From an uncultured Armatimonadetes bacterium (lineage in GTDB: Bacteria > Armatimonadota > UBA5829 > DTJY01), in contig OY970325.1 of the NCBI GenBank assembly GCA_963717145.1, positions 1,334,930 through 1,398,929 of the forward strand: a stretch of DNA of 64,000 nt, written 5' to 3'. Position 1 is the first letter of the stretch, and every line of letters starts with the position of its first letter. This document shows, piece by piece, positions 1 through 64,000 of the stretch. A program made the translations under genes and the position numbers. The notes beneath the pieces were generated by a model. It made no database searches. It was not told the origin of the DNA and saw nothing but the letters and a program-made list of their open reading frames with translations.

Positions 1-849
1 GCCCTTCGTGTAGACGCTCAGCTCCTTCCGATTCCCCCACCCCTCGATGCTGCACTGCGAATCGTGGTAGCTGATCAAGCCGTCCGTGCCGATCAGGTCG
101 TACCGCAGATTGGCTTCATGCTGAGGAGTATTGTGGGTATATGCCCAGCCGTTCTCGTTCAGCAGCATCACGCCGTTCTCCATCTTGCACGTTGCGATCA
201 CGTGATCGGGGTTAGGCCAATCTTCGATGTAGACGCCCTTCGCGCAGATCTCCGCGAACTCGGAGCCGGAGTAGTACCGCCCGAGGTCGAAGTAGTGGAT
301 GCCGCAGTCGACGATCGGGCCGAGGCCTTCGGTGATCAGCATCCTGTACCGGTCGTCGCCGGCCCATCGCCCACCCATCCAGTTGCCGACACATCTGATC
401 ACCTTCAACTCGCCGATTGCGCCTGAGTCGAGCAGCCGCTTCATCTCGGGATGCGGCTCGGAGAGTCGGAGTTCGAAGTTGATGGCGAACAGCTTCCCGG
501 CCTGCTGCATCGCGTCAACCATCTCCTGCCCCTGCTCGACGGTCGGTGCGATCGGTTTCTCGCCCAATACGTGCTTCCCGGCCGCGGCGGCATCCATCAC
601 CACCTGGTGGTGGTCCGGGAGGGGAACCGCCATGCCGATCGCGTCGATGTCATCGCGGGCGAGAAGTTCGTGATAGTCCGTATATGTGCCGTCGATGCCG
701 TACTTCTCCTTGAGTTCCGCAAGGCGATCCTCACTCAGATCGGAAACGGCAACGAGGTCGATGACGTCGGTAAGCGAGGCCAGCGCGGGCAAGTGTCCGT
801 AGCAGGCGACCGTCCCGCACCCGATCATGCCCATCCGTACTTTCTCCAT
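1..849 (-). CDS. Gfo/Idh/MocA family oxidoreductase (3' end runs off the window)
   Basis: Manual translation from ATG 849 gives MEKVRMGMIGCGTVACYGHLPAL (Rossmann start) and later HVLGEKP; GGGAGG RBS upstream. Confidence 0.85.
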   Translation of the reverse strand, partial: MEKVRMGMIGCGTVACYGHLPALASLTDVIDLVAVSDLSEDRLAELKEKYGIDGTYTDYHELLARDDIDAIGMAVPLPDHHQVVMDAAAAGKHVLGEKPIAPTVEQGQEMVDAMQQAGKLFAINFELRLSEPHPEMKRLLDSGAIGELKVIRCVGNWMGGRWAGDDRYRMLITEGLGPIVDCGIHYFDLGRYYSGSEFAEICAKGVYIEDWPNPDHVIATCKMENGVMLLNENGWAYTHNTPQHEANLRYDLIGTDGLISYHDSQCSIEGWGNRKELSVYTKG

Positions 850-872
850 CACAATCCTCCCACCTCCGAATA

Positions 873-1070
873 CCGTAGGGACGGCGCTTCCACGCCCGCC
901 CGCACACCGTAGGGGCGGCGCTTCTATGCCCGCCCGCACACCGTAGGGGCGGTGCTTCTATGCCCGCCCGCACACCGTAGGGGCGGTGCTTCTATGCCCG
1001 CCCGCACACCGTAGGGGCGGCGCTTCCACGCCCGCCCGCGCCGGGAGGCCGTTGAAGGCCTCCCCTACGG
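873..1070. repeat. Five tandem 34-bp GTAG-type REP-like units plus one inverted partner REP
   Basis: Unit ccgtaggggcggYgcttcYaYgcccgcccgcaca starts at 873, 907, 941, 975, 1009; followed by gggaggccgttgaaggcctcccctacgg. Confidence 0.85.
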
Positions 1071-1143
1071 GTGATACGCCAAGAAAGCCGGCCGCCCTTA
1101 GTAGAACGACCGGCTCCCTGAAAACCGAAAGATGTGCGAGTGC

Positions 1144-1392
1144 TTATGCGCCCAGCTTCAGGTGCACATAATACACCATGGCCGTCAGCACCATGAATGA
1201 GATCGCAGCGTACTTCGTGAAGAGACTCAGCTTCTCATCGGCTCCGGGCTTGCCCCTGAAACTGGACGACATCTTGCCGCCGATGGTCCCGCTCAGACCC
1301 TCACTCTTTGTCGTCTGTGACATGACGAGCGCAATCAACGCAACTGCGCTCAACAACTGACATACCGTAAGGATTACGCCTAATACACCCAA
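1144..1392 (-). CDS. secG: Preprotein translocase subunit SecG
   Basis: LIALVMSQTTKSEGLSGTIGG motif, two TM segments; TTG start after GAGGTG. Confidence 0.85.
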   Translation of the reverse strand: MGVLGVILTVCQLLSAVALIALVMSQTTKSEGLSGTIGGKMSSSFRGKPGADEKLSLFTKYAAISFMVLTAMVYYVHLKLGA

Positions 1393-1441
1393 TGCATTCC
1401 ACCTCGCAGAAGAAGACCCCCGTCCGGGGGTCATTCGCCAG

Positions 1442-1470
1442 AGTATAGCATTTCAGAAGTCGCTTGTCAA
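1442..1470 (-). promoter_or_regulatory. Sigma70-type promoter for secG
   Basis: TTGACA-17 nt-TATACT with TG extension on the minus strand. Confidence 0.75.
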
Positions 1471-1473
1471 TCC

Positions 1474-1662
1474 CTAGCCGTCGGACGACTCGGACTTGGC
1501 CGGCTCATCGTCACTCTTCGCTAGCTCCTTGGTCGACTTCTTGAACTCCTTGATCCCCTGTCCCAGTGACTTACCTAGCTCGGGAATCTTCTTTGCTCCG
1601 AACAGGAGCAGGATTATGACCAGGAGGATTATCAGTTCCGGGCCATGTGGAATAGTAGGCAT
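1474..1662 (-). CDS. tatA: Twin-arginine translocase TatA/TatE subunit
   Basis: [34 protein letters not shown]. Confidence 0.9.
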
Positions 1663-1704
1663 TTTGCATCGATCCCTTTCTGCAACCACCCGGCTGCAAG
1701 CAAC

Positions 1705-1933
1705 CTAATCTCTATCGAGAGATGATACCTCGTCCGTGACGCAGGACACCTCGCTCTTGACCTCAGTGTCGATCTGTTCCATCGACGACGTGAAATCCCT
1801 GGCCGCCTTCTTCAGTTCCCGCATTGCGGATCCCGACCGTGCGGCCGATCTCGGGCAGCTTCTTCGGACCGAAGAGCAGCAGGGCAATAAGCATTATGAC
1901 GACGATCTCGTTTGTTCCGATCGAGCCGAACAT
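1705..1933 (-). CDS. Second TatA/TatB family subunit (one apparent +1 frameshift near 1830)
   Basis: MFGSIGTNEIVVIMLIALLLFGPKKLPEIGRTVG continues in another frame as SAMRELKKAARDF; length is 3n+1. Confidence 0.75.
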
Positions 1934-1987
1934 TTCTCGAACCTCTAATACAGTATATCACAAATCTCAACGGAACGCACGATCATC

Positions 1988-2922
1988 TTAGCGCGACAAC
2001 TGCACGACCTCGACCTGCGCGGCGAGGGCGTCGATCTCCTCGCGCTTGCAGTACCCGGCTCCGAAGGTGGTCGCGTTGGCGGCCCCGCAGCGGTGCCCAA
2101 TCGGACTGCCTCCTCGACGGTTCCACCCTTCTCCAGTGAATAGACAAATGCCGCCGCAAGCGCATCGCCCGATCCGACCGCACTGAGAAACTCGATCTCG
2201 GGCGGACGAGCCCACCAGGTCTCCCCGCGGGTGCATGCAATCGAACCGTCACGTCCGAGGGTGACGACAACGATCTCGACGTCGCCGCCGCTCAATTCCT
2301 GCGCAACCGCGGCGGTCTCCTCTATCGTGGCAAGCTGGCGGCCTATTACGTCCGACAACTCGTGGACGTTCGGCTTTGCGATATACGGATGTGCCCTCAG
2401 GCCCTCCGAAAGCGCAGCGCCGCTCGAATCGAGCACCGTCCGTACATTATAACGTTTCGCGATCGCGATAAGTTCCGCGTATATCGAATCCTGCACTCCG
2501 GGCGGTTTGCTGCCGGACATGACAACGTATTCCATCCCCTGCACGAGAGCCTCGTACTTGGTCATGAAGTGGCATAGCTCCTCGGCGGAGACCTCGGGGC
2601 CGACCTCATTCAGTTCGGTCTGAGTGCGGTGGACCGGGTCGAGAATGGCGACGCACACCCTCGATTCGCCGTGGATCCGCACCAGGTCGTGCTTGATGCC
2701 CTCGTCATTGAGGCCCTCGATGATCTGCTCGCCGCTGTGGCCTCCAACGAAGCCGGTAGCCAATGCCTCACCGCCCAGTTCGTTATAGACGCGGGAGACA
2801 TTGATGCCCTTCCCGCCGGCGGTTATGCGCCAGGCGGACGGGCGGTGTACACGGTCGACGGTGAAGCCCTCGACCGTGTACGTCTTATCGACCGCGGAAT
2901 TGAGAGTTACAGTCAGGATCAT
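1988..2922 (-). CDS. pfkB: 1-phosphofructokinase/tagatose-6-phosphate kinase family hexose kinase (frameshift near 2085)
   Basis: MILTVTLNSAVD, AGGKGINVSR, KPNVHEL, SAVGSGD; conserved end GAANATTFGAG lies in the alternate frame after a G run. Confidence 0.85.
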
Positions 2923-2945
2923 CGTTCAATATCTCCGACGGATTG

Positions 2946-3026
2946 GGAACCACGGAGGCACAGAGGGCGCGGAGAAGACCATCACGCTCTCGTATTCCTC
3001 CGTGTCCTCCGTGCCTCCGTGGTTCC
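2946..3026. repeat. Inverted array of 8-9-nt repeats (CACGGAG / CTCCGTG)
   Basis: ggaaccacggaggcacagagggcgcggag ... ctccgtgtcctccgtgcctccgtggttcc. Confidence 0.7.
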
Positions 3027-3048
3027 GTTTCTCTCCACAAATCACTCG

Positions 3049-3077
3049 TTGACAGACGGAAACTCGTCTGGTATACT
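3049..3077 (+). promoter_or_regulatory. Sigma70-type promoter for tRNA-Leu
   Basis: TTGACA-17 nt-TATACT, 12 nt before the tRNA. Confidence 0.8.
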
Positions 3078-3089
3078 AAGCATCGAAAC

Positions 3090-3175
3090 GCCGAAGTGGC
3101 GGAATGGCAGACGCGCATGGTTCAGGACCATGTACCCGCAAGGGTGTAGGGGTTCAACTCCCCTCTTCGGCACCA
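3090..3175 (+). tRNA. tRNA-Leu (anticodon CAG)
   Basis: GCCGAAG acceptor stem, anticodon arm CATGG-TTCAGGA-CCATG, long variable arm, GGTTCAA T-loop, encoded CCA. Confidence 0.95.
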
Positions 3176-3185
3176 ACTCGATTTC

Positions 3186-3215
3186 AAGGCTCAGACATCT
3201 CGTCTGGGCCTTTTT
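3186..3215 (+). terminator. Intrinsic terminator after the tRNA
   Basis: aaggctcagac-atctc-gtctgggcctt hairpin ending in a T run. Confidence 0.7.
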
Positions 3216-4027
3216 GCCGTCCTCATTCTACGCCCAATGCTCCAGGTAGTCAAATCCTGCGCCCCATCGGGGCCTCCGGACTGAGAGACAGCCACCTCGG
3301 TTTCCCCCCTCAATTGCGTGTAGATATACACAAAGGCAAGTTGGAAGACCAGCAAGGTGACGATGATACCCACACAGCACACAAGCAATCCTCCCACCAT
3401 GAACAAGCCCAGGACGATTCCTCTACCGAGTAGCTTGAGCCGGATGCCATCAGTGAGCAGGGCGCTCCTTCGAAATGATTCGACAATCCCTCCGCCGTCG
3501 GCGGCCTCATAGTAAGCGAACCCGTACCGGAGAAGGACCGCGATAATCAGTGCGATGGAGGCAAAAGCCGCCATGAGCACTACGGCGGTTTCCAACGGAT
3601 TCCCACGTGTCGACTTGATGAGGGCATCGAGGGGGAATATCGGAGGGATCGCATAGAATTCTCTCAGAACACCCACGCCTGAGACCGCCACTGCCCCTAC
3701 GGCCAAGGGGATTCCCATAATCGAGCCGATGGCCATATTGAGCCAGTAGACACCCATCCACTGGATGTACCTACGGAAACCTCCAAACAGATCACGGACC
3801 GCTGGGTATTGGCCCCGCACAGCCTTCAGATTAACAACGGCCAGTCCGCCGGCCAGGGGAGCACTGATGAGGATGGCAAAGATGAAGTGCGCGACTCTGT
3901 TCCGTCCTGCGACAAGCGACACGACGGTTTCGATGATCAAAACCGCGATCAGCACCCAAGCATATTCCCTGAACGCCTTCCAGCCGGCGGAGAGCGCCTC
4001 GCGACTACTGACCAGTCTTCCCTGCAT
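3191..4027 (-). CDS. Integral membrane protein, DUF975-like
   Basis: Multiple TM helices; ALSAGWKAF, DLFGGF, ESFRRSALLTDG, GLLVCCVGII patterns. Confidence 0.65.
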   Translation of the reverse strand: MQGRLVSSREALSAGWKAFREYAWVLIAVLIIETVVSLVAGRNRVAHFIFAILISAPLAGGLAVVNLKAVRGQYPAVRDLFGGFRRYIQWMGVYWLNMAIGSIMGIPLAVGAVAVSGVGVLREFYAIPPIFPLDALIKSTRGNPLETAVVLMAAFASIALIIAVLLRYGFAYYEAADGGGIVESFRRSALLTDGIRLKLLGRGIVLGLFMVGGLLVCCVGIIVTLLVFQLAFVYIYTQLRGETEVAVSQSGGPDGAQDLTTWSIGRRMRTAKRPRRDV

Positions 4028-4131
4028 TCCGTCACCTTTCTGGATCAGTGTATGAGCCTGCCAGTCGCTTGTACGTTACCGGCACGCCGCCCGATCTCCT
4101 CTATGGCCGCCTGGAGCGAACGGCCGATTGC

Positions 4132-4160
4132 TTGACACGGCGTGCTCGGCGGGGTATACT
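4132..4160 (+). promoter_or_regulatory. Sigma70-type promoter for the MgtE-like/NRAMP operon
   Basis: TTGACA-17 nt-TATACT about 365 nt upstream of the ATG. Confidence 0.75.
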
Positions 4161-4353
4161 CAGGATGGCCGTCAGCGGGCGGCTAATGTCTATACTCACT
4201 GAGGTGACGGTTGGTGGATACCGACCCGGCCAATAGTACCAAGCTGTGCTGCCGATGCGCGGGCAGTGGATGCAGGAGGGCCATGTAGGGACTCGTCCGA
4301 CTGGTTTGTCTCCATTCACCTCCTCTCCCCCGCCCCGCATCCAGCACTAGAAC

Positions 4354-4507
4354 AAAATTCGAAATTCGAAGTACGAAATTCGAAACAACTCCGAAATCTC
4401 AGACTCGAATCAACGAAAGAATCGAAACTCGAGGCAAACGGAGCTTTCGGATGTCGAAATTCGGATTTGCAGTTTGTTTCGAATTTCGCATTTCGAATTT
4501 CGAATTT
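4354..4507. repeat. Inverted heptamer array (AAATTCG / CGAATTT)
   Basis: aaattcg aaattcg aagtacg aaattcg ... cgaattt cgcattt cgaattt cgaattt. Confidence 0.8.
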
Positions 4508-4526
4508 GCCTTTCGGGAGGCTCATC

Positions 4527-5813
4527 ATGCAATTCCTGACTCAGGCGCTCGGCCGAACCGCTATCGACAGCATCGGCGAACCGATCGGGAAGGTGCGGGA
4601 CGTCATCGTCTCGCCCGCCGAACCGCTGCCCGTGGTGTCGGCGATAGTCGTGCAGAACGGGCACGGCCCGCTGCTGATCCCCTGGAAACAAGTGCGTGAG
4701 GAAGTCGATCGCTTCAGCCTTCCCGTCCGCAGAGACGGAATCAGAGCTTACTCCCCGAAGCCCGACGACATCTGGCTCAAGAGGAATGTGCTCGACCGCC
4801 AGATCGTCGACGTTCACGACTACAAGGTCGTCCGGGTGAACGACGTGCGGTTCGTCGAGACGCCGGGCCAAGTGCGCCTGCTCGGGGTAGACGCGTCGAG
4901 TCGGGGACTGCTTCGAGAACTCGGGATCGAATGGGTGTCGGGCATCCTTCGTCTGATCCTGAGGAGGCCGGTCTCGGAGAAGATCATCGCCTGGGACGAT
5001 GTGGAAACCCTCGAGCAGACCGCCGGTCCGATCAAGCTCAAGATCCCGCTCCAGAAGCTGTCGAAGCTCCATCCCGCCGATATCGCGGACATCATCGAGC
5101 AGATGAACCCTATGCAGCGGGCCGACATCATCGAGAGCCTCGATGTGCAGACCGCGGCGGACGTTCTGCCCGAAACAACCGCTGAGATACAGGCCGAGAT
5201 CATCGAGGACCTGGACCCTGACGATGCGGCCGATATCCTGGAGGAGATGGACCCGGACGAGGCGGCGGACATCCTCGGCGACCTGTCTGAGGAACGCACG
5301 GAAGAGATCCTGAACGAGATGGAGCCCGAGGAAGCCACTGACGTCCGAGAGTTGCTCATCTACGAGGATGAGACCGCGGGCGGCCTGATGACCACCGATT
5401 TCGTGGTGCTCTCCGACAAGCAAACCGCTCAGGAGGCGATCAACCATCTCCGCGAGCTGACGCCGGACGCTGAGACGATCTACTACCTCTACGTCGTAAC
5501 CGCTGGCGAGACGCTCGCCGGCGTGATCTCGCTGAGGGACCTGATCGTCGCTCAGCCTGGGACGCCGATCACCGAGTTCATGGTCACCAGGGTCATCCAC
5601 CTCCACCCGGAGGCCAGCGTGCGGGAGGTCGCCGAGTTGTTCCAGAAGTACAATCTTCTCGCGCTGCCGGTCGTCGACTTCGGAAACGAATTGAAGGGCA
5701 TCATCACGGTGGATGACATCTTCGAGCACATACCGACGCGCGCATGGCGCGGGCGTCCCGGGAAGCGTCAGACCGCCCCCGAGCAGATGCTCGAACACGA
5801 AGTCGAGGCGTAG
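4527..5813 (+). CDS. MgtE-like cytosolic protein (PRC-barrel, MgtE N domain, CBS pair; no TM domain)
   Basis: LHPADIADIIE, MDPDEAADIL, YEDETAGGLMTT, GIITVDD; GGGAGG RBS before ATG 4527. Confidence 0.85.
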   Translation: MQFLTQALGRTAIDSIGEPIGKVRDVIVSPAEPLPVVSAIVVQNGHGPLLIPWKQVREEVDRFSLPVRRDGIRAYSPKPDDIWLKRNVLDRQIVDVHDYKVVRVNDVRFVETPGQVRLLGVDASSRGLLRELGIEWVSGILRLILRRPVSEKIIAWDDVETLEQTAGPIKLKIPLQKLSKLHPADIADIIEQMNPMQRADIIESLDVQTAADVLPETTAEIQAEIIEDLDPDDAADILEEMDPDEAADILGDLSEERTEEILNEMEPEEATDVRELLIYEDETAGGLMTTDFVVLSDKQTAQEAINHLRELTPDAETIYYLYVVTAGETLAGVISLRDLIVAQPGTPITEFMVTRVIHLHPEASVREVAELFQKYNLLALPVVDFGNELKGIITVDDIFEHIPTRAWRGRPGKRQTAPEQMLEHEVEA

Positions 5814-5817
5814 CTGC

Positions 5818-5927
5818 TGGAGTGCGATGGCTCGACATCGCTTTTCCGGGACGTGGCTCGACACGGCGGGTCCCCGAAGGCCGTCAAGCCGCCCGAGACC
5901 AAAGCGATGTCGAGCCATCGCACTCCA
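5818..5927. repeat. Palindromic element with 27-bp perfect arms (REP/MITE-like)
   Basis: tggagtgcgatggctcgacatcgcttt ... aaagcgatgtcgagccatcgcactcca. Confidence 0.8.
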
Positions 5928-5940
5928 TGCTGGAGAAGAC

Positions 5941-7257
5941 ATGCGCAAGAAGTTCACCAAAGCCAGGCTTCTTCTGATATTCGCGGCGATCGGCCCAGGA
6001 TTGATCGCGGCGAATGCGGACAACGACGCCGGCGGAATAACCACGTACAGTCTGGCAGGCGCACACTTCGGCTACAGTCTGCTATGGATCCTTACCATCA
6101 TCACATTCAGCCTGGCCGTGACGCAGGAGATGGGCGCGCGTATGGGTGCGGTCACCGGCAAGGGATTCGGCGGCCTGATTCGCGAGAAGTTCGGCGCGCG
6201 TTGGACAGGATTTGCGATATTCGTGATGCTGATTGCGAACCTCGGCACGACGAACGCGGAGTTCGCCGGTATCGCCACCAGCCTGAAGATATTCGGCACG
6301 CAACTGGGGGCAATGGTTCCTCCCTCAGAGCGCAACTTCGCGGTCTCGATTCTCGTTCCATTCCTGTCGATCAAATATGCGTGTTTGCCCTTCGCAGGCC
6401 TACTGGTCTACATGCTCATCGCGAAATTCGACTACCGACGCGTGCAGAAGGTCTTCCTGGTGAGCAGCGCGCTCTATCTGGCATACGTCGTGTCCGGCGC
6501 GCTCGCGCATCCTGACTGGTCAATGGCAGCGAAGAGCCTCGTGCATCCGACGATCAGCCTCGACACCGGCTATCTGCTGATGTTCATCGCCATGGTCGGA
6601 ACCACGATCACCCCGTGGGGTCAGTTCTTCATCCAGTCCTTTGTCGTGGACAAGCGACTCGGCGTGAAGGACCTGCCATATGCTCGGGCGGACGTCTACA
6701 TCGGCGCGTTCTTCACAGACTTCATCTCTTTCTTCATTATCGTCGCCTGCGCGGCCACGATCTATGCGACGGGAAGCCACATCACCGACGCCGCAGATGC
6801 CGCTCAGGCGCTTCGTCCGCTGGCTGGGCAGTTCGCATCGACACTGTTCGCATTCGGCCTGCTCAACGCATCGCTGCTCGGCGCGGCGGTGCTTCCGCTC
6901 ACCAGCGCATACGCGACGTGTGAGGCGTTCGGTTGGGAGGCGGGAATCGACAAAAAGCCGAGGGAGGCGCCGCTCTTCTACGGCCTATTCGTCTTCTTCA
7001 TCGTGGCATCGACCCTGATCGTCCTCATCCCGGGGCTGCCACTCTTGACGATCATGGTCCTGTCTCAGGTGCTGAACGGCGCGCTACTGCCGATCATCCT
7101 GATCTTCGTAGTCAAGGTAACTAACGACAGACTGGTGATGGGCGAGCACGTGAATTCGCGGATCTTCAACATCATCGCCACGGTCACGACGGCCGGGCTG
7201 ATCGTCATGACGCTCTTGCTGCTCGCCTCACCGCTCATCGCGCGACTGGGGAGATGA
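5941..7257 (+). CDS. NRAMP-family divalent metal transporter (NrmT-like, probably Mg2+)
   Basis: IGPGLIAANADNDAGGITTYS and GTTITPW motifs; adjacent to the MgtE-like gene. Confidence 0.85.
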   Translation: MRKKFTKARLLLIFAAIGPGLIAANADNDAGGITTYSLAGAHFGYSLLWILTIITFSLAVTQEMGARMGAVTGKGFGGLIREKFGARWTGFAIFVMLIANLGTTNAEFAGIATSLKIFGTQLGAMVPPSERNFAVSILVPFLSIKYACLPFAGLLVYMLIAKFDYRRVQKVFLVSSALYLAYVVSGALAHPDWSMAAKSLVHPTISLDTGYLLMFIAMVGTTITPWGQFFIQSFVVDKRLGVKDLPYARADVYIGAFFTDFISFFIIVACAATIYATGSHITDAADAAQALRPLAGQFASTLFAFGLLNASLLGAAVLPLTSAYATCEAFGWEAGIDKKPREAPLFYGLFVFFIVASTLIVLIPGLPLLTIMVLSQVLNGALLPIILIFVVKVTNDRLVMGEHVNSRIFNIIATVTTAGLIVMTLLLLASPLIARLGR

Positions 7258-7265
7258 TCAGACGA

Positions 7266-7370
7266 GCAGAACCCTCACCCCCGACCCCTCTCCCTCAGAA
7301 GGGCGAGGGGAGTGCCGGTCTGTCTCCCCTCGCCCTTCTGAGGGAGAGGGGTCGGGGGTGAGGGTTCTGC
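7266..7370. repeat. 47-bp perfect inverted repeat between convergent genes
   Basis: gcagaaccctcacccccgacccctctccctcagaagggcgaggggag (7266-7312) and its reverse complement (7324-7370). Confidence 0.85.
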
Positions 7371-7371
7371 A

Positions 7372-10215
7372 TCAGCGGATGGTGTCCCGCTCGATCATCT
7401 GGATCCGGCGGAGGCGCGGGAGCACATTGATCGGGAGCGAGACCTCGCCACCGGGCGTCAACTCGATGCTGAACTCCGGCTGATCGATGTAGTGGAAGGC
7501 CGGGAGGTTGTAGTCGTATACCTTCACATCCCACAGTCCGGGCCTGAGGTCGCCCAGAGAGAACTCGCCATCACGATCGGTCACCAGACGCAGCACCTCT
7601 TTTTCCGTTGCCGCTGTCTGAGGGGTCTCCTGCCTCGTGAAACCCAACAAGACATCACCGAGGCCGCCGACCTCGACCGGTTTGCCGTCCGGGCTGACGA
7701 CGCCGTCACTTCGGCCCGGCGCGCTGACAAACACAGCCGACTGGTCAGGTCGATCGGCCTTCTCAGGCTGGAACTCCAACAGCGACAGCTTGCCTCGCAG
7801 GCGAGCCGATCTCAGCACACCGATTTCCACATCGGCCGGCTTCCCTTCCGCCACTTCGACCACCATCGGCAGCCTGGCCGCGGTGACGCGATCAAGCCCG
7901 ATCGAGTTGCGTTCGATGGACACGCTGCACGGTCCGGCCGCTACCGTATGGAACGTGAACCGACCACTCCCATCGGTAACTGCGGTAGCCCCGTTGGCGG
8001 TCACGACGACGCGCGGAATTCCCGGCTTCTCCGGAGATTCAGCGTCGTATACCCGGCCGTATATGCTTCCCAGGTTCTTCTTCCGAGCGATGGGAATGCC
8101 AAACGGAATAGTATACGATAACTGGATCGCTGTCTCCGAAGCAGCAGTGCGATCGCTGTTTCTCAGACGCAGACTCCATACGCGCTCATCGGGCGCTTCA
8201 TAGACGACCGTGGCGTAAAGCTGGCGGTTGTCTCTGTCCTCGTCCATTCTGAAGCGATTTGTCGAATAGGTCACGGCGAGAGACAGCCTGTCCGAGGGCT
8301 TCCAGTAGGCCGATCCGCCGATCGTGTTGTCTCTGGAGAGCAGTCGGCTGTCCTCATCGCCGTCGTCGCCGAAGAGGGTGTACAGACTGATATACTTGTT
8401 CGCGCCGGCTCTGAGGTTATAGTATACGGCGTATCGACTTACGTTGCGGGAATCCCCTGTGAGAAGATCGCGCTGGCGTCCGATATCCCAGTAGACCAGC
8501 AGGCTGGACGCAGTAAACGACTTGTTGACGCCGAATCGTGTCGCGTGCTCCTGGTAGTTGAAAGAGGCAGGATCGAGCAGGTCCTCGCGTCGGAAATATA
8601 GTCGATCGAGTGATAGACTCGTGCTCGCGGAGAGATCGTAGTCCAGGCCGAACTGGTAGAAGTTCTCGAGCGGCGCGTCATTCTGCGAATCATCGCGATC
8701 GAGGTTTCTGCGCCACCTCTGTCCGGACGCGTTCCCCCTGAGCCGCTCCGCTATCGGGAAAGACACCGATAGGTCCGAGTAATCCGCGTCGTTGTAGTAG
8801 CCGAAGTAGTCGGGGGAGGCATGGATCGTGCCGAGAGAGTAGGATATGCCTCGGGACTTGCCATCCATCCGCAGCCTGTATGCCTGGCCACCCACGCCGT
8901 CGCTCCGATCGCTCGAGCACGTCCCAAGCTCGACCTCCATGTTACTTCCGGGGAACGGCTTCGCGGCTCCCAGCAGACTCAGCAAGCGGTCATCAAAGCC
9001 GGACGGACCTTCCTGAGACTTAGTCAGCAGGTTGAGAGTGAGATCAAGCCCGTTCTTGAGCTTCGTCCCGACGTGAAGTCCCGCCTCACGACGATCCTCT
9101 GACGCCCATCGATCCTCGACGTAGTATCCCCCTGTGTTGAACTCCTTTCGGCGCAAGTCGAATCCCGCGCCGCGTCCGTAGCGGTAGTAGTCGGTCAGAG
9201 GAGAGAGCCCGTATACCTGGTCGCCAAGACGGAGGTCGAGATCCGGCGTGAAGTAACTCATCCTGTACTCGTCTCGCAGGCCGAAGAAACTGGTGTCCTC
9301 GATATCCGGCCCGCGGAAGAGAAAATCGACTGTCCGCATCCCGGCTTCGTCGAGGCTGCCATGCCCGGAGAGTTCGCCCTGCACCGCAGAACTGCCACTC
9401 CCGGCAACACCGGCGATTCGCACCTCAGAGGGTATCCGATGATACGTATCGGCACTCTCGCCTGAGATCGGCACGAGGTCCACAGAAACCGTGAGGCCAG
9501 GAGTGATGATCTCCTTGCCGTCGGTCGCGGTCGCGCGTATCGAGATGCAGTCGGACACGCGGCGCTTGAGCTTCTCGCTGGTTGACACCGTGGCCGTGAC
9601 CACCTGAGTGCCCCCGGAGGGCAGATCGAAGCTCTCGACATCGAGCGTCATGGGGTTTTCCAGCGAACTCGACGCCTGCAGAGTCACCTCTAACGGGGTA
9701 TTGCTCCGATTCACCGCCCGGAACGTGATCTGGTAGGTGTCGCCCGCAATCACGGCGTCCGGCTTTGCCTCCAGCATGAGGTCAAGCCCGGTGACGGCGA
9801 GCACTGTGAGATCGATCGTGTCGGAATCCTGGATTCCGTAGTCGCGACGACTCATGACTGAGTAGGTGACCTGGAACGGCCCGGACGCTGCATTGCCGGG
9901 AACGAAGAATGCCACGAGGCGCACGACAGTCTGATAAGGGTCGAGCACAAAGCTCGTCGGTGGAATGACAGCCTGCCAGTCGGTCGGCAGCGTGAGGGTT
10001 TCGATGAATTCCTCGGATTGATCGGTGGTGCTTCGGACTGAGAAGGTGGCGCTGACGATTTGGCCCGGCGCCGTCTCAACGAGCTTTGGGGAAGCGGCGA
10101 GTACCTCTACTCCCTGACCTTTCCCTTGTGCAGTTAGCGGCAAGGCAGTTGACAGCAGGATTGCACATACGCAGAGGAGTTCGGCAATTGTTCTGCTATC
10201 TGATCTCCAAGGCAT
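7372..10215 (-). CDS. Usher-like outer-membrane protein (N-terminal Ig-like domains, predicted beta-barrel, C-terminal carboxypeptidase-regulatory-like domains)
   Basis: Signal peptide; alternating aromatic beta strands; GSIYGRVYD and TDGSGRFTF motifs; last gene of an overlapping operon; start uncertain (10215 or 10239). Confidence 0.6.
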   Translation of the reverse strand: MPWRSDSRTIAELLCVCAILLSTALPLTAQGKGQGVEVLAASPKLVETAPGQIVSATFSVRSTTDQSEEFIETLTLPTDWQAVIPPTSFVLDPYQTVVRLVAFFVPGNAASGPFQVTYSVMSRRDYGIQDSDTIDLTVLAVTGLDLMLEAKPDAVIAGDTYQITFRAVNRSNTPLEVTLQASSSLENPMTLDVESFDLPSGGTQVVTATVSTSEKLKRRVSDCISIRATATDGKEIITPGLTVSVDLVPISGESADTYHRIPSEVRIAGVAGSGSSAVQGELSGHGSLDEAGMRTVDFLFRGPDIEDTSFFGLRDEYRMSYFTPDLDLRLGDQVYGLSPLTDYYRYGRGAGFDLRRKEFNTGGYYVEDRWASEDRREAGLHVGTKLKNGLDLTLNLLTKSQEGPSGFDDRLLSLLGAAKPFPGSNMEVELGTCSSDRSDGVGGQAYRLRMDGKSRGISYSLGTIHASPDYFGYYNDADYSDLSVSFPIAERLRGNASGQRWRRNLDRDDSQNDAPLENFYQFGLDYDLSASTSLSLDRLYFRREDLLDPASFNYQEHATRFGVNKSFTASSLLVYWDIGRQRDLLTGDSRNVSRYAVYYNLRAGANKYISLYTLFGDDGDEDSRLLSRDNTIGGSAYWKPSDRLSLAVTYSTNRFRMDEDRDNRQLYATVVYEAPDERVWSLRLRNSDRTAASETAIQLSYTIPFGIPIARKKNLGSIYGRVYDAESPEKPGIPRVVVTANGATAVTDGSGRFTFHTVAAGPCSVSIERNSIGLDRVTAARLPMVVEVAEGKPADVEIGVLRSARLRGKLSLLEFQPEKADRPDQSAVFVSAPGRSDGVVSPDGKPVEVGGLGDVLLGFTRQETPQTAATEKEVLRLVTDRDGEFSLGDLRPGLWDVKVYDYNLPAFHYIDQPEFSIELTPGGEVSLPINVLPRLRRIQMIERDTIR

Positions 10216-11011
10216 ACTGGGCACCCCACACCGACTCATCGCCGTTGTCGATAACGACCAGAGCCTGGTACTTGCCGGCCTTCAGGCCAGTCAAGTCAAT
10301 GCTGTTCCGCGTCGAGCAGCCGGGAAAGATCCTAGTGCGATTGCACTTGAACTTGCCAGCATGCAAGCCCTTCTCGTCATAGATCTCGGCCCAGGTGGTG
10401 GGCCTCACCCACCTCTCGCCCGTGTTCTCGATATCGAGCTGCAGAGCGCGCTTCCCATCCGTCTCCGCTAACCGCTTATCCAGGACTTTGATCTCGCGCC
10501 GGCCGGTATTCCCGATGTGCACGACCATCTGGATGCCGTAGCGGAGGATTGTCCGTACGCCGACTGTGACCTTGCCGTCCTCGGATGGAGCGGCCTCGGG
10601 CACGACAGCAGCTATCGGCTCCACCATCAGCATGCTCCAGTAGGTGCCCGAGAGCTTGTCATCTTTGGGGACCTGGATGGCGTAGTAGACGACGAGCACT
10701 TCCTTCGCCGGGATCGTGAACTGCTGCGGCGAGAAGGTGATCCAGGAGGCATTCGACCGTGGGCAGGATCCCGGCTTGTCGTAGGCACTAGTGCCGTCGC
10801 AACGGAAAGTGTAGTCTGTCTGGTAGACCCGCGCTTCCTGAGGCACGTCGGCGGCGTTTCGGAGCACAATCCTGCCGTCCTTCCTTGCGCCTGGCTGGAG
10901 TACGGCCTCATCGGTCAGGCCGGTGATCACATCAACTCCGGCAGCACACTGTGTCAAGCAGGCGCATAGGCAGATAACCGAGACAAAGGTAGTCGTTACA
11001 GCCTTGAGCAT
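10196..11011 (-). CDS. PapD-like pilus chaperone (Ig fold)
   Basis: Signal peptide; RSNASWITFSP, GTYWSMLMVE, IENTGERW, GKYQALVVID. Confidence 0.65.
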   Translation of the reverse strand: MLKAVTTTFVSVICLCACLTQCAAGVDVITGLTDEAVLQPGARKDGRIVLRNAADVPQEARVYQTDYTFRCDGTSAYDKPGSCPRSNASWITFSPQQFTIPAKEVLVVYYAIQVPKDDKLSGTYWSMLMVEPIAAVVPEAAPSEDGKVTVGVRTILRYGIQMVVHIGNTGRREIKVLDKRLAETDGKRALQLDIENTGERWVRPTTWAEIYDEKGLHAGKFKCNRTRIFPGCSTRNSIDLTGLKAGKYQALVVIDNGDESVWGAQYALEIR

Positions 11012-11511
11012 TATGTGTCCACCACTGTGTAGACTATGGACGTCGAATATGTGCCGGGCGAGATGCTGATCGAAGTGCCACTCATGTCGAAATGCACCGT
11101 GATGCCGATCCTGTCCCCGGCCCCGGAGAAGAACGCGCTGTCACTGGCCGTAATCTGCAGGTATGAGAGGCCTCCACTGATCGATCCAAAGCCGAAGCCG
11201 GCCCCGGTTCGCTTCACAAGAAGCGTGAGACCGGCCGGCCAGTTCGTATCGGATCTTCGGACATCTATGCGCCAGTTGTCCGAAGTGCCGGTCGTGTTGT
11301 AGACGGTGAGGGCAAGCTGATACGCTCCACTCTCACAGAGGCTGGGAAGGTTGCTCCCTGCGCCGGACACCAGATTGCCGGCATTGTGCACAAGCGACCA
11401 ATTGCCTACGGAGTTGATGTCTATTGCCTGGCACCTGCCAGTACAGAGCAGTGCAGCCAGTACCACTACAGCCAACCTCAGAAAACCGGTGATACTCAGT
11501 GGGTTCTGCAT
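11011..11511 (-). CDS. Secreted minor pilin-like subunit
   Basis: Signal peptide, S/T/G-rich beta protein ending PGTYSTSIVYTV; GGAG RBS. Confidence 0.55.
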   Translation of the reverse strand: MQNPLSITGFLRLAVVVLAALLCTGRCQAIDINSVGNWSLVHNAGNLVSGAGSNLPSLCESGAYQLALTVYNTTGTSDNWRIDVRRSDTNWPAGLTLLVKRTGAGFGFGSISGGLSYLQITASDSAFFSGAGDRIGITVHFDMSGTSISISPGTYSTSIVYTVVDT

Positions 11512-11573
11512 GGCAAGCTCCAGGTGATGGTTCAAGGGGGTGGCCGTTGCCACCCCACCAATCGGTCGCGGTG

Positions 11574-12060
11574 CTACGAGCCGGCCGTGACGGTCAGAGT
11601 GACCGTCTTGTTCGCCGAACTGATCACGCCGGCAGCGGCGGTTGCGCTGAACGAATAGGATATCTGCTTACCGGACTCAGCCAGAGTCGAGATAGCAGTC
11701 ACCAGATCCGCCGCGGTCGCCGTCAGGGTGACGGCCGCCGGCGCTGGTGGCTCCTGTCGGGGCAGCCAGCGTGATGCTCAGGGTCGTATTCGCCGGCATG
11801 GCGGTGTTGATGGCGCCGGTGATCTTCCTGTTCGACTGGTTGGTAGTTATAGCGTATGAGGTTGTCGTATCGGTCGCTGCAGTCGGCTGGGAGCCGGCCG
11901 TGGCAGCGCTCACAATCAGTGCGGCGGGATTGCCGCTCACGGAGATCTCGTTGATGGCCTGGACCTCATAGGTCACCGTCTGCTGGGCTGTGTTTCCCGC
12001 CACTGCGGCGGTGCCAGCCAATACCAGCAGAGCCATCATCAGTGCAATTGCTGTTTTCAT
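11574..12060 (-). CDS. Secreted major pilin-like subunit (one +1 frameshift near 11737)
   Basis: MKTAIALMM...APTGATSAG continues in another frame as AVTLTATAADLVTAIS...KTVTLTVTAGS*; length is 3n+1; GGGAGG RBS. Confidence 0.6.
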
Positions 12061-12397
12061 TTTGCTCGAATCCTCCCTGATCCTGGGCTATTCCCCCGTC
12101 ATTGATATACCTTCGATAGTTGTCCGCAGCATCTGTAGTTGCTGTCTGCGGTCGGCTTCACCCTCCTCTCCATAGGCCTCTGCGCAGCATCCTGTGCCGG
12201 CGAAGGTATCGGTACGACGCGATCGTCTGACAAACAGATCGGTATGGCCTACGCTGATCTGGCGCGCTGTTCTCACGCCCACTGGGTGATGCCCAATAAG
12301 CGAGACACGTTAAACATCATATGTGCGCCATCAATAGTGTAATGAGACGAGTCGGACGTGCGAATGCGGTTGCAGGTGAGGCCATCGAAGGCCTCAC

Positions 12398-13171
12398 CTA
12401 CGGGGTCTTCAGAAGTGTGATCGCGAGGTCGAGATTGAAGCGGACGGTCTGCTTGTCCCATCTCAGAACGACCGACGCGCGATTCGCCGGGGTCTCGGAA
12501 GTGACCTCCTTCGGCTTCGGGAAGGTTACGGTGACGTCGCTGGTCTTCTTGGGAGTACGCGCAAACGTGACCTTCACAACCTTCCCAGGGACGCGAAGCA
12601 CCTCCTTCAAAGCCACCTTGCCCTCCTCATCCCATCCGGGCTTGTCGCCGACCTCGATCGACACCAGCGCCATCTCGGTCTCACCAGTCGTCGCCAGGGT
12701 TGCGCGATCGAACATGTAGAGCATGTATACGCCGGGTTTGGCGATCTTTGCCTTGTCCTTGGGTGAGGACGTTTCGACGAGGAGCGAGACGGCCCCGATG
12801 ATGCGGCCGGAATCGATCCCCTCGAACTGCACATTGACCGGCACGGACGCCTGGTAGACACTGATGGCGGGGATATCGCCCCACTTCTCCTCACGCCACT
12901 TGAACTTGACGTCAGGGTTCGCCGAGACTCCGTCCTTGAGGAGCAGGCCGCTCTCGCCACGGGACTCGTTGGCGATCAGGATGGCGATCTGGGCCAGTTT
13001 GGCCCTATGAAGCTCCTTCGTGAGGCCGGCGATGTCATCGGGCCATCCGGCGGTGCTGTCGGTCCAAAGATCCGCGACCTCTTCCGACGTGTCTGTGGGA
13101 AGCGCCCCGAATGCGACACAGGCCGGAGAGATAGTGGCAAGCAGTAAGATGCAGATCAGTGCTCTAGACAA
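12398..13171 (-). CDS. Secreted hypothetical protein, paralog 3 of a tandem trio
   Basis: Signal peptide; KLAQIA, WGDIP, IIGAV, GVYML match the two upstream genes. Confidence 0.65.
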   Translation of the reverse strand: MSRALICILLLATISPACVAFGALPTDTSEEVADLWTDSTAGWPDDIAGLTKELHRAKLAQIAILIANESRGESGLLLKDGVSANPDVKFKWREEKWGDIPAISVYQASVPVNVQFEGIDSGRIIGAVSLLVETSSPKDKAKIAKPGVYMLYMFDRATLATTGETEMALVSIEVGDKPGWDEEGKVALKEVLRVPGKVVKVTFARTPKKTSDVTVTFPKPKEVTSETPANRASVVLRWDKQTVRFNLDLAITLLKTP

Positions 13172-13189
13172 TTGAACTCTCCTCGGCTC

Positions 13190-13855
13190 CTAGATCATCA
13201 TGAAGTCCACGTCGACGACCCGGAACATATAGCTCTCCCGCTTCCAGGCGAGATCGATGGTCACGCGATTGCACGGGTTGTCGTCGGCGAGAAGCTCCTC
13301 CGTGGGAAACCAGAGGCCTACATATGGATGCGCAGAGCCCCGGCTGATGTCGGAGTTCTCAAGCCCGACTCGACCGAGTTCGCGGTAAGTGACCCGACCA
13401 TCGCTCTCTGTTTTGACCTCGATCAGGAAGACCCGCTTTGCATGCTGTGAGTATGCCAACAGATACACACCGCTGGTTATGCCCGGCCCACCGACGATGG
13501 TCGCGTTCTCGAGCAGGTGGAGAGCGCCGAGCAGCCTGCACTCGCCAACGCCCTTGAGGTCGGCATCGACCGGCTCGGAAACCCGATACGCCTTGGCGGA
13601 CGGCAGGTCTCCCCAGTCGGTCCTTCATACAATGATGCCTATACTGGGGAAAGCTCCAGCGCCTGACGATATCAACAGCCGGCTCTTGCCGCCTGATTCG
13701 CGCTGGACGACCAGAGCGATCTGACCAAGTCTGGCCTTCAGCACTTCCTTCACCATGGTCGAGCACTCTGTCTCAGGCAACAGCAGTTGGGCGTGTGCTC
13801 CCTGCCCGAGCTGAAGTGCGATCAGCACGATTGCCATGATAGTCACCAGGGGCAT
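13190..13855 (-). pseudogene. Secreted hypothetical protein, paralog 2, with in-frame TGA at 13625-13627
   Basis: Frame continues past TGA as RTDWGDLPSAKAYRVSEPVDADL..., collinear with 13868..14524. Confidence 0.7.
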
Positions 13856-13867
13856 GACCGTTCCTCC

Positions 13868-14524
13868 CTATCGCATCGGAACCACGTCGAGCAGGCGGAA
13901 CATGTAGCCCTCCTGCTCCCATGCGAGATCGAGTGTGAGGCGATACGGCGGATTGTCGTCCTGCAGGGGCTCGATGTTCGGGAAATATGCGCCAACATAA
14001 GGCTTCGATGTGCCCTTGCTCATCTCCGGCTTGACACCGCCGAGTGACTTGTATGCGACCCGCCCGTCACCATGTACTCTGACGTCAACTACCACAACAA
14101 TGTCAACGTCCGAACGGTATGCGAGCAGGTGGACCCCGACCGGCGCTTCGCCACCGCCGATGATATCCGCCTGCTTGGTAATGAAGAGCGCGCCGAGCAG
14201 CCTGCACTTCCCGATGCCCGCGAGGTCGGCATCAAGCGGCTGGGAGACACGATATGCCCTGGCATGCGGCAGATCGCCCCAGTTGGTGGACCGGTATATC
14301 CTCGACATGGATGCCCACGCGGTCGCGCCGGACGCGATCATCAGCCGGCTCTTGCCGTCGGATGCATCATGGACGACCACCGCGAGTTGGCCGAGCCTGT
14401 TCTCCAGCAGTTCGCTCATGAGGAGAGGTCGCTCCGTCTCGGGCGACTGCGCGTGTGTGCCCCGGGACAGGGCACACAGGACGAAAACAGCTATCACAGT
14501 TCGGACCGTATGAGTGGCCGGCAT
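13868..14524 (-). CDS. Secreted hypothetical protein, paralog 1
   Basis: Signal peptide; RLGQLAVVV, WGDLP, CRLLGAL, PYVG, DDNP, TLDLAW, YMFR shared with paralog 2. Confidence 0.7.
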   Translation of the reverse strand: MPATHTVRTVIAVFVLCALSRGTHAQSPETERPLLMSELLENRLGQLAVVVHDASDGKSRLMIASGATAWASMSRIYRSTNWGDLPHARAYRVSQPLDADLAGIGKCRLLGALFITKQADIIGGGEAPVGVHLLAYRSDVDIVVVVDVRVHGDGRVAYKSLGGVKPEMSKGTSKPYVGAYFPNIEPLQDDNPPYRLTLDLAWEQEGYMFRLLDVVPMR

Positions 14525-14530
14525 GGCGCT

Positions 14531-15601
14531 CTACTCCGGACTCGCGGACTGCGTCGTGGACGAGAATCCGCCGCTTGGTGGGCGCTCCAGGCCTTTGCAC
14601 GCAGCGAGCTTCCCGGCGGCCTCGAGAGCGGTCCTGAGGGCGGCCGAGTTGCGGATATCGTCCTTGTACTGCTCCTCTGTGGCACCGGGATACGCTCGGT
14701 CGATCGTCAGCCAGTTGAGCCTGGAGGGAAGCCACATCTCATCGGCGATGATCACCGGATTCGGGAACGCGAGAGATGAGATGGAAGTCCAGAACGCGCC
14801 CATGTAGATACGCTCTCCGTTCACCAGGAGCACGAATGGGATGCCTCTGATCAGGCGATTCTCCGGCGGACTCGGCTTCGGAAGCTTCTTCAGAGCCTCA
14901 GGGGTCAGCTTGAACCAGTGATCCTCCCAGGAGTAGCAGACGAAGTCGTCAAGCGCGAAGAGCGGCTTTGTCTGCAGCGTGATGTCGTCCAGCTTTACCT
15001 TGAGAGCATCCACGGCATTCATCTTCTCGTCAGCCAGGAGGTAGATGCCGAACTCGGCGCTGACCGACTTTGCCTGGTGCTGCTTGATGAACTTCTCGAT
15101 CTCGCCGCCGGAGACCACTTTCACATTGGCCGGAACCTTGATTTCGCTGAGTTGAATGCTGCAGCCGAGGTAGAGGTTCACAGTAACATAGCGCTTGTAC
15201 GGGTGGTCCTTGGCGATGCCGCCGTCGGGGATCATCGGCGGCACGACGAACACATACCAATCGAAGGCATAGGTTGCGGGCTCTCCAATCCTGTCCTTTA
15301 CCTCGCCCTTCCCGGAGTGAAGGACGAGAGTATGTGAAATGCCCTCGAGTTTGCCGTATGCTTCCATGAAGGCATTGAAGGTCGCTGCATCGCCCGAGAA
15401 ATAGAAGTTGTCCTGGAAGTTCACCCAGTTCGCGTACACCGGCTTCCACGCGCCGAGCAGGTTGGCCAACCCCGAGGGCCACTCGGTCTGCTGGATAATC
15501 GGATGATCCGGGCCGTACTCGCCTGCGAGGGCGAAGGCAGGTGGACAGATGATTGCAGACACACCGACGATGAGAAGAAGGAATACTCCAAGTCTTAACA
15601 T
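14531..15601 (-). CDS. Secreted hypothetical protein (apparently two domains)
   Basis: Signal peptide MLRLGVFLLLIVGVSAIICPPAFA; long ORF with host-like codons. Confidence 0.65.
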   Translation of the reverse strand: MLRLGVFLLLIVGVSAIICPPAFALAGEYGPDHPIIQQTEWPSGLANLLGAWKPVYANWVNFQDNFYFSGDAATFNAFMEAYGKLEGISHTLVLHSGKGEVKDRIGEPATYAFDWYVFVVPPMIPDGGIAKDHPYKRYVTVNLYLGCSIQLSEIKVPANVKVVSGGEIEKFIKQHQAKSVSAEFGIYLLADEKMNAVDALKVKLDDITLQTKPLFALDDFVCYSWEDHWFKLTPEALKKLPKPSPPENRLIRGIPFVLLVNGERIYMGAFWTSISSLAFPNPVIIADEMWLPSRLNWLTIDRAYPGATEEQYKDDIRNSAALRTALEAAGKLAACKGLERPPSGGFSSTTQSASPE

Positions 15602-15684
15602 GATAACCCCCCGCCAGAAAAGTGCTTCTTGAGTAATCAGACCCTCGAAGCCGGGAGATCCTTCAAAAAAAGACCCGCTCTCCA

Positions 15685-16233
15685 TCAGCCGTTAGCCATG
15701 CTCTTGCCCGCTGACCTGAGGACTTCGAGCTTGGCCTCGAGGTTCTGGCGTCGGACGGGGATAAGATCGACGACATCGAAGCTCGCCGTGCGGAGGATCC
15801 ACTCCATGCGGGTCGTGCACTCCGGCGCTCCGCCTCCACCACCTCCTGCGACACAGATGCCGACCGCGGGCTTGCCCTCGATCCCTGCCCTGCCGTCGTC
15901 GTGGACACAGGTCCGGCGCAGGCGGTTGAGAAACGCCTGGAGGCTCTCGCTGAGGTCGGACCAGTAGACAGGCGTCGCGAAGACGACTGCATCGGCGGCC
16001 TTGATCTTTGCCACAAGACCAGCGAGATCATCCTCGATGATGCATCGGCCCTGGGAGCGGCAGATGCCCCATCCGTCGTTCTCGCACTGGCGGCACCGCT
16101 CGATCTTCATCGGCGGGAGCGCGATCAACTCGGACTCCCCGCCGGCGTCCTTGACGCCCTCGAGGAATGCCTTCGCGGCCTTGGCGGTCTGGCCGTCGGG
16201 ATTTCGGCTTCCGGATACTATCAGCACTTTCAT
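15685..16233 (-). CDS. Flavodoxin family / iron-sulfur flavoprotein
   Basis: SGSRNPDGQT, CRQC...C...CIIEDD, ADAVVFATPVYW. Confidence 0.85.
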   Translation of the reverse strand: MKVLIVSGSRNPDGQTAKAAKAFLEGVKDAGGESELIALPPMKIERCRQCENDGWGICRSQGRCIIEDDLAGLVAKIKAADAVVFATPVYWSDLSESLQAFLNRLRRTCVHDDGRAGIEGKPAVGICVAGGGGGGAPECTTRMEWILRTASFDVVDLIPVRRQNLEAKLEVLRSAGKSMANG

Positions 16234-16258
16234 CAGCTTACCTCCTTCAGTGGAAAAC

Positions 16259-16317
16259 CCGTAGGGGCGGGCTTCAACGCCCGCCAGAGCCGGGAGGCCG
16301 TTGAAGGCCTCCCCTAC
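16259..16317. repeat. GTAG-type REP doublet (REPIN-like)
   Basis: ccgtaggggcgggcttcaacgcccgcc ... gggaggccgttgaaggcctcccctac; second half matches 1043-1068. Confidence 0.8.
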
Positions 16318-17576
16318 TCGGACGCGCGCTTGTACTTCTCCAACTTGCCGGCGACGTCCTGGGAGACCTGGGCCTCGACGAAGATGCGCTCGGGCGTGTA
16401 CTCGACGCCGATCACTCGTCCGCTGTCGTAGCAGAGGGAGACGAGGTCGCTCCGCTCGTAGGGGATATCGAGCGATACGTACACGAGCAACTCCTGGATC
16501 GTCTTGATGAGCTGCTCCATCAGCTGCGGGATGCCGTCTCGCGTGGCGGCCGAGATGTAGACGCTGTTCGGCACATCGGCGACGAGCTTCCGCAGGACGT
16601 ACTGGTCCTGGATGAGATCGCTCTTGTTGAAGACCGTGACCGTCGGCTTGTCGTCGGCATCGAGTTCGCGGAGGACCTGGTGCACCGCGGCCATCTGCTC
16701 CTCCATGTGACCATGGCTCGCATCGACAACGTGCACCAGGAAGTCCGACTCGGTGACCTCCTCCAGGGTCGCGCGGAATGCCGCGACGAGATCGTGCGGG
16801 AGGTTCTGGATGAAGCCGACTGTGTCGGTCATCAGCACCGCCCAGCCGTCGGGGAGAACTACTCGCCGGGTCGTCGGATCGAGCGTAGCGAAGAGCTTGC
16901 GGTCGACGAGCACCTCCGAGCCGGAGAGCGTGTTCAGGAGAGTCGATTTCCCCGCGCTGGTATATCCGACGAGCGCCGCCGATGGGAACGGGAGCTTCCG
17001 CCGAGCTTGACGTTGAACGTCCCGATGCTTCCGTACTTCCTCGATCTCCTTCTCCAGGTCGGCGATCCGGGTCCGGATGCGCCGCCGATCGCTCTCCAGC
17101 TTGGTCTCACCGGGGCCGCGCATGCCGATGCCACCCTGCTGCCGCTCGAACTGGGTGTATAGACTGCCGATCCGTGGCAGCAGGTAGTGAAGCTGCGCCA
17201 GTTCGACCTGCAGTTGGCCCTCGTGCGTGTGCGCGCGCTGGGCGAAGATATCGAGGATGAGTTGGGTCCGGTCGACCAGGCGAGTATCGATGGCGTTCCC
17301 GAGGTTCCTGAGCTGAGTCGGCGTGAGGTCGCCGTTGATGATCACGAGGTTCGCATCGAGGTCCTTGATGTCCGCGTACAACTCCTCGGACTTCCCGCGA
17401 CCCAGGTAGTAGGCGGGATCGGGGCCGCGTCGCTTCTGACTGAACTCGCCGACGACCTCTGCGCCGGCCGTATCGGCCAACTCCTTCAGTTCATCAAGCG
17501 ACGCCTGATCCCGCCCGTCGTCACCAGACTCGAGGCTGACCAGGATCGCCCGGTCTGTTATGTTGATATCATGCAT
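16314..17576 (-). CDS. hflX: GTPase HflX
   Basis: DRTQLILDIFAQRA, RGPGETKLE, GYTSAGKST, LFATLDPT, DTVGFI, NKSD. Confidence 0.95.
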   Translation of the reverse strand: MHDINITDRAILVSLESGDDGRDQASLDELKELADTAGAEVVGEFSQKRRGPDPAYYLGRGKSEELYADIKDLDANLVIINGDLTPTQLRNLGNAIDTRLVDRTQLILDIFAQRAHTHEGQLQVELAQLHYLLPRIGSLYTQFERQQGGIGMRGPGETKLESDRRRIRTRIADLEKEIEEVRKHRDVQRQARRKLPFPSAALVGYTSAGKSTLLNTLSGSEVLVDRKLFATLDPTTRRVVLPDGWAVLMTDTVGFIQNLPHDLVAAFRATLEEVTESDFLVHVVDASHGHMEEQMAAVHQVLRELDADDKPTVTVFNKSDLIQDQYVLRKLVADVPNSVYISAATRDGIPQLMEQLIKTIQELLVYVSLDIPYERSDLVSLCYDSGRVIGVEYTPERIFVEAQVSQDVAGKLEKYKRASE

Positions 17577-17590
17577 GGGAAGTACCGTAG

Positions 17591-17770
17591 AACACAGAAA
17601 CATGGAAGGACACGGAAGCACGGAAAGATCTATCTATCAGGAAGCCAGGAAGATAGGAATCCAGGAAAGAGACTTCAGATTTCGCCCTTTCCCCTTCCTG
17701 CCTTCCTAGCTTCCTGGCTTCCTCATGATGCCTTTTCTGTGTCTTCCGTTTCCTTCTGTGCTTCTGTGTT
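17591..17770. repeat. Nested inverted short-repeat arrays (outer CAC(A/G)GAA, inner CAGGAAG 8-mers)
   Basis: Outer arms 17591-17627 and 17733-17770; inner arms 17638-17669 and 17694-17725. Confidence 0.75.
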
Positions 17771-17776
17771 TTCTGC

Positions 17777-18958
17777 CTAGAAGTGCACGCCGTGCTCTCT
17801 CAGCCGGGCGATCGCCTCGGTGACTCGGTTGCCGTTCGTGTCGCCGCTGACGGTGAGCGAGAAGCGGATGTAGCCCTCTCCGTACTGGCCGTACCCGATC
17901 CCCGGCACGACGAGCACCCCTGCTTTGTCGAGGAGCATCTTGGCAAACTCGATCGAAGTATACCCCTGCGGGACCGGCGCCCACACGTAGAGCGTCGCTT
18001 TGCTCCTCGGGAGTCTCCATCCCAGGCTGTTCAGGCCGTCTATCAGTATGTCCCGACGCTTCTGATAGACCGCGATCGTCTCGGGATTGCCATGGAGGTT
18101 GTCCAGGGCATACGCGGCGGCCTCCGCGATCGCCGGGAACTGCTTGGAGTCCACATAGGATTTCATCTTGCCGAGCCCGCGAAGTACGTCTGCATTACCG
18201 ACCGCCATCCCGATGCGCCAGCCGGTCATGTTGTAGGTCTTGGATAGCGAGTGAATCTCTATGCCGACGTCCTTCGCGCCCGGGGTCTGAAGGAAACTCG
18301 GCGCGACATAGCCATCGTAGGCGACCTCTGTGTACGCGGCATCGTGACATACAATGATCTCGTTCTCCTTCGCAAACGCGACCACATCGGCGAAGAACTC
18401 AGGCGTGGCACATGCGCCGGTCGGATTGTTCGGATAGTTGATGTACATCAACCGGGCCTTCCGCGCGACCTCCGTCGGAATCGCCGACAGATCGGGCAGG
18501 CAGCCGTTCTCGGGAAGCAGCGGCATGACGTGCCCCGTCCCTCCTGCCATCTCCGTGTTGATCTTGTATACAGTATAGCCTGGATCGGGTACGAGCGCTA
18601 AATCACCGTCTCCGATAAATGCCCATGCGAGATGCGCGAGACCCTCTTTCGAGCCGATAATCTCGATGACCTCGCCCTTCGAGGCATCGAGTTTGACGCC
18701 AAACCGCCGATCATACCAGCGAGCAACGGCCTTGGTAAACACCGGCCAGCCGTAATCGGTCTCGTCGTAACGATGCGTGCCCGGATCGTTCGCCGACCGA
18801 GTCAGCGCATCGATGATCGGCTGCGGCGTCGGAAGATCCGGATCACCGTTCCCGAAATCGATCAGGTCGCGTCCCTCGGCTATGGCCTTTGCCTTCGATC
18901 GGGAGATCTCCGCGAAGAGATACGGCGGCGTATTCTCGAGTCTCTGAGCGTATTGCAC
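17777..18958 (-). CDS. dapL: LL-diaminopimelate aminotransferase (class I/II PLP enzyme)
   Basis: PPYLFAEI, GSKEGLAH, INYPNNPTG, HSLSKTYNMTGWRIG; next to dapF. Confidence 0.85.
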   Translation of the reverse strand: MQYAQRLENTPPYLFAEISRSKAKAIAEGRDLIDFGNGDPDLPTPQPIIDALTRSANDPGTHRYDETDYGWPVFTKAVARWYDRRFGVKLDASKGEVIEIIGSKEGLAHLAWAFIGDGDLALVPDPGYTVYKINTEMAGGTGHVMPLLPENGCLPDLSAIPTEVARKARLMYINYPNNPTGACATPEFFADVVAFAKENEIIVCHDAAYTEVAYDGYVAPSFLQTPGAKDVGIEIHSLSKTYNMTGWRIGMAVGNADVLRGLGKMKSYVDSKQFPAIAEAAAYALDNLHGNPETIAVYQKRRDILIDGLNSLGWRLPRSKATLYVWAPVPQGYTSIEFAKMLLDKAGVLVVPGIGYGQYGEGYIRFSLTVSGDTNGNRVTEAIARLREHGVHF

Positions 18959-18978
18959 GAAATCCTCCAACAAGACAT

Positions 18979-19066
18979 TAGACCATAGACCTTAGACCAG
19001 GGGACGGCATCTCCGCCCCTCGTCCAAGGTCTACGGTCTAATGTCCAAAGTCTAAAGTCTAAAGTC
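18979..19066. repeat. Inverted heptamer array (TAGACCA / GTCTAAA)
   Basis: tagacca tagacct tagacca ... ggtctac ggtctaa tgtccaa agtctaa agtctaa; overlaps the dapF stop. Confidence 0.75.
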
Positions 19067-19907
19067 TGATCTTCCCCTGATACACTTCGACCGCGGGGCC
19101 GGTCATGTACACATTGCCATCGTCCCGCCAGTCGATCGACAGATCCCCGCCGGGGAGATGAACGGTCGCGCACCGAGCGGTCTTCCCTGTGAGCGATCCG
19201 GCCACGACCGTTGCACAGGCCCCGGTCCCGCACGCGAGCGTGACGCCGGCGCCTCGTTCCCATACCCGCATGATGACTTCTTCCGGCGAGATCACCTGGG
19301 CGAAATCGACGTTCGTCTTCTGCGGGAATGCGGGGTGCGTCTCGATACTTGGGCCTATCTCCTCGAGTGGCACATCGGCTGCGCAGTGGACGAAGATCAC
19401 GCAGTGCGGAATGCCCACATTCACACAGGTGATCTCCAGGCGCTGGCCGTTCACATCGAGCGGCTGAAGGATCACTTGTCCGGTATACCCAGTGACCGGG
19501 ATCTCAGCGGCGTCGAGCTTCGGAGCGCCCATGTTCACGGTCGCGGAAACCGCCAGGCCCTCCTGCCCCTGCACCTCGACGTATTTGGTACCCCCGAGCG
19601 TCTCGATGCTCACGGATTCCTTCATGAGGCCGCGATCGAACAGGTACTTGGCAAAACACCGAGTGGCATTGCCGCACATCTCGGCCTCGCTGCCATCGGA
19701 GTTGATGATCCTCATGCGGTAGTCAGCGGCATCCGACGGGAGCACCAGAACCAGGCCGTCCGCGCCGACACCGAAATGCCGCTCGCAGACCTGTTCCGAA
19801 ACCTTCGCCAGGTCGAATCCTTCCAGCGGACCCATGCCCTGCACGCAGTCCACGAAGATGAAGTCGTTGCCGGCTCCGTGCATCTTCACGAATTGTACTT
19901 CGGGCAT
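19059..19907 (-). CDS. dapF: Diaminopimelate epimerase
   Basis: KMHGAGNDF, INSDGSEAEMCGNATRC, ERGAGVTLACGTGACA. Confidence 0.95.
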   Translation of the reverse strand: MPEVQFVKMHGAGNDFIFVDCVQGMGPLEGFDLAKVSEQVCERHFGVGADGLVLVLPSDAADYRMRIINSDGSEAEMCGNATRCFAKYLFDRGLMKESVSIETLGGTKYVEVQGQEGLAVSATVNMGAPKLDAAEIPVTGYTGQVILQPLDVNGQRLEITCVNVGIPHCVIFVHCAADVPLEEIGPSIETHPAFPQKTNVDFAQVISPEEVIMRVWERGAGVTLACGTGACATVVAGSLTGKTARCATVHLPGGDLSIDWRDDGNVYMTGPAVEVYQGKIRL

Positions 19908-19908
19908 T

Positions 19909-20184
19909 CTACTCTTCCGCGGGCGGTGTCTGCTCGCCGGTTTCCTTCGGGAAGTCCTGTACGTTGGTGGAGACCTGCTTTGCAGGAACGACCGATGCAA
20001 TGGCATGCTTGTAGACCATCTGTGTCGGCTTACCGGGGCTGTCGAGCAGCACGGTGAAGGCATCGAAGCCTCTCACGTGCCCCTTCAACTGCACGCCGCC
20101 GACCAGATAGATCGTGAGCGGGATGTTCTCCTTTCGCACCTGGTTCAAAAACACGTCCTGCAAGTTAACCTGTCCCTTGTTCAT
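19909..20184 (-). CDS. hfq: RNA chaperone Hfq
   Basis: [32 protein letters not shown]. Confidence 0.95.
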
Positions 20185-20255
20185 GTAACACTCCTTCGTC
20201 CCGGCGGACTATCCTGCGTCCGCCTACCTCTACTGGGTTTTTGGGATGCTCTCGA

Positions 20256-21188
20256 TCAGGCCTCTGCCCTGAGCGTGGCAGCGATGCCTTCCGCAATCTC
20301 CGAGGCCGAACGGCCCTCGACATCCAACCACCGGATGTCAGGGTCCGCACGGAACCACGTCAACTGCCTCTTCGCAAACCGCCGGGTATCCCGCTTCAGG
20401 AGTTCGATCGCCGCAGGGAGATCATACTCGCCGAGCAGATAGCCCGCGATCTGTTTGTACCCGAGGCCCTTCATTGCCGGCAACTCCGGATCATATCCCT
20501 GATCCATGAGCCGCCGAACTTCTTCCACCAATCCGGCCTGGATCATGTCGTCAACCCTGTGCTCGATCCGCTCGTACAGCATCGGTCGCTTCACCGTAAG
20601 GCCGAACATCTTGACTGAATGAGCTACCTCGGCACTGCCCGCGGTCTCGTGAAAGTGCGAGATCGGTTTGCCGGTAGCATGATACACTTCCAGCGCCCGA
20701 ACCATCCGCTTGATATCCTTCGGATGTAATCGGGCAGCCGTGGCCGGATCGACTGCGCAAAGCTGCTCCAGCAGATATTCGCCACCGAGATGCTCGGCTT
20801 CCTCCTTTAGTCGGGTCCGCAGTTCCTTATCGGGAGCGACTTGAGGGATATTGAAACCGCCGGTAAGCGCCTTGACGTACATTCCGCTGCCGCCGACGAA
20901 GATCGGCATCTTCCCACGGCCGACTATACCCGCAATGCACTCGTCGGCCAAACGGCGGAACACGGCCGCGCTGAACTCCTCGTCGGGACGCACGACATCG
21001 ATGAGGTGGAACGGCACGGCTCTCTGCTCTTCCGGGGTCGGCTTGGCGGTACCAATGTCCATACCCTCGTAGACCGCCATCGAATCGGCCGAGATGATCT
21101 CGCCGCCGATCATCCGCGCGAGACCGATTCCCACAGCCGTTTTCCCCACCGCGGTGGGTCCGACTATCCCGACTAGCATCCCGTGCAT
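20256..21188 (-). CDS. miaA: tRNA dimethylallyltransferase
   Basis: GPTAVGKT, IISADSM, DIGTAKP, RRFAKRQLTWFR. Confidence 0.95.
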   Translation of the reverse strand: MHGMLVGIVGPTAVGKTAVGIGLARMIGGEIISADSMAVYEGMDIGTAKPTPEEQRAVPFHLIDVVRPDEEFSAAVFRRLADECIAGIVGRGKMPIFVGGSGMYVKALTGGFNIPQVAPDKELRTRLKEEAEHLGGEYLLEQLCAVDPATAARLHPKDIKRMVRALEVYHATGKPISHFHETAGSAEVAHSVKMFGLTVKRPMLYERIEHRVDDMIQAGLVEEVRRLMDQGYDPELPAMKGLGYKQIAGYLLGEYDLPAAIELLKRDTRRFAKRQLTWFRADPDIRWLDVEGRSASEIAEGIAATLRAEA

Positions 21189-21368
21189 CGAGTTTGTCCT
21201 TCGTGCGCCGGAAAATCCTCCGAAGTATAGCACAAACGGCTCCCTACCGCAAGCTAATGCCATGCCTGTAGCATATCGGAGGGACGCCTGCACGGTTGCT
21301 CTGCCACCGGATGGGTTGGTTTCCTGCGTTCCAGGATGTATAATGGGGCATTGCAGGAGGAACGGGAA

Positions 21369-22052
21369 TTGCGAAGACTCATACCGATAGCTATGGCAGC
21401 CGCCTTGGTCGCCGGATGTGCCGGCCAGATCATCCGCCCGAAGATCGAGGCGGGGATCGAGAAAGCCCTGCCCGGCTACATCGGGCCGGCAAGAGAATAC
21501 CGGGTCAAGGCAAGCGGCTCATCGACCGCCATGATCAACGGCGAGTTCAGCGCGCTCCACATCACCGGACGTGAGGTCCAGGCGACCAAGGACCTCACGA
21601 TCGATCTCCTGACAGTCGAGATGAAGGACGTCAAGGCCGATCCATCGACGCGCAAGCTTCGTAGCGTCGGCTCGACGACATTTCAGGCGGAGATCACCGA
21701 GCAGGCCGTGAACGCCTATGTGAACGCCAGCAGACCGCAGGGCAACGAGGTCCGCGTCGACCTCGAGCCGGGCAAGATCACTGTGATCGCTCGTCCCACG
21801 TTCTATGGCATCGGCGCGGAGGTCCGCGTGACCGGGAGGCCCGCGATCGCCGGTGGGAGCAAGGTGAACTTCGTCGCGGACAAGGCGTCGGTCAGTATCG
21901 TCCCAGTGCCCGCGTGGGTGGTCAATAAGCTGCTCGATCTCGTCAACCCGGTACTCGACCTGAATCAGATGAAGTTCCCGGTCTCGCTCACTTCGGTGAC
22001 CATTGAGAAAGACACCGTGCAGTTGGCAGGCAAGGCGGATTTCAAACCGTAG
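21369..22052 (+). CDS. DUF2993/LmeA-like lipoprotein
   Basis: Lipobox VAGC after TTG start; ITEQAVNAYV and VNPVLDL patterns. Confidence 0.65.
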   Translation: MRRLIPIAMAAALVAGCAGQIIRPKIEAGIEKALPGYIGPAREYRVKASGSSTAMINGEFSALHITGREVQATKDLTIDLLTVEMKDVKADPSTRKLRSVGSTTFQAEITEQAVNAYVNASRPQGNEVRVDLEPGKITVIARPTFYGIGAEVRVTGRPAIAGGSKVNFVADKASVSIVPVPAWVVNKLLDLVNPVLDLNQMKFPVSLTSVTIEKDTVQLAGKADFKP

Positions 22053-22094
22053 GGAATGCAGAGTGCAGAGTGAACTGCCAAGGGGGAGACAGTC

Positions 22095-25000
22095 ATGCCT
22101 GAGGAAGTGGAAGTACACCTCGAGACCATCGAACTGCCGACCTATGAGACGATGTCTGAGAAGCCGGACCCGTGGTTCGGAAAGCGTCTCGGCGCGCATA
22201 CCTACCCATACCGCCTGCAGGACGGCCTGACGAAAGAGCGCGTCATCCGCCGATACGATGCCATCATCCTGGAGAACGAACTCCTGCTGCTGACCGTGCT
22301 CCCCGACTTCGGATGCAGGCTCTTCTCGGTCTACGACAAGCTTCTCGGCCGCGAGGTCTTCCACCGAAACGACTGTATCAAGCCGACGTTGATCGCCACT
22401 CGCGGGGCATGGATCTCCGGCGGCATCGAGTTCAACTTTCCGGTAAGCCACTCGGTCTACACGCACTCGCGCATCCCATTCACCACCAGGCGCAATCCGG
22501 ACGGCTCGGCGTCGGTGATCTTCGGGCTGACTGAACGCATGACTGAGATGCGTTTCACCGTCGAGGTCCGACTCGCGCCTCAGGAGTACCGCTTCTCGGA
22601 CACGATCCGGCTCTACAACGGCACTCCCCTGCCCCGTCGGCACTACTGGTGGACTAACGCAGGGGTCTACTCGACTCCCGATACACGGCTGATCTATGCG
22701 ATGACGCGCGGCATCTCGGGCGCATACGGCGAGAACACGACGTGGCCGATCCATGACGGCATCGACCTGAGCCGGATAGGAAGCCATGCCTTCACCGGCG
22801 ATGTGTTCGGCGCTGAGACCTACGACCAGTTCTTCGGCGTCTACTACGACCAGGCCGGCTGCGGGGTCGCCCACTGGTCGAAGCAGGATGAGATGCCCGG
22901 TCGGAAGGTATTCTGCTGGGGTCAGGACGAGATGGGCAAGCTCTGGCAGAGCATGCTCACAGAGAACGCCGGCGACTACCTCGAGATCCAGTCCGGCCGA
23001 TTCGCGACCCAGAGCGATTTCGGATTACTCCAGCCGCACGAGTTGGTGACCATGACCGAGTACTGGCTGCCGGTCGGTCCGACCGGCGGCTTCGTGAAGG
23101 CTCACAGAGAAGGTATCATCAACCTCGGCCCGGATGGATCGGTCGCGGTGCAGATGACTCGTCCCGTCCGAGGCGCAACGGTCAAGATCATGGGGCAAGA
23201 CAGGATGACTGGTGACCTGGCCGCGGGAGAGGTCTACCGCTTCGAAACCTCCGGCGATGCGGGAGACACATCGGTCGAGGTGCTCGACGCAGACGGGAAT
23301 GCGGTGCTTGCATACGATCCCCAACAGAAAGATCGCGTGCATGACATCGTCCCTCGAACCAGCGTGTTCCCTGAGCAGACTGAGACGGCGGATGAGATGC
23401 TTCAGGCCGCCAACGCCTCCGAGCGGTTCGACTCGTCGGATGCGGCGATCAGGCGCCTCGAGCAGTTGATGGTCACCGAGCACGAGGTCGAGGGGCGAAA
23501 GGGATTGGCGCGATTCGCACTCAGGGCCGGGCGCTGGGAGGATGCCGAAGAACAGGCACGGGCGCTTCCCGAGGGCGACCACGAGGCGAATGCTCTCCTC
23601 GCGCTGGCACTCGATGGTCAGGGTGATGACGCCAGGGACCTATGGCAATCACTCGCCTGCGATGCATCGTTTGGGGTGCTCGCGAAACGTCGGGTGGCGG
23701 AGAGCTTCATCCGCCAAGGGGAATGGGATGGGGTCGCAGGGCTCGTCCTGGGTTCGCCCGACCCGATGCTCTCGCTGCTGGGAGTGATCGCCGAGAGGAA
23801 ACTCGGACTCACGAGCGACAGACTTTCAACCCTGATAGAGGCCGATCCGCTATGGAGACATGCCCTGTGGGAGAACTTCTTCCGCAAGAGGAATGAACTC
23901 CCCGAACTCACCAGCGAGACCTTCCAGGAGGACATGGACGCCGCCGGAATGTACCTCGACCTCGGATTGCTCGATGAGGCGAGGGCTGTGGTGGAGGCGT
24001 GGACTAGTGCGAGGCCGCCGAGTGATCCGTTCCTGCGAGTGCTCATCGAGGAGTTGGACATCGAGCCGCCATCAGAGTACCGGGCTGATGAGTGGGGAAT
24101 CGTGAACTGCTTTGCCCACCGAGACATCCTGATGCGTCTGATCGAGAGTCGCGACGACGCCGAGTCGCTCACCGATCTGGGGAACATGCTTTATGCCCGC
24201 GGGCGGATCGATGAGGCAATCGAGAAGTGGCATGCGGCTCAGGAGGGGTATCTGCCGCGCCGGAACCTTGCGATCGCCCATTGGCACAAGAAGGATGACC
24301 TTCAGACCGCCTACAGGTACATGCGCGGGGCGAGCGATCTATGTCCGGGCAGTCCCGCCATCCTGCGGGATTGCGATATCCTGGCCGACCTGAGCGGGAA
24401 CGAGTCGGACCGGCTCGAAATCGTCACGCGGATCATGAAATATGCGCCGGAGGACAGCGGGTGTCTCGAACGGGCGGTCCGAGCATACCTGGCTGCTGAC
24501 AGGCTCGACGACGCGATCGACTTGCTTCAGACCAAGACCTTCTTCGTGGCGGAGTTGGCGTACCAGACCCGGATACTGTACGTGTGGGCGATGATCGGGC
24601 GCGGGATGCGCAACATGACCGAGGAGCGATATGCCGATGCCGCCGTGGACTTCCGCGCGGCGACCGAGTACCCGCCGAACCTCGGCGCGAGCCGGTTCCA
24701 CGATTCGAGTGACGCTCAGGCGCTCTTCCTCTTGGGCGAGGCGCTCAGTAAGCTCGGCGACACGGAGGACGCGCGGAAAGCGCACGCATCGGCGGCGGAC
24801 GATATGCCAGTCAGGGGAACGGAGCAGGCATTCTACGTCGGACAGGCACGGGATCGACCCGGGAGAGACGATGCCCGTGAGGCCCGGAAGAAGATACTCC
24901 CGGCCGACCAATCAGCAGACACCCCTGAGGCTCAGGCGCGGTTGAACTACCTCAAGGGACTGGAACGCCTCGCGGCCCATGACCCCGATGCCTCTGCGGA

Positions 25001-25127
25001 GTACTTCAGGCTTGCGCACGAGTTCCTGCGTGCGAATCCGGCGAAGATGAGACGGTACATGGAGTCGCTGGCGTACACCCGCTCAGAGGGCCGCAGAGTG
25101 CCGATCGCAGTCTGGGAGAATGGTTGA
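22095..25127 (+). CDS. DUF5107 domain + TPR protein
   Basis: LENELL, GAWISGGIEFNFP, YWWTNA, YLEIQSGRF, EYPPNLG; helical repeats in the C-terminal half. Confidence 0.8.
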   Translation: MPEEVEVHLETIELPTYETMSEKPDPWFGKRLGAHTYPYRLQDGLTKERVIRRYDAIILENELLLLTVLPDFGCRLFSVYDKLLGREVFHRNDCIKPTLIATRGAWISGGIEFNFPVSHSVYTHSRIPFTTRRNPDGSASVIFGLTERMTEMRFTVEVRLAPQEYRFSDTIRLYNGTPLPRRHYWWTNAGVYSTPDTRLIYAMTRGISGAYGENTTWPIHDGIDLSRIGSHAFTGDVFGAETYDQFFGVYYDQAGCGVAHWSKQDEMPGRKVFCWGQDEMGKLWQSMLTENAGDYLEIQSGRFATQSDFGLLQPHELVTMTEYWLPVGPTGGFVKAHREGIINLGPDGSVAVQMTRPVRGATVKIMGQDRMTGDLAAGEVYRFETSGDAGDTSVEVLDADGNAVLAYDPQQKDRVHDIVPRTSVFPEQTETADEMLQAANASERFDSSDAAIRRLEQLMVTEHEVEGRKGLARFALRAGRWEDAEEQARALPEGDHEANALLALALDGQGDDARDLWQSLACDASFGVLAKRRVAESFIRQGEWDGVAGLVLGSPDPMLSLLGVIAERKLGLTSDRLSTLIEADPLWRHALWENFFRKRNELPELTSETFQEDMDAAGMYLDLGLLDEARAVVEAWTSARPPSDPFLRVLIEELDIEPPSEYRADEWGIVNCFAHRDILMRLIESRDDAESLTDLGNMLYARGRIDEAIEKWHAAQEGYLPRRNLAIAHWHKKDDLQTAYRYMRGASDLCPGSPAILRDCDILADLSGNESDRLEIVTRIMKYAPEDSGCLERAVRAYLAADRLDDAIDLLQTKTFFVAELAYQTRILYVWAMIGRGMRNMTEERYADAAVDFRAATEYPPNLGASRFHDSSDAQALFLLGEALSKLGDTEDARKAHASAADDMPVRGTEQAFYVGQARDRPGRDDAREARKKILPADQSADTPEAQARLNYLKGLERLAAHDPDASAEYFRLAHEFLRANPAKMRRYMESLAYTRSEGRRVPIAVWENG

Positions 25128-25188
25128 TGGTTGATGGTCGATGACATTCGCATTCCCAATCAGCCATTGACCATGAACTATCAACCAT
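25121..25188. repeat. Inverted heptamer array (TGGTTGA / CAACCAT)
   Basis: tggttga tggttga tggtcga ... cagccat tgaccat gaactat caaccat. Confidence 0.75.
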
Positions 25189-25191
25189 TTC

Positions 25192-26931
25192 CTATGCTGC
25201 CTTCAGCGTCATGCTAAGCTCCTCGCTCTCGACCATCACCTTGCGCTGCACTTCGTCGATCGTGGTAATGCCCGCGAGCACCTTTGCCGTGCCGTCCTGC
25301 GCCATCGTTCTCATCCCTTGGGCTATCGCTAACTGGCGCATTTCGGGGGCCGACGCCTTTGTCATCGTCAGCTTCCTCAACTGGTCGGTCATCACCAGAA
25401 CCTCGTTGATACTCACTCGGCCTTTGTAACCCGAACCGCTGCAGTTAGTACAGCCCACGGCATGGTACAGTGTGACATCGTCGTCGGAAGCGAGGCCGAG
25501 CAGGGACTTCGTCTTGTCGTCCGGCTGGTAGGCGGCCCTACAGTCCGGACAGAGCACGCGAACGAGCCTCTGCGCCACCACGCCATTGATCGCCGAACCC
25601 ACGAGGAATGGCTCGACATCCTGGTCGATCAGACGCGTGACCGCGCTGGGAGCGTCGTTGCAGTGGAGCGTGCTCAGGACCAGGTGACCGGTCAGCGCAG
25701 CTCTGAACGCAACGTCGGCGGTCTCCGTGTCCCTGATCTCGCCGACCAGCACGATATCCGGATCCTGCCTGAGAATCGCGCGGAGTTGATTCGCGAAAGT
25801 GAGGCCGATCCTGGTGTGCACGTTGGTCTGGTTGATACCCTCCATCTCGTACTCGACCGGATCCTCGACCGTCATGATGTTCGTGTTCTCGGATCTCAGA
25901 ATGTTGAGAGCGGCATAGAGCGTCGTGGTCTTGCCGCTTCCGGTGGGACCTGTGACCAGGATGATGCCATGCGGACGGGTGACCAGCTTCGTGAAGACGG
26001 ACAACTCGTGCGGCGCGAAGCCCAATTCCTCGAGTGGGATGATCCCACTCGCCCTATCCAGGATTCGGAGAACCACTCTCTCGCCATACAGGGTGGGCGA
26101 GGTGGAGACACGCAAGTCCACAAGCTTCTTGTCCAGACGCACCGTAATGCGTCCATCCTGCGGGAGTCGTCGTTCCGAGATGTCGAGTTCGGACATGATC
26201 TTGACGCGCGAGGTGATGGCAGCATGGAGGCTTCTCGGCAGACTCTTCACAAGATGGAGTTCGCCATCGATCCGGAACCGTACGTCTATGCTATTCCGCC
26301 GCGGCTCGATGTGAATATCGCTGGCCTTCTGCCGAACTCCCTGTGTGAGAAGTACGTTCACCATTCGAACAACCGGCGCGCGATGGCTCTGCCTTTTGAC
26401 CTCGTTAATGTCCTCGCCGTGCTCGTATTCCTCGCCGGTGGCCAACTCCATTCCCGCGGCCTGCTGAGCAGCGCTCTGGAGATCATCGGAGCCACTGCCG
26501 CCGTATTGCTTGTTCACTGCGTCGGTGATCCGCCATTCGGTGGCAAGGGCGGGCTCCACGCGGCACTTCGCCTCCAACTGCACGAGGTCCATGGCCTCGA
26601 CATCGAGCGGGTTCGCCATTGCCACGGTCAGTCGGTCCTCGGTCATCGAAATGGGGATGAGATTGTAGGTACGAGCGGTCTGTTCGGAGACCAGTATAAC
26701 CGCTTCCGGCGCGCATTCCGCATCCTGGAGATTGACGTAGCCGACATCGAGTTGGAGAGCCCGGACTTCCGTGATCTGTTCCTCGGTCGCAAGCCCCCAA
26801 GCTATAAGTATCTCGCCGAGCCGCTTGTGCGTCTGGTTCTGCTCGTCAAGCGCCTCGTGGAGCTTCTCCTCAGTGATGATACCTCTGGAGACCAGGATGT
26901 CACCGAGCGGCTTCTTATAAAACTCTTCCAT
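25192..26931 (-). CDS. GspE/PilB family secretion/pilus assembly ATPase with MshEN-like N-terminus
   Basis: RLGEILI, ASDIHIEP, GPTGSGKTTTLY, LRQDPD, tetracysteine motif. Confidence 0.9.
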   Translation of the reverse strand: MEEFYKKPLGDILVSRGIITEEKLHEALDEQNQTHKRLGEILIAWGLATEEQITEVRALQLDVGYVNLQDAECAPEAVILVSEQTARTYNLIPISMTEDRLTVAMANPLDVEAMDLVQLEAKCRVEPALATEWRITDAVNKQYGGSGSDDLQSAAQQAAGMELATGEEYEHGEDINEVKRQSHRAPVVRMVNVLLTQGVRQKASDIHIEPRRNSIDVRFRIDGELHLVKSLPRSLHAAITSRVKIMSELDISERRLPQDGRITVRLDKKLVDLRVSTSPTLYGERVVLRILDRASGIIPLEELGFAPHELSVFTKLVTRPHGIILVTGPTGSGKTTTLYAALNILRSENTNIMTVEDPVEYEMEGINQTNVHTRIGLTFANQLRAILRQDPDIVLVGEIRDTETADVAFRAALTGHLVLSTLHCNDAPSAVTRLIDQDVEPFLVGSAINGVVAQRLVRVLCPDCRAAYQPDDKTKSLLGLASDDDVTLYHAVGCTNCSGSGYKGRVSINEVLVMTDQLRKLTMTKASAPEMRQLAIAQGMRTMAQDGTAKVLAGITTIDEVQRKVMVESEELSMTLKAA

Positions 26932-26972
26932 GCAAAAACCTCATTCTACACCAGGCAGCCAGCCTGCATAGT

Positions 26973-27218
26973 TCAGGACACGGACTGATCGGCCGAATCA
27001 CCGAGATCGCTCAGCAGGCGACGGATCTCCCGAGACCTGTTGGCGGTCTCTTCCGAATCCGCTTCGATCGTCACCACGAGGACGTCGCCCTGACCGGTTT
27101 CCGACGGCAGAAGGATTCTCGGCCAGATCACCGCCTGCGACTCATCGTCTCCGAGTATCAGGACCGCCCGATCGCCCTCGAACCGGTCCACGAATGCGCT
27201 CACCCGCGCGGTGCTCAT
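26973..27218 (-). CDS. DUF3006 protein
   Basis: VDRFEGDRAVL ... LLP ... GDVL; overlaps the upstream stop. Confidence 0.8.
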   Translation of the reverse strand: MSTARVSAFVDRFEGDRAVLILGDDESQAVIWPRILLPSETGQGDVLVVTIEADSEETANRSREIRRLLSDLGDSADQSVS

Positions 27219-28057
27219 TCCGTATACTCCGTCCATACTCGCCGGCCGTCGGTCGAGATGACGACGTCGCCGTTCTCGTCGGTCCGGAACACTTGAGCGC
27301 CGGCGGCCGACAGCCTGCCGAGCGTCTCCTTGCCGGGCTGCGCAGACTCCGACTCCGGATCGGCGCTGATCACAGCGTACTCCGGCTTCACGATCTGCAG
27401 GAACTCATTCGACGTAGTCCCGTTGCTGCCATGACCAGCCACCTTGAGCACGGTGCTGCGAAGGTCGTGATACTCCGCAAGCAGTTGAGCCTCAGACTCC
27501 GGTGATAGGTTGCCGGTCAGCAGGAAACCGATGTCCCTGTAGCTGAACCGCAGGACGATCGGATCGCCTGTTCCGCCCTTGAGCGGCCAGATGACCTCGA
27601 AATCCACGCCGTTCGATACACTCGGCCGGCGCTCTTCAGTCACTGTCTTGTAGTCGATCCTGCGCTGCTTGATGCTCGCAATGACCTGCTCATACGTCGC
27701 ACTGCCCGAGGGCCCGCCGGCATCGAGGACTTCCGATACCCCGAACCGGTCGAGAACCGCCTGCAGCCCGCCGATGTGATCCTCGTCCGAATGAGCGATG
27801 ACCAGCAGATCGATCCGTGGCACGCCTTGCCGAGCCAGGTACGAGATCAGATGGTCCGATCGGTCGGCATTCCCGGCATCCACCAGCACGACGCGGTTGT
27901 CCGGCGTCCGGATCAGAGTGCAGTCACCCGGCCCAACGTCAACGAAATGGACGGAAAGCCTCGGCTCCTCGGTCGCCGGTCTTCGACTGAGTGCGATATA
28001 CCACGCCGCCAGGCCCAGCAATACTATCAGTAGAATTATAGGCAGAAGTCGTCGCAT
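27215..28057 (-). CDS. ComEC/Rec2-like metallo-beta-lactamase-fold protein
   Basis: HFVDVGPGD, HSDEDHIGG, LKVAGHGS, FRTDENG. Confidence 0.8.
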   Translation of the reverse strand: MRRLLPIILLIVLLGLAAWYIALSRRPATEEPRLSVHFVDVGPGDCTLIRTPDNRVVLVDAGNADRSDHLISYLARQGVPRIDLLVIAHSDEDHIGGLQAVLDRFGVSEVLDAGGPSGSATYEQVIASIKQRRIDYKTVTEERRPSVSNGVDFEVIWPLKGGTGDPIVLRFSYRDIGFLLTGNLSPESEAQLLAEYHDLRSTVLKVAGHGSNGTTSNEFLQIVKPEYAVISADPESESAQPGKETLGRLSAAGAQVFRTDENGDVVISTDGRRVWTEYTE

Positions 28058-28348
28058 GGGTTAGCTCTGAAGCTCTCTTTCGATGGAAGTTTTCGTTCGC
28101 TACAGGTTTCCACGATCCGAGCCGTCTTTCCTGCGGAAACGTACCTTGCGGAATCTGGGCTGAAGGTATACTATGATCGCATGGTGGGTATGATTGCCAT
28201 GACTTGCTAGCTATGTGGAGAATCGACCATGAGCTTTGGGGGCGACGGTGGTATTGTCTTGACGACTGGTTGCTCATCTAGGCATCCGGATTCGGAGCCA
28301 CATGGTCGGTGACAACCGGCCTCAGAAGTGGTTAGCGGCGGCCCAACG

Positions 28349-28827
28349 TCACTTGAACAGCCTGTCAACTAGGCTACGCGCACGGTTGCGCTCCTGTTGG
28401 TTACGCATCTCTTCTTCTGCTTGTTTTGCCTTCTGACGCTCTTTCTCTTCCTTGGCTCGGCGGTCTCTGTACTGCTTGACCAGACGAGTGATCTCTCTGT
28501 CGTTTGACGCTACAAGAGTCGCGCAGAACTCAGCTAGTACGGAAAACCCGTCGCTTTCTACCCAACGGCTATGGCCATCGTAATCCGAGTCATATGTTCC
28601 ACAGGCATGATGGATGTGCTTCCCATCCATCTCAAGATCGTAATAGGCGGTACCGTTGTCGGAGGCGAAGTGGCTAAGCCTAAAGTGATGACCCTCGCCT
28701 GGACAGAGAAGGTAACAGTGCCAGCGCCTACGTGGGGGGCGTCCACCTCCATGCTTTCAACACGCCATCCAGACTGGATACGAGAAAGGATCTCCGCGAG
28801 AACTGCCTTATCTTTGATGTAGTCCAC
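28349..28827 (-). CDS. Hypothetical protein (probable single gene, frameshift near 28700)
   Basis: MDYIKDK...TFSVQ joins GEGHHFRLSHF...MDGKH...LFK* if one base is added; length is 3n+2. Confidence 0.45.
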
Positions 28828-29080
28828 CGTTTTTGTCCTTCACGGCACGCTCTAGCTAATATCGGCGATTTCTCTTGCACCCCGGGATTGGCTTCGCAAG
28901 ATTCGATACAATCATCGCGAGACACGCGTGCTCTTACTTATTGTATGGTGATGCAGCGAAGCCGGTCAAGTCCCAACTTGGTAAGACACTTTGCCCCGAT
29001 GGATCCTTCGCGCCATCTCGAGGACGTGTACGTTGCCAACACGTCCCATCCGGGAAGTATGAGCCGAAAACCAGGAAATG

Positions 29081-29110
29081 TTGACACTCGGGTTTGGGGA
29101 CTGGTATCAT
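29081..29110 (+). promoter_or_regulatory. Sigma70-type promoter for the ileS leader
   Basis: TTGACA-18 nt-TATCAT with TG extension. Confidence 0.65.
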
Positions 29111-29136
29111 AGGAATAGTTATTCTCGATGGGCAGA

Positions 29137-29537
29137 GGCGATGACGAGGAAGAGTACCCGCCCGGCGCAGGCCGGGAAATCCGAAACTCGAAACACGAAA
29201 TTCGAATTGCGGACTTTGCGGTCAGGTTACAGAGAACCGGGTAAGCTGAGAACCGGGGCCGAGTCGCGTGGGGAATATCACCTCCGAGCCGGAGCGGCGA
29301 AAGGGAAGTCATCAGTTATCGGTAATCAGTTATCAGTAAGACCGAGACCGATCACTGATCACTGATTACCGATCACCGAGTAGTTGCTCCCGGGCGGTTC
29401 CCGTTACAGAACCGAGGTATGCGGATCGTCCAAGTACCTGCGAAGGTCCGGGCTGTGAAGCGCGGGCGAATCGGGGTGGTACCACGAAGGCTTATGAGCC
29501 TCTCGTCCCTGCTGTGGGGATGAGAGGCTTTTGTTTT
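29137..29537 (+). promoter_or_regulatory. T-box riboswitch (Ile specifier AUC) with terminator
   Basis: AGTA at 29153, AGAGA at 29231, GCTGAGA loop, ATC at 29277-29279, T-box aatcggggtggtaccacg at 29469-29486, terminator agcctctcgtccc/gggatgagaggct plus T-rich tail. Confidence 0.88.
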
Positions 29538-29624
29538 GGGGAGGTTATGGATTCTGGGTTTTGGGTTATGGGGAACCCCGAAACCCAAAACCTACAACCC
29601 ATAACAATTCTGTGGAGGTATCGC

Positions 29625-32600
29625 ATGTTCAAAGAGGTCAAGAGCGGGTTGAGCTTCCCTGAGATGGAGCATCGATGTGCTCGAGTTCTGGGAGGAAGGA
29701 CACATATTCGACAAGCTGCGGGAGAAGAACGCCGGCCATAAGCACTGGTCGTTCATCGACGGGCCGATCACGGCGAACAACCCGATGGGCGTTCATCACG
29801 CATGGGGCCGCACCTACAAGGACATCTTCCAGCGCTTCAAGGCGATGCAGGGGTTCGAGCAGCGATACCAGAACGGCTTCGACTGCCAGGGCCTGTGGGT
29901 GGAGGTCGAGGTCGAGAAGGAACTCGGGCTCAACTCGAAGCGGGAGATCGTCGAGTACGGGCTGGACAAGTTCGCCAAGGCATGCCGCGCTCGCGTCGAG
30001 AAGTATTCCGCCATCCAGGCCGAGCAGTCGAAGCGGCTCGGGCAGTGGATGGACTGGGACCACTCCTACTACACGATGGATGACACCAACATCGAGCACA
30101 TCTGGCATTTCCTCAAGAAGTGCCACGAGAACGGATGGCTCTACAAGGGCCAGCGCGCGATGCCGTGGTGCGCCCGATGCGGAACGTCGCTCTCCCAGCA
30201 CGAGCTGATCGATTCCTACCGCGACATGACGCACACATCGGTCTTCCTCAAGCTGCCGATCAAGGAGCGCGAGGGCGAGTACATGCTGGTCTGGACGACC
30301 ACTCCCTGGACTCTGACCGCGAACGTCGCACTGGCGGTCCATCCGGATCTCGACTACGCGAAGGTGAAGCAGGCCGACGGCATCCTGTATCTCTCCGCCG
30401 GAACGGTCTCGCAGGCTCGACGGCGAGTACGAAGTGCTCGGTACGGTCAAGGGCAGCGAACTCGTCGGCCTCCACTACCAGGGCCCGTTCTTCGATCTGC
30501 CCGCTCAGCAGGGGATCGATACCGCAGGTCGTCGCGTGGGACGACGTCGGTGAGGAGGAAGGCGTCGGCGTCGTCCACATCGCTCCCGGATGCGGCGCGG
30601 AGGACTACGAGCTGTCTCAGAAGCTCGGCCTGCCGGTGCTCGTTCCGATCGACGAGAACGGCTACTACTACCCGGGATTACGGCTGGCTCGCGGAGCAAG
30701 TCGGTCGGCGAAGTCGCGCGGATGATCTTCGAGGATCTCGAGAAGAAGGGCATTCTCTACAAGACTGAGGAGTACGAGCACCGCTATCCGGTCTGCTGGA
30801 GATGCCAGGACGAACTCGTGTTCCGCCTGGTGGACGAGTGGTTCATCGCCTGCGATCACATCCGCGAGCCGATGACGGCGAGGCGCGGAAGGTGCGCTGG
30901 GTGCCGGATTACGCGGGCAAGCGCATGGAGGACTGGCTCAACAATATGGGCGACTGGTGCATCTCCCGGAAGCGGTTCTGGGGACTGCCGCTGCCGTTCT
31001 TCAAGTGCGAGTGCGGAGAGATGACGTTCATCGGCTCGCAGAAGGAGCTTGAGGAGATGGCGGTCATCGGGCATGGAAGGACTGAAGGAACTCCATCGTC
31101 CGTGGATCGACGATGTGAAGATCAAGTGCCCGAAGTGCGGCGGCACGGCGGAGCGGATCCCCGAGGTCGGCGACTGCTGGCTCGACGCGGGAATCGTCCC
31201 CTTCTCCACACTCGGTTACCTGAACGAGGACAGGTCCTACTGGGAGAAGTGGTTCCCGGCGGAGTTCGTCGTCGAGATGCGGGAGCAGATCCGCCTGTGG
31301 TTCTACTCCATGCTCTTCATGAGCGTGACCCTGGACGGGACGAGTCGCCCTACAAGTCGGCGCTCGTCTACGAGAAGGTCCACGACGAGCAGGGCCGACC
31401 GATGCACAAGAGCCACGGCAACGCGATCTGGTTCGACGAGGCGGTCGAGAAGATGGGCGCGGACGTCATGCGCTGGATCTACGCCGGCTCGAACATCCAG
31501 ACAAATCTGAACTTCGGCTATCAGCAAGGGCGATGAGGTCGTGCGCAAGCCTGCTCACTCTCTGGAACGTTTACTCGTTCTTCGTGACCTACGCTGTGGT
31601 CGATGAGTGGAAACCTGATGGGACGCATGGGACTGATGGGACCGATGGGTCGGAGCTGGATCGGTGGATCCTGTCGCGGCTGCAATGCCCTGGTGAAAGC
31701 GACCACCGACTCGCTGGAGGAGTACGACGCAGCCGAGGTCACCCGCTCGATCGACACATTCGTGGACGATCTCTCGAACTGGTACGTCCGCCTGAGCCGC
31801 CGACGGTTCTGGAAGAGCGAGTCCGACGAGGACAAGCAGTCGGCCTACTCGACGCTCTATGAGGTGCTCGTCACGCTGACCAAGCTGCTTGCGCCGATCA
31901 TGCCGTTCATGGCCGAGGAGATGTACCGCAACCTGGTGCGTCTCGGTCGACCCGAATGCGCCGGAGAGCGTCCACCTCTGCGACTGGCCGGCCGCCGATG
32001 AGTCGCTGATCGACACACGGCTGATCGAGGAAACCGACGCCGTGATGAAGGTCGTCCGGCTCGGACGGTCGGCCCGGAACGCATCGGGGATGAAGGTCCG
32101 CCAGCCGCTTGCCAAGGTGACGGTCAAGCCGTCGAGCAAGAGCGAGAGCGAAGCCGTGGTGCGCAATGAACGACTGATCCTCGACGAGTTGAACATCAAG
32201 GGTCTGGTGTTGACCGAGGACGCGACCGGCCTGGTCGGCTACACCATCAAGCCGAACCTGCGCACCCTCGGCCCGAAGCACGGAAAGATCCTCCCAAAGA
32301 TCACAATTGCGCTGGCCGAGGCGGACGGCTCAGTGATCGCGGCCAGGGTCGCCGCCGGTGAACCGTTCGATCTGGTGGTCGCCGGGGAAACGTTGGCCCT
32401 CGACTCGAACGATGTGATCGTCGAGACGACCGCGCCGGAGAACCTCTCCTGCGCCGAGGAGTCCGCCACTGTCGTCGCAATCGACACGCAACTGACCGAC
32501 GAGCTGATCCAGGAGGGCATGGTCCGCGACCTGGTGCGCCAGATCCAGAACATGCGGAAGGATTCGGAGTTCAACGTCGACGACCGCATCACCATCGAGT

Positions 32601-32755
32601 ACTCCGCGACCGGCAACCTGTCGGAGGCAATCGAGGCCTGGTCGGACTACATCCGACAGGAGACGCTTGCGAATTCCCTCACGCCCGGGGACGACTCGCT
32701 CGCGAAGGTGAAGATCGCCGGCGAGGAGATCGGGCTGAGTCTCGCGAAGGCGTAG
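29625..32755 (+). CDS. ileS: Isoleucine--tRNA ligase, type 2-like (about 12 apparent frameshifts between 29670 and 31950)
   Basis: [66 protein letters not shown], spread across frames. Confidence 0.92.
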
Positions 32756-32910
32756 ACTCGCTGCTTCGAGATCAGGTCCCGGGTGTGCCGGCTCACTGGT
32801 ATGCCCGGGTTCGACCGTCCACCGCTCCCGGTTTCACACAGCCTCCTCCAAGGTAAACTCAATCCGTGTATTGCTATACGGAGCGACTACCTACAGAGGA
32901 GGATTTCCAC

Positions 32911-33750
32911 ATGTCCAGTTTCATGCGCGCTGCAGCGGCCCTTGTCGTCCTGCTGCTTATCGTGGTGCTGATCGGCTGTGGGAGCGGCATCAACCGAAAC
33001 AATGGTCTGATTGCATTCCAATCAGGGGCGAGCCCGGACATTTACGTCGTGAATGACGATGGAAGCGACCAGCATCTCATTATCGCCGATGGAAAAGAGC
33101 CCGCACTGAACCCCGGGAGGGCGGAAGTGGCCTTCGCTCGCGGCGGCAACATCTACAGCGTTGCTCTCAACGGATCCGGGCTAACCAACATCACCAACCA
33201 CGGTCTGGGAGTAAATGCGTCGAATCCGGCGTTCAACCATCTGGGTACCCGGATCGCGTATGTCTTGTCTCCAACGGTGCCCAACGCGATACGTACTATT
33301 TTCGTGATGGATGCTGACGGCGACAATGACAACTCCCTCACGCCGGGCGATGATCCGACGTTCAGTCCGGATGACAGCCAGATCATCTTCGTGAATCAGC
33401 CTGATCTCTACAGGATCGACGCTGACGGTTCCGACTTGACTCGGCTCACCAACCATGCCCCCGGCGAACTGGTCAATGATCCATCGTTCAGCCCATCTGG
33501 TGACCGGATAGTCTTCGAGTTTGCCGCGTCCGGTATGTCGACGCCGAGCCTGCATTCGATCGAGATCGCAGGACTTGCCGAATCGGTCTTCCTGGACGAC
33601 GCCGCTCAGCCGTCGTTCAGGCCACTCGGAAACCTGGTTGCTTTTGTGCGAGGTGGGGCGGTCTTCAGCGCCAATGTCGATGGCTCGGGGCCAAAGCAGC
33701 TTAGCGCGGGACATGATGACGCCGAGCCTGATTGGTCTATGAAGCACTAG
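32911..33750 (+). CDS. TolB-like PD40 beta-propeller lipoprotein
   Basis: Lipobox LIGC; repeats PTFSPDD, PSFSPSGDRIVF, EPDWS. Confidence 0.8.
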   Translation: MSSFMRAAAALVVLLLIVVLIGCGSGINRNNGLIAFQSGASPDIYVVNDDGSDQHLIIADGKEPALNPGRAEVAFARGGNIYSVALNGSGLTNITNHGLGVNASNPAFNHLGTRIAYVLSPTVPNAIRTIFVMDADGDNDNSLTPGDDPTFSPDDSQIIFVNQPDLYRIDADGSDLTRLTNHAPGELVNDPSFSPSGDRIVFEFAASGMSTPSLHSIEIAGLAESVFLDDAAQPSFRPLGNLVAFVRGGAVFSANVDGSGPKQLSAGHDDAEPDWSMKH

Positions 33751-33910
33751 CTCCCGCCGCATCATGTATGTAGCCGCACCAGGCCACAAACAACCGACCT
33801 GGTGCATGATTGGTGTTTGCAGCTTCGCAAGCGGAGGAGATAATAGTGGAACCTTAAGCCGTTTCCATACGTCAAAATCGGTACCGCAGGAAGAAAGGCA
33901 GGTTTCACGG

Positions 33911-34543
33911 ATGAACAAATTCTATCGAACCCTTGCGATCTCCGGCATGCTCGTCGTCTTCTCCTTCTCCATCGCAGCCCCAACCTTTGCGGGCACGGAG
34001 GGAAGGCGGAACACGGCGGTTGCCCTTACCGCAGCCACCGCCTACAGCTTTCTACAGAAGAACGACAGGGCGGCCCTGCTCGGCGGACTGGCGTCGGCTC
34101 AGGCGTGGAAAAGCTATGAGGATTCCCGCAAGCGTGACAGCCGGCAGAAGAGCAGCAGTTACTCGCGCGCATCTTACGCAAACTACTCTCGCCCTGCAAA
34201 CTCCAGGTCAAGCACGTATGCACGGCCCGCGGTCTATCGGACTACATCGTCGTCTGCATCGAGCACAGGAACTGCCCAGTTGAAGGCTAAGCTCCAGAAG
34301 CTCGAGGCGCAGAATGCCGAGTTGAGACGCGAGGCGGAGATCAACCGGCTGAAGGCGGAGAACGTCGCACTGGCGAACGAACTCGCACAGCAGAGAGGCA
34401 CCCTGGTCAATCAGAGCGCTGAGATCGCCGACACCCGCTCCAGCATGTCGACGTTTCACACGGCCATCACGGCGGTGGTCATACTGCTGGCCATCGGTCT
34501 CATGTTCGGGGTCAGCAAGCTGTCGAGGATCCGCAGTAACTGA
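33911..34543 (+). CDS. Exported protein with coiled coil and C-terminal membrane anchor
   Basis: Signal peptide, Ala/Gly-rich hairpin, S-rich linker, heptad region, C-terminal TM. Confidence 0.6.
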   Translation: MNKFYRTLAISGMLVVFSFSIAAPTFAGTEGRRNTAVALTAATAYSFLQKNDRAALLGGLASAQAWKSYEDSRKRDSRQKSSSYSRASYANYSRPANSRSSTYARPAVYRTTSSSASSTGTAQLKAKLQKLEAQNAELRREAEINRLKAENVALANELAQQRGTLVNQSAEIADTRSSMSTFHTAITAVVILLAIGLMFGVSKLSRIRSN

Positions 34544-34556
34544 ATAACGTATTTCA

Positions 34557-34593
34557 GAAAGGGGGTCTGTCCGATGACAGACCCTCTTTTTTG
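34557..34593 (+). terminator. Intrinsic terminator
   Basis: gggggtctgtc-cgat-gacagaccctc followed by a T run. Confidence 0.75.
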
Positions 34594-34646
34594 TAAGAGG
34601 TTCTGGCCGGCGGTGTGTCGTATGGATATGTGACACGGAGGCAGAC

Positions 34647-36686
34647 GTGAATTCCATGCGAATGATGCTCTTGATGCTCATCCTGACATGCGGAATGGAG
34701 GCCGGAATGGAGACACTCAAGGTCGGTGCAGTACAGGACCGGCGCTTCGATGAGGTGCGTCATCTCGATATGACTTACAGCTGCAAGGCTCCGACGACCG
34801 TCGAGGCGTGGAAGCAGCGGGCGGAGCACCTGCGGGCGCAGATACTCACCGGCGCGGGCCTGATGCCGATGCCCGAGAAGACGCCGCTCAACGCAAGGGT
34901 CTTCGGCCGGATCGAGCACCAGGACTACGCCGTCGAGAAGGTCTACTTCGAGAGCTTCCCCGGCTTCTACGTCACCGGCAACCTCTACCGTCCCAAGGGC
35001 AAGGGGCCGTTCCCCGCTATCCTCAACGCGCACGGACATTGGGCCAGCGGCCGGTTGGAGGACACGGATCGGAGTTCGATCCCCGGACGGTGCATCACCT
35101 TCGCCAGGCAGGGCTACGTCGCCTTCTCCATCGACATGATCGGCTACAACGACTCCTCACAGCTCAAGCACCGCGAGGATCTGATCGGCGAACGGTTCCG
35201 CCTGTGGGGGATCGGCATGGGCGGGCTGCAGCTCTGGAACAGCATCAGGGCGGTCGATTTCCTGCTCGGCCTGCCCGATGTCGATCCCGATCGGATCGGC
35301 ATGACCGGCGCATCCGGCGGCGGGACGCAGACGTTCCTGCTCACAGCGGTCGATGATCGAGTGAAGTACGCCGCGCCGGTGAACATGATTTCGAGCACGA
35401 TGCAGGGCGGGTGCGTCTGCGAGAACCCGCCGCTGATCAGGGTCGACACGAACAACATGGAGATCGGGGCGATGGCCGCTCCCCGCCCGTTGATGATGAT
35501 CTCGGCAACCGGCGACTGGACGAAGCTGACGCCGGAGGTCGAGTTCCCGGCGGTGAAAAGCGTCTACGATCTGCTCGGGGCATCGGAGAAGGTCGCCTGC
35601 GTGCGGATCGATGCCGAGCACAACTACAACAAGGACAGCCGGGAAGCCGTCTACGCCTGGTTTGGCAAGTGGATTCTCGGCAACCCCGACGCCAACGCGT
35701 TCAAGGAGCAGCCGTTCCAGGCGGACAAGCCGGAGGATGTCCTCGTCTTCGGCAAGTATCCGCATCCCTTGAATGCCCTCGATGCGGACGGGATCGTCCG
35801 GAGCCGGATCGAGGCGTCGGAGAGGCAGGTTGCATCGAAGAAGCTACACGACGCCGAATCGCTCGCGGCCTTCAGGAAAACGTATGCCGATGCGCTTCGT
35901 CACGCTCTGGCGGTCGAGACGCCGACTGTCGGGGATGTCGTCTCCGAGAACCGCGGCACTTCGCTCGGTGATGGAGTGGAGGCGACGAAGTTCGTGATCG
36001 GACGGAAGGCCAAGGGGGATACAATCCCTGCTCTGTACCTGAGGGCCGAGGGAAAAGTCGAGCAGGACGTAATCGTAGTCGTTCACTCCGGGGGGAAGGC
36101 TGCGCTCTTTGAGAATGACAAGCCGACATCCCTCGTCCGCGGTCTGCTCGACAAAGGTCATGCCATGCTTGCCATAGACTGCTTCGGGATCGGGGAGCAT
36201 TCCGCTCCACCCGAAGCCGCCGATCGGACGAAGCGGTACGGGTTCTTCGATACCTACAACCGGACGGACACCATGGAACGGGTACAGGACATCCTCACCG
36301 CCGTTGCCTTCATGAGACTACCGTCGCCAGTCAGCCTGATGGGCATCAGCCTGATGGGGATTGGGGACGGCGGACTGTGGTGCCTGCTCGCCCTGCCGTT
36401 TGCGCCAAAGATCGAATCGGCAGTTGTGGACGTCGCCGGGTTCGACACGTCGAGCGACGAGGAGTTCATCGAGCGGCTGTATACCCCTTCCCTACGGAGA
36501 GTCGGTGATCTGCGAACCGCCGGGGCGCTCGTTGCGCCGAGACGGCTCGTGATCCACAACACGGGCGGGCGCTTCGAGACCGAGTTCATCCGCGATGCGT
36601 ACAAGGCTTCCGGGCATCCCGAGTCACTGGCGGTGAGACGCATGCCGGCGTCGGATCTGGCGATCATCGAGTGGCTGCGGCGGTAG
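34647..36686 (+). CDS. Acetylxylan esterase-like alpha/beta hydrolase (tandem domains)
   Basis: VEKVYFESFPG, HGHW, RIGMTGASGGGTQT, GGCVCEN, HNY. Confidence 0.8.
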   Translation: MNSMRMMLLMLILTCGMEAGMETLKVGAVQDRRFDEVRHLDMTYSCKAPTTVEAWKQRAEHLRAQILTGAGLMPMPEKTPLNARVFGRIEHQDYAVEKVYFESFPGFYVTGNLYRPKGKGPFPAILNAHGHWASGRLEDTDRSSIPGRCITFARQGYVAFSIDMIGYNDSSQLKHREDLIGERFRLWGIGMGGLQLWNSIRAVDFLLGLPDVDPDRIGMTGASGGGTQTFLLTAVDDRVKYAAPVNMISSTMQGGCVCENPPLIRVDTNNMEIGAMAAPRPLMMISATGDWTKLTPEVEFPAVKSVYDLLGASEKVACVRIDAEHNYNKDSREAVYAWFGKWILGNPDANAFKEQPFQADKPEDVLVFGKYPHPLNALDADGIVRSRIEASERQVASKKLHDAESLAAFRKTYADALRHALAVETPTVGDVVSENRGTSLGDGVEATKFVIGRKAKGDTIPALYLRAEGKVEQDVIVVVHSGGKAALFENDKPTSLVRGLLDKGHAMLAIDCFGIGEHSAPPEAADRTKRYGFFDTYNRTDTMERVQDILTAVAFMRLPSPVSLMGISLMGIGDGGLWCLLALPFAPKIESAVVDVAGFDTSSDEEFIERLYTPSLRRVGDLRTAGALVAPRRLVIHNTGGRFETEFIRDAYKASGHPESLAVRRMPASDLAIIEWLRR

Positions 36687-36687
36687 C

Positions 36688-37833
36688 TCAACCGGCGGCC
36701 AGAGCTCCTCCATCGTGACGATGCCGCCCTTATCGACGGCAGCACGAACCAGCAGCCCGGTGAGCACCGACTCATAGGCCGTGCGCGGTCCGCTGATCGT
36801 CTGGCCGCCGGACTTGATGCACCTGAAAAAATCGGACAGCAACTCCCGTGTGTTGTTCGCAGTCGTCCCGACCTCTTTCACCGTCGGCGTGACCTTCGGG
36901 TCGTCCTTCATCTTGTAGGTGAACTTGCCGAGGCCCAACTCGCAGCCACCCTTGGGACCTGCCACCCGCTCGTAGGTGCCCCTGAACGCGTCGGTGTTCG
37001 GGCAGATCCATGAATGGTGGAACATCAGCGTGAACCCGTTCTCCCACTCGATGGTCGAAGTGTAGTAATCCGTCACATCGCGGTTCGGCTCGACGAAGAT
37101 GTCCTTCCGACCCTTCCCGAACGCTCGGACCGGCCTCGATCCGAGCAGCCAGCAGTAGACGTCCCACGTATGAATCGCCTGCTCGAGCATCCAGTCGCCG
37201 GAGTACTTCCTCTGCGCGAACCAGCCCCGCAGGCGCCGACGCGTTGTCCCATGCCGCCCGTCCTTCGACGAGCGGACCCACTTCCCCGGCCTGGAGGAGC
37301 TTGATCGACTCTATGTACCGCGGATCGGTTCGGCGCTGGCAGCCGATCTGGGCGACGAGCTTGGGGTTCTGATGCTGCGCCTGCAGGATGGTCTTCCCTT
37401 CCTTGATACTGATGCTCATTGGCTTCTCGCCATAGAAGTTCTTGCCGGCGCCGTAGCAATCGTTGTACATCGCGCCATGCCAGTAACACGGCGTGGCGAT
37501 CACGACCGCATCGAGGTCTTTGCAGGCGAGGAGGTTGCGGTAATCCCGGTCATCCTTCCCATAGGTCTCAGGCTTCCGCTTCTGGGCCTTCTCGACTGCG
37601 GCGACGGCCTTGTTGAGGTTGTCAGGAGCGACATCGCAGATCGCGAGGATGTCGACACTCCCGAGCGCCAGAAGCTCGTTTAGCAGCACCGTGCCCCTGT
37701 TGCCGACTCCGATGCATCCGACGCGCATTCGATCGGTCTGCCCGAACCCCGGGCCGCCGATCGCGACCTGTCCGAGCCCGACCGCTGCGCTTATCTTGAG
37801 GAAATCACGCCTCGTGTATGTCTTATCCTGCAC
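36688..37833 (-). CDS. Tat-exported Gfo/Idh/MocA oxidoreductase (frameshifts near 37230 and probably near 36705)
   Basis: TRRDFLK signal, RVGCIGVGNRG, IATP, YGEKP, then MLEQAIHTWD in another frame. Confidence 0.75.
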
Positions 37834-37909
37834 GGGTACTACCTCCGGGGCGGAAACAAACTCCGCCCTCAATGGAGTTATACGCCCCCGCGGGCCGTAG
37901 TACCTCTGC

Positions 37910-37997
37910 ACTCGCCCTGTCATTCCGAACGCAGTGAAGAATCTAGCACTCTGCGTCAAGCCGGATTCTTCACTGCGTTCAGAATGACAGGGCGAGT
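37910..37997. repeat. 34-bp inverted repeat (TGTCATTC...GAATGACA type)
   Basis: actcgccctgtcattccgaacgcagtgaagaatc and its reverse complement, one mismatch. Confidence 0.8.
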
Positions 37998-38000
37998 AGC

Positions 38001-38642
38001 TTATGTCAGGTACTTCGCAAACCAGTCGCGGGCGAGGCGCGCGACCTCCTCCAGCGTGCCCGGCTCCTCGAAGAGATGCGTCGCTCCGGGAACGATCTTC
38101 ATCTCCTTGATGCCGGAGAGATGTTCCATCGCCTCCTGGTTCATCGAGATCACCGGCCAGTCGTTACCGCCGACGATCAACAGTGTCGGCGCGGTGACTT
38201 CGGGTAGGTATGGGATGGCCAGATCGGGACGCCCGCCACGCGAGACGACCGCCTTGATCTCGTCGCCGGACTCCGAGGCCGCCTGGAGTGCCGCCGCCGC
38301 GCCCGTGCTCGCGCCGAAGTACCCGATTGTCACATCCTTAGTCTCCTCATTCGACGCAACCCATGCAGTCGCGCCCACGAGACGCTCGGCAAGAAGGTCG
38401 ATATCGAACACCTTCCGCCGATCGTCCGATTCCCATTCCTCGAGTAGATCCAGCAGGAGCGTCGCCTGCCCGCCCTGCTGCAGGACCTCCGCCACAAAGC
38501 GGTTCCGGGGGCTGAACCGGCTGCTCCCACTCCCGTGCGCGAATATGACGATCCCCTGAGCGCCCGGCGGGATCCTCAGATCACCCTCGAGGTGCACGTC
38601 TCCGGCCTGGATGCTGACGGGGCGTTCCATCACTGTGCCCAT
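38001..38642 (-). CDS. Dienelactone hydrolase family protein
   Basis: FAHGSGSSRFSPRN, GYFGASTGAAAAL, SRGGRPDLA, PGATHLFEEPG. Confidence 0.85.
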   Translation of the reverse strand: MGTVMERPVSIQAGDVHLEGDLRIPPGAQGIVIFAHGSGSSRFSPRNRFVAEVLQQGGQATLLLDLLEEWESDDRRKVFDIDLLAERLVGATAWVASNEETKDVTIGYFGASTGAAAALQAASESGDEIKAVVSRGGRPDLAIPYLPEVTAPTLLIVGGNDWPVISMNQEAMEHLSGIKEMKIVPGATHLFEEPGTLEEVARLARDWFAKYLT

Positions 38643-38793
38643 GATTGACCTCCTGTTAACGGATCGGACCGATTCCTGCTATCAAGGTTTCGTTCCCGCA
38701 GGGGACGCAGCGCAAAACATCGGCGTGCGGCTGCCTTCCTGCACACAGAGGGCCGGATAAGTGGTATCATATGCGCGACGGAGGGGACAAGAG

Positions 38794-40020
38794 ATGGGAT
38801 CAGAGATCGGGATTGAGAAGAGAAGCCTCCTGCGCTCGCTCGGGCCGGGGTTCATCACCGCTGCGGTGGTGATCGGGCCGGGAAGCGTCACGGTGGCATC
38901 GAAGATCGGCGCGTCGGCCGGCATGAGCCTCCTGTGGGCGGTGATCGTCGCAGGGAGCTTCATGATGCTCTACACTGCGATGTCCGCACGCATCGGGGTG
39001 CTGAACAAGCACTCGCTGCTGACACTCGTTGCGACGCACTACGGGAGGTGGCTCGCCGTCGTGATGGGCATCCTCGCGTTCGTGGTGTGCGCGTCATTCC
39101 AGATGGGCAACTACCTCGCGTGCAGTACGGCCCTCAAGACGTTGACCGGCATCCACGAGATGGTCTGGATGGCGGTGGTCGGCCTGACTGCGCTTGTTTT
39201 CGTCTTCGCAGCGAAGAAGCTCTACCAGGCGATGGAGAAGGTGATGCTCGCGCTCGTCATGTTCATGCTGGTGGCATTCATCATCAATCTGATCGTGTCG
39301 AAGCCAACCCTCAGCGAGGTCTTCGCGGGCCTGATCCCGAGCCGATGGCCCGGAGCGATGACCGGCCTCGTCACCGCGATGGTCGCGACGACCTTCTCCG
39401 TGATCGCAGCGCTCTACCAATCGACGATGGCCCAACAGAAGGGATGGGGCGCGAGCGATCTCCGACTCGGCTTGACTGACACGATGGTCGGCATCGGCGT
39501 TCTCACGGGCATCTCGATAGTGATCACAATGACATCGGCGTCGGTCCTGCGAGGCGCGGTCATTGCTGATGCGAGCGATCTGGCAAGGCAGCTCGACCCG
39601 CTCCTCGGGCATGCGTCGGTGATCATCTTCAGCCTCGGATTCCTGGCAGCTTCGTTCAGCTCGACGATCGTGAACGCAATGATCGGTGGCGGACTGCTTG
39701 CCGACTCGATGGGGATGAGTTCGGACATCAACGCCCGGCCATCACGGATGCTCACTGCATTCGGCATGGCAGTCGGGATGGCGGCGGGCATCTACACGCT
39801 TTTCACGAACACTCCACTCGGCGGGATCGTCCTGGCCCAGAAGAGCACAATCCTGGCGGTCCCTCTCTGCGCGCTGGTGATGATCGTGCTCGCGAACGAC
39901 AAGCGCGTGGTCGGCACACACCGCAACTCGCTCCTGTCGAACGCCTGGGCGGTGGTCGCACTCCTGGTGCTCGTCTGGATGAGCGTCTATCGGGTGATGG
40001 AGATGGTGGGAAATGGTTGA
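38794..40020 (+). CDS. NRAMP-like (APC-fold) transporter
   Basis: LGPGFITAAVVIGPGSVT, many TM segments, MVATTFS. Confidence 0.8.
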   Translation: MGSEIGIEKRSLLRSLGPGFITAAVVIGPGSVTVASKIGASAGMSLLWAVIVAGSFMMLYTAMSARIGVLNKHSLLTLVATHYGRWLAVVMGILAFVVCASFQMGNYLACSTALKTLTGIHEMVWMAVVGLTALVFVFAAKKLYQAMEKVMLALVMFMLVAFIINLIVSKPTLSEVFAGLIPSRWPGAMTGLVTAMVATTFSVIAALYQSTMAQQKGWGASDLRLGLTDTMVGIGVLTGISIVITMTSASVLRGAVIADASDLARQLDPLLGHASVIIFSLGFLAASFSSTIVNAMIGGGLLADSMGMSSDINARPSRMLTAFGMAVGMAAGIYTLFTNTPLGGIVLAQKSTILAVPLCALVMIVLANDKRVVGTHRNSLLSNAWAVVALLVLVWMSVYRVMEMVGNG

Positions 40021-40074
40021 TGGTTGATGGCTGATGGCCCCCCATTAACCATCAACAATCAACCATTCACCATC
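40014..40074. repeat. Inverted heptamer array (TGGTTGA / AACCATC)
   Basis: tggttga tggttga tggctga ... aaccatc aacaatc aaccatt caccatc. Confidence 0.75.
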
Positions 40075-40083
40075 GGGGTTTCT

Positions 40084-40518
40084 ATGCCAAACGTCCACAA
40101 AGACTTTCACGGGTGCTTCAGTTTCGGGCTGAAGTTCCTGCTCGAAAACTACGGGCCCGCCGAGATGCAGGAGTACCTGCGCCGCGTCGCTCGCACCGTC
40201 TACGCGCCTCTGATCGAGTCGATCCGGGATCGAGGACTCCCGGCGCTGGAGGATCACTGGCGCGCGGTCATGTCGATCGAGGAGGCGGATTTCGACCTTC
40301 ACTTCACGGACGACGACAGGCTCGTGCTCCAGGTCAGGGAGTGCCCGGCGATCACTCACATGCAGGCGCGCGGATACAAGGTGTGCCCGCGGTTCTGCAA
40401 GGCGACCCGCATCGTGAACGATGAGATCTGCCGACGCGCAGGGTACATCTCTGAGATCACCTACGATCAGGACACCGCGTCCTGCACTCAGCGGTTCCGG
40501 AAGGAGGCCGACCGATGA
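40084..40518 (+). CDS. Small Cys-containing protein (V4R/ATC-hydrolase-like fold suspected)
   Basis: HKDFH, ECPA, FC...T, C-terminal C; similar layout to the next gene. Confidence 0.6.
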   Translation: MPNVHKDFHGCFSFGLKFLLENYGPAEMQEYLRRVARTVYAPLIESIRDRGLPALEDHWRAVMSIEEADFDLHFTDDDRLVLQVRECPAITHMQARGYKVCPRFCKATRIVNDEICRRAGYISEITYDQDTASCTQRFRKEADR

Positions 40519-40952
40519 TCTCCTGCACCGAGTTCATCATGGCCTACAGCGAGTTGTTCGCGTTCATCGAGGAACGCCATGGCAAGGACGAGCTGATCCG
40601 CTTCTGGGAGGAGTTGGCCGACGAGTTTCTCTTCAACCTGCGCGACCTCGTGGCCGAGAAGGGCTTCGAGGGGATGCAGGAGTACTGGGGCCACACGCTC
40701 TCCGAGGAGGGCGCGGACTGCCGGATAGTGCTCACGGATGATGAGTTCCGCCTCGAGATGAACGAATGCCCGTCGGTGGCGATTCTCCGTCGGAACGAGC
40801 ATCTCACGCCCTACCCCGACTACTGCGAGCACTGCAAGGTGCTCTACCGCCGGGTGATCGAGCCGTTCGGGTTCAAGTGCGAGACGACGGTGCTCGATCC
40901 CGTGATGGGTCGGTGCGTGCTTCGGATGACGAGGGAGGGAAATGGAAAATGA
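40515..40952 (+). CDS. Small Cys-containing protein, distant paralog of the upstream gene
   Basis: MISCTEFI, EYW...EE, ECPS, YCEHC, GRC; ATGA overlap. Confidence 0.6.
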   Translation: MISCTEFIMAYSELFAFIEERHGKDELIRFWEELADEFLFNLRDLVAEKGFEGMQEYWGHTLSEEGADCRIVLTDDEFRLEMNECPSVAILRRNEHLTPYPDYCEHCKVLYRRVIEPFGFKCETTVLDPVMGRCVLRMTREGNGK

Positions 40953-41998
40953 AACATGCAAACTGTAAAATGAAAAAGGGGACATGGGGCTGGATTTTGC
41001 CTTTTGCACTTTGCATTTTGCACTTTTCATTTCCCCTATGCGCAAAGTCCGCGCCGTCGATCGCGTGGCAGCGCGGCCCCGATATGCCGAGCGCCCATGA
41101 CTACCTCGGGTGCGGAGTGATGGACGGCCTCTTCGTCGTCGCGGGCGGGGCCTACTGGGAGCACGATCAGAAGCATTACGGCCGGGGGACGATCGCATAC
41201 TCGCCGATCCAGGGCCGATGGATCACGCTCCCCGACCTCCCGAAGTCGGGCGCATACGGGGCGTCCGCGGTGATCGATGGCCAACTCGTGATCGCGGGCG
41301 GCGCGGATTCGACAGGCGCCCTCAAGTCGTGCTTCCGGCTCAGGCGCGTCGACGGACGGCTGAGATGGGATTCGCTCCCCGATCTCCCCCGACCGATCTG
41401 GGGCGCATCGGGGGCGGCGCTCGGTAAGCGATTCTACGTCGTTGGCGGCGCGCCGGGAATGGACCCACAGGCTCTCAAGGGCGCTCATCCGAGCCTCCTT
41501 ATGCTCGATCTCTCGGCGGTCCGGCCCGAATGGGTCGAGTTCGTCGGCCCCACCCTGCCCGCGGGTCGAGTCGGCGCGGCATCGGCAGTCGTCGGCACGA
41601 AGCTCTTCGTCTTCGGGGGATATGGGCTTCAGGCGGACCGCGCGCTCGGCAACTTTGCGGATGCGCACATGACCGATCTGGGTGAGAATCCGCGGACTTG
41701 GATGCGGATCAAGGCCATGCCGCTCACCATGAGATGGTCGTCCGCGCGAGCGATCGACGATCGGTACGTAATGATTGCCGGCGGATATGCCGAGAGTCAA
41801 AGCAGCGGGTTCCTTGATAAGGTCTGGTTCTATGACACGACGGACGACCAGTACTTGCCCTGTGATCCCCTACCCCTGCCGGTCGCCACAATGGCCTCGT
41901 GTGTGGGCGGCGATGGAACGATCTACCTCGCAGGTGGAGAAGATGCCTTGCGCCGCCGCTCGTCGGCGTTCTTCGTCGGCCGGCTCGGAGACCGGTAG
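40949..41998 (+). CDS. Kelch-repeat beta-propeller protein (NanM-like)
   Basis: Repeated GG-aromatic Kelch motifs (VAGG, VVGG, VFGG, LAGG); ATGA overlap. Confidence 0.75.
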   Translation: MKHANCKMKKGTWGWILPFALCILHFSFPLCAKSAPSIAWQRGPDMPSAHDYLGCGVMDGLFVVAGGAYWEHDQKHYGRGTIAYSPIQGRWITLPDLPKSGAYGASAVIDGQLVIAGGADSTGALKSCFRLRRVDGRLRWDSLPDLPRPIWGASGAALGKRFYVVGGAPGMDPQALKGAHPSLLMLDLSAVRPEWVEFVGPTLPAGRVGAASAVVGTKLFVFGGYGLQADRALGNFADAHMTDLGENPRTWMRIKAMPLTMRWSSARAIDDRYVMIAGGYAESQSSGFLDKVWFYDTTDDQYLPCDPLPLPVATMASCVGGDGTIYLAGGEDALRRRSSAFFVGRLGDR

Positions 41999-42049
41999 CC
42001 TGCGATCGGCGGGCCTGTCCCCAGCGAAGTTCGAGGAGTTATCGAAGTG

Positions 42050-42277
42050 ATGACCCGTGAATATACAGTAGTGCTGACTCCGGAGCCTGAGGGAGGGTTC
42101 ACGATCACCGTACCGGCACTGCCCTGCTATGTCGGACATGCGGAGACGGAGGAAGAAGCCCTCACGCTTGCCGAAGAAGGCATCAAGTTCCACATAGACT
42201 CGCTTATCGCAGAGGGACAGCCGGTGCCGGAGGAAGTCAACGCGCTTCGCGTCCTCAGACTCAGAGTGGCCGCGTAG
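42050..42277 (+). CDS. HicB family antitoxin-like protein
   Basis: YTVVLTPEPEGGFTITVPALP...ETEEEAL...GQPVP. Confidence 0.8.
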   Translation: MTREYTVVLTPEPEGGFTITVPALPCYVGHAETEEEALTLAEEGIKFHIDSLIAEGQPVPEEVNALRVLRLRVAA

Positions 42278-42337
42278 CCCAGCGTCTTCGCTCCTTGATC
42301 TCGATCGAGGTGATGAACATTGAGTAGGCCAGCACGC

Positions 42338-42775
42338 TCAAGGTGTCTTCGCGTAATACATCCCAAAGTCAGGGTTTCGGATGAGACGCACCTCTCCTCT
42401 CGCCACCGTCACTGGCAATCCAATACTGGTAAGCTTTTCAAGCGGATATCGCATCGACGCGTCGGGGTCCGGCACGTATAAGTAGCCGAACAGTTCTAAG
42501 CGCGGGAGCGCATCCTGGTTGTCCACGAACGCCCATGTGCCCTTATTCCTGACTTTCGCATGCTTGCCCTTGGGACTGAACTCCTGTACGTACGTGCCGT
42601 TCGCCAGCAACTGAAGCGTTTCCGTCCCATGATTCCGGCCATTATATGCGTGCGAGATTGCGTAGTTACCGACCACCATGCTCTTGGTGGCTCTGGGTCC
42701 ACAACTGGTACAGATGACTGCCATCACTGTCACCACGACCGCCATGAACGTGATGCCTGTGCTCCGTCTAATCAC
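42338..42775 (-). CDS. Hypothetical lipoprotein
   Basis: Signal peptide with CTSC lipobox-like end; ETLQLLANGTY, GTW. Confidence 0.55.
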   Translation of the reverse strand: MIRRSTGITFMAVVVTVMAVICTSCGPRATKSMVVGNYAISHAYNGRNHGTETLQLLANGTYVQEFSPKGKHAKVRNKGTWAFVDNQDALPRLELFGYLYVPDPDASMRYPLEKLTSIGLPVTVARGEVRLIRNPDFGMYYAKTP

Positions 42776-42814
42776 CTTGATCCTCCATCGATCTGATCGA
42801 CACCGAACCCCTGG

Positions 42815-44209
42815 CTAGCGGAACCTCACCGAGTACAGGTCCGCGTCCTTCATCTTCACACGCAAGCGCACGGGCTCGCCGGCGAGGGATGAGAGGTCGC
42901 TGCCACCCTTCCACTTCACCACCCGCTCGATCTCGTCGCCGTAGATCGGCGGGCAGTCGTCCATCGTGAAGCCCGGGATCGGCTCACTGGCAGCGTCCTG
43001 GATCTCGACGACGACCCCGCCGGGAGCGGAGGTCGAGTAGTTGATCACCAACTCCTTGCCCGCGAACGTGAGCGGCTTCGTGACGAACTCCCCTCCCCCA
43101 TAGCCCGCGTTGATCGAGACGAAGCCATCGGTGCGGACGGTCGTGCGGACCATGTGCGCGCTCGTATGGCGATAGTGCTGAGAGTAGTAGATGGAGATCT
43201 CGCCCGGCTTCAGCTCGAGGATCCCCCAGGCGGCCATCACATTGCGATCGGTCCAGTTCATCGGATCGAGGCCGGGGCGCATGAAGGCTTCGGGCCAACG
43301 ATGGAAGGTCATGCCGTCCCGGCTGCTCATGAACACACCGTCGGAGACGCCATCGATGGGATGAGACTCGATCGCCTTCCGCCCGAGGACGATGCGCTTC
43401 GGGAAGCCGAGGTATATGTGCGGCGCGCGGAAGTATGGGGTAATCGCGTTCGTGTAAAGCTGCTCGGGGGGCGCTCCCGTGTACTCCACCCATACGGGCG
43501 CGGACCAGTGCACGAAGTCCTTCGAGGTAGAGCACTTGATCTCGCGGAGGTGGTTCCGATAGCCCCTGAAGTAGCAGACGTACTCCCCGCGCCTGGCGTC
43601 CCAGAAGGCCAGGTTGTGCGAGTCGAAGTTGCCGTCGGTGATGACGGGCTGATCACCGATCTGCTTCCATCGGTATCCATCGGGGGATGTGTAAGCGAAA
43701 AGCGCGTTCCCTGTGCCCTCGGCGTTCATCGGGGCGACGGCCTTATACTGCTCCTCAGGCTTGGCGCCGGGATTGGAATCCTTGAACGGTGAAAACGCGT
43801 GACCGCCCGCGACCATCCAGACGATGTTGTTCTCCTTCGAGCCGTCGAAGTCGAAGAGCCCGAGCTTCGGCCGCGTGAAGTGGATTCCGTCAACACTCTC
43901 AGCGACACAGGTGAATTCGGGATGCTTGACCGTGCCCGATGAGCCGCGGTAGTACATGCGGTACTTGCTGCCATCATGGAACACGGTCACGTAGGCGCTC
44001 GTATCGCCCTCCCAGGGTGCGTCGAAACGGAATACCTCCTCTTGCGGGACGGGATGATGGAGCATCAACTCAACGCCATCCATCTTCTCGATCAGGTGGT
44101 CGTCCCACAGCGGCTCGAGGTGCGATCCGATGTCGATGGCGAGCTGGGCTTGGACCGCCGATACCAACATGGCGAGCGATATCATGAGCAGAACCCTCCC
44201 GGTGTGCAT
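42815..44209 (-). CDS. Secreted beta-propeller glycoside hydrolase-like protein
   Basis: YRMYYRG, ESVDGIHF, SPDGYRW, FDSHN, SRDG, RTDGFVS, DADLYS; GGAGG RBS. Confidence 0.7.
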   Translation of the reverse strand: MHTGRVLLMISLAMLVSAVQAQLAIDIGSHLEPLWDDHLIEKMDGVELMLHHPVPQEEVFRFDAPWEGDTSAYVTVFHDGSKYRMYYRGSSGTVKHPEFTCVAESVDGIHFTRPKLGLFDFDGSKENNIVWMVAGGHAFSPFKDSNPGAKPEEQYKAVAPMNAEGTGNALFAYTSPDGYRWKQIGDQPVITDGNFDSHNLAFWDARRGEYVCYFRGYRNHLREIKCSTSKDFVHWSAPVWVEYTGAPPEQLYTNAITPYFRAPHIYLGFPKRIVLGRKAIESHPIDGVSDGVFMSSRDGMTFHRWPEAFMRPGLDPMNWTDRNVMAAWGILELKPGEISIYYSQHYRHTSAHMVRTTVRTDGFVSINAGYGGGEFVTKPLTFAGKELVINYSTSAPGGVVVEIQDAASEPIPGFTMDDCPPIYGDEIERVVKWKGGSDLSSLAGEPVRLRVKMKDADLYSVRFR

Positions 44210-44298
44210 GAGTGCCTCCATGGAAATGGCGAATTGCCGCTGGGATTCTACCACTGGAAGGGCAGGTACGGCAAATGGCAGGACCCCTGCCGGCGTCC

Positions 44299-46308
44299 CT
44301 ACGGCCAGGGGAATGCCGGGGTTGGCGCGCCGGTCAGCATCCCGATCACCGCCCAGACCACAGCCATCCCGAACTCGCCGATGACCATCCCGAGGAACCA
44401 CGGCCGCGCCTTCATATAGAGGCTCATCCCGCCGTATCGCAGGATCAGCGATTTGACCAGCCATGCGACGAGGCAGGAGAACCAGAAGACCGACGTCGTC
44501 CACGAGATGCAAAGCGCGTATCCGAGCGGGTGGAACGGCCACCAGAAGAACATCGCCCGCATGTAGGACAGGAAGATGGTGACGATTATCCCCACGGCGA
44601 AGAAGACCGGCGCCTGCCACGTGAGCGCAGTCGTGCCGGCCATGTGCGTCTGGTATTCGCTGAAAGCCCAGACCGGGTTGCCCTGATACGTGTACCAGTA
44701 CATCGTGATCGCACCCTTGTGATACGGCAGCCACAATTGCAGGAAGCCCGCGACCCCGAGCGCGGCGATAATGGCGATACCGAAGACCGGGAGGAATGCC
44801 CTCCGCCGGACGTTGCTCCCATCGGCGATCTTCAGGCCGTCGAGGAATCCCGTCAGCAGCAGGCCTCTCTGGTCGCGCAGGAATGCACCGTCGAAGAAAG
44901 TCAGCATCATGATGTTCGACGAGCCGAGCGTATGGACCGGCGCGAACATGCGATAGAAGTCGATCGGCCGGAAGCTGGTCTCCGTCATCAGCATCCCCGC
45001 CTCAGCCGTGCTCCTGGCCATCACGAGCGCGATGATGAAGATGAAGACGCCGAACTCCAGCAGCGCGACCCAGAGCGACATACCTGCCAGGAGGCACCAT
45101 CCCATGATGAGCGCGAGACTGAGGAAGAGCCCCCAGAAGGCGACGCTGTATGGCATCATCTCCTGGCTGTCGTCGACCTTCTCCTGCCCGAGCGCGGCAC
45201 GAACGACGCTCTTCAGGTGCGGACGTGATACATAGACCAGGTAGGCCGCCAGGACGACATATGCACCGACGACCTGATAGCCGATGAAGAGCGGGGTGCC
45301 GTACATCGGCATGACCTGCGGCTCCATGTTGAATGATGTGGCGACGACGTCCTGCACTCGCGCAAGGATCGCAAAGAACCAGAGAGCGAACAGCAGGTCC
45401 GATGGCAGCAGGAAGAAGAACCCGATCGCCGCGAAAGAAAGGTATGCTGTCGTGAAGTACATGGTATCCCACGGTGGATTCACCAGGTATTCATTGATGC
45501 TCCGGCTCAGCAGTATCTGGGGAATGTTCGGATACCAGTTGTGAAGCCCGTTGAACGCGAATATCACCGCCGGAAGGGCCACTCCGCCCCAGAAGAGCTT
45601 GCTGCCAAAGAGAGATGTACCCGAGCCTTCGCGGACTAGTTCCAGCGGCGGCTGAACGAGCGGGAAGGCCAGCTTCTCGTTGTCTACCCACTGACGCCGG
45701 AGGATGCTCGCCAGGCAGAGGAACGCGAAGATGATCAGCAGGACCAGAATGCCCCACGCAACGAGAGGTACCAGCCACGCGCCCCACGGGATGCTCTCAC
45801 CGCCCCGCAGGCCCTCGTAGAACCTCTGTGCGGTAAGCTGCGGCTCCGTGCTCTGCGGGTCGAAGGGGACCATCCACTTCTTCATATGTGGGAAGAAGAG
45901 TTCCTGCCAGCGATTGGCGACGTTGGAGAAGTAGCTCGGCGTAACCAGCAGCGGGATGATCTTCTCCATCACGCCTCGCGAGGAGACCATCGATGCCACC
46001 AGCATCATGCAGTAGATCATCATCAACTCGCCCGCGCTGAGGCCGAATGCCCGGCGCAGGCGCTGCATGCCCTTGTTCAGAAGCATCAGGAAGAAGAATA
46101 TGCCGATCACGGCAGGCGGCATCTGGAGGAAGCCGATCTGGATGCTCATGATGACCAGTTCGGCATACGAGACTACGAAGCACACGAGGGCGACGAGCAT
46201 CAGGCCGATGATGATCGCCCGCAGGGAGATACCAGTGCGACCGCCGGCGCTCTCCGGCGGTATGGATACGGGTACTGGTGCTTTCTGGTCCGGGCCGGAA
46301 GCTGGCAT
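44299..46308 (-). CDS. DUF6785/DUF6784-like polytopic membrane transporter
   Basis: RRQWVDNEKLAFPL, WWPFHPLGY, KSLILRYGG, ARPWFLGMVIGE. Confidence 0.75.
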   Translation of the reverse strand: MPASGPDQKAPVPVSIPPESAGGRTGISLRAIIIGLMLVALVCFVVSYAELVIMSIQIGFLQMPPAVIGIFFFLMLLNKGMQRLRRAFGLSAGELMMIYCMMLVASMVSSRGVMEKIIPLLVTPSYFSNVANRWQELFFPHMKKWMVPFDPQSTEPQLTAQRFYEGLRGGESIPWGAWLVPLVAWGILVLLIIFAFLCLASILRRQWVDNEKLAFPLVQPPLELVREGSGTSLFGSKLFWGGVALPAVIFAFNGLHNWYPNIPQILLSRSINEYLVNPPWDTMYFTTAYLSFAAIGFFFLLPSDLLFALWFFAILARVQDVVATSFNMEPQVMPMYGTPLFIGYQVVGAYVVLAAYLVYVSRPHLKSVVRAALGQEKVDDSQEMMPYSVAFWGLFLSLALIMGWCLLAGMSLWVALLEFGVFIFIIALVMARSTAEAGMLMTETSFRPIDFYRMFAPVHTLGSSNIMMLTFFDGAFLRDQRGLLLTGFLDGLKIADGSNVRRRAFLPVFGIAIIAALGVAGFLQLWLPYHKGAITMYWYTYQGNPVWAFSEYQTHMAGTTALTWQAPVFFAVGIIVTIFLSYMRAMFFWWPFHPLGYALCISWTTSVFWFSCLVAWLVKSLILRYGGMSLYMKARPWFLGMVIGEFGMAVVWAVIGMLTGAPTPAFPWP

Positions 46309-46456
46309 GTCGTCTTTCTATCTGTCATTAGAGCGCAGAAGGGGGATTGCGCTGCTGGTCATTACGCTGAGGACACACGCAGAGTATAGCCGGACGAGAC
46401 GCGTCTGTCAAACACACGCGCGATGTTGGGTCTGGAGTTGGACTCCAGACCCAACA

Positions 46457-47782
46457 TCAGTCCAGAGGGCGAAGGTCGAAGGAATCGCGGAGACGGAGTG
46501 CGGGAAGGTAGGTGCTGCCATTCAGGAAGAAAGTGTTAATTCCGATCACTTGCACCCATCTTTCGACTGCTGGAGGAGTCAGTCCGTCGCACAACACCCG
46601 CAGCCCGATGCTGCCCGTACCATCCCTCACTCCGGAGCCATCATCCACGTAGAAGAAGCCGGTCCCACGATCCGTCACTCTTCCCCAGGTCCCGACCAAC
46701 ATCGCGGAGGTGCACAGGCCGGTCGTTCCGAGGGTGTGCGTCACACCCGTGTCCGGCCCATAGAGCGCAATGGACTTGGCCGTCATCCCGAGTGGCTTAA
46801 CCGTCCCGGGATCTACCTCCGTGAACGTCGACACTCGGATCGCTTTCTCTCCGTCCGACATCTCTATCGTCCCCGACAGGTTGACGATCCAGTCGCGAGG
46901 TGGCAATGGGCTTCCGATGAGCTTGATTCCGCTCGACCGCTCCGCGGACTCGATGCGACCACGATCGCCCGCCGAAGCGGTCACGATCGCCAACTCTACC
47001 GATATCTCTGTCCCGGGTGAGGCCTGCCTGGCCGTCGAAATCGTCACCACGGGCGGCGTCGGCGCATCCCCGTCATAGGCCATGCATCTAATCGCCCAGC
47101 CGCTTCCGAACACGATATTGCCCACAATAGAGCCTGTAACGGGGTCCACCTTGGATACGGTGCTACTGCCTGCGATCCCTGCCACCCACAGATGCCCGGC
47201 GCCGTACGTCAATGCGCGGATGCAGTTTGTATCTGATAATACGAACGACTGCGCGATCGTGCCGTCCGCGGGATTCACCTTCCTGACCCGGGCACAATGA
47301 GAACCGTCCACGACCCACAGGAAGCCGCCACCGTATGCGACGTGGAGGATCCCGGACGAGCCGACCGGACCGACGGAACTGATGAGGTCGCCGGTTGATG
47401 GATCGATCTTCGCGATCGTCGAGTTGTCCCTGGCGACCCAGAGGAAGCCGTCACCGTATGCGATCTCGACTCCGCAGTTGCTGCCCTGGAGGCCAATAAC
47501 ATTCACATCACCGGTCGTGGGATCGGTCCGGGAGACGGAATTGCAGCTGAAGGGGCCAAGGACCCAGAGCCGGCCTGCTCCGGCCGCGACTCCAAGCGTG
47601 CAAAGCTCGCCGCCTACGATGCTAAAGGTCTGGTCGGAGGTCCCGCCGGTCACCGGGTACCGATACAGCGAGCGGCACGACGACAGGTCCATCACCCATA
47701 TGGTATCCGCGCTCGCCATGCATGAGCTGAGGACAAGCAGCAGTAAGGTTAGGGGAATGAGGCGTCTACGCAGGATGACCAT
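46457..47782 (-). CDS. Secreted beta-propeller (Vgb-like repeats) with a C-terminal domain typical of Armatimonadota proteins
   Basis: Repeats AYGDGFLWVA...IDPSTG; C-terminal ERSSGIK, VKPLGM, VGTWGRVT, FFYVDDGSG. Confidence 0.65.
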   Translation of the reverse strand: MVILRRRLIPLTLLLLVLSSCMASADTIWVMDLSSCRSLYRYPVTGGTSDQTFSIVGGELCTLGVAAGAGRLWVLGPFSCNSVSRTDPTTGDVNVIGLQGSNCGVEIAYGDGFLWVARDNSTIAKIDPSTGDLISSVGPVGSSGILHVAYGGGFLWVVDGSHCARVRKVNPADGTIAQSFVLSDTNCIRALTYGAGHLWVAGIAGSSTVSKVDPVTGSIVGNIVFGSGWAIRCMAYDGDAPTPPVVTISTARQASPGTEISVELAIVTASAGDRGRIESAERSSGIKLIGSPLPPRDWIVNLSGTIEMSDGEKAIRVSTFTEVDPGTVKPLGMTAKSIALYGPDTGVTHTLGTTGLCTSAMLVGTWGRVTDRGTGFFYVDDGSGVRDGTGSIGLRVLCDGLTPPAVERWVQVIGINTFFLNGSTYLPALRLRDSFDLRPLD

Positions 47783-47866
47783 CTCTTAGACCACTGACGG
47801 CGGCGTAAGGACTGTGCTACTGAAAGAAAAGCGATTATCACCAAGTGATAGGCCGGAGACATTATA

Positions 47867-48964
47867 CTAAGCCGACGCCTTCTTGTCAAGTGCCTGTGCC
47901 GCGATATACGCCTGAGTGGATTCGAGAGGCACTCCGTTGAGGTCGGCGCATTCATTGGCGATGCGCATCGATTCCTCGACGGCAAGGCCGCAGTCGAGCG
48001 CCTTTGGATGCGGGCTGACGAGCGACTCGAAGTTGGCGCGGTAGATACGGGTCAGCACGTCGGGCGGCAGGGCGATCCCCCGCATGATGCCATCCTCCGG
48101 CGGGCCGAGCACGAAGTCCGCTCCCTCGGGGACACGGTATTGGTCCGAGGTCTCGAGCCAGCGCGTGATAATGCCGAGCCGCAAACGCGCCTCCTCGTCT
48201 GTATGGTTGCTCGATATGTCGGTCCCGAGTATCAACCGGTGTTGATACTTGATGAAGAATTCTTGCGATGCCTGTACATCTCTGGACATATTGTAGAACA
48301 TCTCGATCCCCGGGCAGACGTCGAGCTTGACGTTAGGGAACCGGTCGAGAAGCCGTGACGCGCGAGGGAGATCCGCCGAGAGGAAGTAGAAGTGCGCGAA
48401 GACGATGTTCAGCTTCGGGTGACGCTCCAGGACGTTGCGGACCTCCGAGTAGAGCTGCTCCTTGGGTATCCAGGTCTCGTCATAGCCCCACCCTCGCTCC
48501 GTGGCCCATCCCGGCGTCAGCTCGGGGTACCAGAACTCCTCCGGGTCGTTGACGTGCCAGACGATCGGGACGCCGAGCGCCTCGACATGGGCAAAGTAGT
48601 CGGCGAAATATGGGCCGTCGATCGGGATGTCGACCATGCGGCGATGCGTCGGCTTGTTCTCGAGCATCTTGATCCCGTCACAGCCGATCGCGAGCAGGCG
48701 GTCCACCTGCTCCACCAGCGAGGGCGTCACTATCCTGCCGCCGCTCCAGTATGAGGCGTGATCGAGGCTGCCGAAGACGTAGAACCTGTCGGGGTACTCC
48801 GCCTTGGTCGCGAACGCGGGCGGGTTGTGATTGATCACCTCACGCCCGTAGATGCAGACGATGTTCATCCGCTCGACGCCGACGTGCCGGCGGATGCGCT
48901 CCAGGGCGGCCCGCTCGTTCACGTGGCGCAGGTGGACATGGCTGTCGATGATGGTCGAGTTCAT
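47867..48964 (-). CDS. Amidohydrolase family protein
   Basis: IIDSHVH, GIKMLE, WHVNDP, FAHF, LGTD. Confidence 0.8.
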   Translation of the reverse strand: MNSTIIDSHVHLRHVNERAALERIRRHVGVERMNIVCIYGREVINHNPPAFATKAEYPDRFYVFGSLDHASYWSGGRIVTPSLVEQVDRLLAIGCDGIKMLENKPTHRRMVDIPIDGPYFADYFAHVEALGVPIVWHVNDPEEFWYPELTPGWATERGWGYDETWIPKEQLYSEVRNVLERHPKLNIVFAHFYFLSADLPRASRLLDRFPNVKLDVCPGIEMFYNMSRDVQASQEFFIKYQHRLILGTDISSNHTDEEARLRLGIITRWLETSDQYRVPEGADFVLGPPEDGIMRGIALPPDVLTRIYRANFESLVSPHPKALDCGLAVEESMRIANECADLNGVPLESTQAYIAAQALDKKASA

Positions 48965-48979
48965 GGTTTTCCTGGTCTC

Positions 48980-49075
48980 ACGTAGTGGCCGTGCCTCCGT
49001 GCCGGCCTGCACTGTGATACGTCTCCGCCACGCCATGATACGGTGCAGGCCGGCACGGAGGCACGGCCACTACGT
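48980..49075. repeat. GTAG-type REP doublet with 33-bp perfect arms
   Basis: acgtagtggccgtgcctccgtgccggcctgcac (48980-49012) and its reverse complement (49043-49075). Confidence 0.85.
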
Positions 49076-49081
49076 AGATAG

Positions 49082-51517
49082 CTACCGCGCGCTGAACGTG
49101 TGCCTTCCTGCTTCTTTGATGGTAACCGGCGGTTGGCCGGGAAGCGAGACATCGGCGGCCATGCCCTCGGGGATCGTGACGACCATGCTGAACGCCTTGC
49201 CGATGATCTTCCACTCCGCCTTGATGTCGCCAAGGGGGGTCGGAACGATTCCCCTCGCCCATCGCAGATCGGCGGTGTTCGGGGCGATCGTCACGCGCTT
49301 GAATCCCGGCTCGGCGGGTCGGACGCCGAGGATGTACCCCGGCAGGTAGGCTGTCGGCGCGGAGGCCCATCCGTGGCAGAGCGAGTTGTTCGTGTTCCAC
49401 TGCTCCCAGAAGGTCGTCGCGCCCCAGTCCAGCATCACGCCCCAATTCGTCCGCATGTAGTCGAGCGATTCCTGCACCATCCCGTGCCGCAGGAGGGCCT
49501 GAAGCCAGTAGTAGGCGAAGTACGAGCCCCCCGGGATAACGCCCTTCGATGTGTCCATGCAGTACCCGAGGATCTCCATCCGGCGTTCCAGTGGGGCAAT
49601 GTCATACGCCGCGACCAGGGCGTTCGGCATCTGGCTCGTCTTCGGGGAGAATGCCTGCTTCTCCTCGGACCACCATTCCGGATATGCGCCCCTCGCCGGA
49701 TCGTAGAGCCGGGCGTTGATCGCCTCCTGAAGTGCCGATGCCATCGCCGCGTACTTCTCGACGCCCTCGGAGTCCCCCGCAAGACGCGCCATGTTCGACG
49801 CATGAGTGAGCGTCTCGTAGTAGAAGCAGTTCATCACCGAGACCGCGCCCTCATACTCCGTCTGCGTCCACTCGATGAACATCCAGCCGGGGATGTTGCT
49901 TATCAGGCCGTTCTTGTCCCTGAACTGTTCGAAGAAGCCGATGAGCTTCTCGACCTTCGGGTACATCTCCTTCACAAGCTCCGTGTCGCCAGTATAGGTG
50001 TAGTAGTCCCAGATCGAACCGACCCAGATCAGCATGAACGACGGGATGTACTGGTCGAACACGCCGGGATAGAAGCAGGCGGTCGAGCCGTCCTCCTTCT
50101 GCGACTGGCCGATCTGTACGATCCCCTGGCGGATGAGCTTGTAGTCGCCGAACGCGTAGTAATTGCTCATCGCCTCAAGCCGCGCGTCGCCCCACCACTG
50201 AGTGCGCTCCCTCCACGGGCAGTCGGTGTACGCATCCTCCATGTTGAGCTGAACGGTGTACGCCCCGATCCGCCATATGTCGTTCAGCCGCTTGTCGGAG
50301 CACTGGAACTCGCCGTTCCACTGCACGGGATATGTGTTGAAGTTGACGCTCACCGACTCGACGGTCACCGGCTCGGTGATGTCGCGGAAGTCGATCTGCA
50401 TGTACCGGAACCCCCGGCGATCGAAGACCTCCCATTCCTGCCGGCCCGGCTTGATGACGTACCGGTCGGCATAGTTGACGCCGTGCCGATTCGGATCGAC
50501 CTTGCCGTCGGTGAGAAGCTCCCCATATCCGAGGTCGACGGTCCCGGTACCCTTCGTCGAGATCTTAATCCTCGGCATCCCGGCGACCTCCCAGCCGAAG
50601 TCGAGGACGAGATATACCGCCTTCCCAGCGGCGCGTTCCTCCGGCGGGAGAGGGTAGAACGTGCACACACCCCTGCCCTCGTTCGCCTTCTCCCAGGTCT
50701 TACGGGCAACGGACTCCTTCGGCCCGCCCGGGTCGATCGGCTGGGCCTTGAAGATGTCCTCCACGTTCGGGCGCTTGAAGAGGGCCGACGTGTTCGATGC
50801 GACCTTGTCGGACGGCGTCTTCTTCTCGCGCGACATCAGCGGCGAGACGTGGTTCTTCGGCACATCGACCCCGGTCGGATCGGCGACTCCGACCTCCACG
50901 ACGCCAACTGGATGGATCTCCCTATCATAGAGGAAAGGGATCGACCGCTCCGTCAGGTTACTCCAGGGCAAGTCGCCTTTGATGACGGTTGCGCGCTCCC
51001 ACTTCGAGTCGTCGAAGCCCACGTCGGTCCATCCCTCAGGAGCCTTGTTTGCGTCGTATACCTCGTAGAACTCCTGCTGGATCGAGATGCGCGGGATATC
51101 GCTGACGAACGCCTCCGCCCGCTTCACACGCCATGAGCCATCCGAGACGACGGAGAGCAGCTTCGACTCAGGATACGTGACCAGTCCGTCGAAGAGGAAT
51201 CCCCCACGCCCGAGGATATATGTGAATGTGTTGATGCCGTAGTGATGGACGAGCGCGGCGATCGAGTTCTTGCCCTTGTGGAGGCTCTTCGTGAGATCGT
51301 AGGTGTCGTACTGCTGCCATCGGGGATCGGAGCGCACCGGTCCGCGTCCGACGAGCTTGCCGTTGACGTAGAGCTTGTACCGGCTGTCGGCGGAGACGTG
51401 GACGACCACCTTCATCGGCTCGGTAGGAAGGTCCACGACCTTGCGCATATACATGTAGGAGTTGACCGGCTGCTGAGCGCCGGAGTCCCAGATCCAGTTG
51501 ACGTCTGCGGTTATCAT
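49082..51517 (-). CDS. Alpha-L-rhamnosidase (GH78 family)
   Basis: SADSRYKLYVNG, DCPWRERTQWWGD, GATTFWE, SLCHGWAS, PTPLG. Confidence 0.88.
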   Translation of the reverse strand: MITADVNWIWDSGAQQPVNSYMYMRKVVDLPTEPMKVVVHVSADSRYKLYVNGKLVGRGPVRSDPRWQQYDTYDLTKSLHKGKNSIAALVHHYGINTFTYILGRGGFLFDGLVTYPESKLLSVVSDGSWRVKRAEAFVSDIPRISIQQEFYEVYDANKAPEGWTDVGFDDSKWERATVIKGDLPWSNLTERSIPFLYDREIHPVGVVEVGVADPTGVDVPKNHVSPLMSREKKTPSDKVASNTSALFKRPNVEDIFKAQPIDPGGPKESVARKTWEKANEGRGVCTFYPLPPEERAAGKAVYLVLDFGWEVAGMPRIKISTKGTGTVDLGYGELLTDGKVDPNRHGVNYADRYVIKPGRQEWEVFDRRGFRYMQIDFRDITEPVTVESVSVNFNTYPVQWNGEFQCSDKRLNDIWRIGAYTVQLNMEDAYTDCPWRERTQWWGDARLEAMSNYYAFGDYKLIRQGIVQIGQSQKEDGSTACFYPGVFDQYIPSFMLIWVGSIWDYYTYTGDTELVKEMYPKVEKLIGFFEQFRDKNGLISNIPGWMFIEWTQTEYEGAVSVMNCFYYETLTHASNMARLAGDSEGVEKYAAMASALQEAINARLYDPARGAYPEWWSEEKQAFSPKTSQMPNALVAAYDIAPLERRMEILGYCMDTSKGVIPGGSYFAYYWLQALLRHGMVQESLDYMRTNWGVMLDWGATTFWEQWNTNNSLCHGWASAPTAYLPGYILGVRPAEPGFKRVTIAPNTADLRWARGIVPTPLGDIKAEWKIIGKAFSMVVTIPEGMAADVSLPGQPPVTIKEAGRHTFSAR

Positions 51518-51768
51518 CGTCACCTCACGTGGAGTTCTCCCTGAGGTGTTCAGCGGGCAGCGGGCGGTTTCCTCTGCTCCCGCTCTCTCGCCAATGGTGA
51601 TCCGGGATTCCGCGTTCACAATTCCACATTCGGACCGGTTGCCCGGGTGACGCAGGCCGCGTCAGGGTAAAAAGGGACGTGGTGGAACAATAGGTCGCCG
51701 TCAAGCAGTCAAAGCCAGTGACTGGGGCGGAGCCCTGGGATCCGTCAGACATTAGTGGAGGTGTCGAA

Positions 51769-52779
51769 GTGTACTACCGGGAACTCATAAGAGGATTTGC
51801 GACGATTGGTGCGATATGCCTCATCTCTCTCCTAAGCTGGAGCATGTCGATGGCGGCTACGCCAGAGGAAACGATCGAGTTGGCCAAGGCGGGCACGAAG
51901 AACGCCGTATCCGTCATACAAAACGGGAAGGGTAAGATCACTCAGAGCGTTACCAGACATAGGCAGGACGGAAGCATCGTGGAGACGGAGGCCGTCGCGG
52001 ACATGGCGTTCAGGGGAGATAAGTTCAGGATCAATGAGCTGGTCACCGAACTCAGGAATGATGTGCCTGCCGGAGTAACCGAGGAAGGCGCCAAGAAAAC
52101 GTACCCTCCTGACCACAAGGCGGTTTCTTTCGATGGTGAAGAACTGACGTACTTTGAGGCGCGCACCAGGTTCCCCAGAGCTGTGGTGGGCACTGTTGAG
52201 GGTAGCGGGGGGATCATCAAGAATTACTATCAGCGAAAGAAGCTGGACTATGGCGTTCTAGAGAACCACGGCGTGTTTGACATAGGTGTCGCCATGGCCA
52301 CACCCTCTTTTCCTCAGGTGGATGAAGGACTGCGGTTCGTTCGAAATGAGACGATAGACGGCAGAGACTGCATCGTTATCGAGCACACGATCCTTACAAT
52401 GTCGAAAGAATGCGATCCTCTACCCTTACGTAGCACTATCCTCGAATGGAGTATAGACACTGGTAGGGGATTCACGATTCCACGTTATCGACTCTGGGTA
52501 GGGGATAAGGATGGGAACAACAGAATCCTGGCCGAGGAGAGGAATAACGTGGTCAGGGACTATGGCGACGGCGTATGGGGCCCATCCAAGTCCGTGGTAG
52601 TCGGGTATGCCATTGATGAGAAGGGGGAGAGGTACGAGGATACCAGGATAGTCACGCAATATGCTTCGGATTTCGTTTTGAATGGAAATGTGACCGATAG
52701 CGACCTGACTATCAAACTACCGACTAAGACTCGGATTTGGAACTCGATAACGGGCGAAGAATCGTCCGTAGCGCCGTGA
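51769..52779 (+). CDS. Secreted hypothetical protein (LolA-like fold possible)
   Basis: Signal peptide, ETIDGRDCIVIE, IDTGRGF; GGAGG RBS; more A/T-ending codons than flanks. Confidence 0.55.
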   Translation: MYYRELIRGFATIGAICLISLLSWSMSMAATPEETIELAKAGTKNAVSVIQNGKGKITQSVTRHRQDGSIVETEAVADMAFRGDKFRINELVTELRNDVPAGVTEEGAKKTYPPDHKAVSFDGEELTYFEARTRFPRAVVGTVEGSGGIIKNYYQRKKLDYGVLENHGVFDIGVAMATPSFPQVDEGLRFVRNETIDGRDCIVIEHTILTMSKECDPLPLRSTILEWSIDTGRGFTIPRYRLWVGDKDGNNRILAEERNNVVRDYGDGVWGPSKSVVVGYAIDEKGERYEDTRIVTQYASDFVLNGNVTDSDLTIKLPTKTRIWNSITGEESSVAP

Positions 52780-52837
52780 ACGATGCGCTCAGTGAGGGCT
52801 GACGGTGTGGTGTGCGGGAGGGCGTTGAAGCCCTCCC

Positions 52838-54525
52838 CTACGGTTCGAGGACGACGCGCTTGATGAGGAACCGCACACCAGATCCCCGCACGGGTCGATG
52901 CGCAGGCTGAGGAGCGGCGTCCCGGTCTTCTCCCAGCAGATGATGTCCGCGATGTCGATGCTCGGGTTCCCTTCACGCGGCCAGGAGACCACCGTGGAGG
53001 CGAACCCGCTGTGCACGGGCATCAGGCCGGTCGCCCAGAAGACCTCCATGTCCCGCTGCCCGATGCCCTCCTTCATCCCACTGATGACCTTCCCTTCGAT
53101 CGTGATGTGCTTGATCTGCCCCATTGGGACCTGCATCTCCGAGAACACGATCTTCGGATCGCCTCCGGTGGTTTCGAACAGCATCCCCTCAGCGGTCCGA
53201 TCCTTGATCGAGATCGCATCGAGCCCGATCTGGTCGGTCGGAATCCCGCCCTCGGTGAGGTCGATGACGTAGGGCATCTTCACATCCGGGACATCGAAGC
53301 TCTTGCCCACAGGAGCCAGCTTCGGCGTCTTGAGCGGCCAGGGCTTCGACTCGTTCTCCTCCGCGACCTTCAGCTCGTCCGGAGTGAGGACGCTCCACGA
53401 CGCGATCTCCTCCGCGCTCGGAAGCTTCTCGTTCGGCGACTTCTTCCCCAACACATCCGCCATCGCCCTCAGGAATCCGAAGCCGAACTGCTTCGACGGC
53501 TCGATGCACGCTCCCTCGCCCCACTCGTTCCATGCCTCGACCATTACGACCGGCGACGCGGGGTTCGTGTTCCTGATCGCGCCCCTGAGCATCTTCGCGA
53601 AGTCCGCCGGGCTGTTGTCCGTATTGATGAACGCCTTCTCGACCCCCGCGCGGGGCCGATCGTCCCAGCCGGAGAAGGTGCTCGGCCAGTATGGAATCCC
53701 CGCCTTGATCGCCGCGCGCTGGATGTTCGGGTAGAGGCAGTCGGCGATCATCGGCGCGAGGTCGGGATACGGAACGGCCTCCGTGTCCCACGTGACGCTC
53801 GGCGGGCGCATCCAGCAGTAGGTGTAGGCGCAGAATGCGTCGAACCCGAGGCCCTTGAGCATCGACATGTACTCCGAGGAGGCGCTGGGATAGACCGCGA
53901 CGAGGTAGACGCCGGGGAGGCCGTTCTCCTTCGCACGCTGACGCATCGACGCGAGGGCATCCCGTGCGGCATCCTCACCGCCGAAGCTCGTGAGTTGGCT
54001 GATGTCGTAGATCATGAACACCGGCCGCCCGTCGATGCGCAGGTAGTTCGGCCGATGGAAGTACCGCGCGCAGAGGAGGTCGGTCATCTCGAGGACGGCG
54101 GACTTGCCCTGATCGAGCGGCTTGAGCCACCACGGTCCGCCGTGATTGCACCAGTGCACGCAGAACTTCACGTCGCCGGCATTCTTCGCCTGCAGAAAGC
54201 CGCGGTCGAGCGACTCGTAGAGGAACTCCTGCCCGGCGTTGTAGTACCAGTCGAACGCGATGAAGTCGATGCCGTGGGTCGCCATCCAGGGGATATAGTA
54301 GCCCCACAAGCGAGCGTCGGCATCGTTGTAGAAGCCGCATGAGGCGCGCGGGACGGCGGCCTTCATGATCGCCGACCGCCACTCGCTCGACTCGCCGCCG
54401 GGATTCCCGGGGGCGCGATACCACCCGGGGAAGTAGTAGACCCCGACCATTGGCTTGACCTCGGCGGCGTGCGATGCGACCATGACGGCGCATGTGGCGA
54501 TGATAACCAGTAGCAGTCTGTGCAT
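52838..54525 (-). CDS. GH99-like/WbsX-like glycoside hydrolase with C-terminal domain (probable frameshift near 52880)
   Basis: VYYFPGW, FAFDWY-like IAFDWY, WCNH, YLRIDGRP, GWDDRP, AWNEWGEG; LRIDP then GVRFLIKRVVLEP* in another frame. Confidence 0.75.
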
Positions 54526-54672
54526 GGAATCCCTCCCTGTGCCGTCTCCGGCATCACACACCATATTCCATGCCCCCCGCCCCCGATTCCTCCAGGACCG
54601 GCACGGGAAGGAACAGACACGTCTTTGTCGAAGGAGATAGCAAGTCCAATACTGACGCGAGGGGGCGGCGAT

Positions 54673-55147
54673 ATGAATGGGGAATCTGACGGCGAGGGCA
54701 TTCGGTCCGAGCAGGTTCGCGCTTCACTGCGCAGTGCCTTCGCGGAGGTGGCATGTCCTTACGAGAGCTGCGACTTACCGGATGGCTACTGGCGAGATAT
54801 GCGGGAGCATCTGTGGGATCTGCTTGAGCCGGAGCTCAGATGGGAACTGCCCAGGATATTGGCGAGTCTTCTTGACGATCCCGAAAGAGAGAACATCCTG
54901 GATGTCATCTCGTTCCTCGATGTGCATGGACCTCCGCCTCAGGTCCTGAGTGAGCACGTGCGAGCGGCATCGGGGCACCTGCGCGAGCACCGAGCCTCAG
55001 GCATTTGACGAGATCACACCTGAGCAGGCCGGCGCAATACTCAAGTGGCTCGAGTTCATCTGGACTCTGTATCCGGATGGGTTCTTCTACGAGCCCTGGC
55101 TACGACGTGGCATGGACTACTGGGCAGCACGTTCTCGCAAGCCGTAG
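54673..55147 (+). CDS. Hypothetical protein (DUF6714-like; probable frameshift near 54990)
   Basis: SAFAEVACP...LPRIL then, in another frame, FDEITPEQAGAILKWLEF...YW. Confidence 0.45.
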
Positions 55148-55204
55148 CATGCCGAAGATCGCTCGGCTGATTCTCCGAACCTGGGGGCGCTTGAGGGGAT
55201 ACGC

Positions 55205-55702
55205 GTGATGACATCGAGTCAGAAGGCTGACGATACTGCAAGTACCGTGCACATTCCTGCGCGAGTCAGGGCAGTGGTGATAGACTCGGCATCGGTCCTC
55301 GGATTGGCGTGGCTATGTAGCCGGTACCTGCACGTTCTTTGGTTTCCTGTGTCTGGAAGTGATGTGCTGGCTGTTGCCGGCTTTGCTGCATGCTGCCTCG
55401 GAACGTTCAAGGCAATCGGTGACGTGTTGGGCATCTCAGTCGTGAAAGACTTTCGCGCATCACACGGTACTGCCGCACGCGCCGCCTCTGCGCTCATCGG
55501 GCCGCTGATGATAGGATTACTCTGTCTGAGCCTGGTGTTGGGAATGGCGGTCCTCTTGATGCTGCCCAGCAGGTGGGGAAGGCCGCCTTATGCGCTCGAC
55601 CGTTGGGTTGTCGCGCTTATACTCTCGACCGGTTTCTGGGTGATAACCTTCTGGCGACTCTCCAAACGTCGACACCGCAAAGAGCCGGACGATGATGAGT
55701 AG
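55205..55702 (+). CDS. Hypothetical membrane protein
   Basis: Four hydrophobic segments; GAGGGG RBS. Confidence 0.5.
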   Translation: MMTSSQKADDTASTVHIPARVRAVVIDSASVLGLAWLCSRYLHVLWFPVSGSDVLAVAGFAACCLGTFKAIGDVLGISVVKDFRASHGTAARAASALIGPLMIGLLCLSLVLGMAVLLMLPSRWGRPPYALDRWVVALILSTGFWVITFWRLSKRRHRKEPDDDE

Positions 55703-55743
55703 GCAGGACTATCGAGTATAGAGAAAAGGGCGGGAACACGGAA

Positions 55744-56076
55744 ATGGACACAGACCACAACAAAGAGCAGCAAACCGCGCCACATTCCGGCCTGGGCACG
55801 ATCTCCCTGGTCATCGCGGCCGTCAGTTTCCTCCTGTTCGCCACGTCGATCTCCCTGCCGCTCTTCGGGTCGCTGAAACACTCCGATGCCGCCCTTATAC
55901 GCCTGCTTATCCTACCCTGGCTCGCCCTCAGCGCTATGGGGGTTCTCGTGGGAGTGGCGGCACGGCTGCAGAACGGCGCCAACCGCACCTTCGCCAGGAT
56001 CGGTGTGATCGCCAATATCCTGCTCATTGCCGCAATCATCATCATTGTTGCACAGCTGTACGCGCCCTGCAGGTAG
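55744..56076 (+). CDS. Small membrane protein
   Basis: HSGLGTISL, three TM segments, FARIGVIAN. Confidence 0.6.
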   Translation: MDTDHNKEQQTAPHSGLGTISLVIAAVSFLLFATSISLPLFGSLKHSDAALIRLLILPWLALSAMGVLVGVAARLQNGANRTFARIGVIANILLIAAIIIIVAQLYAPCR

Positions 56077-56152
56077 CCCCCGCCACCCCACGCGATTGAA
56101 ATCGCCCCTACGAACGGCACGAAGTCGACCTCCGTCGACTGGCAGACGAAAG

Positions 56153-56212
56153 CAGGGCGGGGACATCATCGTCCCCGCCCATTCCGCATTCCGCATTCCC
56201 CAATCCGCATTC
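56153..56212. terminator. GC hairpin plus CCGCATT heptamer tract between convergent genes
   Basis: gggcggggac-atcatc-gtccccgccc followed by ccgcatt ccgcatt ccccaat ccgcatt. Confidence 0.5.
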
Positions 56213-56213
56213 C

Positions 56214-56876
56214 CTACGCCGCCAGCTCACCCCTGGCCGCGGTCGTCGCCTCAGCGGACGAGGAACTCAGCTCGGTCGCCTTCGTTCCCCGGTAGCGGGC
56301 CACGTACTGATAGTCCGCCGCCGATCCGACGATCGTATCGGTGTAGGGCGAAGAGGTAGCGAAGTTGACCAACTGATATTGGGTCTCGCCGCTCTTCTTT
56401 CGGTAGATGTTGCAGCCCAGGACACCTGCGGGCTTGCCGTTCGTGCGCTCGTTCTGCGGCGTCGGGCCGAAATGAACGATCACCGAGCCGACCATCGACT
56501 CCAGATACAGCGAGGGCGGAGTCAGCAGCTCGATCGGTGTGGGCGACTGCACCGTGTCGTCGCGTCCCAGGCCGAGCAGTCCGCGAAGCTGATCCGTCAT
56601 GCCGGGATGCTTGCAGATGCGCTGGATCAGAGGGCGCAGGATGGCCAGCGCCTCCTGGCGGTCTGTGTTCTTCAGCGCAATTGCAGAGGTTGCAAGCGCC
56701 TTCTGAAGCTGGTAGTTGGTGAGTGAATCGATGAACGCACCGCTCGCAGTGGTGATTGGGGTGAGGTTGGCGGGAATCAGGCCGACCATGCCTGCGTTGG
56801 TCGTCAGGTTGCTGACGAACGCCTGCAGCCATACGTTGAAATCGTTATCGCTTGTGGGTAGAACGTTTCTTGCCAA
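56214..56876 (-). CDS. Cytoplasmic protein with N-terminal helical domain and C-terminal FN3-like domain
   Basis: LPTSDNDFNVWLQAF and long amphipathic helices; KPAGVLGCNIYRK, SSPYTD, YQYVARY; TTG start with GGAGG RBS; no signal peptide. Confidence 0.75.
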   Translation of the reverse strand: MARNVLPTSDNDFNVWLQAFVSNLTTNAGMVGLIPANLTPITTASGAFIDSLTNYQLQKALATSAIALKNTDRQEALAILRPLIQRICKHPGMTDQLRGLLGLGRDDTVQSPTPIELLTPPSLYLESMVGSVIVHFGPTPQNERTNGKPAGVLGCNIYRKKSGETQYQLVNFATSSPYTDTIVGSAADYQYVARYRGTKATELSSSSAEATTAARGELAA

Positions 56877-56955
56877 GGGAATACCTCCCCAATTATGGTG
56901 TACCCGTGCGGCAGTCCGGGTCGACGATCGGTGACGGAATCCAAGTTTTTGAGGC

Positions 56956-57122
56956 GTTATTCCCGCGGAATGACGTCCACTTCACGCGGAAGTACGACCA
57001 CTTCCCGCGGAAGTGAGACCACTCCACGCGGAGGTTCGCCTTAAAAACATTTTTAAGCGCCACTTCCGGCGGAGGTTCGCCTTAAAAACGTTTTTGAGGG
57101 CCACTCCACGCGGAGGTCCGCC
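56956..57122. repeat. Array of 20-21-bp palindromic units of two types
   Basis: A units at 56956, 56977, 56998, 57019, 57060, 57101; B units at 57040, 57081. Confidence 0.85.
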
Positions 57123-57452
57123 TCATACGCTTGTTTCCTCGGGCTACACAGGCGTTTTGCTCTTGCCTCGAAGCGTCTGCTCCGAACGCGCGACTGCGCC
57201 CTTCTTCACCGAACTTGTGGCCTCTGAACTGCCTACGGTGAGATCGCCGAACTGCGCGCTCCACCGCCGAGCCACTGGTTCTATTCCATACTGGTAGGAA
57301 TACTTGGGAAGGTTTTTTGAGGTTCTTTCGTGAGGGTGTTGGAGGAACAAATACATCTACGTCGAATGAGAGACTGTGCCGAATCGGCGTATGCTTTGCT
57401 TGACTGCGGTCGGTGTGCTGCGAGAATAACACGGTGTGGGAGGGGCTCCAGA

Positions 57453-58988
57453 GTGGCGCATAAGAACAGCCTAGTAGCGACTTTGCTCAGAAGCTTGGAT
57501 CTTGGGAGCTCTGTTGCTGAATCAGACGGATTGCTCGAAGTGGCGCGGGTGGAGACGTCGGCATTTGCGGATCTTATAAGTGATCGCGTCGATCTCATAC
57601 CCGGCACCAAGGGGTCGGGCAAGAGCGCTCTGTTCCGTATCTTCGTGGACTTTCTACCGGACTATTTGCTCACTCAGCGAAAAGTCGTCGTCGCCCATGG
57701 TGTACAGACGCCAGGCGATCCTGTCTTCCATACCTTTACTGAGCGGTTCCAAAAACTGACTGAAGATGAGTTTATGAGCTTCTGGTGTATCTATCTTGTG
57801 TCGCTCGCTCATGAGCAGTTTGTCAAGGGCGACCGATATAAGGCTATACTCAAGACGGCCGGGGCTGAGGTGGATGCGTTTCGGCAGGCGTGCTTGGATG
57901 CAAGGATTCCGGAGATCACTGCGAAGAAGTCGCTTCGAGCGATTCTTGAGTGGTCTTTGAATGCACTTCGTCTATGGCGCCCGAAGCTCAGATACACTCC
58001 ACCTGGCGAAGTGGGAGAGATGGAGCTTGATCTATTCGGTTCTGCGGAGGACACTGCAGACCATGCGGCAGTAGTACCCAACCATCCGGTACAGCCGGAG
58101 TATGTCAGCGCGATTAGAGAGGCCTTGGATGCTCTGCTTGCCAAGACTGATTACACTCTGTGGCTTATGGTCGACAGGCTGGATGAAGTATTCCCAAGGC
58201 GTTCCGAGCTTGAAAGAACTGCGCTCCGGGCGCTACTCCGTGCAATGCGCCAGTTCTCCACTCCGAGGATTCGTGTCAAGATCTTCCTGCGCGATGATAT
58301 GCTAGATCATATTGTTCGTGGTGAGAATGGGTTTACCGCCCTAACGCATGTTACAGCGAGACAATCCGATACTCTTCGCTGGACCTCCGAGCAGCTTCTA
58401 ACGATGCTTGTGAAGCGGATATTTGCCAACGACTTGCTTCCACTTCGTCTAGGTGTCAACCGAGCACAGATTGATGCGAGCGCCAAGTACCGGGAGGAGT
58501 GCTTTTACAAAGTTTTCCCCCCAACCGTATTCCACGGAGCCAAACAGAGTCCTACGCTACGCTGGATCTGTAACCGGTGCGCTGACGGACGCGGCGTTGT
58601 GACCCCGCGGGACGTGCTCGATCTCGTGATTCGCGCGAGACAGAAGCAAGAGGACACATGTTCCCATGATCCTGAAGGTAGCATGGACTATATAATAGAC
58701 TCTCCGGCGATTCAGTATGGATATGAGGAGCTCTCGAAGCGCAAGCGCCAGACTTACCTTGAGGCTGAGTTCCCCCATCTCTGGAAGCACATCGAGAAGT
58801 TCATTGACGGGAAGGCTGAGTATGACGGGGAAGCTTTGCAGGTCATCTTGGGGTCGGATTGGCGGTCGATCGCTGATGACCTGGTGGCGATAGGATTTCT
58901 ATCCAAGGCTACGAAGAGCGGACGGAACATGTACTCGATCCCATTCCTCTATCGGCATAGCCTAAACGTCACACAAGGTAAGGCCTAG
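57453..58988 (+). CDS. P-loop ATPase (Sll1717/FunZ-like)
   Basis: LDLGSSVAESD, Walker A GTKGSGKS, Walker B LMVDRLDE, IFLRDD, TPRDVL; T-rich third codon positions. Confidence 0.75.
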   Translation: MAHKNSLVATLLRSLDLGSSVAESDGLLEVARVETSAFADLISDRVDLIPGTKGSGKSALFRIFVDFLPDYLLTQRKVVVAHGVQTPGDPVFHTFTERFQKLTEDEFMSFWCIYLVSLAHEQFVKGDRYKAILKTAGAEVDAFRQACLDARIPEITAKKSLRAILEWSLNALRLWRPKLRYTPPGEVGEMELDLFGSAEDTADHAAVVPNHPVQPEYVSAIREALDALLAKTDYTLWLMVDRLDEVFPRRSELERTALRALLRAMRQFSTPRIRVKIFLRDDMLDHIVRGENGFTALTHVTARQSDTLRWTSEQLLTMLVKRIFANDLLPLRLGVNRAQIDASAKYREECFYKVFPPTVFHGAKQSPTLRWICNRCADGRGVVTPRDVLDLVIRARQKQEDTCSHDPEGSMDYIIDSPAIQYGYEELSKRKRQTYLEAEFPHLWKHIEKFIDGKAEYDGEALQVILGSDWRSIADDLVAIGFLSKATKSGRNMYSIPFLYRHSLNVTQGKA

Positions 58989-59165
58989 CTGTGCAGTAGC
59001 AATCGAAGCTCACAGATCTCAAGGTGGCCCTGGCGCAGGAAAACGGGAACGGGGAATATTTGCCAAACAGCCAATGGTCTGGACCGGATATCGTCATGCC
59101 GTCCCACAAGAGAACGAACGCCTGCATCCAGGTCGCATGAACGAGAATGCCCAGAAGCGCTTGGG

Positions 59166-59849
59166 TCATACCGGCGGTTCGAGCTTGGGAGGCTCGGGGG
59201 CGGGGGCGGGCTTCTTCGTCGTCTTGCCGGCGGTGACGAGTGCGTCCGCCAGGCCGTAGATGTACGCCAGGAAGAAGACGACTCCCGTCACCAGCACCGC
59301 CGGGCTCGTGACGTAGACGAACATCTGGAGCGTATTGACGTTCCTCGGGTACGGGGGCTGCAGGAACGCCCAACTCAGCAGGAAGATAACGAACGTGCCG
59401 AAGATGAGGGCCGCCTTCGTCAGCTCGCCGTTGTAGAGCTGCCCCAGACCGGGGACGAGCGCGCTGACAAACGCAACCACCTGGCTTCTCTCCCGCGTCA
59501 CTTGGTACTTCCCAGGGTTCTGCAGCATGTCCTGGGCCATCACCTTCGCCCGCTCGGCCTCGGCGATGTCGAGCGTTGTCCTGGCGAACTTCTTCTCCAG
59601 CGAGTCCTTCCCCGGAGCGTAGTCGAGCGCGGTCCGATACTCCGCAAGCGCGGCCTGGAGCTTCCCGGCGTCATAGAGCGAATCGCCGAGCATCTCCCGA
59701 ATGAGCACGTCCTTCGGGTTGAGTTCGAGCGCCCGGCGGCACGTATCCTGGGCCTCCAGTGGCTGACCTCGCAGGCGGTGTAAGTTGGCCTTCGCGAGCA
59801 GGAGTTCCAGTTCGCGCTCGCGATCGATTCCGGGATTCTCTGTCGACAT
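59166..59849 (-). CDS. TPR protein with C-terminal membrane domain
   Basis: RRALELNP TPR; SALVPGLGQLYNGE. Confidence 0.75.
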   Translation of the reverse strand: MSTENPGIDRERELELLLAKANLHRLRGQPLEAQDTCRRALELNPKDVLIREMLGDSLYDAGKLQAALAEYRTALDYAPGKDSLEKKFARTTLDIAEAERAKVMAQDMLQNPGKYQVTRERSQVVAFVSALVPGLGQLYNGELTKAALIFGTFVIFLLSWAFLQPPYPRNVNTLQMFVYVTSPAVLVTGVVFFLAYIYGLADALVTAGKTTKKPAPAPEPPKLEPPV

Positions 59850-60224
59850 CTACGCCTCTGCCTGCACTTCCTCGGGGGACATCGGCGGGGGGCTGCCTTT
59901 CTCTGCGCCGCTCCAGTAGGCTTCGAGGCGGTAGAACTCCCGCTCCTCCGGCGCGAATATGTGGACGATCACATCGCCGTAGTCGAGGAGCACCCAGGTG
60001 GCATGTTCGTAACCCTCCAGGCGCTTGCTCTTGATGCCGTTGTCGCGCAGTTTCTCGATGACGGCGTCGGCGATGCTTCGGATATGGACGTTGGAACTGC
60101 CGCTCGCGATGACGAGGACATCCGCCATGACGGTCCTGTTGCGAACCTCGACCTTTGCGGGGTCAAGGGCCTTCTTTTCGTCCATTGCTTCGAGTACCAG
60201 ACTGGTCTTTTCCTCTGATGTCAT
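59850..60224 (-). CDS. rsfS: Ribosome silencing factor
   Basis: EKKALD, IASGSS, WVLLDYGDVIVHIF, REFYRLE. Confidence 0.92.
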   Translation of the reverse strand: MTSEEKTSLVLEAMDEKKALDPAKVEVRNRTVMADVLVIASGSSNVHIRSIADAVIEKLRDNGIKSKRLEGYEHATWVLLDYGDVIVHIFAPEEREFYRLEAYWSGAEKGSPPPMSPEEVQAEA

Positions 60225-60239
60225 ACGTTTCCTTTCTTG

Positions 60240-60349
60240 CCAGCCAACTTCCCTGGGCACCGTAGGGGCGATCCTTCAACGGTCGCCCGTTCGTTCAGGG
60301 GGGCGACCGTTGAAGGATCGCCCCTACGGTGCCCAGGGAAGCTGGCTGG
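60240..60349. repeat. GTAG-type REP doublet within a 41-bp perfect inverted repeat
   Basis: cttccctgggcaccgtaggggcgatccttcaacggtcgccc (60248-60288) and its reverse complement (60301-60341). Confidence 0.85.
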
Positions 60350-61591
60350 TCATGTCCCCGAGGCCAGGGCGGCGAAATCCTTGCCGACGATGACGGTCAC
60401 ATCGGCGGGCGCGGCCTTATCCTGCTCCTGCTTGACGATCTGCGAGTTGAGCAGGAGCGCAATCTGTTGAGCGCCCTCATCGCTGCCCTTATGGTTGATC
60501 ACCTCGCTGGAATCATAGTCGAACTTCGGGGCATTGCCTACGGACTTGACCTCGTACCCCTTCTTCTTCAGCATCTCGGCGGCACTCGCGCCCGCTCCGA
60601 CGACTCCGCTGCCATTGAGCACTTCGATCGTCGGCAATGCGACGACCGTCTGCGGGAAGAACAGCTCCTGCACGACCTCCGCAGTCTTGTTCGCATCCGG
60701 AATCCAGTAGCTGATACCGTGGAGCGTCTCCGGCACACCGGGCAGGGTCGCCATCTTTACCCCGGCCATGTCCAGCTTGGAGACGAACTTGGCGAGATAC
60801 AGCAAGTCCTTCGGGCTCATGTCGGTCCGGACGTTCTTCGCAACGGCATCCATCGTCCGCGGAAGTTTCGGAAGGTTGGCGGGCTCCAGAGCTTTCTTCG
60901 CCAGCGCCTTCAGGAACTTCTGCTGGCGCTCGATGCGGGTGATATCACCCATCACGTCGTGCCGGAAGCGGACGTACTGCATCGCCTTGTCACCGTCGAG
61001 CACCTGGCGACCCTTCTTCAGGTTGATGTACAAGCCGCCCCACCGGTCCGTGTAGCGCATGTTCTTGTCGACGTCGATCTCCACTCCACCGACCGCGTCC
61101 ACCGTACCCTTGAATCCCTCGACGTTCGTGACGACATAGTAGTCGGGCTGAACGCCGGTCAACTCGAACACGATGCGAGCCGTCTCGACCGGGCCGCCCT
61201 GCGAGAAGGCGGCGTTGATCTTGGATGACTTGCCGTAGCCGTTCGCGTCGACCCGTGTGTCGCGCGGGATCGAGATCGCGGCGACGTGCTTCTTCTCCAG
61301 GTCGATCGAGGCGATGATAATCGTGTCGGAGAGTCCGCGCTGGCCCTTCATCCTCTTGCCGGTGTTGTCCTCGCCGAGCACCAGGATGTGGACCACCGGT
61401 CTTCCGTCAAACGGCTTCTCGAACACCTCTCTGACGTTCCACTTCATGCCGGTTCGGGAGATGTAGTACCCCAGGAACGAGCCCATGCCGCCCGCCGCGA
61501 GCAGACCCGCGGCCACCAGTACGACCATTCCGACGCGACTCATGCCGCGCGTATTACCGAGGCTCCGGGCTATCCATTTCCTCATGTTCAA
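60350..61591 (-). CDS. LCP (LytR-CpsA-Psr) family protein with LytR C-terminal domain
   Basis: SDTII, SIPRDT, KINAAF, YVRFRHD..GDITRIERQQ, IEVLNGSG, VIVGKDF. Confidence 0.9.
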   Translation of the reverse strand: MNMRKWIARSLGNTRGMSRVGMVVLVAAGLLAAGGMGSFLGYYISRTGMKWNVREVFEKPFDGRPVVHILVLGEDNTGKRMKGQRGLSDTIIIASIDLEKKHVAAISIPRDTRVDANGYGKSSKINAAFSQGGPVETARIVFELTGVQPDYYVVTNVEGFKGTVDAVGGVEIDVDKNMRYTDRWGGLYINLKKGRQVLDGDKAMQYVRFRHDVMGDITRIERQQKFLKALAKKALEPANLPKLPRTMDAVAKNVRTDMSPKDLLYLAKFVSKLDMAGVKMATLPGVPETLHGISYWIPDANKTAEVVQELFFPQTVVALPTIEVLNGSGVVGAGASAAEMLKKKGYEVKSVGNAPKFDYDSSEVINHKGSDEGAQQIALLLNSQIVKQEQDKAAPADVTVIVGKDFAALASGT

Positions 61592-62199
61592 TCTTCTGCG
61601 TACAATCCGTTCTTGCGTATGTATGCCTCGACGCTCGACGGCACGAGGTACCGTATCGACTTGCCGGCTGCCACTCTCCGCCGGATCTCGGTCGCGGAGA
61701 TGTCGATCTCGGGCATTCGGAGCACGTCGATGCTCGACAGGAACTTCGGCGGGAGACGCCTCTCCAGTTCGAGGAGATCGAATCCCGGCCTCGGTACGGC
61801 GATGAACCGCGCCAGTTCGGGGAGGGCATCCGACTCCCGCCAGCTCTCGATCTCGAGAATCTCGTCAGCGCCGGCGATGAAGTACAATTCCACTTCCGCC
61901 CCCGTCACACCTTGCAGGGCTCGAATGGTGTCCACCGAGTAGGAAGGGCCCGGCCGTTCGATCTCGATGCGCGACACCTCGAAATGCGGGTTATCGTCGG
62001 TTCCGAGCAGAGTCATAGCGTACCGATGCTCCGCGTCCGAGATCCGATACTGCGCCTTGTGAGGCGGCTCACCGGCGGGCACGAATACGACCCGTTCGAG
62101 GTCGAACGCGGTCCGTGCCTCCTCCGCCGCGATCAGGTGCGCCATGTGCAGGGGATCAAATGTTCCCCCCATTATGCCGATGCGGGTCTTGTTCGTCAT
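61588..62199 (-). CDS. nadD: Nicotinate-nucleotide adenylyltransferase
   Basis: GGTFDPLHMAH, PPHK, SYSVDT, ISATEIR, YIRKNGLY. Confidence 0.93.
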   Translation of the reverse strand: MTNKTRIGIMGGTFDPLHMAHLIAAEEARTAFDLERVVFVPAGEPPHKAQYRISDAEHRYAMTLLGTDDNPHFEVSRIEIERPGPSYSVDTIRALQGVTGAEVELYFIAGADEILEIESWRESDALPELARFIAVPRPGFDLLELERRLPPKFLSSIDVLRMPEIDISATEIRRRVAAGKSIRYLVPSSVEAYIRKNGLYAED

Positions 62200-63308
62200 A
62201 TGCCCAGTACGAGATTGTCTCTATGGATGGCCTCGTCAAAGTCCTTATGTCCAAGGATATCCACTATGTCCGAACTGCGCTTGCCCTTGATCTTTTCGAT
62301 TTCATCCGCACTATAGTTGACGAGTCCGCGGGCGAATTGGTTTCCTTGTTGGTCCAAAACCTTCACCAGATCGCCGCTCGAGAAGCCGCCCGATACGTCG
62401 GTGATCCCCGCCGCGAGCAGGCTCTTGCCGCCCCCACAGATCATCTCCCTCGCGCCGTCGTTCACCGTGATACTGCCGCGCACACTTGCACCGAATGCGA
62501 TCCAGCGCTTCCTGCTCCGAAGGCGCTCGGCCACCGGCAGGAACTTCGTGCCGATCTGCTTCCCCGCCACGATATCGGCAAGGACGTTCGGACGCCTTCC
62601 GTCGGCGATCACCATGGTGACGCCCGAGTTCACCGCAACCTCCGCCGCCTCGATCTTCGTCCGCATGCCGCCGGTCCCGGTCACTCCGTGCGTCCCGCCT
62701 GCCAATTCCCGGATCGCGGACGTCATCTTCTTGACGACAGGGATGACATTCGCCGACTCGCAGTGTTCCGGATCGGCGTCGCACAGGCCCGGTACGTCCG
62801 AGAGAATGATGAGCCAGCCCGACTGCAGGGATGACGCAACCAGCGCCGCGAGGTTATCGTTGTCCCCCACCCTGATCTCATCGACGGCCACCGTGTCGTT
62901 CTCGTTGACGATCGGCACGGCGCCGTGATGCAGGAGGGTGAGCATGGTGTTCCGGGCGTTGAGGTAGCGCTTGCGATGGCCGAAGTCTTCCTTGGTCAGC
63001 AGTACCTGGCCTACGGTGATCTTGTGGCCGGCGAAAAGATCGGCGTACATCTGCATCAGGAGTCCCTGGCCGATGGCGGCGGCGGCCTGCTTCTCGGGGA
63101 TGGTGCGCGGACGGGACTTCATCTCCATGCGCTCCATCCCTGCGCGGATGGAGCCGGAACTGACGAGCACGACCTCGTAGTCCTTCGCCTTCAGATCGGC
63201 GATCTGCTACGTAAGTGACGCGAAGTACGCTGGGTCGAGGCATCCGTTACTGTCGGTCAAGGTGCTCGACCCGACCTTAATGACTATTCGTCTGAGTCGT
63301 CTAGGCAT
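62196..63308 (-). CDS. proB: Glutamate 5-kinase with PUA domain (in-frame TAG at 63207-63209)
   Basis: RIVIKVGSSTL from ATG 63308, in frame with LVSSG, KQAAAAIGQ, NENDTV, GDNDNL, GTGGMRTK, IHRDNLV. Confidence 0.9.
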
Positions 63309-63335
63309 GTGGATAGGGTGTCAGGTGTCACCCCT

Positions 63336-63412
63336 CGCCGCGTTCGTGCAGGAGTTGAACTCCTGCACGCTGTACTGACATGCAGGAGTTCAACTCCTGC
63401 ACGAACGCGGCG
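63336..63412. repeat. 32-bp perfect inverted repeat with self-palindromic arms
   Basis: cgccgcgttcgtgcaggagttgaactcctgca (63336-63367) and its reverse complement (63381-63412). Confidence 0.85.
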
Positions 63413-63443
63413 GGGGGGACACCAAATACCCTTAAACCTCAGG

Positions 63444-64000
63444 TCATTCTACCTCATCCTCAGACGCGTAGTCAAACTCGGTCGCTCCTATCGTCACCGT
63501 GTCACCGTTCTCCACGCCCAGTTCCTCGAGCTTCTTCAGGACGCCCAGGCGCTCGAGCTTCCGGTGAAGACGGCGGACAGCCTCGTCATTGTCGAGTTTC
63601 GACATCGCCACGGTCCGAGCGATGCCTTTGCCCTCCACGACGAATTCGTGATCGCCCGCCTTCTTCACCTCGAACTTGCCTTCATCGAGCTTCTCCGGCG
63701 TGATCAGAACGACTTCATCCGCCTCGGCGGGTTCCGGTGCGAGCGCGTCGAGTCGAAGCAGTTCTTCGCCGAGGAAGTTGATCAGCGGCTGCACACCTTC
63801 ACCGGTCGCTGCCGAGATCCGGAAGACCTTCAGTCCGCGATCCTCGAGAGCCTTCTTGAGGGGCTCAGCGATCTCCAGTGCCCCGGACACATCGATCTTG
63901 TTGAGAGCCCCGACCTGCGGGAGTCTCGACAGTTTCGCGCTGTAGAGATCGAGTTCGCGGTTGATGGCATCGAAATCGTCGGCCGCATCGCGATTCGTGA
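63444..64000 (-). CDS. obgE: GTPase ObgE, C-terminal part
   Basis: INRELDLY, LNKID, ISAATGEGV, C-terminal LEELGVENGDTVTIG; obg-proB-nadD-rsfS synteny. Confidence 0.9.
   Translation of the reverse strand, partial: TNRDAADDFDAINRELDLYSAKLSRLPQVGALNKIDVSGALEIAEPLKKALEDRGLKVFRISAATGEGVQPLINFLGEELLRLDALAPEPAEADEVVLITPEKLDEGKFEVKKAGDHEFVVEGKGIARTVAMSKLDNDEAVRRLHRKLERLGVLKKLEELGVENGDTVTIGATEFDYASEDEVE

Follow-up and report, generated by a model that had tools for sequence, protein, structure and literature searches.

A 21-bp-phased palindromic array upstream of an uncharacterised helical and FN3-domain gene points to an undescribed protein-plus-repeat module

Introduction

In the genome of an uncultured Armatimonadetes bacterium, a gene for a 220-residue protein of no assigned family is preceded by a run of eight short palindromes. 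The locus raises the question of whether the array belongs to the gene and, if so, what reads it and at what level, DNA or RNA. An earlier note on this DNA had proposed a protein-plus-repeat system, in which the array would supply phased binding sites for the protein or a multi-hairpin RNA made with it. The analysis described here starts from the window, the 64-kb stretch of DNA that holds both gene and array, and extends to homologous loci and to the open reading frames (ORFs) of further homologues.

The array and its units

The array occupies 56959-57117 and consists of eight contiguous palindromic units in the plus-strand order A-A-A-A-B-A-B-A. Unit A1 starts 82 nt upstream of the start codon of the family gene, close to the roughly 80 nt given by the earlier note. 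The units and the two blocks that they form are listed below.

about 56943-56954, half B unit at the gene-proximal end of the array
56959-56971, unit A1, plus-strand letters ATTCCCGCGGAAT
56979-56993, unit A2, plus-strand letters ACTTCACGCGGAAGT
57000-57014, unit A3, plus-strand letters ACTTCCCGCGGAAGT
57021-57035, unit A4, plus-strand letters ACTCCACGCGGAGGT
57040-57057, unit B1, plus-strand letters CTTAAAAACATTTTTAAG
57062-57076, unit A5, plus-strand letters ACTTCCGGCGGAGGT
57081-57098, unit B2, plus-strand letters CTTAAAAACGTTTTTGAG
57103-57117, unit A6, plus-strand letters ACTCCACGCGGAGGT (the same letters as A4)
56959..57035, A1-A4 block, 13-15-bp palindromes centred at 56965, 56986, 57007 and 57028, with a 21-bp period
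57040..57117, B1-A5-B2-A6 block, a 41-bp double unit

The dyad centres follow one another along the array at 21, 21, 21, 20.5, 20.5, 20.5 and 20.5 bp. Tandem Repeats Finder reports 3.5 copies of period 21 at 56960-57032 (79% matches) and 2.6 copies of period 41 at 57019-57123 (84% matches). The units are of two types and 76-85% identical, the B units being A5/T5 palindromes. Half-sites alternate in orientation every 10-11 bp, and dyad centres alternate at 10.5 bp. Variation among the A units preserves their symmetry, as had been proposed: each arm of A1 is one base shorter than in A3, and A4 and A6 are altered in both arms with retention of a CTCC/GGAG stem. These symmetry-keeping variants are real. 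The partial B unit that the earlier note placed ahead of the array is the half unit at its gene-proximal end.

The array exceeds chance. With up to two mismatches allowed, the A pattern has five matches in 64 kb, all within the array (0.35 expected), a count reached in none of 100 shuffles; with up to three, the B pattern recovers only the two B sites in the window (0.02 expected). Neither motif has a copy outside the array in the 64-kb window, which settles for this stretch the earlier concern that such units might be scattered irrespective of the gene. Perfect dyads with 5-bp arms number 14 in the array, compared with 1.6 +/- 1.6 in 500 shuffles. A CRISPR array was considered and rejected: as first reported, the units abut directly without unique spacers between them, and no cas-like gene is found among the neighbours annotated at 51.7-59.8 kb.

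The family gene and its product

56214..56876, minus strand, family gene, an ORF with its translation, 220 aa, TTG start
56884..56888, minus strand, Shine-Dalgarno-like GGAGG, 8-12 nt before the TTG start

Equivalent Shine-Dalgarno-like sites stand ahead of the conserved N-terminus at L001 (GGAGG) and L002 (AGGAGG), two family loci of one metagenome-assembled genome. Named members of the family number only two, both of an Armatimonadetes metagenome-assembled genome. The AlphaFold2 model of the 220-aa protein (pLDDT 90.5) contains both of the parts that had been anticipated from sequence, a helical N-terminal domain (helices 10-26, 35-88 and 95-101) and a C-terminal FN3 domain with strands at about 122-214. 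The latter has the seven-strand beta-sandwich of an FN3 fold, and Foldseek ranks the titin Fn3-85 domain first (E 8.5e-6, target TM-score 0.70). The 273 PDB matches at E<=1e-3 are to FN3 folds only and are generic, and the Pfam fn3 model itself stays below threshold on this protein. No PDB fold match to the helical domain appears at E<=1e-3. A PDB sequence-profile search of the protein returned only coiled-coil noise (E about 0.4), searches of Pfam, NCBIfam and PADLOC gave no match, PHROG gave a single weak one (E 0.054), and the ESM Atlas contains only unnamed 'hypothetical' look-alike clusters.

Neither a helix-turn-helix (HTH) nor another known DNA-binding fold was found in the predicted structure, and the protein shows no nuclease-like fold or conserved catalytic residues. 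A hydrophobic N-terminus is likewise absent, with a maximum Kyte-Doolittle value of 1.22 over 19 residues; the earlier statements that the protein has no obvious HTH and no signal peptide are thus in agreement with the model and the profile. The helical domain is new; in the libraries searched, the protein matches neither a family nor a DNA-binding fold nor a catalytic signature. Its charges nearly cancel (18 K+R to 17 D+E), and this neutrality, together with the lack of a known nucleic-acid-binding fold, does not favour binding of the array by the protein itself. Near-invariant residues across the wide family are only P, W, G, Y, S and two Arg. The most variable segments, residues 36-80 and 102-120, fit a specificity region. 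The C-terminus reads ...ARGELAA.

Thirty-three homologues were found, and a profile search returned 3608 cluster representatives at E<=1e-3 and 1187 at E<=1e-10, a large family that is yet without a Pfam, NCBIfam or PADLOC assignment. The ESM Atlas look-alikes by themselves do not establish a multi-phylum range. At least two paralogues per genome are seen, L001 and L002 coming from one assembly and P0001 and P0007, both listed with a longest contig of 5,366,867 bp, being counted as a second pair; P0007 is the paralogue that shares this length with the window protein. No fused or longer forms occur among 7999 candidates, a weak piece of evidence, and tblastn searches with the window protein and P0084 gave no match in 72,556 plasmids or 50,697 phages.

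Recurrence of the array at homologous loci

Both homologous loci compared as DNA, L001 and L002, carry a dyad array of their own with a 21-bp period, in the same position and of unrelated sequence; in all three DNA loci (window, L001 and L002) the period-21 array ends 34-82 nt before the start codon. The dyad excess, large in the window (14 observed, 1.6 expected), is modest in L001 and L002 (6 to 2.3 and 5 to 1.5), and it is in these three DNA loci only that palindromes are verified. A scan of lags 18-24 over the 81.4 kb of window, L001 and L002, with runs of N set apart, detected arrays at lag 21 only and upstream of family genes only, with the exception of one L001 tract. That tract, at 3882-4468 (~550 nt), is heptamer-based and lies in the same intergenic region as the family gene of L001, while in the window and L002 the array upstream of the family gene is the sole one detected.

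The upstream ORF extensions of homologues widen this comparison. Among extensions of at least 50 aa, a sample biased to stop-free arrays whose period is a multiple of 3, a periodicity of 7 or 14 residues is present in 11 of 12, a result that none of 2000 shuffles reaches; such a period implies that an array of 21 or 42 nt has been read through. One of the 11, P0034, was treated as the L001 ORF on account of equal length and matching start, leaving 13 positive independent informative loci and one negative. The link is thus seen at 13 of 14 loci, with profile E-values as weak as about 1e-23. No periodicity is present in the 23-30-aa extensions of P0100, P0095 and P0130, which were uncounted, being shorter than the array-to-start gap of several loci, and those under 20 aa (P0061, P0082 and P0059) were also left out of the periodicity count. 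A palindrome test by back-translation of the 7-aa-periodic extensions had no power: its positive control, P0034, which does contain dyads at the DNA level, fell below its own permutations, 318 of 400 of which reached it.

The gene-array link, the constant 21-bp period and the dyad symmetry in three loci are observed, and the family together with its 21-bp array points to an undescribed protein-plus-repeat module. The earlier note had made flanking arrays in homologues the check on its proposal, and they are present in all three DNA loci and in 11 of the 12 upstream-extended ORFs. The association that it proposed is upheld to that extent, and the mechanisms it attached, binding by the protein or an array RNA, remain unsupported.

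The one conserved feature of the arrays is their period, their sequence having turned over completely. Array sequences are unrelated between loci, even between the paralogues L001 and L002; L001 has an A5 tract every 21 bp, L002 no A-tracts, and lag-7 identities of 0.18-0.30 indicate that there is no heptamer substructure. The earlier equation of 21 bp with two helical turns is strengthened by this retention of period through sequence turnover. With no sequence relationship from one array to the next, it is unlikely that one unlinked regulator serves them all; a binder that is linked to its array and evolves with it would fit most simply.

Repeats elsewhere in the genome

The genome has a general repeat-prone background. 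The window contains 12 heptamer arrays, compared with 0.2 in shuffles, and another gene in it has an upstream tandem array of its own, 4.9 copies of a 34-nt unit at 872-1039. A further heptamer tract adjoins the family gene itself.

56181..56213, minus strand, 3' heptamer tract directly after the stop, ~4.9 repeats, CATTCCG on the plus strand

This tract has a 21-nt super-period, and the same 3' place holds 4.7 copies of a 7-mer in L002 and 2.8 copies of an 8-mer in L001. It may nonetheless be unspecific to the module, heptamer tracts being common throughout the window. A 5-mer shared between an array half-site and the 3' short repeat in two of three loci was set aside as compatible with chance (rough estimate 0.3 per locus).

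A background of this kind, together with the heptamer-based tract beside the L001 gene and the fast evolution of the arrays, raises a neutral explanation, in which repeat-prone genomes simply generate intergenic arrays and the association with the family is inherited or coincidental and without function. Several observations make this improbable. Across the 81 kb scanned, period 21 is confined to family genes; 13 of the 14 informative loci have it despite non-homologous array sequences, and the arrays lack the heptamer substructure of the background; moreover, inheritance without function cannot hold period and position constant while replacing sequence.

Two described classes of extragenic repeat bear some resemblance to these arrays. 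The TAACTGA heptamers of Beggiatoaceae, Cyanobacteria and Bacteroidetes, as presented in excerpts of PMC4679880, are a single 7-nt sequence upstream of many unrelated genes. Like the repeats here they are short tandem repeats near gene starts or ends and abundant in their lineages, and the window shares the excess of 7-nt tracts; they differ from the present array in that its unit is a 21-bp dyad, tied to one protein family and locus-specific in sequence (PMC4679880, in part). REP/BIME elements with their RAYT proteins, in the portions of PMC2817692 and PMC3333891 that describe them, are extragenic palindromes in regular alternating orientation that flank the gene of the putative acting protein. 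According to the same portions, REPs are dispersed at high copy and partnered by a Y1 (HUH) transposase, whereas the units here occupy one locus in 64 kb beside an unrelated protein (PMC2817692, PMC3333891).

Gene neighbourhood

In all three loci the family gene has a divergent gene on its upstream side and a convergent one downstream, and is monocistronic. The neighbouring genes differ in each locus, in housekeeping contexts; those at 51.7-59.8 kb of the window encode a WbsX-like enzyme, small membrane proteins, a Sll1717-family ATPase and a TPR protein. A low-GC P-loop ATPase gene is divergent from the family gene in the window and absent at L001 and L002. Gene and array are a self-contained unit.

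A lone gene opposed to both neighbours in three different housekeeping contexts, and present as at least two paralogues per genome (P0001/P0007; L001/L002), could also be a mobile or formerly mobile single-gene cassette, its repeats marking an element end, an origin or a partition site rather than an operator. The divergent low-GC ATPase gene would suit such an origin, as would a geometry like that of iterons or parC-type centromeres (in part after excerpts of PMC2241845 and PMC6009700). Against this, the module is not bordered by terminal inverted repeats or target duplications, its surroundings include no conserved gene for a transposase, Rep or partition protein, the ATPase gene has no counterpart at the other two loci, and the tblastn searches with two members found no plasmid or phage match. 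A cassette origin is, on this evidence, most improbable.

Plasmid centromere or operator arrays and iterons are among the closest known systems. In ParR/parC and TubR/tubC the repeats serve as both operator and assembly site, their sequence system-specific and their geometry conserved, and the binders are ribbon-helix-helix or helix-turn-helix proteins that have a partner NTPase and reside on plasmids. Iterons are 17-22-bp direct repeats, spaced about two helical turns apart beside a Rep gene; they are incompatibility-specific, with an AT-rich element nearby. As at the present locus, the repeats of ParR/parC (plasmid R1) and TubR/tubC are short, phased and directly upstream of a gene or operon, in their case that of the binder (PMC2241845 and PMC6009700, in excerpt and for part of this description). 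The protein here is instead helical with an FN3 domain, and no ribbon-helix-helix, HTH or ParB-type binder of the kind expected of ParR/parC, TubR/tubC or ParG/parH was found; its gene is monocistronic in three of three loci, chromosomal, without a conserved partner NTPase and without a plasmid match. The likeness to iterons is one of geometry only, a 21-bp period upstream of a gene, with the B units in the place of the AT-rich element in the window. The protein lacks the winged-helix Rep fold, the units are dyad-symmetric rather than purely direct repeats, and the flanks are housekeeping genes, with no plasmid or phage match by tblastn.

Transcription and RNA folding

Because the family gene is opposed to both neighbours in three of three loci, its promoter must lie in the array-bearing intergenic region. 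On the strand of the gene, sigma-70 consensus scans in the three loci returned nothing promoter-like, and by-eye checks for sigma-54 and ECF sites were unconvincing. In the same three loci, consensus scans also detected no terminator on the sense strand between the array and the start of the gene. On the other side of the gene lies a probable terminator.

56155..56180, between the convergent genes, GC-rich hairpin with a 10-bp stem and a 6-nt loop

This hairpin is likely the terminator of the family gene; its T run is weak and it went uncalled in the consensus scan, and analogous GC hairpins follow the family gene in L001 and L002.

Compared with shuffles, array RNAs are much more stably folded (z -6.2 and -7.4). 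The window array has no strand preference in folding, and the antisense strand folds better than the sense strand in L001 (-107.7 vs -91.9 kcal/mol) and in L002 (-75.9 vs -62.5). Antisense units of L001 resemble hairpin-plus-T5 terminators, five being found where 0.5 are expected. The strand asymmetry adds nothing to a hairpin-RNA reading, since the antisense strand folds as well or better. No Rfam family matches 55000-59500 at E<=1 or the arrays of L001 and L002. Elsewhere in L001 there is one sub-threshold match to an Rfam miRNA family.

These folding data bear on the possibility that the repeats act as RNA, the array being transcribed as a 5' leader, or in antisense or divergent direction, into a multi-hairpin RNA that is bound by the protein or regulates the gene. 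Type III toxin-antitoxin systems would be the analogue: there, the toxin is neutralised by tandem RNA repeats encoded ahead of its gene. In these systems the repeats hardly differ from one another, and a terminator stands between them and the gene. The frequent double unit of 41 or 42 nt is about the size of a type III antitoxin repeat, and here too unit length is constant in the family and sequence specific to the locus. ToxIN, CptIN and TenpIN share with the present locus the layout of a spacer-less tandem array upstream of one protein gene (portions of PMC8860590, PMC4627078 and PMC12283969). In those same portions the repeat sequence is cognate to the protein, and the toxins are endoribonucleases (PMC8860590, PMC4627078, PMC12283969). 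The folding scores, the better antisense folding in L001 and L002, the terminator-like antisense units of L001 and the imperfect pairs, which read mostly as C·A in the sense and G·T in the antisense direction, though in few independent events, would all be in keeping with an RNA.

Other features speak against this reading. The sense-strand terminator is missing between array and gene in three loci, the base period is 21 nt, and the units are diverged and of two types. Their hairpins are only 4-6 bp, with two competing registers; the window array has no strand preference, and Rfam recognises none of the arrays. The protein has no nuclease-like fold, conserved catalytic residues, or PADLOC or Pfam toxin match. 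An RNA-level system would seem rather unlikely. For the window array, strand equivalence is as DNA recognition predicts.

Turnover of the arrays

Five near-identical pairs of homologues show no substitutions in 1096 core residues and six in the array parts, which also contain indels of 7 and 14 aa; all differences fall within the array part. The array read-through of P0181 differs from that of P0237 by exactly 14 aa, or 42 nt, and a 7-aa difference between P0040 and P0233 may stem from a contig edge. The arrays evolve more quickly than the gene, and both copy number and unit order vary between near-identical loci.

Differing repeat copy number between close relatives is a property of phase-variable loci. 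The unit here is 21 bp, however, and its changes keep reading frame and helical phase. Phase-variable simple-sequence loci usually have units of 1-9 nt, far below this length, whose gain or loss alters the frame or promoter spacing.

Such turnover suggests a further possibility, that the array is a hypervariable promoter element with no binder, acting through DNA structure (cruciform or hairpin extrusion, phased A-tracts or curvature) or through antisense insulation, and that gain and loss of 21- or 42-bp units tunes expression with helical phase kept. Copy-number and order differences such as the 42 nt of P0181/P0237, free turnover of sequence under a constant period, the A5 tract every 21 bp in L001 and the A5/T5 tracts of the window B units are all compatible with this, and an insulator would suit a gene opposed to both neighbours, as well as the terminator-like antisense units of L001. 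It leaves unexplained, however, why one protein family and not its neighbours keeps such arrays, and why symmetry is maintained by changes in both arms; L002 has no A-tracts, and the 21-bp unit is far above the usual phase-variable size. An element that works without a binder is on balance unlikely.

A proposed DNA-level operator model

The reading that we put first, and still regard as tentative, is that of a DNA-level, helically phased dyad operator array, bound cooperatively and most simply by the product of the adjacent gene. The array would be a cis-acting DNA element of the 220-aa gene, situated in its promoter-upstream region and presenting dyad-symmetric sites at intervals of two helical turns, their half-sites switching orientation every 10-11 bp. 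A protein that forms dimers or larger assemblies might occupy these sites, each dimer on one dyad and all on the same face of the helix, and spread cooperatively, and the resulting nucleoprotein complex would set transcription of the gene.

The gene's own product is the simplest candidate for this binder. Its variable long helix (residues 36-80) could supply locus-specific recognition, whereas the conserved FN3 loops may contact neighbouring molecules or a conserved partner. In the subfamily of the window gene, the C-terminal -LAA, which resembles an ssrA tag, would give the protein a short life. The number of array units may set a threshold, with steps of 21 or 42 bp preserving helical phase. 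Binding of the array by a protein, the identity of that protein with the product of the adjacent gene, the sense of the regulation and the lability of the protein are points that we infer. Counted against this operator model are the lack of a known DNA-binding fold, the zero net charge, the lack of a placed promoter, the modest dyad enrichment of L001 and L002, the repeat-prone background and the small number of invariant residues.

Implications

In the literature searched, nothing was found on the family or its arrays. Perhaps, although this broader proposal is doubtful, the loci represent a widespread and unrecognised protein-repeat module: a short-lived, non-enzymatic protein that would combine a new helical nucleic-acid-recognition domain with an FN3 domain that serves assembly or contact with a partner, bind a co-evolving 21-/42-bp dyad array, and function as a locus-specific switch or an addiction- or defence-type unit. 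The logic of such a module would be comparable to that of iteron/Rep or ToxIN pairs, with a relationship to neither.

A practical consequence concerns annotation. Gene callers often read through the arrays and so produce false N-termini with 7-residue repeats, which are recognisable and can be corrected. More generally, a 21-bp period that stays constant through complete sequence turnover and changes of copy number marks a structural constraint that ties a repeat to its reader. If the reader is the adjacent protein, the family would offer a new nucleic-acid-recognition domain with naturally diversified specificities and orthogonal protein/site pairs; without a protein reader, the array would represent a new kind of phase-preserving, hypervariable promoter element.

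A palindrome array with a two-turn period upstream of the family gene

The family gene and its array lie in the window as follows.

56214-56876, minus strand: family gene, encoding a 220-aa protein from a TTG start
56943-54: half B unit beside the array
56959-57117, plus-strand coordinates: palindrome array upstream of the gene, six A and two B units in the order A-A-A-A-B-A-B-A

A GGAGG motif is located 8-12 nt upstream of the TTG start. In the A units the core is ACTTCC-CGC-GGAAGT or a variant of it; the B units are A5/T5 palindromes. Re-reading of the sequence bears out the unit order, A core, B type and half B described in the earlier note, as well as its remark that variant A units often keep their symmetry, seen in A1, A4 and A6, where both arms are altered. 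Dyad centres are spaced by 21, 21, 21 and thereafter 20.5 bp, and Tandem Repeats Finder reports a period of 21 in 3.5 copies and of 41 in 2.6 copies. The array, the two strands of which are equivalent, contains 14 perfect dyads with 5-bp arms versus 1.6 +/- 1.6 in shuffles. The earlier note had named occurrence of the units away from the gene as evidence against a specific pairing; within the 64 kb, the A pattern (up to two mismatches) matches five times, always inside the array (0.35 expected), and the B pattern matches only at the two B sites.

Association of gene and array across loci

A genome scan for the family returned two loci, L001 and L002, from one metagenome-assembled genome (MAG). 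A period-21 array precedes the gene in both, the outcome anticipated if homologues carry flanking arrays.

L001 4669-4871: array, 8.4 + 2 copies by Tandem Repeats Finder
L002 1015-1095: array, 3.9 copies

Degenerate in-register units extend the L001 array to ~73 nt before a GTG start, and the L002 array reaches to ~34 nt before an ATG. The three arrays have no sequence in common (arms ACTTCC/GGAAGT in the window, TCGGAC/GTCCGA plus an A5 tract in L001, GTCCC/GGGAC in L002), and in all of them half-sites flip orientation every 10-11 bp; arrays frequently show a double unit of 41 or 42 nt. When lags 18-24 were scanned across the full 81.4 kb, self-similar arrays emerged at lag 21 only. Apart from N runs and one heptamer-based tract that shares the intergenic region of the L001 family gene, every one of them lies upstream of one of the three family genes.

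In all three DNA loci the family gene is transcribed against both adjacent genes, divergently from the upstream one and convergently with the downstream one, which makes it monocistronic and puts its promoter in the spacer that holds the array. The neighbours themselves are unrelated: a P-loop ATPase of the Sll1717 family plus small membrane proteins in the window, MutS2 and a 1228-aa protein in L001, and a protein without family match and a DUF1559 protein in L002. On its 3' side each family gene has a brief tandem tract of 7- or 8-nt units and a GC hairpin; a search around the module turned up neither terminal inverted repeats nor target duplications. The divergent window ATPase (57330-58988, plus strand, 552 aa) matches NCBIfam Sll1717 (E 1.2e-41), phrog_14159 (E 6.6e-51) and the PADLOC candidate PDC-M28C (E 2.6e-16), and its region has a GC content of 0.53-0.55 versus 0.60-0.65 in the flanks. 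Horizontal acquisition and a defence-like role are probable for this gene, which is absent from L001 and L002 and so lies outside the module.

Read-through extensions and array turnover

A stop-free 21-nt array read by an ORF running upstream yields a false N-terminal extension with a 7-residue period. Extensions of at least 50 aa occur in 12 homologues (10 of 150 listed from the profile search and 2 of 33 from the word-seeded search), and in 11 of these the strongest self-similarity falls at lag 7, 14 or 21, a result equalled by 0 of 2000 shuffles; the extension of the homologue P0036 lacks this periodicity. Another homologue, P0034 (301 aa), is counted as the L001 ORF at 4740-5645 because length and start agree. 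Periodic extensions are found down to profile E-values of ~1e-23. The sample is biased to stop-free arrays with a period divisible by three, among which periods of 18, 24 or 27 nt would be detectable; none was seen. The repeats are not coding, since the window array contains a stop in frame with the gene, a ribosome-binding site stands at the conserved N-terminus in all three DNA loci, and other gene callers give ~220-aa versions of the extended clusters. Public gene calls often begin far upstream and translate the array into such false repeat N-termini (P0010, P0020, P0034, P0040, P0042, P0084, P0133, P0169, P0181 and others), an annotation artefact that is usable for array detection.

Five pairs of near-identical proteins, each pair within one 90% cluster and both members extended, allow gene and array to be compared. 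Summed over the pairs, the 1096 core residues contain 0 substitutions, and the array parts contain 6 together with one V/M start-codon difference; one pair has a 7-aa indel, possibly a contig-edge effect. P0181 and P0237, with identical N-termini, differ by a single clean 14-aa (42-nt) indel. On this comparison, units are gained, lost and reshuffled far faster than the gene changes, which accounts for the lack of array sequence conservation between homologues.

The protein family

The word-seeded search recovered 33 proteins, including the window's own; one of them, P0007 (57% identity), is probably a paralogue from the genome of the window. In the full profile search, 3608 cluster representatives fell within E<=1e-3, of which 1187 also passed 1e-10 and 59 passed 1e-30; the FN3 domain alone may account for the weakest of the 3608. 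Taxon names among members include only two 'Armatimonadetes bacterium' MAG entries; Atlas look-alike clusters, most frequently from Spirochaetota, Bacteroidota and Planctomycetota, offer a lead to a wider range. A search for longer or fused forms found none, the only multi-domain form seen being P0082 (414 aa), which carries the N-terminal helical domain twice, each copy with a DYIP...W..NF motif. A tblastn search of plasmids and phages found no copies.

The window protein has no family match in Pfam, NCBIfam or PADLOC and one weak match in PHROGs, to a virion structural protein family (residues 139-213, E 0.054). When 42 diverse members were scanned singly, no Pfam family was matched by more than one (best E 0.014). 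The AlphaFold2 model from 27 homologues (pLDDT 90.5) predicts helices at 10-26, 35-88 and 95-101, the second of them unbroken over 54 residues, followed by a seven-strand sandwich at 122-214. Foldseek matches this model in the PDB to FN3 domains only (best E 8.5e-6, target TM-score 0.70) and in BFVD to FN3-bearing phage proteins; for the helical domain modelled by itself (pLDDT 88.5), no PDB entry reaches E<=1e-3. As the earlier note held, the protein lacks a hydrophobic N-terminus that could be a signal peptide and has no obvious helix-turn-helix, no known DNA-binding fold having been found; its net charge is approximately zero. The only near-invariant residues in the 42-member alignment are P7, W16, G32, R81, R98, P121, P149, S176, P177 and Y191, and the most variable segments are 36-80 and 102-120. 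The set of near-invariant residues suggests a binding or structural role rather than an enzymatic one. Among 27 close homologues, 18 end in -AA, 9 of them in -LAA (window 56214-56228 encodes ...GELAA), and more distant members end differently. These termini resemble the ssrA/ClpXP C-terminal degron, and the protein may accordingly be labile.

Other repeats in the window and L001

Tandem 7-nt repeats are in marked excess, forming 12 arrays of at least three units in the window versus 0.2 in shuffles, and periods 5, 6 and 8-12 give only 0-2 arrays.

4355-4377, 4477-4508, 18978-18999, 19040-19070, 22054-22074, 25118-25144: 7-nt arrays
29346-29373, 29552-29572, 40012-40039, 40042-40063, 40995-41026, 56177-56206: 7-nt arrays
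40013-40074, 18973-19067, 4355-4507, 29543-29605: examples of inverted heptamer pairs
872-1039: 34-nt unit x 4.9, 94% matches
1043-1064: terminator-like hairpin, separate from the 34-nt array
L001 3882-4468: ~550-nt tract of GTTCGAT/GTTCGAC-type heptamers

Several heptamer arrays are inverted pairs that would make long hairpins with heptamer-built stems, and both MAG loci share this tendency. The nearest description found (PMC4679880) is of TAACTGA-type heptamer repeats. The L001 tract, with super-periods of 21, 63 and 105 nt, is broken by a masked N run and situated between mutS2 and the family gene's array. The 34-nt array, with a GGGCGG/CCGCCC hairpin in every unit, adjoins on the upstream side the ribosome-binding site of a minus-strand gene starting near 849, whose N-terminus looks by eye like a Gfo/Idh/MocA-type oxidoreductase; it is a second, different case of an array upstream of a gene.

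Possible mechanism and relation to known systems

The fixed two-turn period, dyad symmetry preserved when both arms change, the equivalence of strands in the window and a location in the promoter-upstream spacer argue for an array of dimer sites acting as DNA, along one helical face. The period stays constant at two helical turns although the sequence turns over, and dimers would occupy successive dyads on one face of the helix. Since two paralogues of one genome carry unrelated arrays, the simplest model is a binder that is linked to its array and co-evolves with it. The obvious candidate would be the family gene's own product, although neither a basic surface nor any known DNA-binding fold is present in it.

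Alternatively, the array may act as RNA, in a layout like that of type III toxin-antitoxin loci. Antisense folding is stronger than sense folding in L001 and L002, and L001 antisense units resemble hairpin-plus-T5 terminators (5 found versus 0.5 expected); however, no sense-strand terminator separates array and gene, the units are diverged with stems of only 4-6 bp, an Rfam match is absent and the protein has no nuclease features. The L001 terminator-like units (4690-4789, minus strand, antisense to the family gene) are tandem 6-bp hairpins each followed by CTTTTT; L002 has a single comparable site, and the window lacks them. A binder-free structural or contingency element would likewise fit the copy-number variation of the arrays but leaves unexplained why only this family retains them.

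The module, with dimer sites on DNA as the favoured reading, has its closest functional parallels in the operator or centromere arrays of ParR/parC and TubR/tubC and in iterons with Rep. Membership of these systems was rejected on protein fold, partner gene and replicon, as was that of type III toxin-antitoxin systems on toxin and terminator, of REP/RAYT on dispersal and transposase, and of CRISPR on spacers. The openly available literature searched yielded no description of the family or its arrays. A categorically new protein-repeat system seems rather unlikely; the module is rated as a variant among systems that pair a cis repeat array with a cognate factor.
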